64,000 nucleotides of DNA from NCBI RefSeq assembly GCF_032191835.1, contig NC_083237.1:8618001-8682000 (forward strand). The letters run 5' to 3'. Below the pieces are notes generated by a model, which worked only from the letters and a program-made list of their open reading frames with translations, was not told where the DNA came from and did no database searches. Of the stretch, positions 1 through 64,000 are shown piece after piece. The stretch comes from Heteronotia binoei (taxonomy: Eukaryota). A program made the position numbers and the translations under genes. Position 1 is the stretch's first letter. Each line of letters starts with the position of its first letter.

Positions 1-1103
1 TTGAACTGTTTTTGTCACAGGGAAATAGGGTATGTGAGTTTTCATACTGTGCACCTACACAAACCATTGCCTTTGCCGCAGTGTTTAAGGTCATGAAACA
101 TGAACATTTCACCATTAGGGACTTTGTGAGGTGTCTCCTAATGCTCCTGTAGTGCCTGATTTGGAGTTTATTAACATCAAAGGCAGGTTAGGTATTTGAA
201 GTTAAAAAACCCCTCACACATGCATATTCTGACTTTACTTCATGGGAGCTATAGTTATCCTGGGGAAGGAATGCCTAGCTTTTCCTACATTATCCCAATC
301 CTTATTTATGATAAAAAGTATCTACTAGGTAAAGGCATGAACTGATCAATGAATCATGATATGTGCACAAATCAGGCTGATTCATTCTTTGTTTAGAACC
401 AATTCACTGCATTGTGGCGTTCCTTATCCAAAAACGAAACACATTTCCCCCCCATGGTGTGTCGTTTGGTTCATTTTTGTGGTTCGTTCGCCAATTCGAT
501 CAATTGCTAGGCAATGCTGAAGGGGAGGGGACTTCTGGAGAGCCCTAGAAACAGCCCTAGCATGTACATATCTTGATTGGCAGCTCTAGGAGCCAACTAT
601 GGAGCTCCCATTCTGCTCTATGGCAGGAGATGGTATATATTGCACACTCTGACAGCCGGTTTCACTTGCAGGCTGCAGCAGGATGAGAAGAGAAGTGTTA
701 GTTAGTCATCATCTCACATCTCTCTGATTATTAATTGCTGCTGTGCTGTGCTAGCTTTGAGGAACTCTTTTGGTCCTCCACACCCACACAGTGGGAAAAT
801 TTTAAGCAACTCTCTTGGCTGGGAAGAAGTTGTTCCTCTGTGGTTTCAGGGACCTGAGCCACTGGGGGAAGCTCCTTCTGTTTCCCAAAACCTTATCTGT
901 TATTTTGCTGGGAGTTGCCTTTATTTAAAGAAAACAGACCAACTTGCTTGTGCCACTGTACCTGCTCTTACTTGCTTCTTTTTTGCCTTTTATTTATGTA
1001 TTTATTTTTAAAAACTGCTGAACCATTCTGGGCAAGATTTTCTTTCACTGGGATTGCATTACTTTTATTTACCAACAAGAAAAAAAACCCTTTTATTTTA
1101 CTG

Positions 1104-2099
1104 GAGAGCCAATTTGGTGTAGTGTTTAAGTGTGCAGACTCTTATCTGCCCTCTACATGGGGCTGCCCTTGTGCCGAACCCGGAAGTTGCAGCTAGTGCA
1201 GAATGCCGCTGCCCGGCTGTTGTTAGGGCTCCCTAGACGGGAGCACATCCGGCCGGGGCTTCGGGGACTGCACTGGCTGCCGATAACATACCGAGTTCGG
1301 TACAAGGTGCTGGTTATGACCTTTAAAGCCCTTTATGGTCTGGGACCTGCCTACCTTAGGGACCGTCTCTCCCCACATGTCCCCCAGAGAGTGCTGAGGT
1401 CGGGGTCTCAGAACCTCCTTATAATCCCTGGGCCAAAGGAGGCCCGTCTGAAAGCGACCAGGGACAGGGCCTTCTCGATTGCAGCTCCCTGTTGGTGGAA
1501 TCAGCTCCCGGAGGAGGTGAGGGCCCTGCGGAACCTTGAACAGTTCCGCAGGGCCTGTAAAACAACCCTCTTCCGGTTGGCATATAATTAACTGTGAGCA
1601 GAATGCCTGAATATTAAATCTTAAACATCAGATTACTGAATATTGGAAATTTGAAGGACTGATTTAAGGAATAGTAGCATAGTGTATATCGATGTGAGTT
1701 TTATGTATTTTTAGGCTTTTATGTATTTTATTGTATAATTTTAATTGTATTTAAATCGACCTTTGTTAGCTTTTATTGTTGTAAGCCGCCCTGAGCCCAC
1801 CTCGGTGGGGTAGGGCGGGATATAAATCGAATAAAGTAAAGTAAAGTAAAGTTATCTGGGAGAATTGTGTTTGATTCCCCACTCCTCCACTTGCACCTGC
1901 TGAGATGGCCTTGGGTCAGCCATAGCTTTCATAGAAGCTGTCCTTGAAAGGGCAGCTGCTGTGAGAGCCCTCTCCAGCCCCACCCACCTCACAGGGTGTC
2001 TGTTGTGGGGGAGGAAGGTAAAGGAGATTGTGAGCTGCTCTGAGACTCTTCGGAGTGGAGGGCGGGATATAAATCCAATATCTTCTTCTTTTCTTCTTC
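1104..2099 (+). mobile_element. tRNA-derived SINE with L2-type 3' tail (Squam2/Anolis SINE2-like), interrupted by an L2 fragment
   Basis: Head GAGAGCCAATTTGGTGTAGTG at 1104; body resumes at 1852 and ends in GGGCGGGATATAAATCC-(TCT)n; TTACTGG flanks both ends (1098-1104, 2100-2106). Same sequence as the copy at 26728. Confidence 0.8.
1149..1851 (+). mobile_element. 5'-truncated L2 LINE 3' fragment
   Basis: ORF 1130-1591 has L2 ORF2 C-terminal motifs (LQLVQNAAARLL, LHWLPI, RAFSIAAP); tail GCCGCCCTGAGCCC...GGGCGGGATATAAAT-(AAAGT)n; TSD TTATCTG at 1142-1148 and 1852-1858. Confidence 0.9.
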
Positions 2100-3344
2100 T
2101 TACTGGGGTTGCCAGTTTCTTACTTTAACTATCAAAACCAACTAGCTCAGAAGCCATTTTAAACTTCTGCCGTCTGGGCAAGATTTTCCTTTTACTGGTG
2201 GTACCAGCTTATAACTTTAAGTCTCAAAAGACAACCATTCCACATACAACTTGGAGGGCCAGTGGAGAGGCATCCCACCCAGGGTGGTCTGCTATAAGTT
2301 GGATGCCTTCAGCTTGCAATGGGAGTGTTCAGCACACTCTTCCTTTGCAACTTTTGGACCATAGATCTGCACCCAAGCCAGGAGGCATGGCTGGCACAGG
2401 GGAATAGACAAGGTAGACAGTCACCTGGGGTGCCACCTCGCCAACAGGGTGCCTCTGGGTGCCCCTTCCTCCTTCCCACTGCTCTCAGCTTCCCGGTCAC
2501 AGACCTGGGAAGCCAAGAGAGATGGGAGGGTGCGTCAGCATCTGCTTTCCTCCAAGCCAGGCTTCCCTCACAAAGGAAGCCTGACTTGGAGGAGAACATG
2601 CCCAACCAGGGAAGTCCTCTGCGATTTGGATGCCTCTAGCTTGCATGATGTCAGTTCGGCATACTCCTAGGAGAGCACTTTCCTGGGGGCACCTGATTTG
2701 GGGGCTGTACCTCAACCTCATTAAATCTGTTTCTCACCAAACTTGGAGAGAAGGTAGAAAGGAATCAGCCAAAGAGTTTGCTGCAAGTTGGAGATCTCTA
2801 GCCTGCTGGAGAGCCATTCTAGCACCTTCTGAACTCACACAAACCAAACAAACCACCTGGGAACATGCTTTGGGAGGTTGTAACTTGCCCCCCCCCCCTT
2901 AAATCCAGTTCTCACCAATCTTGAAGAGCTGGTAGAGGAGAATCAGCTGAAGAGTTTGCCATAAGTTTGGTGTCTCTAACCCACTGTGGGGGGGGGGGTC
3001 ATTCTACCCCTTTTTGAACCAAATGATCCTTGAACTTGTTCAGGAAATGGGGAAAAAAATCATGTTAGTTGTGCAATCAAACGAACCATGAATGAACACA
3101 AACCACCATTTTTCTAGTTTGTGCCCATCCTTAATATCTACAAGTTAGAAATGTAACTTATCGGTGAAGACACTGCCTGTCCATGATCCTGGAGAATATG
3201 AAACAGCATGGAAGAAAGGCTATAGAAGCAGCTGCAAGGTTATATTCTGTAAAGAATAGAACTATTCAGAGCATAAACAGGCACAGGAACACATATACAT
3301 TCTTCTCTATAAAGTTCTTCAAATATCTGTGCATTTCCTTCCAG

Positions 3345-4205
3345 GTCACCTATGGGTCATTTGCTCAAGAGGAGAGTGATTCAAGACAGTTCCCTTCCTT
3401 TTATCGTATGGCCCCAAATGAAGCTCAGCAATACACAGGAATTATCAAATTACTTCAGCATTTTGGATGGACATGGGTTGGACTCTTTACCATGGACGAC
3501 GACAGTGGAGAACACTTCATTCAAGCCCTGGAACAGTTATTTTCCCAGCATGGAATCTGTTCAGCGTTTGCAGAAAGAATCCCAAACAAAGTCGATTGGG
3601 TTACTTTGGGTGAACTTTATGATCTTATGTTACCACTGTATCTGCTATTCAGAGATAGCAAAGCCAATGCGTTTATCTTCTATGGGGAATCAAGGACAAT
3701 AACACTATTGAATGTTCTGTTTTGGCAAGTTCATGGCTCTAAGGAAAACACATCACTGAGAAAGGTGTGGATTGTGACAGCCCAAGTTGATTTTGCAATA
3801 TCAGGCTTTCAGCGAGCCTGGGATTTCCAGTTCTTCCAAGGGGCACTTTCCTTTGGAATTCACTCAAATGAGCCCTTAGGATTCCACAACTTTCTTCAGA
3901 AAATTAACCCATACATGGAACAAAAAGATGGGTTTATCAAGAAGTTTTGGGAGCATGCCTTTGGTTGTGCATTACCAGATAGCCGGGATGCAGAGATGTA
4001 TGATGCATTATGTACTGGGGAGGAGTCACTGGACAGCCTTCCAGGACACAGTTTTGAAATGCACACAACTGGCAACAGCTACAGCATCTACAATGCTGTC
4101 TATGCCATGGCGTATGCTTTGCACGCCATGCACACATCTATGTCCAATCACAGAGAAATATCATGGGGCAAAAACCTTTTATTTCACCATCTTCAGCCTT
4201 GGCAG
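3345..4205 (+). CDS. Vmn2r: V2R gene A exon 3 (Venus-flytrap ligand-binding domain); exons 1-2 not seen in window
   Basis: CCAG|GTC acceptor, CAG|GTACAG donor, 861 bp, phase 0; motifs VTYGSF, FYRMAPNE, LLQHFGWTWVG, FWEHAFGC, YSIYNAVYA, LQPWQ. Confidence 0.93.
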
Positions 4206-4298
4206 GTACAGTCATGAACACCTTGGCACAAGTTGAGGGAACACAAATTATTAGTGAGAGGATATACACAGGATTGAGTGAAAAAAACGTGAGAGGGG

Positions 4299-4570
4299 CA
4301 TAGCCACCTTCAAGAGGGGTTTAGATAAAACTATGGAGCAGAGGTCCATCAGTGGCTATTAGCCACAGTGTGTGTATATATACACAGAGTGTTGGACTGG
4401 ATGGGCCTTTGGCCTGATCCAACGTGGCTTCTCTTATGTGACACAGAGTGTTGGACTGGATGGGCTGTTGGCCTGATCCAACATGGCTTCTCTTATGTTC
4501 TTATGCGACATAGAGTGTTGGACTGGATGGGCCTTTGGCCTGATCCAACATGGCTTCTCTTATGTTCTTA
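4299..4570 (+). mobile_element. CR1 LINE 3' end with three tandem copies of the terminal unit
   Basis: TTCAAGAGGGGTTTAGATAAAA...GAGGTCCATCAGTGGCTATTAGCC followed by units ACACAGAGTGTTGGACTGGATGGGCC...GGCTTCTCTTATG at 4382, 4441 and 4508; absent from the paralogous intron of gene B. Confidence 0.85.
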
Positions 4571-4727
4571 AAAAGATTAGCCATAGATTTTTTCTTCTTC
4601 TTCTCATGCTGTGAAGCAGTGGCATTGTCAAACTGTTCAACATAAACTTTCCTAAGGTGACAAACCATGTTTATAATCTCAGCATTGAGATTACAACGTT
4701 TTGTTTCTTGCTTTTTCTTTCAACCAG

Positions 4728-4955
4728 CTACACTCGTTTCTTCAAGGGATTTCATTTAACAACTCAGCTGGTGAAACTGTATCTTTGGGGGATAACAGGG
4801 AAATGGGAGATGAATTTGATATCATGAACTTGGTCACATTCCCAAATCAGACTTTTGTCAGAGTGAAAGTTGGAAGTGTGAATTCCAGAGCTCCAGAAGG
4901 ACAAGCATTCATCCTTCATGAGGAGAGAATTGTGTGGCAAAGAAGTTTTAACCAG
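4728..4955 (+). CDS. Vmn2r: V2R gene A exon 4
   Basis: CAG|CTA acceptor, CAG|GTGCA donor, 228 bp; LHSFLQGISFNNSAGE...FDIMNLVTFPN...WQRSFNQ. Confidence 0.92.
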
Positions 4956-5210
4956 GTGCAGACTGTGGGCTCTTGTCAGGGGGCCAGTTCATTATTTATT
5001 TGAGTAATTCAGGGAAAGGGTCCCCCCCCCTTTTCTTCATATCCTCATCCTTTCAGTTTTGAACAGCTCCATGATACAGACAGGAATTCGTTTCGCTTTT
5101 ATTATTAAAGAACTAGAGCTTGACATCCTCAGAAAGGTGTGATTTTGGAAGGTCTGCCACTGCAAAGATTTTTTTTTAAAAAATGTACTTAACATTTTCC
5201 AATGTGTATA

Positions 5211-5600
5211 ACATAAGAAAATAAGAACACAGGAAGAACCCTGCTGAATCAGGCCAATGGTTCTTCTAGTCCAGCATTCTGTTTCACACAGTGGTGAAGC
5301 GATTGCCCTAGATGGCCACAAACAAGGAATAGAAACCAAGACCTTCCTCTGATATTGCCTCCTGACACCAGGATTCTGAGTGTTACTGCCTCAAAATATG
5401 GAGGCTCTCTTTAGTCACCATGGCTAGTAGCTACTGATAGACCTATCCTCTATGAAATGCTGAATTCATGCCAATAATGTCCAGTTTTGTCCATGATCGT
5501 TGCTATCACCACATTTTTCTCGAAGTAAATTCCACATTTTAATCACTCATTGACTAGAGAGGGATATCCTTCTATTCAGCCTGAATTTACTGCCCGTTAA
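5211..5600 (-). mobile_element. Old CR1-type LINE 3' fragment shared with gene B intron 4
   Basis: Reverse tail ACATAAGAAAATAAGAACA...CCCTGCTGAATCAGGCC; a homologous block lies at about 20790-21300. Ends approximate. Confidence 0.6.
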
Positions 5601-6671
5601 CTGCTTGGGGTGCCTTCAAGGACTGGTCTTTTGAGACGCAGAGGGAAAAAAAATTACCCAGTCCACTTGTGGATAGATTTTTCTATACATTGTAGCTAAG
5701 GCCCCAAACAAAATCAGGATGCAAACTACTGCAGGCAATCAATTTGCTTTTGAATTTTTTGTCTTCCTAATAAATTTACAATAGGTTGAAGATCCATGCA
5801 TTGGAACAAGAATTTAGTTTGCACCCTGTCTTGTTAATTCTTTATAGAAATTCTTTATAGAAATCCCTAATTGCAGTATTTTTTTTTTGCCATTTTGCCA
5901 ACTTTTTGGGATATGTTATGGTGTTATATAATATCTGTATGATTGTTACCATTGTAAAAAAAAACCCTTTTACAATGTTGTTCCTATTTATTGCTATACT
6001 GACATGTTATGGCTTTTTTGTAATTTTGTGACTGTAATCACTTTTCCACACTTTTGTAATTTTTGAATTATGTATGCACCTTCAATATTCCTTTCTATAC
6101 ATTCCGTAATTATTCTCAAACATCTGGTACTCAGTACCCTTTTTCCTGTTATTCAGAGGTTGCCTACCTTTTTGTGATTCTATGGACAGTTTAGGTCAGA
6201 ACTAATTTGGCACTGATAGGATGGGCTGATCATGATAGGGAGTGCTGATGGGTGAGTAGCTTGAGGCACCAGCAGTGATGGAGAGCTGGTGGTCCAGAAT
6301 GGTGTATCATGGATCATGTGACAGGAAGAAGTGCCCTTGATGCTGAGCGACACTACCCAGTTCATCAGGGGATGGGGTGAGCACTGGGCACCTCTGAGCT
6401 CTATGGAAGACACAGGTCAAGTTTGGTGTAAGGGTGGGTTTGACCAAAAAGGCAACCAGTGCCAGGGTCCCTTGCATGGTATGAGACTTTATAGATCTGC
6501 ACGGTTAATTAATTACATTACTTAAACTCAAAGTTCTTCTCTCATATCTTCATGGCTGTGGGCTGTGCCTGGAGCAAATAGTATTTGCTATTATTCCCCT
6601 TTTTCTGTTAATATGAACAGTAAAATAGTGTCTAATTTCTCCCACCGTATGTTGTCATTATTTTCAAACAG

Positions 6672-6798
6672 GGGAGGCCTATATCTGTGTGTAATGACTA
6701 CTGCCACCCTGGTTATCAGAAGAAGAAAAAAGAAGGGGAAAAGTTTTGTTGCTACGATTGTGTTCTTTGCCCAGAAGGGAAGATTTCAAGCCAGCAAG
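6672..6798 (+). CDS. Vmn2r: V2R gene A exon 5 (cysteine-rich NCD3G region)
   Basis: ACAG|GGG acceptor, G|GTAGG donor, 127 bp; [42 protein letters not shown] (own translation). Confidence 0.92.
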
Positions 6799-6989
6799 GT
6801 AGGTAGTATACAGTGCAATCTCGGGCACACACATGCCAATCTAAGTAGAAATCAGGGATCTTTGAATGGATGATGTCTACATAGAATTCTGCTGAAAATG
6901 GAGCAGCATCAAGAAAGACATTTTCATTGCCGCTAGCAACACAGTGGGGTTTTCTTCCTACTCCTCCATCCCTAGAACTCTCAAGATCC

Positions 6990-7127
6990 CAGGGCTTTTT
7001 TTGTAGCCGGAACTCCTTTACATATTAGGCCACAAACCCCTGATGTAGTCAATCCTCCAGGAGCTTACAGTAGCCCCATATACTAACAGCCTATACTAAT
7101 ATGCAAAGGAGATCAAAAAAAGCCCTG
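6990..7127. mobile_element. Short MITE (CAGGGCTTTTTT...AAAAAAAGCCCTG termini)
   Basis: Inverted termini; absent from the homologous position in gene B intron 5; no clear TSD. Confidence 0.6.
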
Positions 7128-7579
7128 TCCACAGCCAATCTGCCCAAACTACTTACATGGTAAAGCATGTTTGCGTAAAGGCAACAGGTGGTAGATGGGC
7201 AAGGGTTCAGACCACACCCAAAGGGACAGGAGTAAATAAATCATGAAACTAAGAGAAAACATAGGTTTATCAGACCACACCCATCATATCTTCAATTCTT
7301 CACTGTACTAAATGACCTTGACCACAAGCTTTGATGGAAGGGTCAGTGGCTCACTGGTAGAGCACCTGCCTTGCATGGAGAAAGTCCCAGACTTAAACTT
7401 CAGTGTCTCCTGATAAACGTTAGCAGGGAATATGAAAGATGTCTCAATTTGGAGAGGTGCCTCAAGTCAAAGAGTACGATGCTGACTTTGATGAACCAAT
7501 GGACTGACTAAGTATAAGGCAGATTCACTTGTCTAGTGATGATTCCTCTTTGTGTTGTTGTTTTTTTCTTTTCCCACAG

Positions 7580-8481
7580 ATATGGTTGATTGTACCACAT
7601 GCCCAGAAAGTCAGTATTCAAGCAAGAACCAAGATAGATGCATCAATAAAGTGATAACCTTCCTGTCTTTTGAAGAACCTTTAGGAATCACTTTAGCTTT
7701 GCTCGTTGGTACTTGTTTCCTGATCACAGCCTTTGTGTTGGGAGTTTTTATTAAGAACAAGGATACCCCGATAGTCAAAGCCAACAACCGAGATATCACC
7801 TATGCTCTCCTTGTCTCCCTTTTGCTCTGCTTCCTTTGTTCTTTGCTCTTTATTGGAAAACCAAGCATTGTGACCTGCTCTATCCGACAACCTGCTTTTG
7901 GGATTGTCTTCTCAGTGGCTGTTTCTTGTGTGTTGGGCAAAACCATCACTGTGGTTCTAGCCTTTATGGCTACAAAGCCAGGATCTGGCCTGAGGAAGTG
8001 GGTTGGGAAAAAACTGGCCAACTCCATTGTCATTTCTTGTTCCCTTGTGCAAGCTGGCATCTGTATGGTGTGGCTAGCAACCTCTGCCCCATTCCCAGCT
8101 TTAGACATGCATTTGATGGTTGACAAGATTGTAGCAGAATGCAAAGAAGGATCTGTGACCATGTTTTATATTGTCCAGGGTTACTTGGGATTTTTGTCTC
8201 TCATCAGCTTGGCTGTGGCTTTTTTTTCCAGGAAGTTGCCCAACAGTTTTAACGAAGCAAAATTCATCACCTTCAGCATGCTCATTTTTTGCAGTGTTTG
8301 GATGTCCTTTGTTCCAACTTACCTGAGCACCAAAGGAAAATCCATGGTAGCTGTGGAGATCTTCTCTATCCTGGCATCTAGTGCTGCGTTATTGGGTTGC
8401 ATTTTTTCCCCAAAATGTTATATCATTGTGCTGAGGCCTGAGATGAACAAAAGGGAGCACCTGATAAGGAGAAAGAATTAA
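7580..8481 (+). CDS. Vmn2r: V2R gene A exon 6 (7TM domain, terminal exon)
   Basis: CACAG|AT acceptor, 902 bp to TAA; [43 protein letters not shown] class C GPCR motifs. Confidence 0.95.
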
Positions 8482-9173
8482 AGATTTCAAAAGTCCTGCT
8501 TATAATGTCCATACATTGGAGTGAGGTGTCTATTTCAAAGGATAACCAGTGTTGAGCTGTGGTTAAGGTGTTTGGATAGGATCTAGAAGACCCAGGCTCA
8601 GATCCCTACTCTGCCATATCATACGTGACTCACTCTCAGCCTCACTTATCTCATGAGGTTGTTTTGAGTATACATTGGAGGTGGGATAATTCTGTAAGCC
8701 ACTTTGCGTTCCTGCTAGTGCAAAAAGTAGGATATCAGTTAAACAATATGTGCTTTGGCTAGCACATATGCCAATATAATTTATTTATAATCAAGGGTAA
8801 CACAACTAGTGTGTGACATATTTTAGTAAATTTCTCGTGTTCTATATGGTGTTGCCCACCAACTATAATGTTCATCAGAAGTCCTGCTCTTTCTTGTGGA
8901 AGGAACCAAACTCTGGAACTCCATCTCCACACACACTGTAGAAGCCCACTGACAACACATTTGCAAGCTTTGGGCAGCTAATATTTTAATGTACCCATAA
9001 CTTTTAGGTTGTCTCTATTACATCGCTTGCTTTGTCAGGTTGTCCTTTTAGACTATATTTCTTTTAGTAGGGTTTTTATGGTTTTGTTCTGCTTTAAGAG
9101 ATTTTTGAAATCCCTTTTATCTCGTTCTTTTATTGCTATCTCTTGTTTCTGTTATTTTATTGGTTTTATCCTT

Positions 9174-9203
9174 TTGTTGTTGTTGTTGCTGCTGCTGCTG
9201 CTG
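9174..9203. repeat. Compound (TTG)n(CTG)n microsatellite
   Basis: TTGTTGTTGTTGTTGCTGCTGCTGCTGCTG read directly. Confidence 0.85.
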
Positions 9204-9391
9204 TAAATTTCTTAGTAGACATTTACATGGAAAGGAAGGTAGAAATTCTTTCAATCAAGAAATAAATGGAGGAATGAGGAGTCTGAAGGTTTTTATGGAA
9301 TATTGGCCTATATAGCTTGCTTCATCAGCAGATGATGATCAATGATTGCATTACAAATTAATGTATTGTTAAATCAATATAATCTAAAGAA

Positions 9392-9590
9392 GAGCTAGAT
9401 TCATGTCCAGTAGAACTTTAGAGACCGCCTACGGAAGGCTAATAAGATTTTCTAAGTATAAGCTTTGAGAATAAGCTCCCCACCCCAAGATGCCTGGTGA
9501 ATGGAGTGTCGATTCTTGAAAGATGATACCCCCAAAATCTTGTTGGTCTCTAAGGTGCTACTGGATTCAAATACAGGTAGTCTACTGCAG
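9392..9590. mobile_element. Palindromic MITE (TCCAGTAG..TTAGAGACC arms) with a 14-nt insertion in the left arm
   Basis: The right arm AAAATCTTGTTGGTCTCTAAGGTGCTACTGGA is the reverse complement of the left arm apart from the insertion. Confidence 0.65.
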
Positions 9591-10149
9591 ACCAACATGG
9601 CTACCCACTGAAACTGTCATTCTAAAAGACTTTCACACAACTGCCAGTCCATCATTTTAATTAAATCCAACTGCCAGTCCATCATTTTAATTAAATCCAA
9701 CTGACAATGGCCAGATCACTTGAGTCAAGGTGGGATGGTATCTTCTGATATCATCTTCTATGTCACCTCCACACCATTTATATGCAATCCTATGGACCAC
9801 AATTTGCTATCAATAAGACTAAATGTGACTAGATGGAGATAATGTTGGTTGAGAAGGGTGCACTCTTGAGGAAGACTGAGCTCTCTGTCACTGATAGGGT
9901 TTCAATTATGCTTACGGGCTCACTTAAGAGTCTAGGAGTTATACTGGAGGCAGTGGTATTAGTGGAGAAGCAAGTTAATGCAGCTGCAAAAAAGACATTC
10001 CCTTGGCTTTTTTTAGACCAACAGATGCCCCTAACCTTAACTCACCTGTCATATTAACTGGAGTAAAAATGAACAGGAGAAAGGAAACTCTGTAAAAATA
10101 GGAGTTATAGGTTCAATCTTCATAAAAAGGTGATGCTGGCAAATACACA

Positions 10150-10520
10150 TTTTATTTATTTATTTTAGTATATTTCTATTCCACCCATTCCCCATAGGGC
10201 TCAGGGTGGAGTACAACATATGATAAAACAATAAAATACAATAAAAAACATTTTAAAAAACAGACAGCTCAACAGCACTCAGAGAAGTTTACAGTATCAC
10301 ATATTGCCAAACCTGGTCATCTCACATCATGATATCTCATAGAGATGGCAGATGATAATCCATTTTATAACACAGGTGACAGTGCTGATAGGGGAGACCA
10401 ACCAGATCAAGAATAGATGCCCGCAACCTCAACTAAAAGCCTGGTGGAACAGCTCCATTTAACAGGCTCTACGGAAGGCTAATAAGCCAGGGTGGGCCAG
10501 GATCTCTGTAGGGAGAGTAG
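10150..10520 (-). mobile_element. Degraded L2 3' fragment (a + strand L2 ORF2 scrap lies at about 9850-10010)
   Basis: Reverse L2 tail TTTATTTATT...GGGCTCAGGGTGG and CTGGTGGAACAGCTCC; ORF 9833 reads LKSLGVIL...EKQVNAAAKK. Ends approximate. Confidence 0.55.
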
Positions 10521-10797
10521 AGTGATAAACTGAATTGATAGATTGAAGATAACAAAAGTCCCCAGTTCAACCACAAACTCTCAAGGAAGGGTCAGTGTCT
10601 CACTAGAAGAGCATCTGACTAGTATGCAGAAGGTCCCAGACTGAAACTTCAGTATCTCTTGATAAAAGGTGACAAGAAAGATGTCTCTGTTTGGAGATGC
10701 TGACTTTAATAAACCAAAGGCATGACACAGTATAAGGCAAGTTCACATGTTCAGTGATGAGCCCTCTTTTTGTTTTTGTTTTTTCCTTTCCCCTCAG

Positions 10798-11241
10798 ATA
10801 TGGTTGATTGTATCAAATGCCCAGAAGACCAGAATTCAAGCAAGGACAAAGATGGATGCATCAACAAAGTAATAACCTTCCTGTCATTTGAAGAACCTTT
10901 AGGGATCATTTTAGCTTTGCTTGCTTTTTCTTGTTTCCTGACCACATCCTTTGTGCTAAGAATTTTTATCCTTTGTGCCAGGAAGTTGGCAGACAGTTTT
11001 AACGAGGCCAAGTTCATCACCTTTAGCATGCTCATCTTTTGCAGTGTTTGGATGTCTTTTGTTCCAACCTACCTGAGCACCAAAGGGAAATCCATGGTAG
11101 CTGTGGAGATCTTCTCTATCTTGGCCTCCAGTACTGGATTACTGGGTTGTATCCCCCCCCCCCCAAAAAAAAAAAATGCTACATCATCTTGCTAGACCTG
11201 ACCTGAATACCAGAGATCAGATAATTAGAAGAAAGGATTAA
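10798..11241 (+). pseudogene. Orphan duplicate of V2R exon 6 with ~468-bp in-frame deletion and 3' frameshifts
   Basis: CCTCAG|AT acceptor; [12 protein letters not shown]...FVLRIF joined directly to [13 protein letters not shown]; C/A homopolymer expansion at about 11153-11176 and a later 1-bp loss; upstream intron homologous to 7330-7579. Confidence 0.9.
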
Positions 11242-12238
11242 AGGCATTTTTTTTACATTTTTTTACTCCTGTTGTATATATGGAGAATCAGTTGACCCAC
11301 TGCAAGAATATCACATATTTTAACCCAACATTATGGAACTTGTATATACACACACAACATATAAGTTCTATAATGTTGGGTTAAAATACACACACACACA
11401 AATCATACTTGTCATTTTATGTTTGTTCTTCAATCGTGTGCATAGTTTAGCCAACATTTTTGCCTTTTCATCAGCAGTGCCCATCAGTCATTTGTATAAC
11501 AGATCCCTCTCATCCATCTTTTTTCAATTATTATTTTGACAGTTGCTAGTAAGTAACAGAGTGAATAAGTCAATTCATCAAACATTATCTTCCATACTCA
11601 ATAGGGGTATGCAAGAATTTTTAAATTATTTCCTATACCAGGTTCAGGGAGGTCCCCCTCCGTAATTTCTTATGCTCATATAGGGCATTGCTGGTTTAGG
11701 ATTTAAATCAGTGTTTTTGTTGTTTTTAATAACATTTTTAGATCATTATTTTTAATAGGGAATCTACTGGAAAGTCTGGAACAGCTTTTTATAAAGATGA
11801 CACTACTAAGAAAGTATGAGAATGTTATAGAATACAAATAAAGGTTCTAATAGGTGTTATACTGGACTTTTAAACTATCACATTATGTTATGTTTATACA
11901 TATGAATGAAATACTCTCATGTTAATATGCTAATACATTGTGTTACATGATGCATTTTTAAACTATTTCCCACAAATTCTTTTAACATATTTTTATATTG
12001 TTTAAGAAATATCCTTAGTATCTTTAAAATGGCCCATATATTGCGTATTTGGGTAAATATAAAAAAAATCTTATTGTGTGTTTTTCTCTGTATCTATTTT
12101 TTCTTTCTGTACACACACACACACACTTTTTCAAATGAATTGGACCAAAGAATTAAATCATACAATCAAAATACATCTGTCACTGAGATAAAATGGTGCC
12201 ATCCACTGTTTGTGTTGTTGTTTTGAATTATCTGCCTG

Positions 12239-12750
12239 TGTTGCGGGGAAACCCTATTTATACATTACCAATTCCTGCCGGATCAATAACGGAGGCTGCG
12301 GAAACGAGGAATCAGGAAAACAGCATCTTTATTTAACGTGCATAAGCGCTCTACACACGGGTTCCAGACCCGAGGGTCTGAGCAAATGCCTGCAGCTGCG
12401 TGCCCTCTTTTATAGGGCGTCTCTACCTCAACCTTGGAGGACGCCTACGTCATACTTTAACCACATTTCGGGTTGTTTTTCAGCTCTCTGGGCCCCTCTT
12501 GGAGCCCCTCTTGTGCCAGTTTACCAGCTCCCTGGCCCTTTGTTAGGGCTCCTATTTGTCCCCTGTTTCCCCACATGGAACTATTACACACCACATTCCT
12601 ATTGCTACACTGCTTTTTGCTAGCGCCTAATGAAGTTCCCTTTTACGCTTCCTACTGGCGCTTCTGTGCTTTCCACTCCGAAAGGGCAATGACCTTTTGT
12701 AGTTCCCTTTTTCTCAGCCAGCAAAATTCTTTTGCTTTAAAGCTGTTACA
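12239..12750 (-). mobile_element. Probable solo LTR (ERV/Gypsy type)
   Basis: On the minus strand it begins TGTAAC, has TATAAAA (about 12409-12415), then AATAAA about 80 bp downstream, and ends CCGCAACA; no TSD found. Confidence 0.6.
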
Positions 12751-13275
12751 GATAATTATTGCCTAAAAGCACTGTTATTTAATTCTAGCATCACCAAACC
12801 ATATATATTGATTAGGTATTGGTATTGATTCTTGTTCTTATCGATCCACCGCTATACCTGCTTTGTTGAGGTCTGTTCTCTGCTTCGTTTCACAAGGTGG
12901 AAAAAGAGGGCGGTTTTCAGAGGGAGATGGAATCACTGGAATCCCAATGACATCAAAATTGCACTCAAAATGGACCAGGGTGGGGGGACAGATGGAGCTG
13001 CTGGCTGCAAAGATCCAGGGTGAGGGAAAGGGAGGTGGAAGGAAACCCCCCTGCTTGCACACAAGGTGCAGTCCCTTCTTGACCCCAAAATTTTAGGATT
13101 GGCTGCCTCAATGGCCCCTTTCAGAGCCTTCAGCTTTTGCCTCTACCCCAGAAAGCTTCTAAGAAACAGCAAGCCCTGCAGTGGAGGGGAAAAGGTGCCC
13201 CCAACATTTTAAAAAGCCCCCCCACACACACTTTTAAAATCCTGGCTACAGCCCTGATGTAGTTTCATCCAACTC

Positions 13276-13490
13276 TGAATTCACTGCCACAGGAGGTGGT
13301 GGTGGCTACAAGCATAGACAGCTTCAAGAGGGGGTTAGATAAAAATATGGAGCAGAGGTCCATCGGTGGCTATTAGCCACAGTGTGTGTGTGTGTGTATA
13401 TATATAATTTTTGGGCCACTGTGTGACACACAGTGTTGGACTGTATGGGCCGTTGGCCTGATCCAACATGGCTTCTCTTATGTTCTTATG
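13276..13490 (+). mobile_element. CR1 LINE 3' fragment
   Basis: GAATTCACTGCCACAGGAGGTGGTG...GGCTTCTCTTATGTTCTTATG tail, matching the 3' end of the long copy at 43641. Confidence 0.88.
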
Positions 13491-13492
13491 TT

Positions 13493-13625
13493 TTAACCAA
13501 CCAGCCACAGCTTCCAATGCCTTGACCAGAATATCTGGAGCAGAGTCTGACCAGCCATCCATCAACAGATGCAGCTGGGTGTCATCGTCATACAGGTGAC
13601 AGCCCTGCCCAAGCCCCCAATTCAG
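13493..13625 (-). mobile_element. L2 reverse-transcriptase fragment
   Basis: Minus-strand translation GCHLYDDDTQLHLLMDG...LEAVAGWLK (degenerate YADDTQL motif). Confidence 0.7.
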
Positions 13626-14296
13626 TTGGGTGATACACGCGTACATACACAGACATGCATAGAAGATGGATAGATTTACAGCAAATAGAGACAATAACTA
13701 ATTGACCGTCCAGGTTGAGAGGAAGTACACCTTTGAATGCTCCCTTCAAGGAGCTGAGGGCTGTTTCTTTCATGCATTTCTTGACAGCAAAGGCTGTGCA
13801 CCCCGTGGAACAACCCGCTGTTAAGAAAAGTAATAAAACGACCTGGCAGAGAAAAGCTTCAGGTATTGAGGAACTTTCTTGTAGTTGAAATGTTAGACAT
13901 CCTATTTTCTTCATTTTTTTGATCCTTCTTTCATGACTCTGAGAATTGAGAAGAGAAACTGACATGAAACACCACAAGGGAAAGATTTCTGATACATGAA
14001 CGATGGGGGTTCAATGGAGACGTTGGGTGCATTCACGGTGGATCTTTCATGAATGCTAAATCATCAGTATTTCTCTTGACTTTTGAGCCACTGTGGAGCC
14101 TAGGAGTGAGGAGTTCCTCCCCCCCACCCCAAAGCCAACACTTTAGTCAGATTGTTTTTTGACAGCCTCACAACAGGCTCCTTCATCGTTTACAAATCAC
14201 ATGAAAGAAGGTCAGCAGGAAAAATGGAAAGCCCAGCCCGGTGTTTTGTTGATGCATATTGCCTGAGGATTGCATGTGTACATTTTGATATATAGC

Positions 14297-15297
14297 TAGG
14301 GTTGCCAGGTCCAATTCTTTAAAGCCTTTAAAGCCTTATATGGCCGAGGACCTGCCTACCTGAGGGACCGTCTTTCCCCATATAAACCCCAGAGAGCACT
14401 GAGGTCAGCTGGGAAAAACCTAATGACCATCCCTGGGCTGAAGGAGATTAAACACCAGAATATTAGAGCATGGGCCTTTTCGATCGCGGCCCCTACCCTA
14501 TGGAACCGACTCCCCGAGGAGGTGCGGGCCCTGCGGAGCCTTGATCAGTTCCGCAGGGCCTGCAAGACCACCCTTTTTAAACTTGCACACTCGGACTGCT
14601 AAAGAGGATCGGTAATTAAGGATCCGCCAATGCGGTCTAAAGACCTATACCGCTGTATAACTGCATTTATTAGACTGGTTTTAATGTTATTAAGCTTAAT
14701 GTTTTAATGTTTTATATTGTAAATCTAAGGCTCTATTTATTACTGTATGTTTTTATAAAATGTTGTTAGCCGCCCTGAGCCTGCCGAGGTGGGGGAGGGT
14801 GGGATATAAATAAATAAATAAATAAATAAACTCAAGAAATATCTGGGGACTTTGGGGGTGGAGCCAGGAGCAAAGGTGTGACAAGCATGATTGAACTCCA
14901 ATGAGAGTGCTTGCCATCACATTTAAAGGGACCTTTTAAATGCCTTCCCTTCATTTGGGAATACTGGAGCATAGGGGTGCCTTCTTTTAGGGCTCATAGA
15001 ATTGGACCCCATGGTTCAATCTTTTTAAAGCAGGGCGGGGGAGGGTGCTGATGAGTGGCACCAGATACTATTCTGAAAATTTAGTGCCTATACCTCAGCA
15101 AACAGCTCGCTGCTCCCAGAGCTCCAGATACCCATGGATTGATTCTCCATTATAACTGATGGGGAACCAGTTTCCATAAGGTATAATTGAGTACCCAGCA
15201 GACATTCCCTCCCCCTTCCCTTTCTGACAACCCTGAAGTAGGGGGAGGGCCTCCAACCCAGGGGAATCCCCTGCTCCAACTGGGGACTGGCAACGAT
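14297..15297. mobile_element. Non-autonomous DNA element with AGGGTTGCCAG/CTGGCAAC termini, interrupted by L2
   Basis: Termini at 14297 and 15287-15294; the body resumes after the L2 tail at about 14831; similar termini recur near 29610, 36943 and 55930-56150. Confidence 0.6.
14322..14830 (+). mobile_element. 5'-truncated L2 LINE 3' fragment
   Basis: TTTAAAGCCTTATATGG...GGACCTGCCTACCTGAGGGACCG homologous to 1320-1590; tail GCCGCCCTGAGCC...(TAAA)n. Confidence 0.88.
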
Positions 15298-16153
15298 ATA
15301 ACGTAGTTGATGCTGTGAGTTTCCTTGAGAAACTGAAGAAAGGTGGGATATGCATGTGTTAGTTCAATAAGGCTGCAGTTCGAAGCAGATTTACCATTGA
15401 GAGGCAGTATTGAGCTCAGCTGTAATTTATGGCGACATGATTAATATTGCATTCACAGCCTCGGGTTCCAAATCAAGGCAGTGGCTTCAGCTCAGGGCCA
15501 TACTTTCATTTGGTTGCTTAGCGCTGATGAAGACTTAGAAGCCATGTCCCATTCTCTGGCCCACTAAATCCTCAAAGAAGCTACCCTGAATTTAAAACGA
15601 CCCCACTTAATACAGTTATACTTGTCATAACTGCAACTTTCATGTGAATGAAAGAAAACCACTCTCTTTGTGGCATATCTTGGATGGAGGGGGACACACC
15701 TAGTCTTACATTTGAGTAAATAAGGCATTTCTTTACATTGTTTTCAAACCAGACCACTACGTACTTGCTGTCAAAGTTTCCACTCCCAAAGTTTCCAAAA
15801 GTGCTCAAACTCTGCAGATGTGATTATCTCTCTCTCTCTCTCTCTCTGCAATTATCTAAACCCCTTCAATTGTTTCATCATAACCAAAGTAGCATAAGTG
15901 TCTGGTAAACAAGTTTGAAAGAGGTGATAAATGCCCACATCCCTGTGCAGTTAAGAAAGGTTGAAAGAAAAAGGCAGAGGGAGCTATCAGTTCTGCTTTA
16001 TACTTGGTTAGAATCAATCAGCCTTGAGATAGGTATCAGTGCAACCTCCTCTGTTTTCCTCTCTGTGTTTACTGGTAGAAGTCGACTATTGTGTTTCCCT
16101 TTAAGGGACATATTACTGCAGCCAGTGAGGTGGGCACAAAAGAGTCTGCCCCA

Positions 16154-16368
16154 ATGGTGAAGCTGATGATCGTACTGATTCTGTTTCTTCTCATGGCGTA
16201 TGAAGTAGATACTTGGAGATGTCATATGAACGACCCCATTCCAGTTCTACATGACTTCTATCAGTCCGGGGACATCCTTATTGGTGGGATTGTTTCTCAG
16301 ATTGTTTACCTTGTTCATATATCTCTTTTCAATGAGCATCCCTCTGATGGATTGTTTGACTTTCCAGA
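16154..16368 (+). CDS. Vmn2r: V2R gene B exon 1 (signal peptide)
   Basis: ATG at 16154, hydrophobic leader MVKLMIVLILFLLMA, YQSGDILIGG motif, GA|GTAAG donor (phase 2). Confidence 0.9.
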
Positions 16369-17388
16369 GTAAGGATTTCCACACTTCATTTGAATCGTAT
16401 GAGCCTGGTTGGATCAAAAACCCTAGCAATTGTTCTTGACAATGAGAGGATGGTCATGTTTATGGTGTTTCTTCTCCCAGAGTGAGAACTCTTCATATTT
16501 TTAAGGCTGGGATGAAGTGGAGGAAAGAGAGAGAGAGATTTCAATGGCTTTAGACTTGGGAAACTATAGGAATGCATTGACCATATGTTAATAACACCAG
16601 ATTTGGAGTCAATTACATGCATGCAAGTACTACAGACTACAAAAATATGGTAAAAGCTGTGAAAAGGGCAGGGGTCTTTTTCTTTTGTGGTAGATGAGTT
16701 TAAAACTCTTTCCCACATTCCCATCTGTAGCAGATAGATGCTCCATGAAAAGGCAATGCAATTACTGTGGGATGCTGCCATCCTCTATAGTTCATAAACC
16801 TATGCTTAGAGTAGAGGGAGTAAATTTTATGTCTCTCTTCCATAATACTTGTAACTCATGATACTTGAACTACGAAGGGCCCAATGAAACCGATGGGCAA
16901 ATGGATTAAGGATGGGGAAAGGAGCAAAATGTTCACGCAACAAGTAAATCACTTGTGGAATTCAGTGCTAGTGGACATAGTGATGCACAGATGTTTCTAA
17001 AAGTCTGATTCATGGTGGAAATGTTGATTGACCAAAGAGAACCTCCATATTCAGAGGCATTAAAACTTGGAATACCACTGATAGGAAAATCAGCAAAGGG
17101 CTTCTTTTGGATCTCCAGGGCAACTAGATGACTGCTCCATGTGACAGGATGCATGCCCATTCGGCAGGTCTTTTCTTATGTCCTTGAAGGTTTTGCTGCT
17201 GCATTGCTGAGGTCCATGGAAACAAAATGGTGGCATCTTGTCCTTTCCAAACATATGAACCACAAGTTTCCATGCATTGCGCTTCATGCTATCTTACATG
17301 CTGTAGCTACTGAGGTACATTTTAAACTATCGATAACATATTAGAGGATAACAGAGTGTTACACAGTATTGATCTTGGTGTCTAATAT

Positions 17389-17910
17389 TATTTATTTAAT
17401 TTATATCCCGCCCTCCCCATCAAAGGCAGGCTCAGGGCGGCTCACAGAAGGGTCGACGCAAGCACATCAGTGTGACCGATAAAATAAACAGCAATAAGAA
17501 CATAAAACATAAAAACAATTTAAAAACATTTGCATGTGCTACTATCATACTTTCAGCCAGTATTTATATTCAGGTGGTTAGCTGTACTCAGAGGTCTCAG
17601 GATCGCCGCAGTGTGGTGTGGTAGGCCATTGGTGGTGTTCTTAAGGGCCAGTTCCGTTGCTGCAGATGTAAACATCATGTAAATGCCTGGCAGAAGAGTG
17701 CCGTTTTGCATGCCCTGCGGAACTGTGAAAGCTCTCGCAGGGCCCTAACTTCCTCTGGCAACTCATTCCACCAGCTAGGGGCAGCAACGGAAAAGGCCCT
17801 GGCTCCCGCTGTTTTGAGCCTCACTTCTCTGATGCTGGAGGCTGTCAACAGGTTTTGAGACCCGGACCAAAGTGCTCACTGGGGTATATGCAGGGAAAGG
17901 CGGTCCCTAA
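17389..17910 (-). mobile_element. L2 3' fragment
   Basis: Reverse tail TTTATATCCCGCCCTCCCC...CAGGGCGGCTCAC and CCTGGCAGAAGAG..GCCCTGCGGAACT body. Ends approximate. Confidence 0.75.
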
Positions 17911-17997
17911 TAAATGCTCTTAGTGTTGAGGAATACATTTACTAGCTCATGAACCAACAATAGCAACTCTAATTACCTTATGCTGGGGTAATTCAAC

Positions 17998-18366
17998 CAT
18001 AAGAACATAAGAGAAGCCATGTTGGATCAGGCCAACGGCCCATCCAGTCCAACACTCTGTGTCACACAGTGGCAAAAAAATTTATATATACACACACACT
18101 GTGGCTAATAGCCACTGATGGACCTGTGCTCCATATTTTTATCTAAACCCCTCTTGAAGGTGGCTATACTTATGGCCGCCACCACCTCCTGTGGCAGTGA
18201 ATTCCACATGTTAATCACCCTTTGGGTGAAGAAATACTTCCTTTTATCCGTTTTAACCTGTCTGCTCAGCAATTTCATCGAATGCCCACGAGTTCTTGTA
18301 TTGTGAGAAAGGGAGAAAAGTACTTCTTTCTCTACTTTCTCCATCCCATGCATTATCTTGTAAACC
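17998..18366 (-). mobile_element. 5'-truncated CR1 LINE, antisense in gene B intron 1
   Basis: Reverse tail CATAAGAACATAAGAGAAGCC; ORF 18105-18395 reads VYKIMHG...KYFFTQRVINMWNSLPQEVV; AACCATAA at both junctions (17995-18002, 18363-18370). Confidence 0.9.
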
Positions 18367-18431
18367 ATAACAGGCTTGTGGTAAACCTTTGTCAAATTCC
18401 ACCATTAAAGATCATGAAATTCTGTTCACAG

Positions 18432-18723
18432 CATGCTGATAAAGTTCTACCAGCATGTCCTGGCTCTGGTGTTTGCTGTAGATGAAATCAACCAGAATCC
18501 CAAGATCTTGCGCAATGTCACTCTTGGGTTCCATATTTGTGACAGCTACTACAGTATCCAAATGACCTATCGCACCACCCTTCATCTCCTCTTTCAGTCG
18601 AGCAGGTATTTCCCCAATTATGAATGTGATATTCAGAAAAATGTAATGGCTGTCATAGGAGGACTAAGCTCTGACATCTCCTTACATATGACAGACATCT
18701 TAAGTCTTTACAAGATTCCACAG
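18432..18723 (+). CDS. Vmn2r: V2R gene B exon 2
   Basis: ACAG|C acceptor, CAG|GTAAG donor, 292 bp; KFYQHVLALVFAVDEIN..P.IL.NVTLGFHICDSY...LYKIPQ. Confidence 0.93.
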
Positions 18724-19225
18724 GTAAGATTTTTGCGCAGAGTATTTTCAAATTACATCTTTCTTTCTGGGTGTTATGTTGAAGTTCAGAAGGAGGAGGA
18801 GGGAGGATAGAAAGAAAAACAAATTGTGCCTGATGCATAAGATAAAGGGGACATAAAATTGTACTGCTTGACTTGGTCAGAGGGTCTTGAGTAAGGTCTT
18901 GTTAGAAATCTAGTTATTTTGGTCATTTGCAATCAAATGCATTATATTACAACATGCAGTAAGAATAGTCTGATGTGGATGTTTGGTTACTCACTTTAGT
19001 CTGAAGCCCGCTTGTCCATTAGAGTCAGACAAACATTCAGCAAAACTTTCCCTTGTCTTTGAACCGTTTTTGCTTCAAGCAAACAGTGTAGCATAGGTTA
19101 TTTCAAGTTTAAGTTTTACTAAGCAGTTCTAAAACTTCCTTCAGCACACATTGTAGCTCAAACCAGCACAGGCACACACACTCCTCTCTGTAAATTTCTT
19201 TCAATATCTGTGCGTTGCCTTTCAG

Positions 19226-20089
19226 GTTGCCTACGGGTCATTTCCCCAAGAGGAGAGTAATACGAGACAGTTCCCTTCTGTTTACCGCATGGTTCCAAAT
19301 GAAACCCAGCAATACATCGGAATGATCAAATTACTTCAGCATTTTGGGTGGACGTGGGTCGGTCTCTTTGCTGTGGATGACGACAGCGGAGGCCACTTCT
19401 TGCAGACCCTGGAGCCGTTGTTTTCCCAGCATAGAATCTGTTCGGAATTTACAAAAAGAATCCCAAACCAAGTCAATTGGGATACCTTCTATGAAGTTTA
19501 TAATATTATGTCAGTTATATATCTGCCTTTCAGAGATAGCAAAGCCAACACATTTATCTTCTATGGAGAATCAAGGACAATCATATCATTGAATGATTTT
19601 CTGTTTCTAGCAGATTACAGCTCTAAGGGAAATACATATTTGAGAAAGGTGTGGATCATGACGGCCCAAGTTGATTTTGCATTAACAGGCACTCAGAGGA
19701 CCTGGGATTTCAATGTTTTCCAAGGGGCACTTTCCTTCAGAATTCACTCAAATGACCCTTTAGGGTTCCACAACTTTCTTCAGAAAATCAAACCATATAG
19801 GGAACAAAAAGATGGTTTTCTGAAGGAGTTTTGGGAACAAGCATTTGATTGTTCCTTACTCGATCACCAGAATTCAGAGAAGGATGACACCTTATGTACT
19901 GGGGAGGAGCTCCTAGACAGCCTTCCAGGGCATATTTTTGAAATGAGTATGACTGGCCACAGTTACAGCATCTACAATGCTGTCTATGCCGTGGCATATG
20001 CTTTGCATGCAATGCACACATCTGTGTCCAATCACAGAGAAATATTATGTCGCAAAAGACTTGATTTTCACCATCTCCATCCTTGGCAG
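19226..20089 (+). CDS. Vmn2r: V2R gene B exon 3
   Basis: TTCAG|GTT acceptor, CAG|GTATG donor, 864 bp, open frame with V2R ectodomain motifs. Confidence 0.94.
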
Positions 20090-20347
20090 GTATGGTAATG
20101 AATACACTGGTACAAAATAGGGCAATGAATTTTGAGAGAATGAATGCACACAGTATTCAGTGAAAAAAAGTGTGAGTGCTGCTGAAAAAAAAAAAGATTA
20201 AGCATAGATTTTTATTCCTCTCAGGCTGCAAAGTAGCTGCATTGTCTGTTTTTTTTTCAACATGACATGTCATAAAGCAACGATTAATGTTTACGATCTC
20301 AACATTAAGACCACAATATTTTGTTTCTTGCTTTTTCTTTCAACCAG

Positions 20348-20575
20348 CTACACTCCTTTCTTCAAGGGATTTCATTTAACAACTCAGCAGGCGAACGTGT
20401 GTCTTTTGGGGATAACAGGGAAACGGGAGATGGATTTGATATCATGAACTTGGTCACATTCCCAAACAAGACTTTTGTTACAGTGAAAGTTGGAAGTGTG
20501 TCTTTCAAAGCTCCAGAAGGACAAGCATTCATCCTTCATGAGGAAAGAATTGTGTGGCAAACAAGTTTTAACCAG
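20348..20575 (+). CDS. Vmn2r: V2R gene B exon 4
   Basis: CAG|CTA acceptor, CAG|GTGCA donor, 228 bp; near-identical to gene A exon 4. Confidence 0.93.
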
Positions 20576-22451
20576 GTGCAGATTGTGGGCTCTTCACAGG
20601 TGTCATTCGTTCTCTGTTTGAGTGATTCGGGGAAAGCTGCTTTCTCTTCTTCTTATCATTGCCCTGTGTTTTGATTGGCTTCATAATAAAGTTAGAAAAC
20701 TGTGATTTTGGAAGCTCTGCTATTAAAACACACACACACAGGCACACACATAAGGTCCAAAGTGCATGCACATCAATACTTTACATAATATAAAAACATA
20801 AGAAGAGCCCTGCTGGATAAGACCAGTTGTCCATTTAGTCCAACATACCATCTCACACAGTGGCAAACCAATTGCCCTAGATTGCCAATGACAAGGAATA
20901 GAGGTCAAGGCCTTCCCCTGATATTGCCTTCTGACACTGGGATTCTGAGGTTTACTACCTCTGATGGATATAGAGGTTCCCTTTAGTCACCATGGCTATG
21001 AGCTACCTATCATCTCGGAATCTGTAGAACAACCTTTTCATGTCTTTCATGACTATTGCCATCACTACACCATTTGAAAGCAAATTCCACATTTTAATTA
21101 CTCTGAGGAAAGAAGGATTTCCTGTCATGAATTTACTCCCCATTGATTTTATTGGGTACCCTCAAATGCTGGTCTTTTGGAAGATGGAGAAAAAACTCTG
21201 TGTCCAGCCTCTGTAACTTTTGAAATTTCTGCCATGTCCCCTCTTAGATGTCTCTTTTCTAATCTGAAAAGTCACAGGATCTTCAACTTTTCCTCATCAA
21301 AATGGTGCACCACCTGCTTCTAGTTGGCATTTATTGTGTACTACACATATATTAAACTTCAGTTCAGAAAACTTCCCATTATGCCACATACTACGCTGAG
21401 ATTACTCTAATATACCATCACCATTAGCTAACAATTCCTTTCAATAAAAGATGAAGAATTTGGTTGAGCAATGTGGCCAGACCGGAGCAAGGGCTTTGGG
21501 TCTGAAACAAATTGCCCTCTGGGCAGCTCTTCTCTAATCAAATGTAACACTGACTTCCCTTGAATACCTTTGTTTCCTACAGCATTTGAAAACAGTTGTG
21601 TATTTTCCATATAAGTGAAGTGAGTTGGACTCTCCCATACCTGCATTAAAATTTGCTAGATTTGAAAAGAGCTCCCCCCCATAAAGATCTAGGCAGAATA
21701 TTCAAGTTCTTTTTGGCAAGCCACAAATTTCCTTCAGCAACTTGAAAAGCTTGCAAAAATAACCTGAGCCACTGCTGAAGAAACTGTTAAAATGGCAAAT
21801 TCAAAGCAGTCTATCAGGACTTACAATTTTGCCTTAAAATTCTGCTTCACCCTCTCCACACAAGCATTTTTTTTGCTGGCTGCTGACCCACCAGCCTTCC
21901 CTTTAACATCATGTCACCTGCTTTGAGATGTTGGGGGTGAGGTGGTTAAATAAGCCTGGTTCTTATACAGTTTAGACCAGAACTAGTTTGGCAAGGATAG
22001 CGTGGGCTGATCATGTAGTGATGGAGGGGTCTTGAACACACCATGTGACAGGATGAGGCCAGGAAAGAGTGCCCTTGAGGCTGAACAACATCTTTCTGAA
22101 CCTGATATTGGCTACCCAATGTGTCGTGAGAAGGAGAGGGCACTGGGCACCTTCCAGCATATTGGAAGACACAGGCCCAGGTTGGTGCCAGGATGTGTCT
22201 GTCCACCAAAAGCAACCATTGCCAGGCTCCCTAGCACAGCCCACCCATTTAAATATGTTAGCATATTTATAAGATGGCGTAGATCTGCATAATGAATTTA
22301 TTCAAATTCTTAAACCCAATGCTATTACCTTCATTGGGGGTACCTGGGGCAAACGATGTTTGTGATTATTTCCCCTTTACCTGTCAAGTACACAGTAAAA
22401 TAGTGTCTAGTTTCTCCCACTGTACTGTTTTTTTCTCTCTCCCCCGAACAG

Positions 22452-22578
22452 GGAATTCCCATTTCTGCGTGTAATGACTACTGCCACCCTGGTTTTCAGA
22501 AGAAAAAAAAGGAAGGGGAGAAATTTTGCTGCTATGATTGTGTTCCTTGCCCGGAAGGAAAGATTTCAAACCAACAAG
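22452..22578 (+). CDS. Vmn2r: V2R gene B exon 5
   Basis: ACAG|GGA acceptor, G|GTAAG donor, 127 bp; [42 protein letters not shown]. Confidence 0.93.
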
Positions 22579-23586
22579 GTAAGTGGTATACAGTGCAATC
22601 CTGGACACATTCACAGCAATCTAAGTAGAAACCTGTGGTCTTTGAATGGATGATCTCTGCAGAGAATTCAACGAGAAATGCTGCAGAATCAAGGCATTGT
22701 CTCTTCAAACTCCTCCATCCCAAGAGATCTCAAAATTGCCAGCAAATCTGCCAAAACCTCATACATGGTAAAAACCATTTGTGTAATGACAACAGGTGGT
22801 AGGCAGGCAGGATAGAGGAGGGCACACCAATGAAAACTGATATTATCATGAGTTAGATTCCTCTCCCCCCGCCCAAAAAAAGATAAGGATGAAATGTTAA
22901 AAATCTGAAAGAAACTTTATAAACCATTGACACAAAGTTATGTATGTATGTGCCATCCAACTGCAAAAGACTTATGGTGATGACCCTAGCAAGGGTTGGC
23001 AGAAGTGGTTTGCCATTGCCTTCCTCTGCAGAGTCTGTCTTGGTTGCCTCCCATTCAGGGACGAAACATAATAATTTGCAAGATCTGACCATACCATACC
23101 ATTCCACATCCCATTACATAAAGAACCAGAATGGAAAATGCAAGTAATAAAATGCTGCAATACCCCTAAATAAACGGTCACCTGAAAAGCCAAAAAATTA
23201 TATAATTTGGAACATAAATGGACAAAAGAAAATCAACCACGTAACAAACGAAAGGTCACACCCGAAGGGATTGAGGGCAAAAAAAAGAAAGAAAGTTCAT
23301 TTAGTACAGTGACAGAATGAAGATACAATGGCTACCAGCTCAATCACAAACTCTGAAGAAAGGGTCAGTGGCTCAATGGCTCATCTGTCTTGCATGGCAA
23401 AGGTTTCAGAGCCAAACCTCAGTGCCTTCAGATAAAACTTATCAGATGACATGAAAAAACTCTCCACATGGAAGGTTTCCTCCAATCAAAGAATAAAAGT
23501 GCTGATTTTGAAAAACCATATGCCTCATTCTGTATAAGGGAGGTTCATATGTAGAATGATTTCTGTTTTCCTCTCCCCTCTCCCAG

Positions 23587-24488
23587 ACATGGTGGATTGT
23601 ATCAAATGCCCAGAAGATCAGTATTCAAGCAAGAACAAAGATGGATGCATCAATAAAGTGATAACCTTCTTGTCATTTGAAGAACCTTTAGGCATCAGTT
23701 TAGTTTTGCTTGCTGTTTCTTTTTTCCTGACCACAGCCTTTGTGCTAGGAGTTTTTATTAAGAACAAAGACACCCCCATAGTCAAAGCCAACAACCGGAA
23801 TATCACCTACACTCTCCTTGTCTCCCTTCTGCTCTGCTTCCTCTGTTCTTTGCTCTTTCTTGGAAAACCAAACAATGTGACCTGCTTCATCCAACAATCT
23901 GCTTTCGGGATCATATTCTCAGTGCCTGTTTCTTGTGTGCTGGCCAAAACCATCACTGTAGTTTTAGCTTTCATGGCCACACAACCAGGATCTGGCCTGA
24001 GGAAGTGGGTTGGTAAAAAACTGGCCAACTCCATTGTCCTTTCCTGCTGCCTTGTGCAAGCTGGCATCTGTATCATATGGCTAGGAAGCACTCCTCCATT
24101 TCCAGATTTAGACATGTATTCCATGGCTGACAAGATTGTAGCAGAATGTAATGAAGGATCTGTGGTCATGTTTTTTATTGTCCAAGGTTACTTGGGACTT
24201 TTGTCTCTCATCAGCTTGGCTGTGGCTTTCTTTGCCAGAAAGTTGCCTGACAGTTTTAACGAAGCCAAATTCATCACCTTCAGCATGCTCATTTTTTGCA
24301 GTGTTTGGATGTCCTTTGTTCCGACTTACCTCAGCACCAAAGGGAAATCCATGATAGCTGTGGAGATCTTCTCTATCTTGGCCTCCAGTGCTGCATTATT
24401 GGGTTGTATTTTTTCCCCCAAATGCTACATCATTGTGCTGAGGCCTGAGATGAACAACAGGGAGCACCTGATAAAGAGAAAGAATTAA
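23587..24488 (+). CDS. Vmn2r: V2R gene B exon 6 (7TM); full CDS 2628 nt = 875 aa
   Basis: CCCAG|AC acceptor, 902 bp to TAA; exon phases 215+292+864+228+127+902 join without frameshift. Confidence 0.95.
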
Positions 24489-25987
24489 AGGCTTCAAATA
24501 TCCTGCTTATAATGTCCATACATTGGAGTGAAGTGTCTGTTTCAAAGGACAGTCACTGTTGAGTTGTGGTTAAGGTGTCTGACTACGATCTGGGAGACCT
24601 AGCCTCAGATCCCTACTCTGCCATGAAATCTTCATAAGTGACCCACTCTCAGCCCCGCTTATCTCATGGGATTGTTGTGAGGATACACTGGAGGTGGGGA
24701 TAATTCTGTAAGCCACTTTGTATTCCTACTAGTGGGAAGGGTGGGGTATAAGTTATGTAAGTTAAACAATGGCTTGTTTTGGCTATCACATGTACCAATA
24801 AAATTTATTTATTTTAGATTAAAGGAAACACAATGAATGTGTGGTAGGACCATTCTTGTGGTAGGAATCAAGCTCTGGAATTTCATCCCCCCACCACATG
24901 CTGCAGAAACCCACTATCAACACATTTACAAGCTTTTAGCCATCTGAACAAATGTTTTAATTTCCCCTTAACTTTTAGGCTGCCCCTGTTAAATTGCTTG
25001 CTTTCTGGGGTTGTCCTTTTATACTAAATGTCTTCTATTAGGGCTTTTATGGTTTTGTTCTGCTTTAAGAGGTTCTAAAATCCCTTTCATCTTGGGTTTT
25101 TTTTTTTTGCTTCCTCTTGTTTATCTTGTTATTTTATTGGTTTTATTCAGGTTTTTTTGGAGGGGGGGTGCTGTAAACTGCCTAGTAGATATTTATATTA
25201 AAAGGAAGGAAATACGTATTTTAAATGGTGAAATAAATGGAGGAAGAAAGAGCTTTTAATGGAGACAGAGATGGGCAACTTGGGTTTGCACCAATTTTTG
25301 CAGGTATTTTTCCCTTTGCAAACTCTCAAAATAAACCAATCAGGTGTTTAACTGGAATGGGTTTAATTGAAAATAGAAAGTAAAACTGTCTACTGAAATC
25401 AGTGAATAGGAGGAGAAAGTGATTTTAGGGAAAGTGATATTTAACTATCTCAGAGAGTGAGGTCCACAGAGAGAGCTACAAAATGATCAGCACTTCATTC
25501 AGTGAAGGAAAGAAAGGACCCACACACATCAGGCATGATACCACCACCACCACACATGTACATTATAGCACAGAGTGCTGGCTGTTATGGGGGGGGGATG
25601 TTCCCTGGGGTAGTCTGACATGTTTTTCCCCAAAGCAATAATTGATTGCTATTCTGGGGATGATCAATGTTCTTGGGAAACCTTGATGAGATTGCTGGGG
25701 ATTGAAAAGGTGTTACAGTTCCTTGATGAACTTCTGAACACTGGACTGGAAAACAACCAGGTTTTGGTGAATAGTGTTTAGAGTTACATAATGTGGGTAA
25801 ATAGGAAAGAGGGAAGTGACGCTGAATCTTGATAAAGTCCAAGATGAGAAAATGTTTTCTTGGGAGACCTATTGTTTTAAATTATACATCTCTTTAGGAT
25901 TGGGAGGAGGGTCATTAAGGTGGTCAGCCTCTATGATTTACCTACTAAAATATTTCCCCAGGCTCCTACCTGACCATCATCCATTTT

Positions 25988-26160
25988 NNNNNNNNNNNNN
26001 NNNNNNNNNNNNNNNNNNNNNNNNNNNNNNNNNNNNNNNNNNNNNNNNNNNNNNNNNNNNNNNNNNNNNNNNNNNNNNNNNNNNNNNNNNNNNNNNNNNN
26101 NNNNNNNNNNNNNNNNNNNNNNNNNNNNNNNNNNNNNNNNNNNNNNNNNNNNNNNNNNNN
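25988..26160. other. Assembly gap (173 N)
   Basis: Run of N. Confidence 0.99.
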
Positions 26161-26289
26161 ATTTCATTCTTAGGACAGTCGGTGCCCTGTACATATGATT
26201 TTGGGGTAATATTAAAGGTAATATTTTGGGGTAATATTAAAGGTAACTGTAATATTGAGGTATTACAGTTCTGATTACTTTGTTGGGCT

Positions 26290-26536
26290 AAGAAGAAGAG
26301 ACTGGATTTATACCCCACCCTTTGGAGTCTCAGAGTAGCTTACAATCTCCTTCTCTTCCTCTCCCCACAACAGACACACTGTGAGGTAGATGGGGCTGAG
26401 AGAGCTCTGAAAGAACATCTCTGAGAGAACTGTGACTGGCCCAGGGTCACCCAACAGCAGCATGTGGAGTAGTGAGGAACAAACCGGTTCTCCAGATTAG
26501 AGTTCACTGCTTTTAACCACTACACTAAACTGGCTC
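26290..26536 (-). mobile_element. tRNA-derived L2-tailed SINE, diverged copy
   Basis: Reverse of head (TTAACCACTACACTAAACTGGCTC) and of tail (GGATTTATACCCC). Confidence 0.8.
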
Positions 26537-26727
26537 CAATACTAAAATGGATGGTCATCAACCATCTCAGCTATCTTCAGCTGCTTGTAGGCTCCCCAAG
26601 GCATATAGCTGGTGTGAGAATCAGATGGAATTTAGTAGACTCTAGTAATTTCTTTGTTCTTATGTCCTAAGCCCCTCCCCTGGCATAATGACTTTAAATA
26701 ACAATCTTTCAGAGACTGGGCCATCTG

Positions 26728-27116
26728 GAGAGCCAGTTTGGTGTAGTGGTTAAGTGTGCGGACTCTTATCTGGGAGAACCGGGTTTGATTTCCCACTCCT
26801 CCACTTGCACCTGCTAGCATGGCCTTGGATCAGCCATAGCTCTGGCAGAGGTTGTCCTTGAAAGGGCAGCTGCTGTGAGAGCCCTCTCCAGCCCCACCCA
26901 CCTCACAGGGTGTCTGTTGTGGGGGAGGAAGGTAAAGGAGATTGTGAGCCGCTCTGAGACTCTTCGGAGTGGAGGGCGGGATATAAATCCAATATCTTCA
27001 TCTACCTCACAGGGTGTCTGTTGTGGGGGAGGAAGGTAAAGGAGATTGTGAGCCGCTCTGAGACTCTTCGGAGTGGAGGGCGGGATATAAATCCAATATC
27101 TTCTTCTTTTTTCTTT
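26728..27116 (+). mobile_element. tRNA-derived L2-tailed SINE with duplicated 104-bp 3' end
   Basis: Head GAGAGCCAGTTTGGTGTAGTGGTTAAG; segment ACCTCACAGGGTGTC...AATATCTTC occurs at 26900 and 27004. Confidence 0.88.
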
Positions 27117-28060
27117 TTTGCTGTTGTTTTGTCTTTCAATAAATTGAGAAACGATGACCAATTTCACACTAGACTTTTAATCGTGGTTTAGCCCTGTCCC
27201 CAAGGTGACATTCTAAACTAAAATCATACAATCATAGAGTCATAGAGGTGGTTTCTCTGATTCTAGTGTAGAATGTCAGTTTGGGGACACAGTTAAACCA
27301 GTATTAAAGGTCTAGTGCGAAATTGGTGTATGGTTCAACAGAGTTTCTTCTTTTTGTGCTAAGCTTCAGCTAACTTTCTGTCACTGTATCTCTGCGAACA
27401 CAATAATACACAGCAGTGTCAGAAGAAGTTAGGGAGTTCAACTGGGCAGAGAACTGATTCTTGGAGGTATCTGCAGAAATAGTCACTTGGCTTTTGACCA
27501 CTTTCTTCCATCATAAGGGTACATTCCTGAAACCCATTCCAGACCTTTCCCAGGAGGCTGACTGATCCAATGGCAAAGATAATTTGCATCAGATATTGGG
27601 AAACCAATCACTTTATATAACAAGCCCAGATTCTCTTCAGGTATGACAATTTCTGGTTCAAAAGAAGTAAACTGAACATGTAAGAAGACCCCTTAGGACA
27701 AGAAAAGATGATGATGAATATAGCATGTTAGGTAATCAATGTATTAAGCAAATCAGTTTTCCACAAAATATATGCTTATGTCTTGGAGTAGTCACCAAAG
27801 AAAACAAGAATAAAGGCATTAGTTTCATGATGTAAATGAAGAAATGTCCTAGACAGACAGGAACAATTAGTATTTGAGTTAATGAGGCAATGTGAATCCT
27901 CAGTTTAAGAGTCCTTTTGAAGAGGGTCTCTACATAACCATCCACATCTTGAAGGGATTTGCATAAGTCCTTCCTACACGAATACAAAATATAAAGAGGC
28001 TATTAGAAACAATGTTTGGTAGAGGGAACACTTCCAGTTTAGTGACGTACCTTGTCCCAG

Positions 28061-28679
28061 TGTCATGGACAATGAAGGGGAGCTGCCAGTTGCAGCAGAA
28101 CTAGCAACTGAACCCTCTGATAGCACAGCAGCTGAACCCTTGGAAGAAACTGACAACTGCTGCCACCGTCATTCCTTGAAGTGGAGTGGCCACAAGCACA
28201 AAGCCCCCTCCCCCAACTCACCCTCACGGATGGCTCATCTTCAAGAGAGACTTTGGCAGGGTTTGGCCACCCGATGCCAAGAAGCGTGGTTGAGAACTAG
28301 GCACTCCCTCAGCCCAGAGTTCTAACAGGAGCATGGCCACTTGCTAATTGAAAACAGTAGCAGCAAGCCATTTAGCTCCCTGCTCTGGGCAGATTCCCTT
28401 GTGGAAGCAACACGTCTAATCTTGTGATGTGCATCCACCCCCGGCTGGTTTTGAAACCTGATCCTTCAGCTCCTGAACTCCCGGCTATGAACGACTTGGC
28501 TATTGGTTGGTGTGCTTGGACATTGTCCTCTATTGGTTCCTATTCTGTTCTGCTCTGTTGGCTCTGACCTTGCACTGGCTTCAGACTCTGTGCTTTGGAC
28601 TTGCCCCAGTGGTTCCTCCTCTTCTCTTCAGCTGTCTGGGACTGGGTCTTGTTCCCTGCCTGCACCCCAGGGCATGACA
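28061..28679. mobile_element. Solo LTR, 619 bp
   Basis: TGTCATG...CATGACA inverted termini with a perfect 5-bp TSD CCCAG (28056-28060, 28680-28684). Confidence 0.82.
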
Positions 28680-28693
28680 CCCAGGGTCTGATG

Positions 28694-29015
28694 TTTAGTT
28701 TAGTTTATTTATATCCTGCCCTCCCCACCAAAGCAGACTCAGGGCAGCTCACAGTACATAATAGAGTAACAATAAGAACAGTTAAATTAAACATTAGATT
28801 AAAGCAATTAAAAACAATTTGGTGCTAATTTCCAAATAATTTTTAAGGATGGCATTCAGTGATCTTGAACATCTATTTAGATCTAATATCTCAGCGATGG
28901 TCATCATTCAGTTAAAGGCGAACTGAAATAATATTGCCTTGCAGGCCTTGAGGAACTGGGCAAGGTTCTGCAAGCCTCTGACCTCCTCAGGCAGTTGGTT
29001 TCACCAGTGGGACCA
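28694..29015 (-). mobile_element. L2 3' fragment
   Basis: Reverse tail TTTATATCCTGCCCTCCCC...CAGGGCAGCTCAC and GCAGGCCTTGAGGAACTG body. Ends approximate. Confidence 0.7.
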
Positions 29016-30601
29016 GTGATGTATGCAATTCACTGCATAGTCTCATAAAGAGGAACCCTGACATCTTACAGGAGTGATGTAGGCATTGCCAGTCACTGAG
29101 TGATGAGTAGAGCTCCCAGGCTGACCTTTGCAACCAGCAGTTGGGCTTCAGGCAGGGTCATGGTGGGAGAGCGGTGTAAGTGTGATGACATCACTTCTAG
29201 TGAAAACACAGACATTACGGGTCGCTCTAGGAAATGCTGAAAACTCTGTGTTGAATCCATTGCATATCTGCAATTCCTAGAGCTACTCTTTATCACTTCT
29301 GTTTTATTACCTGGTGTGACAGTGCCTCACACAATCATGCTAGTTGCTTCCCCCCCCTCCCACCGCCTCTCAGAATGGTGGAGGTCAATGGGAGCAGGGG
29401 GTGGGGGTTACCCTACCCCCACCCATGGCTTGGCAGCCCTAGTGAGAAGGCTGTGTGTAGGTTTTCAATGCACCTGGTGACTGTCTTGAGCAATTACCCA
29501 CACCTAATGGTCACATTCTTTATTTTTAAAACTGGAGAGTGACCAAACAGTGGTGCTCTGCCATAGGCCTATAAGGTTGCACAGAGCAAAATTTGACCAT
29601 CCGTCCTACAGAGTTGCTAACCTCCAGGTGAAGCTTGGAGATATGGAATTACAACTTACCTCCAGATGACAGATACCAGCCCCTCTTCAGAAAATGGCTA
29701 ATGTGGAAGGTGGAATCTATAGCTTTATAACCTGCTTTATAACCTCCCCAAACCCCAGCCTCCCATGGTTCTTACCCCAAATCATCAGAGAATTCTCAGT
29801 CTTGCATTGCAGCTCTACAGCCTGATGAAGGAGCCTATTCAGCACTGGGCGTCCTCACCTCAACTTGCATACGGTCTGGTGTAAGGGAATGGGGTTAATG
29901 AACATCATCTCTCTGCAAACTTTGATCTGCAGAAAAAGAATAGACAAGACGCATATTTCCAGCATTCATCTTCCAATCTTGTGCATCCCTTCCTTTCCTG
30001 CTCCAGAACAACATCTTTTACTTCCCTTCTCTATCCATGTTCCTGTACCATTCTAGCTTCAACTCCATGCACAGCATTCCCTCTCTCCCTCTGGTCTTGG
30101 ATTGCATTAGGATTTCACTCACCTAGTTTCAATACCAACTCTGATTGTTCCAAGGCACAGCTTTTTTAGTCACCATACTAAGAATCAAGTTTGACTAGTA
30201 ATCAGGTGGGGGAAAGTTTCATACCAGTGGTGCTCCTGAAGGGCAAAAGTCTGCCAAAGTAATTATCTTCCCCTTGCAATTATCCATATAATTATTATCA
30301 TTCTCCTGATCAAAGCTCCAGCTGGGTTTTGGAAGGGATCCCAAAGCACCTGATAAAGTAAGAAATGATAAAAGCCAGGGTCGTTTTGACCTGGCAGAAG
30401 GGAATAGGTAGGGCTTTTGTCAGTTTGATCTCTCTGATTTTGTTTTGTTGTGTCATACTTGAGTCCAGAGCTTGTGCTTTTTTTTTTTGCCACTGTGTTG
30501 ATCACAGAGATAAGATTGATATGTTTCCTTTCCAGTAGACTGGTTCCTGCAGCCTCCATTCAAGGTCACCTGCTGAGCCATAATTAGATAATGTCCAGAT
30601 A

Positions 30602-30813
30602 ATGAGGCTGATAACTTTACTCGTTCTCTTGCCTTCTATGGTATGGGAAGTAGATGGTATGAACTGTTCTAAGAATGATCCTGTCCCCATTCCACATGCA
30701 TGGTACCAGTCTGGGGACATCCTCATTGGTGAGATCGCTTCTCAATTTGTATATTCTCACCATACCGTTGATTTTAAGAAACATCCTTCTCAAGGCTTGT
30801 TTGAGGCTCCAGA
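30602..30813 (+). CDS. Vmn2r: V2R gene C exon 1
   Basis: MRLITLLVLLPSMVW leader, WYQSGDILIG motif, GA|GTAAG donor, 212 bp. Confidence 0.9.
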
Positions 30814-33224
30814 GTAAGAATCAACCCCCCTTCCTGTATCATTCAAGATTGCCAATGAGCAAACCCAAGCAAATGTTTATATAACTATCAGGATGCTCAA
30901 AAGAGGGAAATTGGAGGCTTGGTCAACCCTGCATTTTTGTCTGTTGCAATTACTTTCTGAGCCTTGTATGGTCTGCTTGGTTTGCTTTACGTTTCCTATC
31001 TCTTCCACATAACCAAAGGCCCTGTGTGCTTGTTTTAAAAGTTAAAAATCTGAAAATTCAACTTTACATGACGTTTAAAATATAATGAACGTGGGCCAAT
31101 CTCCAGAAGGGGGGAAAAACAGTTGCAAAAAAACAATTCGGTACAAATTGTTTACAAATCCATGAGTGAGCAAACTGCATTTTCAATGAGCCTAAAAATG
31201 ATAGTTTTAAAACACAGTTAAATACTAATAAAGATGGCTGCTGGGATAGCACTCAGAATGGAAAACTGAAGGAAGTGTGTGTCCTGCTAATTCCGAAGAT
31301 GTGATGCAACAATCAATAGTCAATTGTTTGGGATAGTTTCAGTGGGTAACCTTGCTGGTCTTTCGTAGAATGGCTAGATTCAAGTCCGGTAGCACCTCAT
31401 AGACCAAAAAGACTTTTGGAGTATGAACTTTAAGAGAGCCAAAGGGATCTAGGGAGCTTTTACTCTGGAAAGCACATACCCTCAAAATTTGGTTGGCCTC
31501 TAAGGCGCTGCTGGTCTTGAGTTTAGCTGATTGTTTGGGAGACAATGACGCATATAAAACATGATGCTCTTTTTATTGCATATCTTGCAAGAAAAAAACA
31601 TTCAGTCAACATGGGACATGTAGAGTGCAACCCTAAGCAGAGTTAGATCAATGGGCTTAGAAGGGTGAATTCTCCTTAGGATTGCTCCAGGTCAATCTGC
31701 CACAGAAGAGCAAGACTTGAAGCCAGTTGCACCTAAGAGACCAACAAAATTTCCAGGGTATAAAATGGAGAAGAATGCTGCAAGCCAGTTTGGGTCCTCT
31801 TTGGGGAGAGAGGTAGAGTACAAATGAATGCAATAAATAAATTTCAAGCATCATTCATTAGATACCATCAGGAAAGAAGATTCCTGAGTCCTTATCCTAG
31901 AAATCTTGTTGATCTTGGAGGCGCTACGGTATGTCTCAATCTAGATCTCCTTAAGATCTGGATATTTACTAAACTGAACACAATATGGGGGATTCCATAA
32001 TGCATTAAGGTAGCAGGCATGTTCTTTTCAAATTTTGTCATTCTCTTTTTAGCTATAATTTTTGAGGTGTGCATTTTTATGAGATTATCATATTGTGTAC
32101 ATTTACCCCTCCTATTCTTCCTCAGTAGTCCTCATAACTCCTTTTTAAGACTGTCTGTTGCAATGACTGCTTTTGTTATAAAAACAATCAAATCTCACCA
32201 GTTTTTTTATGACTTGCCCACTGTACACAGGCAGTCTGATTGAATCTTCCCAGAATTAGGTGTGTGCCTCTTTTTGCAACTATTCCCACCGTATTTCTTT
32301 CTAAGGAAAGCAGCATCTCATCTCTTGAATGTATTTTTGATTTAAGACATTCAAAAATCTCTCTCCCCAGTCCTGCAATTTAATTTAGTAGATTTTTTAA
32401 AACAAAATTAGTTGCTTTTTAAGCAAGTAGATTTTTAAAATAAATCTGTACTTAAAAAAAAAACATAATCGAGGAGAAGACATGCTGTGGAATGGAAACT
32501 TTTTAGAGGAAAGCATTTCAGAATAGCATTTCGGTTAATTAGTGGTATGAATGATTTGTATTGACACAACGTCCTGGGAAGCAATTTGAAAGGTTTGAGA
32601 ATAAGTAAGTAAAGTAAGTAAAGAAATTTATTTTTATATCCCGCCCACCCCCGCCAAAGGCGGGCTCAGGGCAGCTCACAGACATGGAACATCATGATTA
32701 GAATAAAATACAATGTAAACAAGAGTTTAAAATAACTTTTCACTAGTCCTTTTTTGAACACAGGTTTGGATCGGTGGACATCCTGATTCTAAAGATTAGC
32801 AGATGCTAATTAGCAGAAATCAATGCTTTCTCAGGCACAATAGAAAGTAATCATGATTCCATGACTCTCAGCTTAAAGTAATGCACAACAGTACATACCA
32901 TGATACAATATCCCTGCATGGGTCACTCACTATGCTTTGATAACAAAGAACCAGCATTGTGTTTGGGGCGGGGCGGGGGGGGGGCTTACTTCATTCTGCT
33001 GCATTTGGAGGTTGTCCAATATTCTGTGAATTGCACAGATTTTGGGGTTATGTCGCATTACAACGATTATTTGGGTTGAAGTAGAGGTTGATTAGATCAG
33101 AATGTCAATGAAAGGACAGAACGGTGGAATCAAAGCAAAATGGACCAGAACTATGGTGAAATGATACATTTCTGAGCAGACAGCTCTTATAAAAGCTCAT
33201 TTAACTCTCTCACTTTCTTTTCAG

Positions 33225-33516
33225 AATGGTGATAAAGTACTACCAGCACATCCTGGCATTGGCATTTGCCATAAATGAGATCAACAAGAACCTCCAGATC
33301 TTGCCAAATATCAGCCTTGGGTTCCAAATCTATGACAGCTACTTTGATTTAAAATTGACATATTGTACAACTCTGGGACTGCTTTTCAGATCATGGAGCT
33401 TTGTCCCAAATTACAAATGTGAGATTCATAGAAACCTAGTAGCCATCATTGGGGCACTTGGTGCTGACATCTCTTTCCATATGGCAGATATCTTAGGACT
33501 CTACAAAATTCCACAG
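33225..33516 (+). CDS. Vmn2r: V2R gene C exon 2
   Basis: TCAG|A acceptor, CAG|GTAAG donor, 292 bp; KYYQHILALAFAINEIN...LYKIPQ. Confidence 0.93.
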
Positions 33517-33688
33517 GTAAGAGCCATGCAGAGATGATTGATGATTTCACAAACTGAATTCTTGAAATGCAGTTAATTTTGGTGGAGATGAGAAATAAAA
33601 GTATGATGAACAGGGAAAAAAACCCAACCCTCTTGTCTGATGTTTAAGGAAGAAAGCCACGTAACAATTGCTTTATACAGAAAGAGCA

Positions 33689-33790
33689 GAAAAGAATTAG
33701 CGGTAGTATGGGAAACCTGTCGCTTACTTCTTCCCCATGAAAAGAATTAGCGGTAGTATGGGAAACCTGTCGCTTACTTCTTCCCCATGA
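33689..33790. repeat. Perfect 50-bp tandem duplication
   Basis: GAAAAGAATTAGCGGTAGTATGGGAAACCTGTCGCTTACTTCTTCCCCAT occurs twice. Confidence 0.95.
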
Positions 33791-33914
33791 CCATTTTCTA
33801 GGAACTGTACAGTAGTCACAAGATATCAGGAATTTCAGCCAGAAGTATAAATGAGTCAGAGACACACAACTTCCTACAACAGAGTTATACTGTAATCGAT
33901 ATCATATCCAGAAG

Positions 33915-34230
33915 AGGTGCGAGCTCTGCGGGACCTAAATCAGTTCTGCAGGGCCTGCAAAACTGCCCTCTTCGAGCTCGCATTAAGATGAAACCCAGGA
34001 AATGACATCTAGCCTTCTTATATACAACTGAATTGTAGCAGTGAAACTTAGAATTCATAACGGTTTAACTGTTTATTTAATTTTAACTTAACTTATGAAT
34101 GTAATTTATCTGTTTTAACTGTCTAATTGTTTGTAATAATATTGTATTTTACTGTAATCATGGTATATACTGTGTCATGTTAGCCGCCCTGAGCCTGCCT
34201 TTGGCAGGGGAGGGCGGGATATAAAAATAA

Positions 34231-34287
<57 letters not shown>
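33915..34287 (+). mobile_element. Short L2 3' fragment with (ATT)n tail
   Basis: GAGGTGCGAGCTCTGCGG..CAGGGCCTGCAAAAC and GCCGCCCTGAGCC...GGGCGGGATATAAA followed by an ATT microsatellite. Confidence 0.8.
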
Positions 34288-34353
34288 GTCATACATGCTA
34301 TATGTATCAGTTCCTCAATTTCTCTTTAAATAAATCTATACATCTTATTTTAG

Positions 34354-35217
34354 ATTGCATATGGCTCATTTGCCTCAGAAGAGAGGGATGCAACAGAGTT
34401 TCCTGCTTTCTTTCGCATGGTTCCAAATGAAGCTGCTCAGTATAGCGGGATTATTCGGTTGCTGCTCCATTTCAGGTGGATATGGATTGGGCTCTTTGCT
34501 GCAGATGATGACACTGGAGAGCATTTCTTGAAGACCATGGAGCCATTGCTGTCCCAGAATGGAATCTGTTCAGCCTTCACTGAAAGAATTCCAAACCAAG
34601 CACAATGGGATACAATAGAAGATATTAATAATATACTCTCGAAGGTATATAAACTATTCACATATAGCAAAGTCAATACATTTGTCCTCTATGGAGGGCC
34701 TCTGACCATGATATCAATGAACAATATGTTGGTTTTTGGGGGTAGTGGCTATAAGGAAAATACACTTTTTAGAAAAGTGTGGATTATCACAGCTCAAGTG
34801 GATCTCACATTATCTGGAATGCAAAGGAACTGGAATTTTGACTTATTCCCAGTTGTCATTTCCTTCACAGTTCACTCAAATGAGCTAACAGGATTTAAAA
34901 CTTTTCTACGGAAAATAAAACCTTCACAGATGCAAGGAAATGTTTTTCTCAACGAATTCTGGGAACAAGCATTCAATTGTTTTTATCTAGATCCTCAGGA
35001 TACAATGATGGCCAATGATACATGTACTGGGGAGGAACTTCTGGAGAGCCTTCCTGAGCCTGTTTTTGAAATGACCATGACCGGCCACAGCTATAGTGTC
35101 TATAATGCCGTCTATGCTGTGGCCCATGCTCTGCATTCCATGCTTTCATCTAGAGCCAACCATGGAACACCTCTGGCTTGCAGAATAGTTGAACTTCAGG
35201 CTCTCCACCCTTGGCAG
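34354..35217 (+). CDS. Vmn2r: V2R gene C exon 3
   Basis: TTTAG|ATT acceptor, CAG|GTATT donor, 864 bp open; IAYGSF, FFRMVPNE, FWEQAFNC, YSVYNAVYAVAHALH. Confidence 0.93.
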
Positions 35218-35469
35218 GTATTGTGTCCTCAATGAAAAAAATTGTATTGCCCTAAACATTGAGACAACATGCAACTTTGTCCTTCGTGAATAGCTGATAA
35301 AATGGGACTGTGGTTGTGTTTCTTGGAAAAGTTTTGTGGGTGCAAATTTATGGGCCTGAACAATAGATATGTGGCACTTTGTATAGTTTTCTGTTGCTAC
35401 AAAATATTTTTATATCCATGCTTTATCAGAAAGAAAATACATAGAAAACAGTTTAGGAAGGAAGGAAGG

Positions 35470-35748
35470 AAGGAAGGAAGGAGAAATTGGATTTATATCC
35501 CACCTTCCACTCTGAATCTCAGAGTGGCTCACAATCTCCTTTATCTTCCTCCCCCACAACAGACACCCTGTGAAGTGGGTGGGGCTGAGAGGACTCTCAC
35601 AGCAGCTGCCCTTTCAAGGACAACCTCTGCCAGAGCTTTGGCTGACCCAAGGCCATTCCAGCAGGTGCAAGTGGAGGAGTAGGAAATCAAACCCAGTTCT
35701 CCCAGATAAGAGTCCGTGCACTTAACCACTATACCAAACTGGCTCTCT
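35470..35748 (-). mobile_element. tRNA-derived L2-tailed SINE
   Basis: Reverse complement of the 26728 SINE (head ...CACTTAACCACTATACCAAACTGGCTCTC); (GAAG)n run at its tail. Confidence 0.85.
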
Positions 35749-36300
35749 GCTTCTCTGTGTGTGTGTGTGAGTGTGAGAGATGATTTGCAGCTGCTTGGGA
35801 GAGGAAATGAAGACTGTATTCAGGGGAACTGCACTGCTGTGTTTTTATTTATTTATTTTAGGGAAAATCTCCTTGCCCCACCCAGGAAGTCCCCAGATAT
35901 TATCTGAGTTAGACTTGGCAACCCTGCACATAAATATAGTTATGTACTTCCTGAAATGGGACATGTCTTGTGGGATTTTAGTGTAGATGCAGTCAGGGTC
36001 CCCACCCTCCGGAAAAAGAGGAGCAGGAACTCTAAAGAGGGAAGTGAAGAAGAAACACATGGGTACCCCATACATACTTTAAATTTTTTTTGAGGATTTT
36101 GTTTCTATGAAGAGGTTCTGGAACTCCATTCTGCCATGTTCCCCCAGAATAAAAGCCCTTGATGTAGCACTATTGTAAGACTACTGCAAATTCACAGCCA
36201 TAATTCATTTCTTTCTGATTCTGGAAGAAAAAAAAACATGCCTTTTAGACGAAAGTGGAAGTGACTCCTGTTTCTTCTTTCCTCCTCTTTTTTTAACTAG

Positions 36301-36528
36301 CTCCACCCATTTCTTCAAAGTATTTCATTTAACAACTCTGCTGGAGAAACAGTGTCCTTTAATGAGAAGAAGGAAACCAGAGCTGAATTTGACATCATGC
36401 ACATAGTCACATTCCCAAACAGGACTTTCCTCAGAGTCAAAGTTGGAAGGGTTGATTCTGCTGCTCCCAAAGAGAAACAATTTGTTATTGATGAGGATAT
36501 GATGGTATGGTACGGAGCTTTTAACCAG
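36301..36528 (+). CDS. Vmn2r: V2R gene C exon 4
   Basis: CTAG|CTC acceptor, CAG|GTGAAG donor, 228 bp; LHPFLQSISFNNSAGE...FDIMHIVTFPN. Confidence 0.92.
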
Positions 36529-36595
36529 GTGAAGACTGCAAGGTTTTTCCAATGGGTGGATGATTTGGTGGTTGAAAGCTGCCTTCATTGCAAAA

Positions 36596-36931
36596 GCAGT
36601 CTGTCTGGCCCCACTGTCTGACCCCACTGGTGGACCTCCTGATGGCACTTGGGGTATTTTAGCCACTGTGTGACACAGAGTGTTGGACTGGATGGGCCAC
36701 TGGCCTGATCCAACATGGCTTCTCTTATGTTCTTATGTGACACAGAGTGTTGGATTGGATGGGCCATTGGCCTGATCCAACATGGCTTCTCTTATGTGAC
36801 ACAGAGTGTTGGACTGGATGGGCCATTGGCCTGATCCAACATGGCTTCTCTTATGTTCTTATGCGACACAGAGTGTTGGACTGGATGGGCCATTGGCCTG
36901 ATCCAACATGGCTTCTCTTGTGTTCTTATGT
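36596..36931 (+). mobile_element. CR1 3' end with four tandem terminal units
   Basis: Units start at about 36670, 36737, 36796 and 36863 (periods 67, 59, 67). Confidence 0.85.
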
Positions 36932-37389
36932 CTCATAGATAATGGTTGCCACCCTCCAAGTTGAGTTTAGAGTTCTCCAGGAATTACAACTGATCTCCAG
37001 ACTACAGAAATGATTTCCCCTGGAGAAAATGATGAATTGTAGGGTGGACAATAAAATTGTACACTATTTTGGCCCAAATCCTGCCCTGCCCAGGGTCGTC
37101 CCCCCCCCAATCAAATTTCTAGGAATTCTCCAATCCAGAGTTGACAAGCCTAAAGCCAGAAACTAAAGAGGCGTAGTAATCATATAATTCATAGGATCAT
37201 AGAATCACAGAGTTGGAAGGGGCCATACAGTCCATCTAGTCCAGCTCCCTGCTCAACAAAGTATCAGCCTAGAGCAGGGATGTCAAACTCATTTGTTATG
37301 AGGGCCAGACCTGAGGTAAATGAGACATAGCTGGTCCAGGCCACGTTGGGTTGGGGTGGGCCATGTTGGGTCAGGCCATATGTATACCT

Positions 37390-38297
37390 TTAGACAAACC
37401 AGAGATGTTTAGCCACGAAGGTATGGATTTTAACTTTCAAATTTTGGCTGTGTCTTCCTTTCAGAAGCGGGCCTAATAGTCTCATTGCACATATGCTGCA
37501 CGAATCATATCTATCTGATTGGCTAACCCACAATGAAGAGAAAATCACATCAATGGGGCTTAGCATCGATGATCTGACCCTTTTTTTCGGAGAAGCATGC
37601 TTTTGTCATGATTAAACAGGGATTAATTGACATGGGGATTTAAGACCTTAGAAGTCTTGCTTCTGTGCGTTGCTCTCCCATGCAATGGGGGATTCCTTTT
37701 AGTGGTTCACTTGCAGAGTATTTTTCTTGTTTGATTGACCCCTATATTTGAAAGGAGTTTGTGTTAGCCCATTTTAATGTGCTTCCTTCTGCTGTGCTAT
37801 ACGGGAGTTTTAAAAAAAACACCATTCTTTGATAGGTTATGTCCCTGTGGGCTGAAGGAAACTGAAGGAACAGACCATGCACTTTTATCCTGTAGATTCT
37901 ACTGTGATTTACGTGCATCCTATCTGGATCCTATATTTCAGGTGTGGCCATCGGTAGCTCTCCAGGTGTTTTTTGCCTACAACTCCCATCAGCCCCAGCC
38001 AGCATGGCTGATGGCTGGGGCTGATGGGAGTTGTAGGCAAAAAACATCTGGAGAGCTACTGTTGGCCATCCCTGCTATATTGCAATCCCTGGAGGGTATA
38101 TCTGATGAAAGTAAGATAGTAAGCTTACTAGTCTCAAATAAGGCTGAAACCATCAAAGCGGTGGCAAACTTCCTTTACTGTACTTATAAGAGGAGAAGTC
38201 TGTTCAGAATGTTTAATTAACCACCTCCCCCCCCCCACCGCTTCCTTGATTTGATACTGTTGTTCTTATGCCAATAAAGGTTCTGTGATTGTGATTA
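37390..38297 (+). mobile_element. Non-LTR retrotransposon 3' fragment (ORF2 C-terminal CCHC knuckle; clade not assigned)
   Basis: DRLCPCG...E..DHALLSC motif; AATAAA plus (TGTGAT)n tail; 7-bp TSD TATACCT (37383-37389, 38298-38304). Confidence 0.75.
37939..38074. mobile_element. 136-bp palindromic hAT MITE
   Basis: CAGGTGTGGCCA...TGGCCATCCCTG near-perfect hairpin; TSD CTATATTT / CTATATTG. Confidence 0.88.
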
Positions 38298-39686
38298 TAT
38301 ACCTATTTAAGATTAGGTAGCAGAGAGATAAACGTTATAAAGGACAAAGACAAAGACAATTAAATATATATATATATTAAAAAAACTTAAAACATTAGCA
38401 CTTGTTGGCTTTAAAGGTGCTTTCTTTGTATTTCTCCCATGGGATCCAGGAAACTGAGCAAAGGAAACTGTGGCTCTTTCCTTTCTTTCCCAGGGGGCTG
38501 GGGAGGGGGAGGAGCATCAGCCAATAGAAGGAAGAGAGGCTTCCTTCCAGCTCTGCTGTTCAATTGAGAGAGCCTGGCAAATCAAGCTCTGCATCCCCCC
38601 TCTTCCTCCCCAACACAGGAATCTCAGCCAATGGAGAAAACAGGCTTTGCTCTGTAGCTCTTGTGCAATTGAACAAGCCTGGAAAAGCAAACTGTTATGC
38701 AGAAGGTAGAAAGTTATAGGGAGAAGGAAGCAGATGACAGCCATTTGCTCTGGGGCCTGATGGGGCCTGATTCGGCCCCCATACTGCATGTTTGACACCC
38801 CTGGCCTAGAGCATTCCTGACAAGTCTTTGTCCATATGCTGCTTAAAGACTGCCAGTGAGGGGCAGTTCACCACCTCTTTAGGTAGCTGATTCCACTGTT
38901 GAACAACTCTTGCTATAAAAAAGCTCTTTTTCCTAATATCCAGCAGGTACCTTTGCACCCTGAATTGAAGCCCATTATTGCAAGTTAATAATTAATTGAA
39001 ACGCATTCATTTAAATCTGTTATTGCAAGTAATTAATATTGCCACCAAGAAAGTTCAAGACAGGCAATGAAAAACCACTTCTGACTGTCTCTTGGCTTGA
39101 AAACCCTACGAAGTCTCCATAAGCCAGTTGTAGGGTTTTGAAATTCTGAGTGGTGTGTATAATGATCTGCGCTGGTCATAGACCATAAAAAATAAATTGA
39201 ATTGAATTGAGTTGTAGAGTTGACAGTTCCCCTCACTATCATGGCGGGGAGATGGGGGGGGGAGCATTCCAGCAGTAGACTCTGAAGCCCCCCAAGTGGG
39301 GGAAACCCACTAGGATCTGGGGGCTGGCAAATGAATTGCTACTTGGTGGCACTTTCCAGCCAAAGGTAACATGGAAGTGTCAAAATTATGGAATCCTTGC
39401 AAAATCTGACAACGTAATGAAAAAGGGTGAACTATTTTCAGTCTCTTCAGCCAGGAGATTTGTAAAACAAACCTGTTTTATGGTATTATGGTACCTGTTA
39501 TGATATCACAGCCCCAACTTGTAATGCTAAGTAAATGAAACGTTGGTCCCGTCTAAGGATGTGATCCACAGGGTTTTTTTGTTTGTTTGTTTGTTTTTGC
39601 ATTCAGATATCAGGGAGGAAAAAAAATCCTCAGTTATCCAGACCCTAAATAATACTTTGATATTTGGATTCATGGTGTGTGTGTGA

Positions 39687-40374
39687 GGTCATTACTCAAG
39701 TCCATGATTCCCTATGGGGAATTTTTCTGCGGGGATTGGAGGGACTGTCTTTTAGGAAAATGGCAATTAATTCCAGCAGTGCTGGTCATTACTCAAGTCC
39801 ATTATTCCCTATGGGGAATTTTTTGGAGGGGGGGGGGTTGGAGGGACTGTCTTTTAGGAAAATGGCAATTAATTCCACCCATGCTGGTCATTACTCATGT
39901 CCATTATTCCCTATGGGGAATTTTTCGGGGGGGTTGGAGGGACTGTCTTTTAGGAAAATGGCAACTAATTCCAGCAGTGCTGGTCATTACTCCAGTCCAT
40001 TATTCCCTATAGGGAATTTTTCGGGGGGGTGGGGGGTGGAGGGACTGTCTTTTAGGAAAATGGCAACTAATTCCAGCAGTGCTGGTCATTACTCCAGTCC
40101 ATTATTCCCTATGGGGAATTTTTCGGGGGGGCTGGAGGGACTGTCTTTTAGGAAAATGGCAACTAATTCCAGCAGTGCTGGTCATTACTCCAGTCCATTA
40201 TTCCCTATGGGGAATTTTTCGGGGGGGCTGGAGGGACTGTCTTTTAGGAAAATGGCAACTAATTCCAGCAGTGCTGGTCATTACTCCAGTCCATTATTCC
40301 CTATGGGGAATTTTTCGGGGGGGCTGGAGGGACTGTCTTTTAGGAAAATGGCAACTAATTCCAGCAGTGCTGGG
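39687..40374. repeat. Minisatellite, about 7 units of 96 bp (two units 102 bp)
   Basis: GGAAAATGGCAA recurs at 39755, 39857, 39953, 40055, 40151, 40247 and 40343. Confidence 0.95.
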
Positions 40375-41032
40375 GGTGCCTGTCCAATAAGTGACCCCAA
40401 GTTTCAAGTGAATTGGACCAAGAGGTCCAGTTCTATTGGCTCCTGAAAAAAGTGCACTTCCATTGTTTCTCCTGGGCAAAGAATTGCACAGACACAAGAG
40501 CAGTTCTTAGGAACGCGAACAAGAACTTACGTAATTGACATTGAACTTTCACGTCTTTATCAACAAGTTACAATGGAGCTCCCCATGCCAGAAGAATAAT
40601 CGAAGCAGGACTAGTCAAGTCGACTTCCTGTATGTTGGGACTCCTTCTTCCTAGAATTTTGATAGTTTATGTCTGTTATTGTTCATTCTTACTAATGCAC
40701 CATAGTTATTCAGATACAAGAGCAAGCAATGTAACATCTGGCCAAAAGCCTCCCAATGCAAGCAGACCCAACAAATCCAACAGAACCACTGCAAAGCCAG
40801 GGAACAGTGGCAGAGCCATGGGACAATGTTGCAAGCCTAACACAATGCTGTTAGCTGCTTTGAGCCACATTACTCTGATACAAACATGAAGGGAAACTGT
40901 TAACAATATTATGGAATGAAATATAAACAGTGTTTCCTAAAGGAAAAATCCAGTATGAGCTAAATTTAGCTATCATATAATAAAGTAAGGTCTATTTTCT
41001 CCTACTCTAACATTTTCCTTGATTTTAAATAG

Positions 41033-41159
41033 GTGCTGCCCGTTTCTGTGTGCAATGACTACTGTCCTCCTGGTTTTCATAAGAAGAAGAAAGAAGGGGA
41101 ACAGTTTTGTTGCTATGATTGTGCTCGGTGCCCAGAAGGACAAATTTCAAACCAAAATG
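41033..41159 (+). CDS. Vmn2r: V2R gene C exon 5
   Basis: AATAG|GTG acceptor, G|GTAGG donor, 127 bp; [42 protein letters not shown]. Confidence 0.92.
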
Positions 41160-41186
41160 GTAGGTGACGTAATGCACAAAATCTAG

Positions 41187-42112
41187 ATGAACATCATTCT
41201 CTTGCTCTACTTCCTCTCTTCTTTCATATTTATTGGAGAACCAAGAAAAGTGGCCTGCTTTCTCTCCCAGTTTTTTTTTCCCCCCACCATTGTCTCAGTG
41301 GCTGTTTCTTGTGTACTGGCCAGAACCATCATTGTGTTTGTAGCTTTCATGAACATCAAACCAGGGTCCACCTGGAGGAAGTGGGTGAGGAAAAGACTGA
41401 CCGACTCCTTTGTCCTTTCCTGCTCCTTTCTTTTGGGAGTCATTTGTACAGTTTGTGTAGGAGATGCTCCTCCTTTTCCAGATTTTGACACAGTCATTGA
41501 TTAGACCTGGGTTATATGGGGCTTCTATTCCTCATCAGTTTGACTGTAGCTTTCTTTGCAAGGATAGCTTTAATGAAATCAAGTACGTTAAAGAAGCCAA
41601 GTATGTTCAGTATGGGCGTTTTCGCACTGACCTTAATCGGCAGCGACGTCCCTCTTCACCGCGCAGGATCTGCGCAGATTTCGCACCAATTGCTGCGGAG
41701 CACCTGGAAGAGCCGCAAAGTCCCGTGGCTTTTGCGGCGCAAATGGAAACCGCCAAAAACCAGTTTCCATTTGCGCCGCAAAAGCCGCGGGACTTTGCGG
41801 CTCTTCTGGGTGCTCTGCAGCAATTGGTGTGAAATCCGCGCAGATCCTGCGCGGTGAAGAGGGACGTCGCTGCCGATTAAGGTCAGTGCGAAAACGCCCC
41901 ATGTTAATTTTTTTGCAGTGTTCAGGTGACTTTGGTTCTATCCTACAAGAGCACTAAAGGGAAATACATGGTAGCCATGGAGATCTTCTCTATCTTCTCC
42001 ATCTTGGCCTCCAGAGCTGGGTTATTGGGTGGTATCTTTTTACTCAAATAGTACGTTCTTCTGCTGAGGCCACAGCTGAATAAGAGGAAGCAACTAATAA
42101 CAAGAAACATAG
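41187..42112 (+). pseudogene. Degraded, 5'-truncated V2R exon 6 copy inside gene C intron 5
   Basis: Translations [47 protein letters not shown]; no 5' end or acceptor; deletions, stops and a MITE insertion. Confidence 0.88.
41614..41899. mobile_element. 286-bp palindromic MITE, probably PIF/Harbinger
   Basis: GGGCGTTTTCGCACTGACC...GGTCAGTGCGAAAACGCCC with inverted arms along almost its whole length; 3-bp flanks TAT/CAT. Confidence 0.75.
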
Positions 42113-42732
42113 ATCTCCTGACCATTTCCAACAATGCATTCTTTGAAGAATATTCCAGATGAGAAAATTTCCTCCTCTCAGATGTTTGCAGCTGAGACCA
42201 ATAAACTTAATTAGCAAATTTAATGAAGTGACCTTGATGGGTAGTGATTTTTATGGGTAATGATGTAGCTAGGATCTGTTGTTGACAGCACAGGGCAAAT
42301 GACAGATCTTACTATTGGAATTTTCTCAAAGATGGCTATTTTCCTTAACAGAAAGAATATGGGGAAATTCACCATACAATCAAATGAGATCGAGTTATTG
42401 TGCTGGCCATTGGAAAAAAACTGCCAAAATTCAAGTTGCAAGTCAGGGAACAGTAACTTCATTTTCACCATGCAATGATCAATATTTTCTGTATTGCCAC
42501 AGGAATCTAAAAGTCCTAACACGGAAAGACATTTAAAAATTAACAATTAAAGAGATCTTTGATGCTGATCGCACATGTACTCATTTACAAGAAAGTGTCT
42601 TTGTCTTTCCAGTATCTGTTCAAAGTGGAAATGAAGATGCAGATTAATATGCCTCAGGATTTGCAAAATGCTGGGAGATTTAGAGTCTAAAATGCACTAA
42701 AGACAACCATTGTTATCTCTCTTTTTTTGCAG

Positions 42733-43634
42733 ACATGGAGGACTGTATCAATTGTCCAGATGATCAGTATGCAAGCATGAGTAGAGATCAATGCATTCCC
42801 AAGACAATCAACTCTCTGTCTTATGAAGAACCTTTAGGAATCAGTTTGGCTTCAATTACAGTTTCTTATTCTCTCATCACAGTCTTGGTTCTAGGAACTT
42901 TCATTAGGCACAAAGATACCCCCATAGTGAAAGCAAACAACCGAGATATCACATACACTCTTCTTATCACTCTCCTGCTATGTTTCCTTTGTCCTTTGCT
43001 CTTCATTGGTGACCCAAACAAGGTGACCTGCTGTTTCCGACAACCAGCTTTTGGCCTTATCTTTTCTGTGGCTGTATCTTGTGTGTTGGCCAAAACCACC
43101 ACTGTAATTGTAGCTTTCATGGCCACTAAACCAGGATCCAGAATTAGGAAGTGGGTGGGGAAAAGACTGACCAACTCCATTCTTCTGTCTTGTTCCTTCA
43201 TTCAAGCAGCCATTTGTATGATATGGCTAGGAACCTCTCCTCCTTTCCCACATACTGACATGCAGTCATTGACTAGAGAGATCACTCTAGGATGCAATGA
43301 AGGGTCTGTCATCATGTTCTATATTGTCTTGGGCTACATGGGACTTCTATCAGTCATAAGTTTGATCGTAGCTTTCTTTGCAAGGAAGTTACCGGACAGT
43401 TTCAATGAAGCTAAGTTCATCTCTTTCAGTATGTTAATCTTTTGCAGTGTTTGGGTGACTTTTGTTCCTACGTATTTGAGCACAAAAGGGAAATACATGG
43501 TAGTTGTGGAGATTTTCTCTATTTTGGCCTCCAGTGCTGGATTACTGGTTTGTATCTTTTCCCCCAAATGCTACATTCTTCTGTTGAGGCCAGAGTTGAA
43601 TAAGAGGGAGAAATCAATAAGGAGAAACAACTGA
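42733..43634 (+). CDS. Vmn2r: V2R gene C exon 6 (7TM); predicted CDS 2625 nt = 874 aa
   Basis: TTGCAG|AC acceptor, 902 bp to TGA; phase compatible with exon 5; linkage to exon 5 is inferred. Confidence 0.9.
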
Positions 43635-43640
43635 ATGCTT

Positions 43641-44688
43641 GAGTGAGTATAAATGGGCAGTCTTCACAGTGGAAGACGATAAGCAGTGGGGTGCCACAGG
43701 GCTCAACACTGGGTCCCATGCTCTTTAACTTGTTCATTAATGATCTGGAGTTGGGAGTAAGCAGTGAAGTGGCCAGGTTTGCAGATGACACTAAATTGTT
43801 CAGGGTGGTGAGAACCAGAAAGGATTGTGAGGCATTCCAAAGGGATCTGTTGAGGCTGGGTGAGTGGGCGTCAACGTGGCAGATGAGGTTCAGTGTGGCC
43901 AAGTGCAAAGTAATGCACATTGGGGCCAAGAATCCCAGCTACAAATACAAGTTGATGGGGTGTGAACTGGCAGAGACTGACCAAGAGAGAGATCTTGGGG
44001 TCGTGGTAGATAACTCACTGAAAATGTCAAGACAGTGTGCGATTGCAATAAAAAAGGCCAACACCATGCTGGGAATTATTAGGAAGGGAATTGAAAACAA
44101 ATCAGCCAGTATCATAATGCCCCTGTATAAATTGATGGTGCGGTCTCGTTTGGAGTACTGTGTGCAATTCTGTTCACCGCATCTCAAAAAGGATATTATA
44201 GCATTGGAAAAAGCTCAGAAAAGGGTAACTAGAATGATTAAAGGTTTGAAACACTTTCCCTATGAAGAAAGGTTAAAACGCTTGGGGTTCTTTAGCTTGG
44301 AGAAACGTCGACTGTGGGGTGGCATGATAGAGGTTTACAAGATTATTCATGGGATGAAGAAAGTAGAGAAAGAAGTCCTTTTCTCCCTTTCTCAAAATAC
44401 AATAACTCATGGGTATTCAATGAAATTGCTGAGCAGTCGTGCTAAAACGGATAAAAGGACGTACTTCTTCACCTAAAGGGTGATTAATATGTGGAATTCA
44501 CTGCCACAGGAGGTGGTGATGGCTACAAGCATAGCCAGCTTCAAGAGGGGATTGGATAAAAATATGGAGCAGAGGTCCATCAGAGGGTATTAGCCACAAT
44601 GTGTGTGTGTGTATATATATTTTGGCCACTGTGTGTTGGACTGGATGGGCCATTGGCCTTATCCAACATGGCTTCTCTTATGTTCTTA
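43641..44688 (+). mobile_element. 5'-truncated CR1 LINE (RT C-terminus open for 277 aa)
   Basis: SGVPQGS.LGP.LF..FINDL, FADDTKL, ERDLGV, LEYCVQF, LEKRRL motifs; 3' UTR and TTATGTTCTTA tail. Confidence 0.95.
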
Positions 44689-44846
44689 TTAATATCCAAT
44701 CTATCATCTTCTAAGGGTATTTTTACTAGTTTATATGTAATTTATAGGAGACAGATAAGATCACATTAAGATAGTGCAAAGGGACAGCGTTTAAAGTTCA
44801 CTACAGTCATTCAAAGTTATTTGTTCATTTATTTACAACATTTAGG

Positions 44847-44919
44847 TCTTCATTGGTGACCCAAGGAAGGTGACCTGCTTTTTCCAACAACCAGCATTTG
44901 GCCTTATCTTTTCTGTGGC
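44847..44919 (+). pseudogene. ~75-bp V2R exon 6 fragment between 12-bp direct repeats
   Basis: TCTTCATTGGTGACCCAAGGAAGGTGACCTGC...GGCCTTATCTTTTCTGTGGC matches about 43000-43073; TTTAGGTCTTCA at 44841-44852 and 44927-44938. Confidence 0.85.
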
Positions 44920-46590
44920 CTTCTTGTTTAGGTCTTCACTGCCCATGAATTTTTTTTCTCCTTCCTCATTCACTGAATTAAACTAATCTTTCAGAGAAAT
45001 TGCACCTTTGGCAATAAGATATGATAATCACATCTTTCAGGGTAATTTCCCTCTGACATATATTTCTGATAGTGAAAAAAAATGCCATTTTCCAACAAAT
45101 CCCTTGTCCCACAACAAATCAACATGATCACTTCAGGGTTTTTTAAAAAAAGGATGTAGCATTGACCCAATCATCTATCATTTCATGAAGACTTGGCTCT
45201 TGATAAAATAGGGTCAAGGTTTCTTCTCAGAAAGAATGGCAATACCTTGAGTGATTGTATACATTTTGGACATAGATGTTTAAATAAAACCACTTAAAAC
45301 AAGTTATCTCCACTTAATTTGCTTATGCTTATTTTGGACTAAGAATAATTAGAGATCACACAGCATAGAAATCAATGTATCTCTAACTATGCCCGTTATT
45401 TCATTTTAGGGTGGAATTTTCTTGTTAATGTTTGTTCACCATGGGAATCTGAAAGCAGGAGAGGCTGATCCTTAAAGGAGCAAAGAAAACATCTGTGACC
45501 AGATCTGGAAATGAAACTATAGTTACCATGGTACCACTCAGAGCTCTAATGATATGAAGATAATTACCCTTCTCGGGAGTTATCCAAATCAGTATAATTA
45601 TTTGGCTGACCAAAGACTCAGTGACTTTTCAAAAACTGATGACAGCAGTCCATATGCAAATGTGACTTATTAAAAACAAAACTTATGCTTTTGAGATTGG
45701 GGATAAGGGACTTGGAATTGTCTGACATTTTGCTTCTTTAAAAACGACCCTTGATCTCAGAGTACTGGAAATATCAGCTGCCCCCCACTCGAGCTGCGCA
45801 TTTCAAACCCTGTTGAAGCTAAAGATAGGAACGATATGCACAGACCGCTTTACAAATATTGACAGACTCTGCAGCTATCCAAGGTCAGGCTGGTGCTAGC
45901 AATAGACACCGGAGAGGGCTCATCCAGAGGCAGGGGCTGCTTCAAGATGTTGGGGCTCGTGATGTTGCTGCTGTTGCTGCCTTGCTTTGCATGTAAAGTC
46001 AATTCAGTGAACTGCCTCTTGAAGAATCCCCTCCCTGTCCCACATGAATGGTACCAGCCAGGTGACCTCCTCATTGGTGGGATCATTTCTCAGATTTTTT
46101 TTGATTTTCACACACAACTTTTCAAGGAGCTTCCTTATCAGGAACTGGACATTCCACAGTAAGAAATGATCGTTGGGGGTAAAAAAATCGTGTGACCTTG
46201 TTCTTTGTATAGTTTATAAGGAAAGACTATGTTGGCTATGTCAACCCCAGAGTCCTTCCTTTCTCATTATTATACCTTCTGCTCACTTTGCAGTTACTTT
46301 GGGCTTGAGATCTCTTTCTCCTTGGGGGTTGGAAGTGGGTGATGGAAGGAGTTATTTAGTTACTTAAAATCAACACATTTCACTATAGTTAGAGCTCTGC
46401 AAGGTGTTCAGGTATATATATATATATTTAGAATAAGATGAAATTAGAAACATTGTTTAGTATTTTTAAAAAAAAAACAATCAAACCCAACAGCCAAGTG
46501 AGAATATGCCACTGATTGTTATACACAAAGTCACTGGACATGCATGTTAAACCCCAGTTTTCATACCTCTCTGCAATACTACATATAGAC

Positions 46591-46972
46591 CAGAGGTGTC
46601 CAAACTTGCTTAACATAAGAGGCACATAGAATAAGCATCAGATGTTTTAACGCCTCAAGACATGAATATCAGATGTTTGAGAGCTGCAAGAAAATAATGA
46701 AGGAAGGGTGGTAAGAAAGGTGGAAAGAGAGCAAATAGAAGGGGAGAGGGAGAGAAAGGTGGAAAGAGAGCAAATAGAAGGGGAGAGGGAGAGAAAGGTG
46801 GAAAGAAAGCAACTTTAGCTTTAAATGAATTCTCCAAGCAACCAGATGGCTTGGCTTGGGAAAGCGATTTAAAGAGACAAATGCCTTCTCCAAGCCAGTG
46901 GATGGGGTAGTAGGGCTTCGAGAGTCACATACTATATATTGTGGCTCCCTAGTCACAGTTTGGCCACCCCTG
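46591..46972. mobile_element. hAT-type MITE with internal 39-bp purine-rich tandem repeat
   Basis: CAGAGGTGTCCAAACT / AGTTTGGCCACCCCTG termini; GAAAGGTGGAAAG at 46715, 46754 and 46793; TSD degenerate. Confidence 0.7.
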
Positions 46973-46998
46973 AATAGATGAAGGCACTGTTCTGCATT

Positions 46999-47930
46999 TG
47001 TGTATGTATGCCATCAAGGTGCAGCCAACTTATGGTGACCCTAGGGTTTTCATGACAAGAATGTCCGGCCCCTGCCCAGCCGAGCCAGCTTGCAGGCTAT
47101 AGGCTGGGGGCCGTCTTTGCGTCCCCGGAAGGAGGGAGGGGCAGCAACATCACCCGACATACGGGTGTTTAGCGAGGCGTGGAGATGGGGCTTTATAAGT
47201 CCCGGCTCCCGCCTCACTACGCAGTTTGTTTTCGGCTCTCTGCCCGCCCACCCTTCCCATCGGCAGTACAGGTGTATGCCGGTCGCCTTTTGGGGCCAGG
47301 TAGGAATTTTTTCACCCCCGCACAATTGGCCTATGTGGGGGTGTTTTTCGCCTACCTTGTACTGCCTAGTAGGTTAGGTTTTGCCAAGTATTAGTTTGGT
47401 CGCAGGCTGGATGGGGTTTGGCCACAGCGTTTCCCAGGGGAGCACCTATGGCCTAGCACCGTTGGTGCGGTGGTCTGCAGGAACCGTAGATGGGCTAAAC
47501 GGCTCAGTATGGTGATGCAGATCACAGGGAGCCTCACCTGGGTGGATCTTTCCATAGGGATTGATGCCAGCCCGGTTGGTGACGGCTGGAGGCCTGGCCG
47601 CTCAGTTACAACCCGATTTCGGCGGGTTTGTGCTGGGGGCAGGGTGGCTCGCCCTTTGGACAAGGCGGGGTCCAGGTGTTGACCCCAGGGCTTGTCTGGT
47701 TTGGTTTCCCCCCCTGCCAGTTATTGGTTATTTGTTATTTCTAATAAAGCGGCCCGGTTTAAAACCCAACAATCGTGTCTGCCTCTTCTTTCCGACTGGG
47801 GGGGCAAATGTACAGAGGTAGTTTGCCATTTCCTGCCACTGTGTATCAGCCCCAGATTTCCTTGATGGTCTCCCATCCAAGTACTAACCAGGGCTGACTC
47901 TTAGTTTCCAAGATTGAATGAGATCAGGAT
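46999..47930 (-). mobile_element. 5S rRNA-derived SINE (SINE3-type) interrupted by a Ngaro terminal unit
   Basis: 47867-47930 is the reverse complement of the 5S segment GATCTC..GGAAGCTAAG...CCTGGTTAGTACTTGGATGGGAGACC; GGCAAAC/GTTTGCCAT tail; related scraps at about 22945 and 53285. Confidence 0.7.
47064..47807 (+). mobile_element. Solo A-B terminal unit of a Ngaro-type retrotransposon (related, diverged family)
   Basis: Starts TCCGGCCCCT and ends GGGGCAA, the same termini as 58383->57651; internal blocks GGGGCCAGGTAGGAATTTTT and TTTTTCGCCTACCTTGTACTG are shared. Confidence 0.82.
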
Positions 47931-50900
47931 AGACTTATTCTGCAATGATAGCTTAGCCAGGCAAGACAGCAGTGGAGCTCTAGAGTAAAATAATGTAGAA
48001 AAGTGTATTGTTCCACAATATAATATCAAAACCCCCAAATATATATCTGTATTATGTACAATGGCAGGCTGTATACTCTAGGATACTTTATATGATCAGA
48101 TCTACAGTTGTTGACAGCTGAAAGACAAGATGGTCTCGCAGATCTGCATTCTTTCTTGAATCACATGGACTCAACTGAAATATTATAGAAACATCACAGG
48201 ACTTAACAGGCCTGATGACCCACCCCTGTGGAACTTCATCTCCTAGTCCCTGTTTTTAGGCACCCTCTAGTAGATTGACCATTTGTAAATGCTTGAACTT
48301 TAGAGACACATGGCTCTCAGATGGTTCATCTCTCCCTGCAGTACCTATCTTTGTTTATTTGCAATATCTGAGGCTCTCCAAGACCCTTCAAGAGGACTTT
48401 CTGAGCAGTCTGTTTACAGAAGGGGAAAGCAGGGAGAGGAAGAGTGGAGAGACTTCTTCTTCAACTACACCATCTTTCTGAGATTTATTTGCCCCTTCCT
48501 GTTCAGGTGCCTCTAAAGCTTGGCGGTGTCCAGAGGCATGACTCCAAAGGCAATGGCCAAAAGGTTCTTAGCTTCATGAATCTTAGCCTGTGGCCATTTT
48601 AGAGGAGCCAGTACCTGGGTCCAGGACCACCTGAGATAGTCTGCTGTTGGCACTACTGTTCTATTGTTTATTAGTTTGCATACATAGAGTCTCTTTTTTG
48701 CTCATATGCCACTTTGGGCCTCTTGAGGGGGAAAACTGGGGTACAAATAATTACATAAATACAGACATTTGATCCTTCAGCTCCTTATCTGAACTCTTCT
48801 ACTGGATCCAACACAGAAATGTAATTCTGAAAGATCCAGGGGAAAGGTCTGAAGTCAGATGAGACAAACAACCCCTCTGATTGGTTGGCAGAGTGTAGAG
48901 AAGCAGTAAAGTGGAGCACAAGTTGTTTAAAGACTAAAGTTGGTTTATCAAGAAGAGAACAAACTTTTTGGGAAAGAGGCGAGAGAAAGAGAAGTCTAAC
49001 TAGCTAGGAAAGAGTCAGTCAATGAACACTTCTCAGCAGAAGTGGGAAAGAACCCTAACTGAGCCAATCAGGAGACAGGAAGGAGACTATTTGAAAAGTA
49101 GTAGGAAGTCCCTAATCTCACTATACTAACTAGTCGTCCTCTCTGCAGGCAGCATGCTCTTGTCATTTATCTATGCAGGATAGACCTTGCATACTCCAAC
49201 TAGATATAAAGGCCCACTAGACATGATGGCAGCCATGTGGCTACCATGAGAAAACATGCACCAGTTTAAGTTATTTAAAACTACTTTTAAAAGGCAGTGG
49301 CATCCTCATGGTGGCCACGAGGATGTCATGACATCTAGTTTGGCCATAAAAGGATTTATTGTGCAAAAAATACAAGGAAGGAAAAAGACATTTTCAAATT
49401 TAATATAAATCTTGCACCGTTCTGTACATAAGGATGGTGAAAAAAAAGTATGCAGTAAATGTGTCTGTCACAACTGTGGATTCGCTTTCATTAGTGTGCT
49501 TACTTTGGCACACTGTATTGTTTTGTCCATTGGCTGTTGACAGTTAACCTGCCTCGGGAATTTCGTTTTGTTTTATTCCTGCCTTCAGCATTGCAGTCGC
49601 CTTTTGAATCTGATTGGAAGGGCAGAATCTTCCCCTGTGCACCACAGTGTCAAAGTAACGTTATAGTACAAAGGGCGGCATTTTGAGGCAACTATTTTTT
49701 GATAGAAAAGGAAGATGGAAAATACCTCAGAAATCATTAGTTATAAATGAAAGAACATCCCTCTGCTGAGACAACTAAGTCATAGCCAGTGCAGACCAGA
49801 ATTGCGTTCAAACTTCTTGGTGCATTTTCTCCTCTAAATAAGTATGTCACTCTTTTTTTAAAGAATGTTGACAAAGTTCTATCAGCACATTCTGGCCTTG
49901 GCCTTTGCTGTATATGAGATCAACAAAGCCCCCAAGATCTTGCCCAACGTCACCCTTGGGTTCCACATCTATGACAGCTACTATGATGAGAAGATGACCT
50001 ACCGTACCACTCTAGACCTTCTATATAAAGTGCTTAGATATTTTCCCAACTTTGAGTGTGACACCCACAAAAATCTAATGGCCGTCATTGGGGGAGCTGG
50101 CTCAGATATCTCCTTACACATGGCCAACATTCTCAGTCTCTACAAAATCCCACAGGTATGATCTGTGCACAGAAGAATTATGGATTTATTTTATATCTGG
50201 GAGTCATTCCATATTTCATAAGAAGGAAATGGCAGGTGGACCAATTGTTGTTGTTTTTTTTAAAAAATATCATGCGAGCAAAAGGATATCTTCAAATTGG
50301 GAATTTCTCCATAACAGCAGGTGTCTGAAGAAGGACACATAGTGTAATGTAAGGTAGTTTTAGTAACTTCCTTTCCCGGAGCCATTTTCCTGAAATTACT
50401 GACTTGAGAAGATTCAGGTGGAAGTATTCTTAAACCAGCAACATCTTCAAAAAAATTATTTTTTGGACTTATTTGCAAGTTTGTTTATTTGCTCTGTGTT
50501 GAGATGCTCCTTTTACTTTTTTTATTTGCATATCTTACTAATTACCTCTTGTTAATCTTTATTCATTTGTCATGATGCATTTTGATTAAATAAAGTTTAT
50601 TTTTAATTTAAAAAAAAGAATTTTTTTTTGCAAAAACAGACACAAACATAGAATTACTCTTCCTCGATCATTTCTCAAACTCTGTTCCATCTTCCTTTTA
50701 GCTCACATATGGCTCTTTTGCTTCTGAGAAGAGGGATACAAGGCATTCCCCATCCTTTTATCGCATGGTCCCAAATGAGGACCAGCAGTACATTGGGATT
50801 GTCCGACTGCTTCAGCATTTTGGATGGACATGGGTTGGCCTCTTGGCTGTGGATGATGACAGTGGATAACATTTTGTGCAGGTCATCGAGTCTTTGTTTT

Positions 50901-51633
50901 TTCAATATGGAATCTGTTTGGCCTTCATAGAAAGCATTCCAAACAAATGCAAATGGGATGTTCCGGCTGACTTTAATAATGTAATCCTTAATATCTATCC
51001 ACTCTTGACAGACAGCAAAGTCCGTACCTGTATTCTGTATGGAGAATCTAGGACATTTACAGCATTTAATTATCTTAGATTTCTAGACAGTTCTGGCGAT
51101 GAGGAAAAAATGTTTAGAAAGGTGTGGATTACCACAGCCCAGATTGATTTTGCAGTCACAGGCTTTCAAAGGAACTGGGATTTCCATTTCCTTCATGGTA
51201 CAATTGCCTTCACCATTCATTCAAAGGAACTGGGATTTCCATTTCCTTCATGGTACAATTGCCTTCACCATTCATTCAAAGGAGCTTCCGGGGTTTCAAA
51301 AATTTCTCCAGAACATAAAACCTGATTGGAAACAAGATAATAGTTTTCTCCGAGATTTCTGGGAGCAAGCATTTGATTGTTTATTTCCAGATTTCCCAGA
51401 TTTGAAGAAAGATAATGGGACATGTACAGGGGAGGAGAAACTGGAAAGCCTTCCTAGGACTCTTTTTGAAATGACTGTGAGTGGCTACAGCTACAGTATT
51501 TATAATGCTGTCTATGCTGTGGCACATGCTTTTAATTCCATGATCACATCCAGATCCCAGCAACCAGTAATGGTAGTTCATCAGAATGCTGAACTTCTTA
51601 ATCTCCAGCCTTGGAAGGTAAAGTATTGGAAAT

Positions 51634-52333
51634 GAAATGCCTTTTGCACTATGGATAACTGGTTAATTGGGTATGCCATTCACGTATGTTCCACTCTTGC
51701 CCTAGGTATTTTTTCTCCGGAGTTACTTCCTTCATATACTAGATCCTTAAAAACACCTAGTCATAGACGTGCTTTCACTCTTGCTAGGCTTAATTCTTTT
51801 TCCACTGCTGAGTTGACAGGTCATTTTTCTAGAGTCCCATACTCAGATCGCTTATGTGATTACGGGTCTGGAACTGTAGAAACACTTGGCCATCTTCTAT
51901 TACATTGTCATTAGTAGTAGATTCCTAGATCAATTTGAATAACTCCTGTTCTTATTAAGCACCAATTACCAACTGAACTTTGGATGATCCCTTATTTGCT
52001 GGCAGATACTAATTCTGAAACCACCCATTTTGTTACAATTTTTTTTAACAATAATCTTATCTGTAAAAGGGCAGAAATCTGGATTGATCTGATGGTAATG
52101 GAATCTGGCAGATATGTGGTTAACATGACAATTTTAGGTTTACTTAACTATGATAGGTTTTATTAGAAATTCCTGTTTTAACATTTTATTCACTTTTAGA
52201 TTTGAATATTTTGACTGTAACTTTTGAATACTATGAATATGGTTAGTTATGCTGTATACCAATGCATGTTTTGACAATTGTTACATCCTGATTGAGCTTA
52301 AGACCTTTGGTCATAGAAGCTAATAAATGAAAT
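51634..52333 (+). mobile_element. Non-LTR retrotransposon 3' fragment (same CCHC-knuckle type as 37390)
   Basis: RRAFTLARLN...DRLCDYGSGTVETLGHLLLHC; AATAAA tail; GGAAAT at both ends (51628-51633, 52334-52339). Confidence 0.72.
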
Positions 52334-52707
52334 GGAAATAGGTATGTCCATTGCTGGATTGTCATCTCCTCATCTGAAACCTCATTTTTAATGGTTTGAG
52401 TTTTATAAACTTGGTCATGTGGACATTCAAATTCAGTTTGGTCTGCATACCTAAATTCCTACTCCTTTGTGAGAAATATGTTTATTGGTGTGTGAATTTT
52501 AAATCTTCTGCTGTCTACCAATCTGCAGTCATTTGTTAAATTTCTTTTCAGATTAACAGAGCAGTCCCCATCAAAGTAACAATATGGCTTTCATGGCTGT
52601 TGGATTCAAAGCTGCCAACATTTGTGCCACATTTCAAAAACTCTTTTTGAATACTCTTTGGGATAGCTGTTGTTGTAATTTAGCTATGTGTGAATCATCC
52701 TAGTCAT

Positions 52708-52901
52708 CAGTTCTCCCTCTAAGCTGAGTTAGTGTGAGCTAGCTCACAGATTTTTAGCCTCCAGCTCACACATTTTCAACTTAGCTCAGGAAAAATGGCC
52801 ACAGAGCACAATAATTTATGCAGTAGCTCGCAACTTAAATGGCAGTAGCTCACAAAGTAGAATTTTCACTCACAAGACTCTGCAGCTTAGAGGGAACATT
52901 G
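52708..52901. mobile_element. hAT MITE
   Basis: CCCTCTAAGCTG / CAGCTTAGAGGG inverted termini; 8-bp flanks CTAGTCAT / CCAGTCAC. Confidence 0.75.
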
Positions 52902-53040
52902 CCAGTCACTTTTAATTTTCAGTTTCTTGAAGAGATTCATATATACTGTGGAACTGTTGTTTATGTTGATGGGTTAGGGATAAAATTGCCAGCTCTGACT
53001 CGGGATATTCATTGAGATTTGTGGAGGAGATTCACTTCTT

Positions 53041-53264
53041 GGGAGGGACGGTGGCTCAACGGCAGAGCATCTGCTTGGCAAGCAGAAGGTCCCAGGTTCA
53101 ATCCCTGGCATCTCCAACTAAAAAGGGTTCAGGTAAATAGGTGTGGAAAACCTCAGCTTGAGACCCTGGAGAGCCGCTGCCAGTCTGAGTAGACAATACT
53201 GACTTTGATGGACCGAGGGTCTGATTCAGTATAAGGCAGCTTCTTATGTTCATATATGTTCTTA
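53041..53264 (+). mobile_element. tRNA-derived MIR/Ther1-related SINE (Squam3-like)
   Basis: A box GGTGGCTCAACGGCAGAGC and B box GGTTCAATCC; TTATGTTC tail; older degraded copies precede exon 6 at about 7336, 10585 and 23360. Confidence 0.72.
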
Positions 53265-55116
53265 CTTGATAAAGATGTTCTGTAGGCCTATGGTGGTGGA
53301 AAGCGCTATCAAATTGCAGCCACTTTTTGGTAACCCTGTAGGGTTTTCAAGGCAAGACACATTTAGAGGTGGTTTGCCATTGCCTGTCTCTGAGGTCCAG
53401 CAAGATTGGGACTAGCTTGGGTAATCCAGTGCCACTTTTCTTGGATACTGTTAGATCTTTCTCTCAAAGCAGGAAAGCTTGAGAAGGAAGATTGTCTTAG
53501 TCCCAAACAGTGAAAGCAATGTTGTCTTAATGCCTTAAGGAAGGAGAAGGGTGTTCAGTGTCCTGACCCTATGAATAAGACTTATGTGGTTTCCTGATGG
53601 TCATGTTTCAGGAAATTATATAAGACTAATTGGTTTGGACCCTGCTTATGAATGAAAGACCACAAAGGAAGTCCAGTTTCATTACACAGAGGCAGACAAT
53701 TGCAAGCCACCTCTATTCACCTCTTACCTTGACAACCCTATGACATCATCATAAGTTGGTGTGATTTGACAACACTTTCCACAATCACCACCAGACCAAA
53801 ATATTCAGGTGGTCTTGGCATTCTATGATTTTAACCATCTGGGGAAATGCTAGGAAAGAAGCTGAGTTAAAAACAAATTCACAAAACACAGCTCATAATT
53901 AGCAGTCTGATCATGAAGAGAGAGAAAAAATCCTCTGCAAAAATTCATGCTGGCTCTCTGTGAGATAAAGGCAAGTATAACTCAGGAAACACATCCATAA
54001 ACCTCTGTGAAGACTCCAACCCCTTTTGTTTCATTCTCTCTATCAACTAGCTCCATCAGTTTCTTCAAGGCATTTCCTTTAACAACTCAGCAGGTGAAAC
54101 AGTGTCTTTTGATGATGATATGGCAATGGTGGCTGAATTTGACCTCACAACCCTGATCACCTACCCAAACAAGTCCTTCCAGAGGGTGGAAATTGGAAGT
54201 GTGCATCCTGATGCTGCTGAAGGAGAAGAACTGATCATTCATGAAGATTTAATTGTATGGCATGGCAGTTCTAGCCAGGTCTGAATTCTGAGATGTTTTC
54301 AAGAGCTATCCAATCCTTAAATAGGTGATTTGTTGGCAGGGGTTTTAATTTTTTCAACACATCACTATTCTATAGGAAATTTAGCTATTGTAAGTTCACT
54401 GACACTTCACTCCACCACAAACACAATAAAACCTTTGAAAAGATGTAACAATAAAATGCCTAGTTTCTCCATTCTTAATAATTGAAAACTGTTTTACATT
54501 TTGATCTGTGTGAAACACAAACATTCATGGAGTTTATGAGAATGGTGAAGAGCACTTATTCTATAGGATGAGATGCTAATTTGAGTAGTCAGTCTCTTTT
54601 CTTTCATCTCAACACTTTCCACAGACGAAAATAGGCTTTAAAAGGCAGTAACTGCAAAGATCTGGATAAGGCTAACAAATTGTTACAATCTTAATAGCCT
54701 ACATTTTTACATTGCAACTGTTCACTGGCTCATTTTTCAGTCAGTTGATAAACTGAATAATATTTTTTTTCCTATTTCCATGGATAGGTTCCTCCCCTTT
54801 CTATGTGCAATGACTACTGTCATCCTGGTGATCACAAGAAAAAAAAGGAAGGGGAGAAATTTTGCTGTTACGATTGTGTTCCATGCCCAGAAGGGAAGGT
54901 TTCAAAAGAGGAGGGTAGGTTGTCTTGTGTAGCTCTTCTGAGGGGGGTGGGGTGGGTATAGATGGTAACAAAAAGACAACACCATCAACATGCAAGAGCA
55001 AAAAAAAAATGCTGAACATTATTTTCATGTGTTCCTTAATGTAAAATTGGGAAATGTAAAATTCTTCAAGGGTCATGATTCAGATAGTAAACGAGTATTG
55101 TATGTTGGGTCTTCAC

Positions 55117-55872
55117 CAGGCCCGTAGCTACGAGGGGGCCTGTGGGGTCACAGTCCCCTGACTGCTAGCTGGGGCCCTCTGACTTGGGCCCCTAACCAGC
55201 CTCCAGTGCCTCGGCTGCATCCTTCTCCATTCTGCCGTCATCATACACCGTTGCTTCTGCTTGCTTAGGGGATGTGATCATACACAGTTGCTTCTGCTTG
55301 CTTAGGGGCCGGAAGAATTCTCTGATCCCTCAGCAAGCAGAAACAATGGGGCACTTTCAGCACCCAGGACTGAAAGTTAAGCTTTGAGTTGCTTCTGCTT
55401 GCTTAGGGGTGGGAAGAAATCTCTGACCTATCAGCAAGCAGAAACAACGGGGTACTTTCAGTGCCCAGGACTGAAAGTTAAGCTCCGTGTTGCTTCTCGG
55501 CTTGCCCTCCGACAGGAAGAAATCCAAATCAGAGATCTTGTAGCCCCAGAAGTCAGCTGTGACTTGGTGGTGCCTTCCACCCCCCCCCCTTGTCCCGCCG
55601 GGCTTGCCTAGCTAGATTATGCTACAGGTAAGGGCAGGAGACCATGCGGCATGTATCTAAACCTCTGAGTGGCTCCCCACCAGAGCTGCTGGAAGAGGGG
55701 TGGAAAGGGATCACCTTGGGGCAACTGTGGAGAGGGGGGAGGCTGTATGGCAGTGAGCTGGCAGCTTTCTTCCTCAGTGGTGGTAGGAGAGAAGGCCATG
55801 GAGGTTGGGACCACTGTGCCCCCTGAAAAAAATCAGGGCCCCCAAATTCTTCAAATCCTGGCTACGGGGCTG
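55117..55872. mobile_element. 756-bp non-autonomous hAT element
   Basis: CAGGCCCGTAGC / GCTACGGGGCTG termini; perfect 8-bp TSD GTCTTCAC (55109-55116, 55873-55880). Confidence 0.88.
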
Positions 55873-57650
55873 GTCTTCACTTAATTCAGGGGTACTAATT
55901 TAATTCAGGAATACTCAGAGCTCCTGCTTTTACAACTGATCTCCAGCTGGCAGAGATCAGCTCCTCTGGAGAAAATGGCTGCTTTGAAGGGTGGACTCTA
56001 TGGCATTGTACCATGCTGAGCCCCCTCCCCTCCCCAAACCCTACCCTCTCCTGGCTCCACCCCCAAAGCCTCCAGGTATTTTCCAACACAGACCTGGAAG
56101 CCCGACTCCCTGACTTTCTGTACTTGGTTCTGCCTCTGGTGGCAACCATGTTATGGTTGCATTAAGCACAAAACAAAGAGACATGCTACATGTTAATTAA
56201 TGCAATTCATTTTCATAACCCATTGGCTGATTTATTGTGCTTCATGGTTATATATTGCTTTTGGTGCATTTTGTGGTTGCATGGCAGCTACCTCCTTGTG
56301 TCAGAATTTCAAAGGTGCTTGTAAGCTCAGAAAGGTGAGGGACACCTAACTGAACTTGTTTCCAGTATTTATTTTTTCATTTACAGGGAGGCAAAAACTT
56401 TGCCAAATGCACTAAAGACAAAAATTATTCTTTTTTGCAGACATGGAGGACTGTATTAAATGTCCAGATGATCAGTATGCAAGTGAGAGCAGTGATCGAT
56501 GCATTCCCAAGACAATCAACTTTCTGTCTTATGAAGAACCTTTAGGAATCAGTTTGGCTTCAATTACAGTTTCTTATTCTCTCATCACAGTCTTGGTTCT
56601 AGGAACTTTCATTAGGCACAAAGATACCCCCATAGTGAAAGCAAACAACCGAGATATCACATACACTCTTCTTATCACTCTCTTGCTATGTTTCCTTTGT
56701 CCTTTGCTCTTCATTGGTGACCCAAGCAAGGTGAACTGCTTCTTCCGACAACCAGCTTTTGGCATCATCTTCTCAGTGGCTGTTTCTTGTGTGTTGGCCA
56801 AAACCATCACCGTGGTGGTAGCTTTCATGATCATTAAACCAGGATCCAGGATCAGGAAGTGGGTGGGGAAAAGACTGACCAACTCCATTCTCCTGTCTTG
56901 TTCCTTCATTCAAGTAGTCATTTGTACGATATGGCTAGGAACATCTCCCCCTTTCCCACATATTGACATGCAGTCATTGACTAGAGAGATCACTCTAGGA
57001 TGCAATGAAGGGTCTGTCATCATATTCTATACAGTCTTGGGCTACATGGGTCTTCTATCAGTCATAGGTTTGATTGCGGCTTTCTTTGCACGGAAGTTAC
57101 CAGACAGTTTCAATGAAGCCAAGTACATCTCCTTCAGTATGCTGATCTTTTTCAGTGTTTGGGTGACTTTTGTTCCTACGTATTTGAGCACCAAAGGGAA
57201 ATACATGGTAGTTGTGGAGATCTTCTCTATCATAGCATCTGGGGCTGGTTTACTGGTTTGTATCTTTTCCCCCAAATGCTACATTCTTCTGCTGAAGCCA
57301 GGGTTGAATAAGAGGGAGCAACTAATAAGAAAAAACTATTAAATATCTGCTGTACTGTATTCTTGGTATTTCTTCATTAGTTTCTATGTAGCTGATTGGT
57401 TTTAGATAAAATGCTGCCTAGGGTAGTCTTTGACATACAAGTGGCACAAGTCTTCATCTTCTTATTTGGGGTGTATACTGAGAACAAAAATTGGTATAGA
57501 TTCAGATCTGGTCTTCAGGGGATTTTTTTTAAACTGTGATTGCTTATTTGTAGGTAGGACATTACCATTTCAGGATTCAAATATATGTGTTTTTGAGTTT
57601 GGGTTCATTGTTTTCAATAGGAAATGCATGTGAGTATCAGGGGTAGCTGT

Positions 57651-58045
57651 TTGCCCCGCCCCCAGTCAGAAGAACGAGACAACACAGTATATTGGGTAAT
57701 AAACAGGGCAACTTTATTGAACAAGAACAGCCTGGGGCAAACTAACTACTACCGGACAGGCCAAGGGAAGCACCCCAGACCCTTCCCTGTCCGGATGGGC
57801 GAGCCACCCAGCCCCCAGCAGTAGCCCGTTTAAACTGGCTGCTGCCAGGCTGGCGCAGGCCGGGTATCCCCCAAGTGGCACTGCCACCCACCCAGGGATC
57901 GCCTGCCAAAGGAGGGAACCCTATAGCGGGCAAGACAGCAGAGAGCCGTACAGCCCCACTGCCGTCCGATCCCACTACTTCCCTTAAAACCGGGAAAACC
58001 GTGGGTGCACACCGAAAACCTGGATACCTACTTAAACTCCCGCCA
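57651..58045 (-). repeat. Ngaro repeat B2
   Basis: Direct copy of 58384-58777 (about 21 differences by eye). Confidence 0.92.
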
Positions 58046-58205
58046 AATAAAGTTACCAAACCTAACCCAACCTCAAGGCAAACAGTACAAGGTAGGCGAA
58101 AAACATCCTAACCATGGCCAATCAGTTAGGATGAAAAAATTCCTACCTGGCCCCATAAACTCGGTGACCGAAGAAGCCTGTACTATTGCAGGGTGGGAAG
58201 GTGGG

Positions 58206-58383
58206 CCAAAACCACCGTCGAAGTGCGTAGCTCTGGGCGTGGCTGGGCTTATAAAACCCCCAGGCCATACCCAGCAATGTCCCCAGATGGACGGAGGACC
58301 GTTTGCCTCGGCTCCATCCGGGGAGGCAAACGCGGCCCCCGCCCTATGCCGCTGAACGTCGGCACAGGCGGGAAGGGGCCGGA
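58206..58383 (-). repeat. Ngaro repeat A2
   Basis: Direct copy of 63497-63670 (about 23 differences by eye). Confidence 0.9.
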
Positions 58384-58777
58384 TTGCCCCCCCCAGTCGG
58401 AAGAATGAGACAACACGGTATATTGGGTAATAAACAGAGCAACATTATTGAACAAGAACAGCCTGGGGGCAAACTACCTACTACCGGACAGGCCAAGGGA
58501 AACACCCCAGACCCTTCCCTGTTCGGATGGACGAGCCACCCAGCCCCCAGCAGTAGCCCGTTTAAACTGGATGCTGCCAGGCCGGCGCAGGCCGGGTATC
58601 CCCCAAGTGGCACTGCCGCCCACCCAGGGATGGCCTGCCAGAGGAGGGAACCCTATAGTGGGCAAGACAGCAGAGAGCCGTACAGCCCCGCTGCCGTCTG
58701 ATCCCGCTACTTCCCTTAAAACCGGGAAAACCGTGGGTGCACACCGAAAACCTGGATACCTACTTAAACTCCCGCCA
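58384..58777 (-). repeat. Ngaro repeat B1
   Basis: TTGCCCC...ACTTAAACTCCCGCCA, duplicated at 57651. Confidence 0.92.
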
Positions 58778-58797
58778 CCACAATGCCAAGCCTCAGC

Positions 58798-59988
58798 TTA
58801 GGCACTTGGGCCCACCGGTTGGCCTAAAGCCAGCCGAAGCCCCATCTGTAGTTCACACAAAAATGCCCTGTTGCCCGTTACGGACAGGTGGACACCGTCC
58901 TGCTGATACAGGTCCACCCTATCCGACCTTATAGCAGGGTGGGGCAGGTACACGCCAAGGCCACCACAAAGCGCCTTCTTAATCGCCCTGTTGGCCTTAC
59001 GTCTAGCTCTCTCGGCCCCGGCGGGGTCCCAAGCAGCTCTCCACACCTGCCGAGGAAGGATGGCGGACCACAGTATGAGCACCTCGGGCCACCTGCTCCG
59101 AATCACCTTGAAGTCTTCGATCGCCTGCAGTGACAGGGCCCTCCCCTTCACCAGGCCGAGATCGTTACCACCAAGGTGAATAACCAAAATCTGAGGCAGA
59201 GGACGGTTCCTCCCCTGAAAAAGAAGTGGCAGGAGTCCGTCCCAGCGAAGGCCCCGACGCTCCTGCCACTCAACGACTGCCCACTCGCTGAGGCCCAACT
59301 GCAATCCAATGGGTGAGCGCCGGGCCTGGTGGGCAGCCCAAAATACCATGCTGTGGCTGGCGATCAGTATCCTCCATCTCTTGCCCTGTGCCACAGCACC
59401 TAAAACAAAAGAACAGAGTAACCAACATTGTAAAACTAACCCCAGACTAACACTTGCTGGGTAAAATTGGGTGAACATAACCCTTGTATGCCATGGACCT
59501 CCACCGCCCCACATGCTGAATGGCCAGTCCAGGGTACCCCATGGCAGCTGCTGTAGATGCCACCCCAATACAGAACGAATGGGTCCCAAAACGGACACCA
59601 TCTTCCGTAGCCTGAAATCGTCCGAAGCGTCAGGCAGACCCCTTATTTTACTAGTGAACGCTAGGGCTGCCAACTTAGCCCTGATGGTCTTAACCACAAG
59701 CCCCTTACCTTTTAAATATATGCAGAACTGCATAAGATGGGCCGCTGGTACCGGCCAATGATTGGCCAACCCTACCTGATCCCTAAAAGCCTGGAACTGC
59801 TCGACAGAGCGATCATAGGTTTTCTGGGTAAAAGGTGCCGGAGCTAGCATCATTGCCTGGTCAGCCTCGACTCTCCAAGCTGCCACATCTCTGGGGGCAT
59901 CCGGGCTGGCAGAACGTCGGCTTCCGGTGCAAGCAGTCGAAATCACTCCATCTGCCGGCGAGACAGAGTGTCCGCAACTCCATTGCAC
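58798..59988 (-). CDS. Chimeric ORF: YR N-terminal (SAM-like) domain fused by deletion to an SGNH/GDSL hydrolase (hydrolase domain about 58798-59399)
   Basis: N-terminal APFTQKTYDR...LAALAF; hydrolase blocks SHS, GLRW, HLGGND and DGVHL. Confidence 0.8.
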   Translation of the reverse strand: MQWSCGHSVSPADGVISTACTGSRRSASPDAPRDVAAWRVEADQAMMLAPAPFTQKTYDRSVEQFQAFRDQVGLANHWPVPAAHLMQFCIYLKGKGLVVKTIRAKLAALAFTSKIRGLPDASDDFRLRKMVSVLGPIRSVLGWHLQQLPWGTLDWPFSMWGGGGPWHTRVMFTQFYPASVSLGLVLQCWLLCSFVLGAVAQGKRWRILIASHSMVFWAAHQARRSPIGLQLGLSEWAVVEWQERRGLRWDGLLPLLFQGRNRPLPQILVIHLGGNDLGLVKGRALSLQAIEDFKVIRSRWPEVLILWSAILPRQVWRAAWDPAGAERARRKANRAIKKALCGGLGVYLPHPAIRSDRVDLYQQDGVHLSVTGNRAFLCELQMGLRLALGQPVGPSA

Positions 59989-61569
59989 ACACCAGGCACG
60001 TGCTTAGCGAGGAACAAAATATTAAAACGTAAACAACGTAAGGTAAAGGCCCTAACCAGTCGCATAACAGGAACCGATTTAGAGGTCAGGGTATTAATCA
60101 CATGAACTACAGCCATATTGTCGCATCAAAAGTGCACGACGTGGTTGGCTAAGTCCCCACCCCATAACTGAACTGCCACAACTATTGGGAAAAATTCCAA
60201 AAAGGTCAAGTTACGACAAAGGTCACTGTCCAGCCATTCGGCGGGCCAACTCTCCATGCACCAATGCCCGCGGAAATAGACCCCGAAACCAATCGAGCCG
60301 GCGGCGTCTGACATGATCTGAAGATTAGCTTCGATCCTCATATCCTCGTGCCAAAAGGACACCCCGTTAAAGTCAGACAAAAAATGCTCCCAGACCTCAA
60401 AGTCTTGCCTCATTCCCCAGCTGATCCTAACCCGATGATGGGGCATACGCAACGCTCCCATAGCGTCGCACAGTCGTCGTAAAAACACCCTCCCCGGGGC
60501 CACCACTTTGCACGCAAAGTTGAGGTGGCCCACAATCTGCTGTAGTTCCAGTAGTGAAATCTTACACTTACCTTTCACCACTACCAGCTTCTGCCGTAAA
60601 CAGTCAATCTTTTCAGCCGGCAACCAGGAGGCCTGCCGCACTGTGTCCAACTCGATGCCCAAAAAGGTCAAAACAAGGGCCAGGCCCTCCGTTCTTTTCG
60701 TGGGCGAGTGAGACACCCAGGTCCTCAGCCAACCGCAAAAAGGAGTGGAGCAGCCGGGCACATTGTCCTGACCCCTGTGGGCCCACAAACAAAAAATCAT
60801 CCAAATAATGGATGGTATTGGCGGAACCCACCCGCTCATGCAGGGCCCATTCCAAAAAAGTGCTAAAGCGTTCAAAAGGGGAACAAGAAATAGCACACCC
60901 CATCGGCAAAGCCTGGTCCATGTAGAACCTCCCTTCAAACATAAAGCCGAGGAGTTCAAAATCATCTGGGTGAACCGGCAACAGGCGAAACGCAGACTTA
61001 ATGTCGCTTTTCGCCATTTCAGCCCCGATTCCACAACTCCGGACGACTTTGACAGCCTGATCAAAGGAGGTATACCGGACTGTACACAAGAAGTCTGGAA
61101 TAGCATCGTTCACAGACCCACCTTTTGGATAGGACAGGTGGTGGATCAACCGGAACTCCCCAGGTGCCTTTTTAGGCACTACTCCTAAAGGAGATACCCG
61201 CAAGTTGGGAACTGGGGGTGAGTCAAAAGGGCCTAAAACCCGGCCCTCCTTGCACTCTTTACCGATCTTTTCCTTAACCACCTGCTCCATCCCCCTAATA
61301 GACTGTAAATTCTTAGCCATACAGGGTCCTCTAGGACCCTGGAATGGAATGCGAAAACCATAAAGAAAACCCTCCAACAAATATTCCCTATCACCTACTC
61401 TAGGATAGCCAGCCAAAAGGTTCCTAAGAACCCTCACCTTGATGGGGCTGGGACCCCTTGTTAGCAGCCTGGGTATTCCCGCCCCCACCTGACCACTTTC
61501 CCCCCACCCGGGGTTTGGACCTGTTGCATGTCGACAGTGCTTGTGAACCTCCGCACAATGGACACTCAT
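59850..61569 (-). pseudogene. Ngaro RT/RNase H ORF, disrupted
   Basis: SPLGVVPKK, FRLIHHLS, DIKSAF, LPMG, YLDDFL, FLGIELD, SDAAG, LEFFPI, CDNMAVV, ADTLSR; +1 frameshift near 60690; TGA at 60126-60128 in place of W, and a second stop near 59940. Confidence 0.92.
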
Positions 61570-62961
61570 GCTTGTATTTACACGTTTTCCGGTTACATAC
61601 CCCCTGGGACGTGTATTCCCAACACAGAAGCCGGGGTTGAACCGACTGCCCCACTGCTGTGCGGGGACCCGACATGCCCGCCTGTTTACTCACAAGGTGA
61701 CCACTGTCGGACCTGTCCCCCACGTTGGGCTTCACAGGGGAAATAAGCTGCAGCCAAAGCTGCTGGTTGATTTGGTCCCAGGGGATTGTGGGGTTCAGCA
61801 CTGCCCTCATTCGGAACTCCTTGTCGTACTGCAGCCAAGCTGCGCCCGAGAAGTCCGTATATGCCTTATACACAATATCGCAATACTGGAATAGCAGTGC
61901 CGCCCATAAAGGCTGTGCTTGCACTATCACCCCAGCAAAAATGAGGAACCCTGGTAACCAATTGGCCCAATTCCTTTCAACCTTTCTGTGCTTAATTTTT
62001 TCCTTGTCCTTTTCGTCCAATTCGTCCTTATCCTTCATTTCAAGTTCCCTATAAAGAAGGCTGAAAACATCGACATATTCCCCGTGCAGAATCTTTTCTC
62101 TCGTATCCGCCGTCCGGTGATCCCCCAACGGCATGGCCATGTCGCCAAAAGGGCAGCACTGGAAAGGTACTGACCCAAAGGGGGTCGGGGACCAACCCCC
62201 CCACTGGGTGGCAGGCCACCCAGAGGCCACCCAGAGGGCCATTGACTACCCCATTGATGCCCCCATGGCAGAGATCCACTGGGAGACTGTTGACTCATGA
62301 CCCCCTGGGATGTGAAAGGGGTGCTGGCCGTTGTGGAGACCTGTGCAGGGCCCCAAGGCAGGATCTGTCCCTGCCCGCATGGGCCCCAGCCACAAGCTGC
62401 CCCCGGCGAACCCAAAAACCCCCCTATTGCTCCCGGGCCTAACATAGATGAAGAAACAGCTGATCCAGGCGGATAGAGGGGGCCCCAACCACCCCACAGC
62501 CAAACGCCAGAGTTGCCCGGCCTACCTTGCTCACCATCAGAGTCATCCATGCCAACTGCCACTACAATAGGCGCTAAACCGCTGCCTCTATCCAAACAAG
62601 CAGGCCCTTCCAGGGGGTTACCTTCTTCCTCCGAATCCATGTTGGTATCAGGGGGATCATGGCTGGGCCTGCCGGAAGGGCCCGGCTGGGCCGACATGTC
62701 CTGCAAGGTAGAAAGGCGAGCCAGGGCCTCCTGTTCGAAGGCCTTGGTAGACAACCGCACAGCTTTGCATCCCCGCACCAGCCCAGTTGCCCCGGAAGCC
62801 AATTCCTGCTGCCGCTCTAAGGCAGCAAGCCTATCCACTATGGCCTGCCTAGTGCGGGCCTCCTCGTCTTCACCAGGGCAACTTGCAGGAACTGGCCTTT
62901 TGGGTGCAGTCTTCACAGGCTGCTTGCCCTTTGAATTTCCTTGGCCCTTCTTGGGAGCCAT
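61424..62961 (-). pseudogene. Ngaro gag-like ORF1, split into two frames near 62200
   Basis: MAPKK basic N-terminus; PLGDH..REKI.GEYVD.FSLL; C-terminal CWEY...C...C.Y.H.C..CGG zinc-finger cluster; overlaps the RT ORF start. Confidence 0.85.
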
Positions 62962-63496
62962 GTCCAGGAGCCCACTGCGTAAAAAAACCCAGGGGGGGCA
63001 CCCCCACCCGCTCTTGATCCGCTAAGGCTAGGGCCCCACCCCTGGGGGCTGCTTCCCACGGAGGCCGCTCCCTCTGGCCGGCCGAAAGCACACTAAACAG
63101 GGATTGGGGGGGGGAATATGCCCATGAAGAGGGTGGGCGCATAAAGGCCTGCTGCCTCCTATCGAGCGCTCTACCCTCACACCTATCGAGGATGCCCGCC
63201 CTGTACAACGCGCTCCCTCGTGGTTCCTAGGCAAGGCAGGGATTGGGAGGGGGAGGGGGGGGAATATGCCCCAGTGGAGGGTAGGCGTGTGAAGGCCTGC
63301 CGCCTCCCCTCGAGCGCGCCGCCCTCGCTCCTGTCGGGGACGCCGACCCAGACAACGCGCTCCCCGGTCCACAATCCAGAGGTGAAGCGATCATCCCAGG
63401 GACGCCAAAGCCCGATCAGTGACTTCCTCAGTTGCCGCCGCCATCGAGCAGGCCCCGCCGCAGGCTGCCTCAAGGAGCCACACACCTCTCCGCTTC

Positions 63497-63670
63497 CCAA
63501 AACCACTGGCAAAGTGCATAGCTCCGGGCGTGGCCAGGCTTATAAAGCCCCAGGCCACGCCCAGCAACATCCCTGGATGGATGGAGGACCATTTGCCTCG
63601 GCTCCATCCAGAGAGGCAAACGCGGCCCCTGCCCTATGCCGCCGAACGTCACCAGCGGGAAGGGGCCGGA
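63497..63670 (-). repeat. Ngaro repeat A1 (5' terminus)
   Basis: Minus strand starts TCCGGCCCCTTCCCGC; homologous to 58206-58383. Confidence 0.9.
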
Positions 63671-64000
63671 TTATAAAAACAATAGGACCAAATTTGCTAA
63701 AGTCCCCCCTCCCCCAGTTTCTATTGGACCAAGAGGATGATTTTACAGACTCCAAAGTGGATGCATCCCAGTACACACCCAGTGCCCTCTACCAGTTCCT
63801 AAAATGATGGACAAGCAGCAGCTAAGCAGACAAGCTCTGGCTGGCTATAGCATTAAACACGCACACACACACACACACACACATATACAAATCTTGTCTA
63901 CCTACTCTTACAGGGACTGACTTCCAGTAAAAATTCCTGATGGTTCCACTCAAAGCTCTGCATTTGCCATCTTGTTTTTTGACCTGTTTGTTTCCTTTTT

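What the first reader, a model, noticed from the sequence alone, without database searches (positions are those of the whole stretch)
57651..63670. Ngaro-type YR retrotransposon carrying an SGNH-hydrolase cargo ORF
Seen in the sequence: A1-gag-RT/RH-YR-hydrolase-B1-A2-B2, no TSD, located 309 bp downstream of and antisense to gene D. Established: split direct repeats define Ngaro elements of the DIRS order; SGNH hydrolases use Ser/Gly/Asn/His blocks; such ORFs are known from some vertebrate Ngaro elements and some LINE ORF1 proteins, with unclear function. Here the hydrolase keeps Ser (SHS), GxND and DxxH and is uninterrupted, while gag, RT/RH and YR are all broken. A role in membrane or lipid interaction of the particle, or preferential retention, is inference.
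Basis: partly seen in the sequence, partly recalled or inferred. Interest (0 to 1): 0.8.

Follow-up and report, generated by a model that had tools for sequence, protein, structure and literature searches.

The report
Dead Ngaro retrotransposon with spliced esterase exon
This is a decayed copy of a known kind of jumping gene (a Ngaro retrotransposon) in a gecko-like lizard genome; its still-open lipase-like "extra gene" is best read as the second exon of a spliced Gag-start/esterase fusion, and it probably survived here by chance, not by selection.

Summary
On the minus strand, 63672-57651, lie A1, gag, RT/RNase H, a YR remnant, an SGNH hydrolase, then B1-A2-spacer-B2, with no target duplication, 309 bp from a V2R-type last exon. 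Gag has a frameshift, RT a frameshift, RNase H a stop, and YR has lost about 158 codons. The hydrolase is uninterrupted and folds as an SGNH esterase.

Ngaro elements with a hydrolase after YR are already published (fish, amphibians), so this is a new squamate member of a known kind.

The hydrolase frame has no ATG before its catalytic Ser in six related copies. It begins at a consensus 3' splice site 17-62 nt after the YR stop. A phase-matched consensus donor sits at gag codon ~140. Gene models in Eublepharis, Rhineura and Anolis join exactly these sites. In the window the join gives an open 342-codon Gag-N/SGNH reading frame. No RNA data could be obtained. This scan has already noted the same splice on other copies in this genome.

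Preferential retention is not supported. Zero lesions in 0.6 kb has a chance of about 0.44, and this copy carries the most changes at family-invariant residues, including GHS to SHS.

The parts
63497..63672 (-). A1, the 5' split direct repeat; holds a TATAA box at 63544-63540
   Evidence: Matches A2 at 87.5% identity; the TATAA is present in both A copies.
62962..63496 (-). 5' untranslated leader with a 148-nt tandem duplication (63349-63255 / 63201-63107)
   Evidence: Repeat family D3, 78% identity; sequence read.
62535..62961 (-). Predicted exon 1 coding part: gag ATG plus the first 142 codons and 1 nt (basic MAPKKG..KGKQP start, two LxRLxALE helices)
   Evidence: Open frame; aligns with the N-termini of the ~340-aa lizard Gag-N/SGNH proteins.
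62525..62538 (-). 5' splice donor GATG|GTGAGC (exon ends 62535, GT 62534-62533), phase 1; a second in-phase donor CAAG|GTAGG lies 9 nt downstream (exon end 62526)
   Evidence: Read; homologous to the annotated donors GATG|GTAAGT in Eublepharis (L001, L010), and same phase as those of Rhineura and Anolis.
61424..62961 (-). gag, broken by a frameshift near 62180-62240; the C-terminal part holds a Cys/His zinc-finger-like motif
   Evidence: tblastn of the L001 gag gives two frames, residues 2-307 and 240-492; ORFs 62035-62961 and 61424-62242.
59874..61254 (-). RT/RNase H, broken by a frameshift (~60658-60698), a TGA at 60128-60126 and a TGA at 59945-59943
   Evidence: Pfam RVT_1 E 4e-9; 67-74% identity to the L001 RT/RH in two frames with two internal stops.
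59465..59886 (-). Tyrosine recombinase remnant: the N-terminal SAM-like part (residues 4-101) joined out of frame to residues 260-305; about 158 codons of the catalytic core are missing
   Evidence: tblastn with the L001 YR; the L001 YR itself hits Pfam Phage_integrase at residues 171-296, 29.9 bits, above its cut-off.
59400..59420 (-). 3' splice site: pyrimidine tract and AG (59401-59400)
   Evidence: Read; same position as the annotated acceptors in L001, L002, L010 and L016, which lie 17-62 nt after the YR stop.
58798..59399 (-). SGNH hydrolase exon (2 nt + 199 codons + TAA): SHS 59358-59350, GGND 59172-59161, DGVH 58899-58888
   Evidence: Pfam PF13472 E 5e-7; PDB profile hit 4C1B E 2.5e-6; AlphaFold model pLDDT 83 with SGNH fold matches; gap-free alignment to the L001 hydrolase.
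58386..58777 (-). B1 repeat (its poly(A) signal is mutated to AATAAT)
   Evidence: 95.4% identical to B2.
58206..58385 (-). A2 repeat
58046..58205 (-). Unique spacer between A2 and B2, with an ENE-like hairpin (58148-58090) that has two facing U-runs
   Evidence: Not repeated elsewhere in the element; RNA fold -28.4 kcal/mol, z -3.1; an equivalent spacer exists in L001.
57651..58045 (-). B2 repeat, the 3' end of the element; AATAAA at 57718-57713
   Evidence: L001 has AATAAA at the same place in both its B copies.
56443..57342 (+). Context: last (7TM) exon of a V2R-type class C receptor ('gene D'), ending 309 nt from the element, on the opposite strand
   Evidence: Pfam 7tm_3 E 1e-82.

Best explanation
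The stretch is a dead, roughly 6.0-kb copy of a gecko-clade Ngaro (DIRS-order, tyrosine-recombinase) retrotransposon, inserted antisense just downstream of a V2R gene.

How active relatives are read to work. The A repeat carries the promoter and the B repeat the poly(A) signal. The unspliced RNA serves as genome and as mRNA for Gag, RT/RNase H and YR. YR inserts the cDNA without a target duplication (established model for the order, not tested here).

The SGNH hydrolase is not a free-standing fourth ORF. It is exon 2 of a spliced subgenomic mRNA. A donor at gag codon ~140 is joined, in phase 1, to an acceptor just after the YR stop. This removes a 3.1-3.6-kb intron that holds the rest of gag, RT/RNase H and YR. 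The product is a ~340-aa protein: the basic, two-helix Gag N-terminus fused to an SGNH esterase, much as retroviruses make env mRNA.

By homology with the LINE ZfL2-1 ORF1p esterase, the enzyme most likely acts on or binds membrane lipids during particle assembly or trafficking. Sharing the Gag N-terminus could bring it to the Gag/RNA particle; both of these steps are inferred.

In this window copy gag, RT, RNase H and YR are all disabled. The 342-codon spliced frame is still open, most likely by chance, and its enzyme is probably impaired (GHS to SHS plus three other hits on invariant residues).
For: Shown by sequence or tools:
- Element anatomy: split repeats, domains and lesions.
- An intact relative: the Eublepharis copy L001 has 100% identical A and B pairs and open gag, RT/RH, YR and hydrolase frames.
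- Gene models: P0001, P0008, P0023 and P0038 are each reproduced exactly by one GT-AG, phase-1 intron of 3.45-3.6 kb running from gag codon ~130-140 to the hydrolase exon. This holds in Eublepharis (two families), Rhineura (checked in 3 of its 8 fetched loci) and Anolis carolinensis.
- Donors are near consensus (GTAAGT, GTGAGT, GTAAAG; window GTGAGC), although the surrounding Gag sequence is barely conserved.
- Acceptors follow pyrimidine tracts 17-62 nt after the YR stop.
- In six related copies from at least three sources, no ATG precedes the catalytic Ser in the hydrolase frame.
- The window has the homologous donor and acceptor in matching phase, giving an open 342-codon frame.
- The ~340-aa Gag-N/SGNH architecture is annotated across Gekkota, Amphisbaenia, Anguimorpha, Iguania and Cordylidae.
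- The same exon is spliced onto host genes (TSG101, DUSP12), which suggests that its acceptor works in vivo.
- SGNH fold, and closest solved relative 4C1B, the ZfL2-1 esterase. That esterase's hydrolytic activity and phospholipid binding are published (PMC3905857).
- Chance intactness: 4 clear lesions in ~2.9 kb give 0.83 expected in exon 2, so P(0) is about 0.44. The window copy departs at 4 of 54 invariant positions, the most of 14 sequences.
Against: No RNA evidence.

The three Logan contigs fetched that carry the hydrolase are all unspliced. A search centred on the junction found no protein spanning it.

The gene models are automatic predictions and may lean on one another.

The primary Ngaro papers (Goodwin & Poulter 2004; Poulter & Butler 2015) are not held in the library. 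I therefore cannot rule out that they discuss how the hydrolase is expressed.

The lipid-related role and co-assembly with Gag are inferences. A trimer prediction of the leader gave no verdict.

The chance-intactness argument rests on a single copy.
Confidence: 0.7

Rival explanations
1. The hydrolase is a separate fourth ORF ('cargo') translated from the unspliced element RNA. Translation would start by reinitiation, a non-AUG start, or a frameshift or read-through from YR. The spliced gene models would then be annotation artefacts.
For: The published description of Xenopus Ngaro families lists four overlapping ORFs, the last being the SGNH one (PMC9210276). In L001 the hydrolase frame opens 11 nt before the YR stop, so a YR-hydrolase frameshift fusion is geometrically possible. 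No spliced cDNA was found.
Against: There is no ATG before the catalytic Ser in six copies. Consensus donor and acceptor sites are conserved in position and phase across four lizard lineages, in otherwise poorly conserved sequence. The same acceptor is used by host-gene chimeras that are under purifying selection.
Confidence: 0.17
2. The hydrolase of this particular copy is kept intact by selection, either as a domesticated host gene or as a trans-acting helper for other copies, as the reader's 'preferential retention' suggests.
For: It is the only long reading frame of the element without a stop, frameshift or deletion. SGNH exons of this family have been domesticated elsewhere: in TSG101 of snakes and Varanus, dN/dS is 0.19.
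Against: P(no lesion by chance) is about 0.44 for exon 2 and about 0.24 for both exons. There are four replacements at positions invariant in the 13 relatives, including the Gly next to the catalytic His-Ser and a Gly in the conserved G-R-R-G stretch; this is the highest count in the set. The element is antisense to the only neighbouring gene, so no host exon can feed its acceptor. The conserved Glu of the second leader helix is also replaced.
Confidence: 0.07
3. The 396-aa ORF (59988-58798) is a genuine YR-N-terminal/SGNH fusion protein created by the internal deletion.
For: It is one uninterrupted frame that holds a recombinase SAM-like N-terminus and the whole SGNH domain.
Against: The linker of about 75 residues is out-of-frame YR remnant plus intron end, with no homology in frame. 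Nothing of this architecture appears among the homologues. The upstream RT/RH frame is closed by stops, and no promoter precedes the ORF.
Confidence: 0.03

Closest known systems
Ngaro-like elements of amphibians and fish with a Hydro-SGNH ORF after YR (e.g. Xenopus tropicalis DIRS-53_XT/54_XT; Goodwin & Poulter 2004 as cited in PMC9210276)
   Same: The gene order is gag - RT/RH - YR - SGNH hydrolase, with split direct repeats A1...B1-A2-B2 and no methyltransferase. The function of the hydrolase is unproven in both.
   Different: This one is a squamate (gecko-clade) family, and the copy is dead. It has a ~160-nt unique spacer with a U-rich hairpin between A2 and B2. The hydrolase is read here as a spliced exon fused to the Gag N-terminus; the papers I could read describe it only as an additional overlapping ORF.
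Esterase domain of LINE ORF1 proteins (zebrafish ZfL2-1 ORF1p, PDB 4C1B; PMC3905857)
   Same: It is the best solved-structure match by sequence profile (E 2.5e-6). Both are SGNH esterases encoded by a retroelement and joined to an N-terminal helical region of the particle-forming protein. For ZfL2-1, esterase activity and binding of negatively charged phospholipids have been shown.
   Different: The element class differs (YR retrotransposon versus non-LTR LINE). There the esterase is an integral part of ORF1p; here it would be attached to the Gag N-terminus only in a spliced isoform. Block I is GHS rather than GDS. No biochemistry exists for the Ngaro enzyme.
Spliced subgenomic env mRNA of retroviruses and env-bearing LTR retrotransposons (own knowledge)
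   Same: One donor near the 5' end and one acceptor after the pol-equivalent genes remove gag-pol and let a 3' accessory gene be translated.
   Different: Here the donor lies about 140 codons inside gag, so the product is a Gag-N fusion, not a separate signal-peptide protein. The product is an esterase, not a membrane fusion glycoprotein. Splicing is predicted, not shown.
PAF acetylhydrolase Ib alpha subunits and bacterial GDSL/SGNH acylhydrolases
   Same: They share the fold (TM 0.62-0.73) and the Ser / Gly / Asn / Asp-x-x-His catalytic layout. UniRef even names some lizard copies after PAF-AH.
   Different: Sequence identity is only 12-20%. These are cellular enzymes with no link to mobile elements.

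Membership tests
Ngaro (DIRS order, YR retrotransposons) | Split direct repeats A1 ... B1-A2-B2, with A1 matching A2 and B1 matching B2 | tested here: met
   A pair 176 nt at 87.5% identity; B pair 393 nt at 95.4%. An extra ~160-nt unique spacer lies between A2 and B2.
Ngaro (DIRS order, YR retrotransposons) | Encodes a tyrosine recombinase instead of a DDE integrase | tested here: met
   Only as a remnant: residues 4-101 and 260-305 align to the YR ORF of the intact relative L001 (55-70% identity), and that ORF hits Pfam Phage_integrase above its cut-off. The catalytic core is deleted in the window copy.
Ngaro (DIRS order, YR retrotransposons) | Reverse transcriptase / RNase H ORF | tested here: met
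   RVT_1 E 4e-9; 67-74% identity to the L001 RT/RH over 458 residues.
Ngaro (DIRS order, YR retrotransposons) | No methyltransferase domain (this separates Ngaro from DIRS1-like and PAT-like elements) | tested here: met
   RT/RH runs directly into YR, and no further Pfam family is found in the window or L001 ORFs.
Ngaro (DIRS order, YR retrotransposons) | No target-site duplication | tested here: met
   The flanks share at most the dinucleotide AA.
Ngaro (DIRS order, YR retrotransposons) | RT and YR fall in the Ngaro clade in a phylogeny with reference DIRS1, PAT and Ngaro sequences | not tested
SGNH/GDSL hydrolase superfamily | Block I nucleophile Ser | tested here: met
   Ser at 59352-59350, invariant in 14 of 14 sequences. 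However, the motif is SHS here against GHS in all the relatives.
SGNH/GDSL hydrolase superfamily | Block II Gly and Block III Asn (oxyanion hole) | tested here: met
   Invariant G49 (in RRG) and GGND (N78) are present. The neighbouring near-invariant G46 is replaced by Glu in the window.
SGNH/GDSL hydrolase superfamily | Block V Asp-x-x-His | tested here: met
   DGVH at 58899-58888, invariant in the alignment.
SGNH/GDSL hydrolase superfamily | Profile and fold match | tested here: met
   Pfam PF13472 E 5e-7, with 30.8 bits just under the 32.9 cut-off. PDB profile hit 4C1B E 2.5e-6. Model pLDDT 83, with Foldseek probability 1.0 and TM up to 0.73 to SGNH esterases.
SGNH/GDSL hydrolase superfamily | Esterase activity | not testable with these tools
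   Needs an enzyme assay.
Retroelement accessory gene expressed from a spliced subgenomic mRNA (env-like strategy) | Consensus donor and acceptor, phase-compatible and conserved among relatives | tested here: met
Retroelement accessory gene expressed from a spliced subgenomic mRNA (env-like strategy) | The downstream ORF lacks its own start codon | tested here: met
   No ATG before the catalytic Ser in L001, L002, L003, L010, L013 and L014.
Retroelement accessory gene expressed from a spliced subgenomic mRNA (env-like strategy) | The spliced RNA is observed | tested here: inconclusive
   No runs were listed for this genome. The Logan contigs were unspliced. The junction search found nothing spanning the join. 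Only automatic gene models support the join.

The most novel reading that the evidence does not exclude
Vertebrate Ngaro retrotransposons may express their long-unexplained hydrolase the way retroviruses express env. A single splice from inside gag to just behind YR would yield a Gag-N-terminus/SGNH esterase fusion. The strong acceptor of that exon would also make Ngaro insertions natural exon traps. One such capture appears to have become a conserved alternative C-terminus of the ESCRT-I protein TSG101 in snakes and monitor lizards, where the catalytic His is lost and dN/dS is 0.19. I found no paper describing either point, but the founding Ngaro papers could not be read.
Probability: 0.65. 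Interest if true: 0.65.

Novelty: new member of a known kind. Interest (0 to 1): 0.45.

Why it matters
The copy itself is ordinary genomic debris. The value lies in what it and its relatives say about a 20-year-old loose end: what the Ngaro hydrolase is and how it is made.

If the splice is real, the hydrolase is a regulated, Gag-tagged accessory protein and not a passenger. Its parallel with LINE ORF1p esterases, a lipid-binding SGNH domain attached to the particle protein, would then be a case of convergence between two unrelated retroelement classes. That points to membranes as a shared requirement.

The splice also explains why genome annotations of lizards are full of ~340-aa 'uncharacterized' SGNH proteins. 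And it explains why this exon turns up fused to host genes.

Tried and rejected
- RNA evidence. Two run searches (whole element, then the hydrolase exon) listed nothing, so read laying was never used.
- cDNA among Logan contigs. Contigs L013-L015 carry the hydrolase, but tblastn shows all three are unspliced, with YR or RT directly upstream.
- Junction search. A search centred on the junction (P0001:90-200) found only hydrolase-side fragments.
- Frogs. The X. tropicalis model P0062 was not on record. The Rana temporaria locus came without DNA; only its 6.8-kb span for a 587-aa product is known. The splice in amphibians therefore remains unverified.
- Leader self-association. Complex prediction with 3 copies gave no verdict (score 0.09, pLDDT under 50). 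This is not evidence either way.
- Rfam scan of the element. Nothing near any gathering score.
- Literature. No held paper links Ngaro with splicing of the hydrolase. The two key primary sources are not held.
- The 396-aa ORF as a real YR/SGNH fusion. Rejected, because its middle part is out-of-frame remnant.
- Pfam found no family for gag or for the leader.

Full report
**1. What is there**

All element features lie on the minus strand. Repeat finding, pairwise alignment and self-BLAST give:
- A1 63672-63497 and A2 58385-58206, with 22 mismatches in 176 aligned positions.
- B1 58777-58386 and B2 58045-57651, with 18 mismatches in 393.

A1 lies alone at the 5' end, and B1-A2-(spacer)-B2 at the 3' end. 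This is the split-direct-repeat layout that defines Ngaro elements (PMC9210276). A ~160-nt unique spacer (58205-58046) separates A2 from B2. The same spacer exists in an intact gecko relative, so it is a family feature and not damage.

A holds a TATAA box (63544-63540). B2 holds AATAAA (57718-57713), at the same place as in both B copies of the relative. The flanks share at most AA, so there is no target duplication. The element starts 309 nt after the stop of a 7tm_3 (V2R-type) last exon on the plus strand.

**2. Coding content and damage**

The yardstick was L001, a Eublepharis macularius copy with 100% identical A and B pairs and four open frames: gag 492 aa, RT/RH 462 aa, YR 312 aa, and a hydrolase frame. 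Pfam finds RVT_1 in its RT/RH and Phage_integrase (plus a weak SAM-like N-terminus) in its YR.

tblastn of these ORFs onto the window shows:
- gag in two frames, switching near 62180-62240.
- RT/RH in two frames, switching near 60658-60698, with a TGA at 60128-60126 and another at 59945-59943. The second lies 24 codons before the relative's ORF end and may be tolerable.
- YR residues 4-101 joined out of frame to residues 260-305. About 158 codons, including most of the Phage_integrase core, are deleted.
- The hydrolase aligned over all 189 residues without gap or stop (68% identity).

The 396-aa ORF 59988-58798 is an accident. It runs from the YR N-terminus through out-of-frame YR remains and the intron end into the hydrolase.

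**3. The hydrolase is an SGNH esterase**

- Pfam Lipase_GDSL_2 hits at E 5e-7, slightly below its curated score.
- A 14-sequence profile hits PDB 4C1B best, at E 2.5e-6. 4C1B is the esterase of the zebrafish LINE ZfL2-1 ORF1 protein.
- An AlphaFold model (pLDDT 83, pTM 0.82) matches dozens of SGNH esterases and PAF-AH Ib at TM 0.62-0.73.
- Ser (in block I), the RRG Gly, GGND and DGVH are invariant across the family and present in the window.

**4. How it is expressed: the main addition**

The closest proteins are about 340-aa 'uncharacterized' lizard proteins. Their N-termini (MPPKKG.G..KGKQP..., then two LxRLxALE helices) match the start of the window's gag, not anything next to the hydrolase.

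The models were checked against genomic DNA, for P0001, P0008 (two Eublepharis families), P0023 (Rhineura, checked in 3 of its 8 fetched loci) and P0038 (Anolis carolinensis). Each protein is reproduced exactly by one GT-AG intron of 3.45-3.6 kb in phase 1. The intron runs from gag codon ~130-140 to the hydrolase exon and contains the rest of gag, RT/RH and YR.

Three observations support these sites:
- Donors are near consensus (GTAAGT, GTGAGT, GTAAAG), in a Gag region that is otherwise hardly conserved.
- Acceptors follow pyrimidine tracts in the 17-62 nt between the YR stop and the exon.
- In six related copies the hydrolase frame has no ATG before the catalytic Ser. The first Met, if any, is the residue right after it.

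The window has the homologous donor GATG|GTGAGC (exon end 62535) and acceptor ...TTTTGTTTTAG| (exon start 59399), in matching phase. Joining 62961-62535 to 59399-58798 gives an open 342-codon frame.

The same architecture is annotated in Gekkota, Amphisbaenia, Anguimorpha, Iguania and Cordylidae. Frogs have SGNH models with longer, unrelated-looking leaders and a multi-kb span, but I could not verify their introns.

I therefore read the hydrolase as exon 2 of an env-like spliced subgenomic mRNA that encodes a Gag-N-terminus/SGNH fusion. Shown: the signals, the phase, the missing start codon, and the agreement with gene models. Not shown: the RNA itself.

After I had reached this reading, the scan's index showed that other copies in this genome had been read the same way. 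Those are unchecked AI notes and I do not count them as evidence.

**5. Function**

[quoted passage not shown] Its authors propose Gag-like membrane targeting of the LINE particle (PMC3905857).

By analogy, the Ngaro protein most likely acts on or binds membrane lipids, and its shared Gag N-terminus could bring it to the Gag/RNA particle. Both steps are inference. A trimer prediction of the leader gave no verdict.

**6. Is the intact hydrolase here meaningful?**

There are four unambiguous disabling lesions in about 2.9 kb of coding sequence outside the two exons. That predicts 0.83 lesions in the 602-nt exon, so P(0) is about 0.44. For both exons together it predicts 1.4, so P(0) is about 0.24.

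A leave-one-out test was run on the 14-sequence alignment. The window copy differs at 4 of 54 positions that are invariant in all other sequences: C13A, G14S, G46E and R165Q. That is the highest count in the set; the others have 0-3.

This is what neutral decay predicts, not purifying selection. The element is also antisense to the neighbouring gene, so no host exon can use its acceptor. Preferential retention is thus unsupported for this copy. The cross-copy test needs the whole genome.

**7. Age and host**

Repeat divergence is 4.6% for B and 12.5% for A, mostly CpG transitions. In young copies the repeat pairs are identical. Together these indicate an old insertion. With a lizard neutral rate of about 1e-9 per site per year (my own recollection), the age is of the order of 10-50 million years.

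The A/B discrepancy is unexplained.

In a tree of SGNH domains the window groups inside a gecko clade (support 96/93).

**8. Comparison and novelty**

Ngaro elements with a Hydro-SGNH ORF after YR are published for amphibians and fish (PMC9210276; PMC7192593), with the function unproven. This is a new squamate member of that kind, and a dead one.

I found no paper on the splice, but the founding papers are not held in the library.

**9. Seen in passing**

The same SGNH exon forms the C-terminus of the first-listed TSG101 isoform in Varanus and at least 12 snake species.
- It lies inside the TSG101 gene, behind the same acceptor in Varanus and Crotalus, with no other Ngaro remains nearby.
- dN/dS is 0.19, with dS 0.45.
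- All 17 proteins keep GHS and GGND but have Leu in place of the catalytic His.
- In the tree it forms its own long branch, outside the extant squamate Ngaro clade.

This looks like an old domestication of a Ngaro-type hydrolase exon as a pseudo-enzyme tail on an ESCRT-I protein. No paper was found. DUSP12-SGNH models in two gekkonid genera show the same splice-in behaviour; a V2R/SGNH model in Heteronotia has the SGNH part at its N-terminus instead.

Noticed in passing
L017:16010-16583 (Varanus komodoensis) and L018:23255-23828 (Crotalus horridus); proteins P0060, P0061, P0063, P0077-P0090: TSG101 (ESCRT-I) has an isoform in monitor lizards and at least 12 snake species whose C-terminus is a Ngaro-type SGNH exon. 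The acceptor is the same in both genomes, dN/dS is 0.19, and the catalytic His is replaced by Leu in all 17 proteins while GHS and GGND are kept. It looks like a domesticated pseudo-enzyme. No paper was found.
   Followed up: partly
proteins P0012 (Gekko japonicus), P0048 and P0057 (Heteronotia binoei): Gene models fuse DUSP12 to the Ngaro SGNH exon in two gekkonid genera, as expected if the exon's strong 3' splice site traps host transcripts. One V2R model also carries the SGNH part, but at its N-terminus.
   Followed up: no
window 58090-58148 (minus strand), inside the unique spacer 58046-58205: A hairpin with two facing U-runs (GGUAGG-AAUUUUUUC-stem-GUUUUUC-CCUACC), MFE -28.4 kcal/mol, z -3.1. 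It resembles the ENE-like poly(A)-binding candidate noted elsewhere in this genome (s1-321109). There is no Rfam match.
   Followed up: partly
window 63497-63672 / 58206-58385 versus 58386-58777 / 57651-58045: The A repeat pair is nearly three times more diverged (12.5%) than the B pair (4.6%), although both pairs are identical in a young relative. Faster CpG decay in the promoter repeat, or conversion between the adjacent B copies, could explain it.
   Followed up: partly
window 63107-63201 and 63255-63349: A 148-nt tandem duplication (78% identical) lies in the GC-rich 5' leader between A1 and the gag ATG.
   Followed up: no
window 47064-47364: Weak (68%) reverse-strand similarity to the A2-plus-spacer region 58083-58383. 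It probably belongs to a different Ngaro family fragment, the 'solo A-B unit' of scan note s1-340885.
   Followed up: no
proteins P0062, P0064, P0067, P0070, P0073 (frogs): Frog SGNH gene models carry 215-410-aa low-complexity leaders unrelated at BLAST level to the squamate Gag N-terminus. The Rana model spans 6.8 kb. The Rana copy has GHN in place of GHS.
   Followed up: partly
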